DNA of 11,062 bases from Spirochaetota bacterium (lineage in GTDB: Bacteria > Spirochaetota > UBA4802 > UBA5550). A program made the translations under genes and the position numbers. Below the pieces are notes generated by a model that had not been told where the DNA came from, ran no database searches, and saw nothing but the letters and a program-made list of their open reading frames with translations. Shown piece by piece: positions 1 to 11,062 of the stretch (positions within the stretch are counted from its first letter, which is position 1; every line of letters begins with the position of its first letter). Location: positions 1 to 11,062 of the forward strand of contig JBNKTL010000074.1 in the NCBI GenBank assembly GCA_050298055.1, in the 5' to 3' direction.

Positions 1-410
1 AAACAATCCTTAACTTCCGCCTGAAATTCGGTAGTATGTACTTTTATAGGCGGAATATCAGATACTTGCCGCCTTTTATAATCTTTCGGCTCATGATCTT
101 TCAATGAGTTCCCGCAACACATACAGGCATCAACCGATAATTTGATTATTTCATCGGGAGTATCTGTCATCTCAAGAGTTTTCCCTTTGTGACCATTTTG
201 ACCTCCGGATTTCTTCCCAGATTTTCTTCTCTGACTCCTGGTTCTCTTCTTTTTCTTTAATCCATCACTTGATGGCGGTTTACTGCTGTTATGGCTGTTC
301 TTCGCTAATTGACTTTCAAGTTTTTCTATTCGGTCAATTAGCTGAAGTATTAAATCAACAACAGCATCTTTTCCAAGATCATAAATCTTTTCAATTTCTT
401 CTCTTTTCAT
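1..410 (-). CDS. IS66-family transposase, single-ORF ISBst12-like type; N-terminal part, runs off the left edge
   Basis: Manual translation from ATG at 410 gives MKREEIEKIYDLGKDAVVDLILQLIDRIEKLESQLAKNSHNSSKPPSSDGLKKKKRTRSQRRKSGKKSGGQNGHKGKTLEMTDTPDEIIKLSVDACMCCGNSL...RRQVSDIPPIKVHTTEFQAEVKDC, with no stop in the window. The NSxNSSKPPSSD, GGQxGHxG, CxxCG zinc finger and RRQVxDIP motifs are characteristic of IS66 transposases. It is absent from the ORF track, probably because its stop is outside the window. Confidence 0.95.
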   Translation of the reverse strand, partial: MKREEIEKIYDLGKDAVVDLILQLIDRIEKLESQLAKNSHNSSKPPSSDGLKKKKRTRSQRRKSGKKSGGQNGHKGKTLEMTDTPDEIIKLSVDACMCCGNSLKDHEPKDYKRRQVSDIPPIKVHTTEFQAEVKDC

Positions 411-475
411 CGAGACATAATATAAATCATGTCCCTCAAATTAATAGTAAAAATTACTTACTGTTCAAAAAAATA

Positions 476-488
476 GCTGAGTAGTTAC
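476..488 (-). repeat. Left terminal inverted repeat of the IS66 element (GTAACTACTCAGC)
   Basis: The plus strand reads gctgagtagttac at 476-488, 78 bp from the transposase ATG. It matches the GTAACT...CAG type of end recalled for ISBst12-like elements. The partner IR is not visible. Confidence 0.7.
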
Positions 489-496
489 GATTAATC
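489..496. repeat. Candidate 8-bp IS66 target site duplication (GATTAATC, palindromic)
   Basis: Directly abuts the IR, and IS66 elements typically duplicate 8 bp. The second copy would lie outside the window. Confidence 0.5.
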
Positions 497-713
497 ATTA
501 ATTTATCTTTTCCTGTATTTTTAATATACAATCTATCAATCATTCCCATTTTACCATTAAGAAAAGCACCATATATTTGAGCAACATGTAATTTTGAAGT
601 AATTGTTTTCTTTTTTAATTCATCCGGATATCTAATTGGTAATGATCCACATGAAAGGAATGAAATAACAATTAAAAGAATAGGTATTTTTGATTTTAAC
701 ATATTCAAATAAA

Positions 714-719
714 CTCCTT
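714..719 (-). promoter_or_regulatory. Shine-Dalgarno site (AAGGAG) for the lipoprotein gene
   Basis: Plus-strand ctcctt at 714-719, 5 nt from TTG 708 and 11 nt from ATG 702. Confidence 0.75.
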
Positions 720-731
720 AAATTTTAATAT

Positions 732-761
732 TTTATAGTCTGCAACATTTTTGCAGATCAA
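732..761 (-). promoter_or_regulatory. Possible sigma70-type promoter with an operator-like palindrome in its spacer
   Basis: Minus strand TTGATC(761-756)-N18-TATAAA(737-732). Perfect inverted repeat TCTGCAA-N5-TTGCAGA at 739-757. The AT-rich context weakens the promoter match. Confidence 0.35.
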
Positions 762-789
762 TTTTATGCTTTTTAAAGTCTCCACACCG

Positions 790-875
790 CTTCGCACATT
801 GCCGCCTTCTTCACTGGTAAAAAAACTTTTCCCGGCAGGGCGGCAACGTCGCTTACCTCAGCAATTATGCGAAAC
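790..875. repeat. Long imperfect inverted repeat; degenerate attC-like element
   Basis: acattgccgcc (796-806) pairs with ggcggcaacgt (839-849) with one mismatch. Inner ctggtaaaa (814-822) pairs imperfectly with ttttcccgg (827-835). Outer ttcgca (791-796) pairs with tgcgaa (868-873). The hairpin is directly observed; the attC identity is inference. Confidence 0.5.
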
Positions 876-911
876 GCTCAACTCACGGCTTCCTTCACCG
901 GACCGGAACAA

Positions 912-959
912 ACCCCATCCATAAACCCCCTTCCGCGGCCAGGGCAGGGAGGGGACTTT
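912..959. repeat. GC-rich REP-like stem-loop, possible terminator of the toxin-immunity transcript
   Basis: ccccttcc (927-934) pairs with gggagggg (947-954), about 60 bp downstream of the stop at 1016. On the minus strand it is followed only by a short TTTAT tail. Confidence 0.45.
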
Positions 960-1015
960 ACTCCTCCATGCGCCGGGGGACTATGCTCTATTTCATCTTC
1001 TCAATAACATAAGAT

Positions 1016-1501
1016 TTATTCTTTTAAAATACTTTTTGTAAATCGAATATCTAAAGCAACTGAAGTATTAAATAATCTTTTATCAAACATAACAATCATT
1101 GTTATTCTTTCTTTTCCCCTTTTTCTCTTTTTTATGACTTTATAATACTTCACTTCTGAACATATCCATTTTTTATTACCCAATAGGCATATGTTTTCAC
1201 CTTCAATTTTCCAATTACCAATAATTTTTTGTTCACCTAATGAATAATCAATCATTTCAAATTTTTTATTTGCAAAGAATTTAAATGCTGCATGAGGAGG
1301 TCCAGACCACGACCCAATTAATAGATTTATGAAAATTTCTTTGCTACTACTAATTTTATATAATTTATTAAATTCAAAATTCTTTAAGATAAATTCTAAC
1401 TTATTTTTTGAATTTTCTGGATCACTAGTAAAATCATTAGCAATAACTGGATCAATCAATAACAAAATTGATATCAGCAAAGGAAGAAATATTTTAATCA
1501 T
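1016..1501 (-). CDS. Exported 161-aa protein, putative cognate immunity protein (possible lipocalin-like beta fold)
   Basis: Sec-type signal peptide MIKIFLPLLISILLLIDPVIA|ND. AGGAGA RBS at 1509-1514. Overlaps the upstream stop by 8 bp (ATGATTAA). LIGSW...FKF...GNWKIEGENICL beta-strand pattern and a C-x8-C pair. Very AT-rich (8/60 G+C at 1321-1380). The gene call is firm; the function is inferred from context. Confidence 0.8.
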   Translation of the reverse strand: MIKIFLPLLISILLLIDPVIANDFTSDPENSKNKLEFILKNFEFNKLYKISSSKEIFINLLIGSWSGPPHAAFKFFANKKFEMIDYSLGEQKIIGNWKIEGENICLLGNKKWICSEVKYYKVIKKRKRGKERITMIVMFDKRLFNTSVALDIRFTKSILKE

Positions 1502-4500
1502 TCATCAATCTCCTGTTTTGATTCAGTCTTAATTGTAAATAATAACTTGTTTTATGTTCATATGGATTATAATCCCTCGAATATATTCCTTTACCGCCTG
1601 TACTCTCGACAATCCCGTTATCATTCCCTAAATTAACATACACATGATCATACCAGCCAGGAGTTCTCCCATATGAAGTATCTACTCCATTATTCATCGT
1701 TACACCAATAAGACCGGTATAATCATTAACTTCACTCGCATTAAATCTTTCAAAAAGTGAATCATTCCTGAGAATATTAACAGGACCATTTGAGTACGTC
1801 CTATCAACATAATTACCGTCATAGTCATAAGCATCTTTTACTACTGACTTTTTAACATCTTTGAACTCATCTGCATATTCATATGAGTTTTTGTCACCAT
1901 AGAGTAAATTAATATTGTTATGTCCTTTATCAGCTAATCCCATAACGTTAACGCCCAAACTCACAAATGAAGAACAATCAACTCTGCTAATATCATTTAA
2001 GGAACCATCTCTGCTGAAGTTATTTTGATAACCATATTTTATCTCACCTTCAAATTCACTTCCCAGGTTCTCCATAACCCCCGCAAAGGTATTATTCAAG
2101 TGGGTCTGGTCCTGGAAATTCATATCAGAAAAGTGGTCTTTCGCGTTATTAACTGTAAACTGGAATTTATCTTTCCCGGTAATTTCAGCATAACTTGACA
2201 CATCACTTAGTGTCTTAAAGAAAGCGTCAGTATATGCCTTTGCTCCGCTCTTTGTGGGGTCATTCTGTATTGACGGTTCGCTTAAGTCCACGGAAAAGTT
2301 TTTTGATCCCGTGAGTTCCCCATTACTATACTTTAATGCTTCATAATTTAGCCGGTCAACTGAACCTTCAACGATTGATTTGATATTGCCGTCACTGTTT
2401 CTCGTAATATGGATACTTTCGGCATTATCACCTTCATAGTATCCAAGCTGAATTTTTGAATTGAAGTAATCCAGTGAACCTTCACTTATAGCATTGCTGG
2501 TATCGATCTTTCCGGTCGTGTACTCAACCTCTATATTCTGTTTTTTCATGGAATCTTTGTAATCCATCCACTCATCGAAATCCTTATCACTCATTCCAAG
2601 GTCACTGGCACTCGTGAACTCACCGTGAGATATAAGGTTACCGGTTCTCTCAAAGAAATTCCCAACTCCCTGTTTAATAGTATTAAGGAATCCATCGGCA
2701 GCATCCATTCCCTGTTTCATACCGAGGAAAATTCCCCCAAGCATTTCTTCAACCCCGCTGAGCGGGTCATCAGGAAGCTTTCCTTTGGGCAGACTCTTTT
2801 GTTTCGCATATTCCTTCATCAGGTTATTGGTTTTAACAGCGGCATATTGCCCAAGGTCTCTGCCAAGGTCCTGGTGAGTATACCTCACTGAGTCCCAGTT
2901 GAAGCTCCTGTTCGTCATCCCGAACTCCTCGGAAAAACCCTTTCCGTCAAATACCTTGTATGAGAGAGTTTTTATACTGCTGTCGATAAGGCCCGACAAG
3001 GCTTTGTTCATGTAACTGTTGCCGGTTGATTGCTTATACATCATTGCCGATGTGACACCGGAGGCCACACCCGTGGTGATATGCTGGGTCATGTGATCCG
3101 TATCAAACCCGATATCTCTCCAGTTCCCGTCAAGATCGATCCCCGACATCACTGTGCTCTGGAGACCGCTGGAAACACCGGCAAATATACTGCTGTCATC
3201 AATATCGGCCAAGCCTCCGACCCCCTGCATTCCGTAGGTCAGGGCGGCGCTCACCGCTCCTCGTTTTACCCCCTCCCGGAAGTTGTCGTCGTCCCAGCCC
3301 ACGCTTCCGTCAGATTCATATTCTATCCCCGAAGCCGCTGTGGTAATGGCCTGCCCCGCGAGCCGGTAAGCTACCGAATTCCCCATTCCTCCCACATAGC
3401 TTGAAACCGCGGAAATACCGGTCTGGATCACTGCCTGCTTCCATGATATAGCCCCCTGCTTGGCGTCCATAGCCGTAAATGCCGCGTTGAGGAGAAATGC
3501 CGCCCAGGGACATCCGCAGGCGGTGAGGGCTATGCTTCCCGCCACCTGGATCACTGTCCTCGGGGTGGGCATTCCCGGGGCGATGGGAGTGGTCAGTTCA
3601 CCGGTCTGGGTGAGAGCTATCCCCTCCATATATTTCCTGTAGGCATTTGGGAACCGGCCCTCTATGGCCCCGTCCTGCCCCCCGAAGAGCCTCTCCATCT
3701 CCCTGTCAACGTGGGCGTTAAAGGTACCTCCTTCATCGTCGAAGACCTTCTCGATCTCCCTCTGAAGATGGGTTGTTTCCAGCTTCACGTACACGTTAAG
3801 CTCGTCAGCATCAATGTTAGTATATGTGGTGGGATCTGTAAAGTCAATTTCCCCGTCAAGACCCTTGATCGGTTTGAAGCTTACATTATTTTCGTCGAAG
3901 TCCTGGTAGCCAAAATAGGATATGGAGTCGTATCGTGTCACAGAAAGTGTGTGCTCCTTTACAACCTCTATCTCCCAGATATTTGACGTCGGGTTGTAGA
4001 TAAAGGGTGCCTCAAAACCGGCGCTGTTCGTGTAGACGCTGTCCCTGACGCTCTCGTTGGCCCCTGCGACTTGTTCGTTGAAGTTCTCCAGTATCCCGAA
4101 GAGAACATCGGCTATCCTCATGTTCTTCATGACCCCCAACCGGGTCTCGTAACTATCCATCTGTGACCCGTAATCCGCCGAGAGAGCCGACGAGAGATTG
4201 AGGTTCAGAAGATTGGTAAATCCCGCACTGGTGTCAGTATAATTCATGCTCTTGGCCAGAACCCCCAGATCGTTCACGGGAAGGTCAGCCAGGCTTTTGC
4301 TCAATATGCTGTCCATGTCGAATGCGATACTGACCCTGCCCGGCATTCCGTCATTAAATACCCTGACAAAGTTGTTGATCCGGTTTGAAAGCTCCTCGGA
4401 GATCATCCGGGCACTGGCGTCCCCGGAGCTCCGGGAGACATCCGCCTGCCACCTGTTCATCTCACCGGTAAAATCGTTTTTGAGTTTCAGGAGACCCTTC

Positions 4501-7500
4501 TCCCCCTGGTTAATGGCCTCCCGGGTGTCGAACCTCCACTTCTTCCAGAGGGTCAGAAAATCTTTGCTCCTCCTGTCCCAGTCCCTTTCACCCCGGTTCA
4601 GGATAAAGCCCACCACCTCCATCCATCGTCTCTCTCTCTCATTGAACTTCTCAAGCTGGAAGTCCCACTCCTGTTCCTGGAACTCGGTACTCTGGGCTAT
4701 CAGCTTATTAACGATGGTATCGTCAACACTGGTCCCCCTCCCGTCGCTCACAAGCTCGCTCACCAGGGCCTGGTAGCCGGGGAAGGACCTCTGGCGCACC
4801 TCTCCGGAACCGCTGTTGAATGACGCGGCATCTCTCAGGAGGTTCCAGTGAATAAGCTCGATATCCCTGAGCATCACCGTGTTATCGTGGGTCCCCTCCC
4901 GGGATGAGCTCTCCACATAGCCCAGAAGGGTGTCCCTGTGATCACCTCTCACCCTGCCGTAGTCGGCGCTTATCACCCCGATGGCCTCCTTCAGGGAGAA
5001 GACGTTGTCATAGAAGTCAAACCTGTCACCTGTACCATACCCGCTGAAATCGGTAATGGTAGTATTCCCGGTTTTGAGGATCACACTACTATCGTTCAGG
5101 GCATAGTCTTCACCTGTATCAAACCCGTCGCTTCGGAGAAGATATACCCTGCCGTTACTTATCCTGGCCTGTACGGCGTGCCCGTCGGCATCCAGCCTCT
5201 GCATCTCCCTCCGGAGAGTAGTGAGGGATACCTGCTCCCCGGTATCGGGGTCGGTGGCGGGGGTAAACTCATCATAGACATGGCCCAGGTCCTCGGTTGT
5301 GAGCCCGTACTTTGGTCCCCCCAGGATGCTCTTCAGCTGATCGATGCTCCTCACCCGGTCAAAGGCGTAGAGGGCCTCGGTCTCCGCCTGGAGTTCGTTC
5401 TTTTTGGCAAAAAGCTTATCCAGGCTTTTCCGCTTGGGATTCAGACTGTTTGTAAGGGAATTTACCTGGTAAACGGCATTGGCGTTAAGCCATTCATTAT
5501 GCCTGCTGTCCCTCCTCCTTCTCCATCTTCTCCTTTCGATTACATAACGTTTTTTTGTACCATTATATCGATCCCTTGCATACTCATATTCAATTCGTCT
5601 ATATCTCTCGATATAGTATGACCAGCTGTTTCCATCAATTAAGTCTTTATTATATGTATAGAGGATCTCAATATTCTTTTGTATATCGGGATCGATTGCG
5701 TTATACGTATCATACTGTACCTTTATGGACTGTATTTGCGACCCGATAAAGCCGCTATTCCAGAAATTTGTTGGTATGTATTGTTTCCAGGTACGGTATC
5801 CCCAGTAGCATTCTATGGCTTTAGCGTATTCGTTGATCCTGCTGGTCGCGCCGTTACCCATCATATGGGAGATAACTCCATCAACCACAAGGTTCCCCTC
5901 ATCTATACCGAAGATGTTGCTGTAGACAGAGCTCCGGGCGGCATCATAAGAGTCCTGGGCCTTCTCATAGTTGTAGCTCAGCTCGCTTATCTTCTCGTTG
6001 ACCAGGACATCCGCCTGGGCGGTCCGGGTATAGCTCCCGGCCTTCCGGACAAAGTCCTCTCTTAAGGCGGAGTACTCGCCGTCGGCCCGGAGTGTCGCCA
6101 GGGTCTCCTGGTCCCTCAACCCTGTTTCGGCCTCGGTCAGGGCCGTAGCCTTTTCTTCATAGATACCCCGGATATACTCGTAGTTGTCCCGGGCGTCGGG
6201 GACGTTGAGACCGGAGATATCGATAACTCCCCCCCCGTCTGTTCCCGGAACATATCCGCTGCCCACACCTGAGTCCTGGCTGCTCTCCTCCTTCAGGTAG
6301 GGGGTATTGGCATACTCGTATACGGCATAGGCCCTCTCGTACTGGAACTCCGCGTCCTTGAAGGCATTGTAGGCGGTCTCCGCATTCCCCATACTGTTCA
6401 CATATTCGGCGGTCAGTCTGTCGTATATCTCCTTCTGGTCACTGAGCCCGGTCTCCCGGTCCTCGTAGGCAATCCTGGCGTTCTCAACAACAACTCCCTG
6501 CGTCCTGACCTGCTCCCTCAGCTGGTTGATGTCCATGCCATTCAAAAGGTTGTAGGTCTTCCGGGCGGTAATGACCTCCCCCCTGCTCTTCTCCAGCAGA
6601 GCCCCGCTGTTTTTCATATCACCGAAAACAGTATCGAAATTCAGGTTAAATGCATCCCGCGCCCCTTCGATATCGTTTATCTGCCGAGTCAGGTCGGTAC
6701 TGAAAACAAAGTCCCCCTCGGTGTTCCGGGTATAATCGGTATTTGTATCGTAGAAACCGTCCACCGTATCCATAAAGTCCCCGATGGTCAGGGTGTCATC
6801 AATGACTTCCGCGGCCGCCTGGACCTCAAGGTCCTTCATGTTGGCCGCAAAGCTGTTCATCTCCTCAAGGATCAGGTTGTCGATGTCGTCATTCCGGTAA
6901 TTAACGGTGTCCAGTTCCCCGCTGCCGCCGTCCCGGGTGTCCATGCTCTCCCCGTTGTTCTGGGATGCGATACCCCCGTCCTCAAGCCCCCCGAGGATAT
7001 ACCTTCTGTAGCTCTCAAAGGCCCCCGGTTTATCCGCATAATTCACCAGGGTGGTGGCGTATTGCGTAACCCTCCCCTTTTTCATCCTGTCGCCGAAGAC
7101 CACGTCATACACACCGTTTATCTCTCCCGGAAGGTCATAGAGCTCGTCCTCAAAAACGCTCCCCTTGAGCATGATCTCCCCGTTGATCATCCCCTGGAGG
7201 CCGAAGATCCCGCTGTCATACCCCGGCATCATTACCGCATCCAGGTCTGCCCCCTCCAGGGCCCCCGACAGGTAGTAGTACCGTTTGAAGGTCTCAAGGG
7301 CACTCCCCGAAAGCCCGGCCATATACTCCTTTATCTCCTGGCCGTAGTAGTTGTCAATACCGGCAAAACTCCCGATGTATCGGGTGATGCTGTCCCTAAC
7401 CAGGGCGGAAAAGGAATCCCTGCCGTACTGTTCATCCATATAGCTGTCGATCTCAGCCTGGGTCTTGAGGAAGCCGTTATTCAGGAAAAATCCCTGGTAA

Positions 7501-10500
7501 TAGTCGCTTGAAGCCAGGTAGAGCTGCACATCTTCGGGAAGGTAGGCGGCGCTTTTCATGGTTCCGGAGCGGAAAGCGTCGGTAAAAGCGGTATAATCGG
7601 TGAGGTTGGTGGTATCCCCTCCCTCGTTGGCGGTAATAAATCCGTTTACTATTGTGTTAGTGTCGGTCTCACCCCCTGCCAGTTGAGCAGCGATATATCT
7701 CTCCAGGGAGTCGTACCTCAGGTATTCGCCGAATTCGGAATAGGCGCCGGGAGCAGTCCCCCCGGAATTCAGCTCCTCCCTTATGGTCAGGTAGTTGTCA
7801 ATAAGCCCATAGTTCAGGAGTTCGCTTTCACCGGCGGCGTCAAGTCCCCTCCCCGCCACATAGTCCGCAAGGGCACCGGTGATCTCGGCGTCGTTATAGA
7901 GCCTCTTTTCATTAAGGCCGGTAAGGTACTCCCTTAACTGGGCCTGTTCCGCCGGGGTGAAGCCTCCGGCGTTTGTGTCCATGTAGAGGTCCAGGTCCAT
8001 GCTGTTATCAGGGGAGACAAAGCCCGCCCCCAGGCGCTCCTTATCATACTGGAAAAGCATCCCCCGGTATCCCTCTATTAATTCGACAAAATTCTCCACG
8101 ATAAGAATATTTTCAGCAGATTCTCCGTTATCCTCGGTGCCCGCAGCATCGACATAATCGGTAAAATACCCCCGGGTATCCCCGTCAAGGGCGTCAAAGG
8201 CGGCCACAAGGCCCCTTATCATGTCGGTGCCTGATATCTCCGGGTTCTGGAAACTCTCTGTCATGGCGTTCAAAAACTCAGCGGCGGCGGTTGACGTACT
8301 GCTGGCGGCCGTGGCGGCGTCCAGTCTCTCCCGGGCCGTTTCCGGAGTGGCCCCGGCGTTGTTTTTGAGATACTCATACTCGCCCAGCCGGTAACTGTTC
8401 TTTCTCAGCTCTTCGATAAGGGCGGCCACGGCTTTGGGAACGATCTCCCCCCTGCTCTCCTTGGCGATGATATAGCCAGTCAGTCTGTCCGCCGTATCGG
8501 CCATATTCTGGTATGTCATCCCCCGGAGGTTTCCTGTGATCCCGATAATGTCCACCGTGGTTTCGTTGAAGATATCCTCAAGAACGCTCCCCGTTGTTTT
8601 TGTCTCGTTGTCTATGAAGAGACCGTCGTTGGCCGAAACAAAACCGGTCAGGCTGTTTTCCGCCATATCACTGTTTCCCCGGGTGTCCCCGTACTCATCG
8701 AGAAGCGGCATCATTCCGGTATAGCTCCCCCGGGAATAGTACTCCATCAGGATGCCCCTGGCCGCCTCGTCCCCGTTATCGGCGTCGGTAATAAGCGCCC
8801 CGGGATCGATCCCGTCAACGGAATAGATATCAGCCACTCCAAGCGCAATGGCGGTCTCCGTATCCATAAACCCGGTGAAGCTGTCCCAGTTGGTACCATC
8901 AAGCCCCGCTAAATTTGCCCCGGCCCACTTGTAGGCCCCGTAGCTCACCAGGTACTCCCTGTTGTTCCCGCCGTAGGTAAAGCTGCTGGCCTCATATCCT
9001 GCCCTCAGGATATCCATCACCGAGCCGTAGGTGTCGGGAAGAGACCCCCTGGTCCTTACGGTATCCATTGCCTCCCTGATCAGGTTAAACCCTTCCAGGT
9101 TCATCGATGCCATATTCTCATAGGTCTCCCTGTCATATCCCGTCCGGTTCTCCAGGTAAGCCCCGGGATCAAAACTCCTGTCGTGAAGGAAAGAGAAACT
9201 CCGGTCCTTGAGAATAAAGGCAGTTTCAAGGGCCCCGTACTCTCTCCTGAAAAAGCCGGTCAAAAGGGCCCGGGCAGCCTCCTTCTCATCCGCGGGGGCG
9301 CTGTTCCAGTTATCTCTCAGGTTAAGAAGCTCGGCGTACCTGGCGTCTCCATTATCTCCCCACACCTCTGACCGGGCAGTCCCCAGTGCATCGGTCCAGG
9401 CATTGAGGCCGGCGTCGGTCTCCTCTCCGTTCACAATGGCCCTGAAGGCGTTAAAACTGTTTTTTGAGTCCTCCCTCTCCCCTATTGCTTTCTCGTAGAG
9501 CCGGGTAAAGCTGTTGAGCCGCTCATACCGCTCCCGCTGTTTCAGCAGACCGTAGTATTCGCTGCTCCTCTCCCTTACATCCCGGTCAAACCTCCGGAGG
9601 CTGTTCTGGGCATTTATCAGTTCATTCTTGGCGAATTCCGTGTCTTCCCCGTTCTCAAGCACCATAAGGGCCTGAAAGCTCGTCAGGTACTCCGCCCGGG
9701 CGTTTTCAAGGGCGGTCCGGGCCGTTTCAAGCTCTCCCGTAATGCGGTTAATCTCATTTTGGGACGCTGTAAGTTCGGTGATAATGTCCCCTACGTCCCG
9801 GGAGTCGTCAGCGCTGTTATCAAGGAGAAGATCATACTCCTCCCTGGCCCGGTTCATGGCCTCCTCCGCGGTGTTGAGGTTGCTAAGTGTCGTGGCGGCG
9901 TCCTCCCTCACTGTCCCTTCGGGAGGATAGGCGTAATCCAGGACCGCCCGGGCGATATCGCGCCTCCTCTCCCAGAACTCAGCCTCCTTCCGGGCAAGCT
10001 CATACCCCTTCTCCGCTTCGGTCATGAGGTAAGGGTCTTTGGAGCCTTCAGGATTAAGGCCGTAACTTCCGTTGGCGTTTCTTAGAAACCCGGGGCCATT
10101 AATCCCCAGTTCCTCAATGAGATTCCCCTCTATGTTTATATCGTGCATATATGTCTGGGACTGGTTTACCAGGCCGTTGAAGTTGTCCCGCATCTCCGTC
10201 CAGCGGGACATCTCATCCTGGTAGAAGAAGTAGGCGGGCCTGTCGCCGGGATCTGCATTGGAAAGGTCGTTTGTCCAGTTGTAGGAGGCTTCAAAGGTCT
10301 TTGTTTCCGTTTTAGTATAATCAGGAGAACAGGAAATATCATAACAGGTTCCCGAAACACGGTAGCTGTAATTATAGGACATTTTAAGATCGAAACGGTA
10401 TCTCTCTGCGTAGTATGACGGGGAATCCTCACCCCCATAAGTATAGTCATATCCCAAAAAGACAGGAGTGACGCTCAGGTTCACGTTATGGGGTAGGCCA

Positions 10501-11062
10501 TAATATTGAATATAGTAACTAAAGTAATTATGATTATGTTCAAAAAACCCGTCATCCAACGCGCTCTGCACAAAATCGTCAACAAATCCTTCATTAACAT
10601 CCGCGATCTCCGCAGGACCGCCGGTATTTGTAATTGTCTTATCATACGTGAAAACAGGATCGCTGTTTAAATCGTAAAAACCATCATCTCTTTTTCCCAG
10701 AGTATTAATAAAGGTCAGGGTCATGGTGTCCTGGTCCCGGTAGGTCTGGCTTTCATTAATGGCATAGGTGTTTCTCTTCTCAGTCAGCCATTCAATATTC
10801 TCCACGGCCTCCTTGTAGATGTCAGACCCGTTGATGGCGATATCCTTCAGTCCCTGGGAATGATCATCCCACTGCCGGTCCATGGTGGCCATGTAGCTCT
10901 GGAAGTCGTCCCGGGATACCTGGATGTTTGTGGTGAGACGGCTCTCCTGTTCCTGCCAGTCGCTGATCCCCTGGTAGATCTTGCTGGTCAGCTCCTCTCT
11001 CCACTTGTCCCTCTCAGCGACGAGCCTCTCAAAGCCCCTCTGCCACATGGTGTTGCCGTCGT
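1494..11062 (-). CDS. Giant (>=3184 aa, 5'-partial) acidic coiled-coil protein with a C-terminal NlpC/P60-like domain; putative polymorphic toxin, possibly TIGR04388-like
   Basis: Uninterrupted 9.5-kb ORF. The codons upstream of ATG 11048 (GAC GGC AAC ACC) contain no stop or RBS, so the true start is probably outside the window. Long E/A/R/L-rich helical tracts, Trp-periodic repeats, a hydrophobic Gly/Ala-rich region near 3050-3560 and a terminal catalytic motif. The family assignment rests on recalled architecture only. Confidence 0.85.
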   Translation of the reverse strand, partial: DGNTMWQRGFERLVAERDKWREELTSKIYQGISDWQEQESRLTTNIQVSRDDFQSYMATMDRQWDDHSQGLKDIAINGSDIYKEAVENIEWLTEKRNTYAINESQTYRDQDTMTLTFINTLGKRDDGFYDLNSDPVFTYDKTITNTGGPAEIADVNEGFVDDFVQSALDDGFFEHNHNYFSYYIQYYGLPHNVNLSVTPVFLGYDYTYGGEDSPSYYAERYRFDLKMSYNYSYRVSGTCYDISCSPDYTKTETKTFEASYNWTNDLSNADPGDRPAYFFYQDEMSRWTEMRDNFNGLVNQSQTYMHDINIEGNLIEELGINGPGFLRNANGSYGLNPEGSKDPYLMTEAEKGYELARKEAEFWERRRDIARAVLDYAYPPEGTVREDAATTLSNLNTAEEAMNRAREEYDLLLDNSADDSRDVGDIITELTASQNEINRITGELETARTALENARAEYLTSFQALMVLENGEDTEFAKNELINAQNSLRRFDRDVRERSSEYYGLLKQRERYERLNSFTRLYEKAIGEREDSKNSFNAFRAIVNGEETDAGLNAWTDALGTARSEVWGDNGDARYAELLNLRDNWNSAPADEKEAARALLTGFFRREYGALETAFILKDRSFSFLHDRSFDPGAYLENRTGYDRETYENMASMNLEGFNLIREAMDTVRTRGSLPDTYGSVMDILRAGYEASSFTYGGNNREYLVSYGAYKWAGANLAGLDGTNWDSFTGFMDTETAIALGVADIYSVDGIDPGALITDADNGDEAARGILMEYYSRGSYTGMMPLLDEYGDTRGNSDMAENSLTGFVSANDGLFIDNETKTTGSVLEDIFNETTVDIIGITGNLRGMTYQNMADTADRLTGYIIAKESRGEIVPKAVAALIEELRKNSYRLGEYEYLKNNAGATPETARERLDAATAASSTSTAAAEFLNAMTESFQNPEISGTDMIRGLVAAFDALDGDTRGYFTDYVDAAGTEDNGESAENILIVENFVELIEGYRGMLFQYDKERLGAGFVSPDNSMDLDLYMDTNAGGFTPAEQAQLREYLTGLNEKRLYNDAEITGALADYVAGRGLDAAGESELLNYGLIDNYLTIREELNSGGTAPGAYSEFGEYLRYDSLERYIAAQLAGGETDTNTIVNGFITANEGGDTTNLTDYTAFTDAFRSGTMKSAAYLPEDVQLYLASSDYYQGFFLNNGFLKTQAEIDSYMDEQYGRDSFSALVRDSITRYIGSFAGIDNYYGQEIKEYMAGLSGSALETFKRYYYLSGALEGADLDAVMMPGYDSGIFGLQGMINGEIMLKGSVFEDELYDLPGEINGVYDVVFGDRMKKGRVTQYATTLVNYADKPGAFESYRRYILGGLEDGGIASQNNGESMDTRDGGSGELDTVNYRNDDIDNLILEEMNSFAANMKDLEVQAAAEVIDDTLTIGDFMDTVDGFYDTNTDYTRNTEGDFVFSTDLTRQINDIEGARDAFNLNFDTVFGDMKNSGALLEKSRGEVITARKTYNLLNGMDINQLREQVRTQGVVVENARIAYEDRETGLSDQKEIYDRLTAEYVNSMGNAETAYNAFKDAEFQYERAYAVYEYANTPYLKEESSQDSGVGSGYVPGTDGGGVIDISGLNVPDARDNYEYIRGIYEEKATALTEAETGLRDQETLATLRADGEYSALREDFVRKAGSYTRTAQADVLVNEKISELSYNYEKAQDSYDAARSSVYSNIFGIDEGNLVVDGVISHMMGNGATSRINEYAKAIECYWGYRTWKQYIPTNFWNSGFIGSQIQSIKVQYDTYNAIDPDIQKNIEILYTYNKDLIDGNSWSYYIERYRRIEYEYARDRYNGTKKRYVIERRRWRRRRDSRHNEWLNANAVYQVNSLTNSLNPKRKSLDKLFAKKNELQAETEALYAFDRVRSIDQLKSILGGPKYGLTTEDLGHVYDEFTPATDPDTGEQVSLTTLRREMQRLDADGHAVQARISNGRVYLLRSDGFDTGEDYALNDSSVILKTGNTTITDFSGYGTGDRFDFYDNVFSLKEAIGVISADYGRVRGDHRDTLLGYVESSSREGTHDNTVMLRDIELIHWNLLRDAASFNSGSGEVRQRSFPGYQALVSELVSDGRGTSVDDTIVNKLIAQSTEFQEQEWDFQLEKFNERERRWMEVVGFILNRGERDWDRRSKDFLTLWKKWRFDTREAINQGEKGLLKLKNDFTGEMNRWQADVSRSSGDASARMISEELSNRINNFVRVFNDGMPGRVSIAFDMDSILSKSLADLPVNDLGVLAKSMNYTDTSAGFTNLLNLNLSSALSADYGSQMDSYETRLGVMKNMRIADVLFGILENFNEQVAGANESVRDSVYTNSAGFEAPFIYNPTSNIWEIEVVKEHTLSVTRYDSISYFGYQDFDENNVSFKPIKGLDGEIDFTDPTTYTNIDADELNVYVKLETTHLQREIEKVFDDEGGTFNAHVDREMERLFGGQDGAIEGRFPNAYRKYMEGIALTQTGELTTPIAPGMPTPRTVIQVAGSIALTACGCPWAAFLLNAAFTAMDAKQGAISWKQAVIQTGISAVSSYVGGMGNSVAYRLAGQAITTAASGIEYESDGSVGWDDDNFREGVKRGAVSAALTYGMQGVGGLADIDDSSIFAGVSSGLQSTVMSGIDLDGNWRDIGFDTDHMTQHITTGVASGVTSAMMYKQSTGNSYMNKALSGLIDSSIKTLSYKVFDGKGFSEEFGMTNRSFNWDSVRYTHQDLGRDLGQYAAVKTNNLMKEYAKQKSLPKGKLPDDPLSGVEEMLGGIFLGMKQGMDAADGFLNTIKQGVGNFFERTGNLISHGEFTSASDLGMSDKDFDEWMDYKDSMKKQNIEVEYTTGKIDTSNAISEGSLDYFNSKIQLGYYEGDNAESIHITRNSDGNIKSIVEGSVDRLNYEALKYSNGELTGSKNFSVDLSEPSIQNDPTKSGAKAYTDAFFKTLSDVSSYAEITGKDKFQFTVNNAKDHFSDMNFQDQTHLNNTFAGVMENLGSEFEGEIKYGYQNNFSRDGSLNDISRVDCSSFVSLGVNVMGLADKGHNNINLLYGDKNSYEYADEFKDVKKSVVKDAYDYDGNYVDRTYSNGPVNILRNDSLFERFNASEVNDYTGLIGVTMNNGVDTSYGRTPGWYDHVYVNLGNDNGIVESTGGKGIYSRDYNPYEHKTSYYLQLRLNQNRRLMND
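1497..2045 (-). other. NlpC/P60 (papain-like, CHAP-related) cysteine hydrolase domain at the C-terminus of the giant protein
   Basis: IKYGY (Y3005)...RVDCSSFVS (C3025, codon 1976-1974)...WYDHVYVNLGNDNGIVESTGGKGI (H3135, codon 1646-1644; E3148, codon 1607-1605). This parallels the NlpC/P60 consensus Y...DCSG(F/L)V...HVGIYxGxGxxI(H/E)A. Numbering is from ATG 11048. Confidence 0.8.
1509..1514 (-). promoter_or_regulatory. Shine-Dalgarno site (AGGAGA) for the 161-aa gene, inside the 3' end of the giant gene
   Basis: Plus-strand tctcct at 1509-1514, 7 nt upstream of ATG 1501. Confidence 0.8.

Follow-up and report, generated by a model that had tools for sequence, protein, structure and literature searches.

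The stretch of DNA analysed here (the window, 11,062 nucleotides from a Spirochaetota bacterium) is the entire contig C74 of the source genome (G000) and is largely taken up by the 3′ portion of a giant gene. An ORF scan of the window gives a stop-free frame at 11060-1494 on the reverse strand, 3188 aa long and with an open 5′ end. It is matched identically by P0001 of the protein collection, whose full length is 3524 aa and which possesses a signal-peptide-like N-terminal stretch. The window holds the last 3188 codons of this putative carrier-toxin gene (1494..11060, −; aa 337-3524 of 3524), positions in P0001 being those of the open frame plus 336. The 5′ end lies beyond the contig; aa 109-335 match contig C126 at 99.6%, and a candidate start with a signal peptide is on C83. 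The ATG at 11048, given as the start in a preliminary description of this DNA, is an internal Met, full-length P0001 beginning further upstream.

At its N-terminus the family has a conserved helical domain (aa 35-450) in which Trp residues alternate at spacings of 15 and 14; only the end part of this domain (10719..11060, −) falls in the window. Family comparison shows a conserved pre-toxin region at about aa 2400-2900 (3369..4871, −), which up to aa 2800 has a mean identity of 31-46% to seven family homologues and contains a second Trp-spaced helix (4449-4667, −) and a single hydrophobic segment (3489-3545, −). It is followed by a variable, AT-rich tip at about aa 3137-3524 (1497..2660, −), with a mean identity of just 12-17% to family homologues. 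The reported fall in G+C toward the tip is clear, from 0.49-0.57 in the body to 0.40 and finally 0.33 over the terminal 390 aa. No meaningful match was obtained for the giant protein in Pfam or NCBIfam. Its description as a coiled coil holds in part: a crude scan found heptad-like windows at aa ~300-420, 680-850, 1850 and 2460-2520, and the predicted model of a homologue shows long helices throughout, but the model is confined to the N-terminal 420 aa. That model gave generic helical-bundle matches only (best Z 11.6, under the caution line of the tool for helical proteins), and an Atlas search with the N-terminal part returned nothing usable.

A 161-aa signal-peptide protein, predicted to be a periplasmic immunity protein, is encoded at 1016..1501 (−), its gene overlapping the end of the giant gene by the expected 8 bp (1494-1501). 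An intergenic repeat of ~274 bp (710..982) comes next, 92% identical to a copy on contig C10, where a partial copy is also present and lipoprotein genes likewise follow. In the window it is followed by a lipoprotein-like gene of 73 codons (488..708, −), which nothing ties to the toxin system and which is cut by the end of an IS66-family element with the start of its transposase (DUF6444, zf-IS66; 1..488, −). The same IS66 end lies at the starts of contigs C75 and C91.

The tip domain and the partner gene

The predicted structure of the tip (pLDDT 85.8) has a papain-like fold from about aa 3300 to 3517 (1518..2171, −), with a Cys on a helix and a His on a strand. These are Cys3365 (1974-1976, −), rightly singled out before as C3025 in an earlier numbering, where it stands with H3135 and E3148, and His3475 (1644-1646, −), while Glu3488 (1605-1607, −) is the putative third residue. 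Both columns are conserved, Cys being kept in 15/15 and His in 14/14 of the rows reaching them (alignment A2, counted by eye). In VIA-align the model superimposes on 6bim with Z 11.3 and rmsd 3.0 over 132 aligned residues, while the best E-value with Foldseek was only 0.015. Neither PF00877 nor any other Pfam model matched the P0001 tip, PF00877 matched none of 14 relatives, and PDB sequence searches with the tip and a tip profile gave nothing significant. The NlpC/P60-like nature claimed for this domain is borne out by its predicted fold but is not recovered by any HMM. The tip is probably a cell-wall-cutting domain of the NlpC/P60 superfamily, its fold pointing to peptidoglycan hydrolysis. 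The modelled domain shares its Cys-His fold, peptidoglycan as the likely target and an adjacent periplasmic partner with Tox-NLPC/P60, Tse1 and Tae3-Tai3. However, it is structurally nearer to CwlO, LytE and NlpC1 (Z 9.9-11.3) than to Tae3 (7.2) and Tse1 (6.2), and differs from the T6SS amidase pairs in its large insertions and unrelated partner family. VipB had no match in the source genome.

The partner gene has a G+C of 0.24, a value of 0.25 or less being found in only 0.24% of 2496 ORFs (≥250 aa) of the genome. A direct homologue search with the 161-aa protein returned only itself, its relatives being found solely through the DNA 3′ of tip homologues, where a partner homologue lies directly behind this tip in 22/22 loci, haemagglutinin carriers among them. 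In one such case the same tip and partner family sit on a Fil_haemagg_2 carrier (E 5.7e-52). The protein showed nothing significant against Pfam and NCBIfam, nor did its profile against PDB sequences. Its Atlas feature matches (0.85-0.88, under 0.9) offer as a lead only that it is possibly a lipocalin-like beta-barrel.

The carrier family and its variable tips

The helical carrier was found in 81 of the 401 genomes of the phylum. Both the C-termini and the downstream neighbours of its homologues vary, 57 tips falling into 39 clusters and 46 partners into 27. Tip types include M23 (L039, L117 and the orphan L111), C39_2 (L040, L043, L126), M74-like (the orphan L121) and Ntox8, among others, with NLPC_P60 weakly detected in L032 and L121. 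The recognised tips are mostly wall peptidases, while most tips of the family have no Pfam match, which was counted against a toxin reading. Among the latter, L034, L037, L112, L116, L118, L119 and L140 show by eye what we take to be a YkuD-like motif. Of the 43 loci whose 3′ end is complete, 41 have a partner gene at −45 to +100 nt; 40/41 partners have a hydrophobic N-terminus and 38/41 have a G+C more than 5 points below that of the body. The single partner without a hydrophobic N-terminus is a DUF2750/Imm16 protein behind a nuclease-type Ntox8 tip: L120 carries PT-HINT and Ntox8 (E 2.9e-17) followed by DUF2750 (E 3e-22), a combination that is listed as a toxin-immunity pair in the available part of Zhang et al. 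(2012, PMC3482391). The partner at L109 is Imm-NTF2-2. Among 22 pairs of loci whose tips fall into one cluster, 17 also have their partners in one cluster (kin included), against a mean of 1.2 and a maximum of 9 in 2000 shuffles. Orphan tip-partner cassettes lie downstream at L030, L105, L111 and L113, while none was found behind the partner in the window.

Comparison shows that tip and partner families co-vary and that their AT-rich cassettes are exchanged between carriers, haemagglutinin carriers included and probably RHS carriers also. Because of the 39 tip clusters, the tip-partner co-variation and the orphan cassettes, the carrier family is, with high confidence on this genomic evidence, a polymorphic toxin system of Spirochaetota. 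The toxin-immunity pair proposed initially gains support from the constant body, the variable tip with its co-varying partner and the L120 pair. The absence of RHS/YD, filamentous haemagglutinin, RTX and Hint signatures, proposed alongside it, is true of P0001, in which patterns for RTX, RHS-core, YD and Hint motifs found nothing, but not of the family, four members of which carry PT-HINT. P0001 has neither Hint nor another protease that could release the tip, which counts against the toxin reading. This candidate antibacterial weapon would be widespread in spirochaetes, occurring in at least a fifth of the sampled genomes, and would be a source of toxin and immunity domains, dozens of them as yet unclassified.

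The closest parallel in organization is MafA/MafB/MafI of Neisseria, a polymorphic toxin system with a lineage-specific N-terminal domain (Zhang et al., 2012, PMC3482391). Like the carrier, MafB has a signal peptide, a conserved N-terminal domain, a variable C-terminal toxin and a downstream immunity gene, and both systems have orphan cassettes and a conserved secreted partner gene immediately upstream. The carrier differs in matching no Pfam trafficking domain, in its helical body of 2000-4600 aa, in being phylum-wide rather than of one genus and in its linked RND-TolC cluster. With CdiA/CdiB and RHS toxins it shares a long carrier, an exchangeable tip and the very same tip-partner cassette; however, haemagglutinin and YD repeats are lacking and no TpsB partner was seen adjoining.

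The linked RND-TolC cluster and the Leptospira giants

Inspection of the upstream genes for secretion or phage tail machinery, as had been suggested, revealed no tail module; the genes found there are an RND/TolC cluster and one for a secreted partner protein. The cluster, which lies beyond the window, is absent from the preliminary description, as are the upstream partner gene and further copies in the source genome. The cluster encodes TPR, TolC, MFP, two RND proteins and Ig-lipoprotein, the motors being ACR_tran proteins (E 4e-227 and 2e-185), while a 265-aa secreted protein is encoded just upstream of the carrier. The cluster is present in 76/81 carrier genomes and lies within 15 kb of the carrier in 41 of the 43 with both on one contig, a linkage that persists through inversions and reshuffling in several families. 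As regards the five genomes without the MFP subfamily, two have weak carrier hits and two are less than 90% complete. In the source genome the cluster is on contigs C54 and C81, apart from C74. Conversely, the MFP subfamily occurs in 126 genomes, in 50 of which profile A1 detected no carrier, and seven of ten re-searched with a broader profile still had none.

TIGR04388, to which the preliminary description related the giant, was detected in family f13 only (12/151), which also contains genuine carrier-family members of 4100-4580 aa. The TIGR04388 model (membership cut-off >45 bits) did not match P0001 or nine homologues at E up to 1. However, when profiles of N-termini were compared (22-sequence set), 9 of 11 proteins matched at E 6e-6 or better, with reversed-sequence controls at ≤5.3 bits. 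Two regions with Leptospira-type clusters were read: in G133 a TIGR04388 giant adjoins the same gene cluster as the carrier does, while in G414 there is none within 20 kb. Despite the lack of any model score, the N-terminal similarity and the shared neighbour cluster of G133 point to a relationship at the superfamily level that is real but distant, tying the unexplained Leptospira giants to the carrier family. Both groups have a giant secreted protein with a variable tip and a partner gene, along with orphan cassettes (L063 and L064 for TIGR04388). PT8 of a preprint by Nachmias is reportedly a toxin of the Leptospiraceae. The name TIGR04388 was absent from the literature searched. As far as the accessible parts of the sources go, LA_3725/LIC10502 is an example of it (Lepto_longest) with PT-HINT (PMC4751964), and LA3725 and the TolC-like LA3733 differ by eight locus numbers (PMC2387172). 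No published description of the carrier family or its link to the RND cluster was found in the literature searched, in which subscription journals were thinly covered.

Proposed export and rival explanations

The signal-like N-termini of the carriers (called by eye and hydropathy) suggest that the 3524-aa protein would enter the periplasm via Sec. From the linkage and co-occurrence, there is an even chance that the RND-TolC machine then exports it. If so, an undescribed Spirochaetota secretion system, a proposal held with evenly divided confidence, would combine a heteromeric RND motor, MFP and TolC with three lipoproteins (one TPR, two Ig-like) and carry toxins of 2000-4600 aa from the periplasm to the outside. 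Its recognition of a Trp-spaced helix with a 29-residue period is likewise evenly balanced, the conserved N-terminal helices being the likely handle, and the 265-aa protein may act as chaperone or anchor, like MafA for MafB. The long helical body would then display or deliver the tip to a neighbouring cell, where it would cut peptidoglycan stem peptides via Cys3365/His3475, while the 161-aa periplasmic protein, from its genomic coupling, presumably neutralises the tip in producer and kin. Type I secretion differs from this in that the cluster has ACR_tran and no ABC motor and the substrate has a signal-like N-terminus. As far as the available part of the source goes, MacAB-TolC exports enterotoxin STII and Aat exports dispersin by Sec followed by a tripartite TolC pump (PMC5985334); these use an ABC motor for substrates of at most ~10 kDa, whereas the carrier would pair RND proteins with a substrate near 390 kDa. 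A functional linkage would mean a new protein export route, in which an RND pump handles a protein substrate of very large size, and the system would cover both the carrier family and the TIGR04388 giants.

It is quite possible, if short of an even chance, that the same toxin system uses general export (type II secretion, outer-membrane vesicles or lysis) and that the cluster is a linked small-molecule or lipid pump. The signal peptide fits Sec followed by T2SS, a secretin being found in the source genome (one) and in two of five others tested, and the seven re-searched genomes with a cluster and no detectable carrier are also in keeping with this. So is the TM4 acidic motif retained by the RND proteins, a motif of ordinary proton-driven pumps. 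Against general export stand the tightness of the linkage and its survival through rearrangement, the mere 5/81 carrier genomes without the MFP subfamily and the TIGR04388 giant adjoining the same cluster. In addition, three single-contig genomes that are 99-100% complete (G288, G361, G093) have carrier and cluster and no secretin match.

Improbable by comparison is a self-directed envelope machine, in which giant and cluster form a trans-envelope or periplasmic scaffold, the tip remodels the cell's own peptidoglycan, perhaps to clear space for the complex, and the partner regulates it. The prevalence of wall peptidases among recognised tips, the periplasmic look of nearly all partners and the housekeeping DL-endopeptidases as closest folds would suit it. 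However, a housekeeping enzyme is not expected to be swapped among 39 tip clusters, nor to share its family with a PT-HINT-Ntox8/Imm16 pair or to occur on haemagglutinin carriers, and in some genera the majority of genomes lack the carrier (present in 1/17 of g21). The remaining reading, a tape-measure protein of a phage or tailocin that carries a lytic domain, is very improbable. The protein is long and helical, and aa 41-429 of P0001 are matched by PHROG 22272, of unknown function (E 2.7e-27), as is one relative (E 0), yet carriers have signal peptides, no match was found in 50,697 phage records or in plasmids, the N-terminal model hit no viral fold with E < 0.001 and the loci read have the RND cluster and immunity-like genes as neighbours.

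Two features of the source genome were counted against the polymorphic toxin reading: the cluster lies on C54 and C81, and the upstream gene is present in triplicate, which provides three candidate heads for the giant gene. Contamination was considered as the source of the small paralogue contigs; the three upstream-gene copies, one of which ends the 99-kb contig C11, and a 77-nt overlap between C126 and C89 speak against it, and the contigs are for this reason favoured as real paralogues. They may come from a second strain.

The giant gene and its carrier family

The window spans the whole of contig C74, which belongs to a 4.7 Mb assembly that is 98% complete. The ORF reading gave a minus-strand frame of 3188 codons (1494..11060), open at its own 5′ end, and a protein collection search yielded P0001, a protein of 3524 aa that is identical to it over the whole frame. 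Its N-terminus has a basic and then a hydrophobic stretch (hydropathy peak aa 13-31), judged by eye to be a Sec signal peptide, while the body has a single hydrophobic segment (aa 2842-2860); no Hint domain was found in P0001. G+C falls from about 0.55 in the body to 0.33 in the C-terminal tip and 0.24 in the partner gene (1016..1501, minus strand), which shares 8 bp with the stop end of the giant gene and encodes 161 aa with a hydrophobic N-terminus.

The pre-toxin region has matches in 21 of the 64 genomes of the same family, and an N-terminal profile in 81 of 401 genomes of the phylum, spread over many families and with frames mostly of 2000-4600 aa. Between P0001 and seven close homologues, identity is 26-43% over aa 1-400 and 31-46% over aa 2400-2800, versus 12-17% beyond aa 3100. 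N-terminal Trp spacings of 15, 29, 14 and 44 residues are found across 54 giants, the pattern recurring at aa 2468-2540. The N-terminal domain of one homologue (L035) models as long helices (pLDDT 80.6, pTM 0.50), with no specific known fold in structure comparison. Versions of about 2100 aa (P0002, P0003, P0004, L129) retain the two conserved ends with much of the region between absent, which points to a stalk of variable length. In the family-level group f13, probably Leptospiraceae, the carriers L059, L101 and L107-L110 have, with predicted starts, 120-250 extra residues ahead of the hydrophobic signal-like stretch. The carrier of L103 (G123:C1:801780-815440) comes as a 1734-aa and a 2821-aa frame in succession, its tip and partner being near-identical to those of L059.

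P0001 and nine homologues gave no score against TIGR04388 (Lepto_longest), the model of Leptospira giant proteins, which matches only f13 (12 of 151 genomes). A broad N-terminal profile does match the N-termini of 9 of 11 proteins from TIGR04388 loci (E 4e-20 to 6e-6; reversed sequences score 5.3 bits or less), and these loci have the same layout of giant, partner and orphans. The carrier family is therefore outside TIGR04388, though probably in the same superfamily.

Tips and partners

Where the 3′ end of the homologue is complete, a partner gene lies within -45 to +100 nt in 41 of 43 cases; the other two both stop close to a contig end or a stretch of N. Of these partners, 40 have a hydrophobic N-terminus, the sole exception being a DUF2750 gene behind a PT-HINT-Ntox8 tip, and in 38 the G+C is lower than that of the carrier body by over 5 points. 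DUF2750 is Imm16, described as the immunity protein of Ntox8 (Zhang 2012); PT-HINT occurs in four f13 members, one of which continues with Ntox8 and this gene. The 57 tips form 39 clusters, and a partner cluster is common to 17 of 22 same-tip pairs (2000 shuffles: mean 1.2, maximum 9; related genomes included). Recognised tips comprise M23, C39_2, M74-like and weak NLPC_P60; the majority of all tips are unclassified.

The tip of P0001 had no HMM match (Pfam; PDB sequences), and a search of 1.84 billion representatives returned 19 matches. In the 17-row alignment left after removal of the repetitive chance matches P0015 and P0019, the Cys is kept in all 15 rows reaching that column and the His in all 14 that reach its own. 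The best 21 VIA-align rows for the AlphaFold model (pLDDT 85.8) are all NlpC/P60-type or related wall hydrolases, the best match to NlpC/P60 endopeptidases having Z 11.3 and rmsd 3.0 over 132 residues, whereas the T6SS amidases are structurally farther (Tae3 Z 7.2, Tse1 Z 6.2). Foldseek agreed weakly (best E 0.015, CwlO). Action of the NlpC/P60 clade on peptidoglycan is established (Zhang 2012), and the tip would be expected to cleave it.

As sole query, the partner protein matches only itself. The tip fetched 22 loci (18 metagenome, 4 genome), and in every one the gene that follows it nevertheless encodes a partner homologue starting with a hydrophobic stretch (12 distinct complete partners; E 3e-27 to 0.003 by phmmer against the 161-aa protein of the window, in a 25-sequence set). 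The same tip is carried by a haemagglutinin-repeat protein in L211; the protein matches P0017 and P0018 have an RHS-core-like motif by eye and no Pfam match. Tandem orphan cassettes also occur; L221:2500-4700 and L203:150-2740 are typical arrays of serial truncated tips, each with a partner behind it. A second tip copy (54% identical) with a partner lies on contig C128 of the same genome. This constant pairing, the varied carriers and the C128 copy show that tip and partner form a single mobile cassette.

Elsewhere in the family, the tips of L035, P0002 and P0003 are hydrophobic and Gly/Ala-rich, in composition consistent with pore formation, the L035 partner resembling a membrane protein (DUF6585). 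NADase_transloc (F5/8-type) partners follow tips with a YkuD-like motif by eye (L037, L112, L114, L118), SH3_3 partners follow M23 tips (L039, L117) and LRR partners papain-like tips (L027, L029, L030, L033). A DUF3467-like gene recurs right behind the cassettes of L035, L041, L045, L118 and L119, and three tandem MORN and FGE-sulfatase-like genes (two scanned) lie behind the partner at L027:14858-19743.

The linked RND-TolC cluster and a possible export route

A recurrent set upstream of the giants encodes OEP (TolC), an HlyD-type MFP and two ACR_tran proteins, together with four lipoproteins: one TPR, one small and two Big_5. In 26 of the 41 loci read, this set lies beside the giant, its order and orientation differing between loci. 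At E 1e-45, the MFP profile had matches in 141 of the 401 genomes, a clear gap separating 126 at 3e-85 or better from 15 at 1e-56 or worse. This strong class occurs in 76 of the 81 carrier genomes and in 50 without a carrier match, 270 having neither, a table that overstates the association, because linked loci supplied the seeds of both profiles and related genomes do not count as independent. With G000, the genome of the window, left out, 70 genomes have both cluster and carrier (the latter at E 1e-10 or better); the two lie within 15 kb in 41 of them, far apart on one contig in 2 and on different contigs in 27. Three of the 50 MFP-only genomes have pre-toxin matches and three TIGR04388; a broader carrier profile matched 3 of 10 re-searched and had no match in the other 7. 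In G093, one of 13 neighbourhoods read, the cluster adjoins a 3548-aa giant that the first profile had not matched. A TIGR04388 giant follows the cluster in G133, separated from it by two large Lcl_C-domain genes (L201:12968-19121), and published tables place LA3725 close to the TolC-like LA3733 (PMC2387172, PMC5406399). Small gene pairs resembling toxin-antitoxin modules (HicAB-like by eye) separate the Ig-like lipoproteins from the secreted-protein gene that precedes the carrier in L027, L028, L030 and L036, L030 having another behind an orphan cassette.

Comparison shows a constant carrier, exchanged tip-partner cassettes, an NlpC/P60 fold and linkage to the cluster. The whole is a genuine polymorphic toxin system found across the Spirochaetota, its carrier unrecognised by any library searched, and giant and partner are very probably toxin and immunity protein. 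The carrier would be exported by Sec and its tip delivered to a neighbouring cell, where it would cleave the wall, the partner neutralising it in the periplasm. A phage tape measure, favoured by one unannotated PHROG match, had no match in phage or plasmid records and is highly improbable; self-directed wall remodelling is unlikely, if slightly less so.

The linked cluster is a strong genomic candidate for the carrier's own export machine, and outer-membrane passage through this RND-MFP-TolC assembly is given an even chance. The published precedent for Sec-then-TolC export covers, in the part consulted, only small proteins with an ABC motor (PMC5985334), which is a reason for doubt and interest alike; if true, the RND route would be categorically new. 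A general export route with incidental linkage, compatible with the toxin reading, is somewhat less probable. A single secretin is present in G000, where VipB had no match; secretin had no match in three single-contig genomes with carrier and cluster, and was matched in two others tested. The consulted part of the Nachmias preprint (10.1101/2021.10.19.465003) gives a trafficking-domain list without such a carrier domain and PT8 as a Leptospiraceae-specific toxin. The literature search found no account of the carrier family or its linked RND cluster, although subscription journals and supplements could hold one.

Further copies and repeats in the genome

In G000 the cluster reaches the end of contig C54 and resumes on C81, where the last gene encodes a 265-aa secreted protein conserved before many carriers; the window contig is not joined to any of these in the assembly. 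C83 and C11 each end in a further copy of this gene, and the C83 copy overlaps the start of a carrier; this start is 91% like P0001. The three copies suggest up to three carriers in G000. A second carrier copy, 54-72% identical, lies in fragments on C89, C117, C136, C166 and C128; its tip is of the same type, and its partner has diverged.

A GC-rich repeat of about 274 bp (window 710-982) precedes lipoprotein genes here and on C10 in a cassette-like arrangement. The contig end G000:C10:97972-101976 holds a partial ORF rich in AT, a cyclase-like gene of 203 aa, a DUF3467-like gene and lipoprotein genes with this repeat between them; a further toxin locus may have its 3′ end here. At window 1-708, an IS66 end is inserted in a lipoprotein-like gene; contigs C75 and C91 also break at this IS end.
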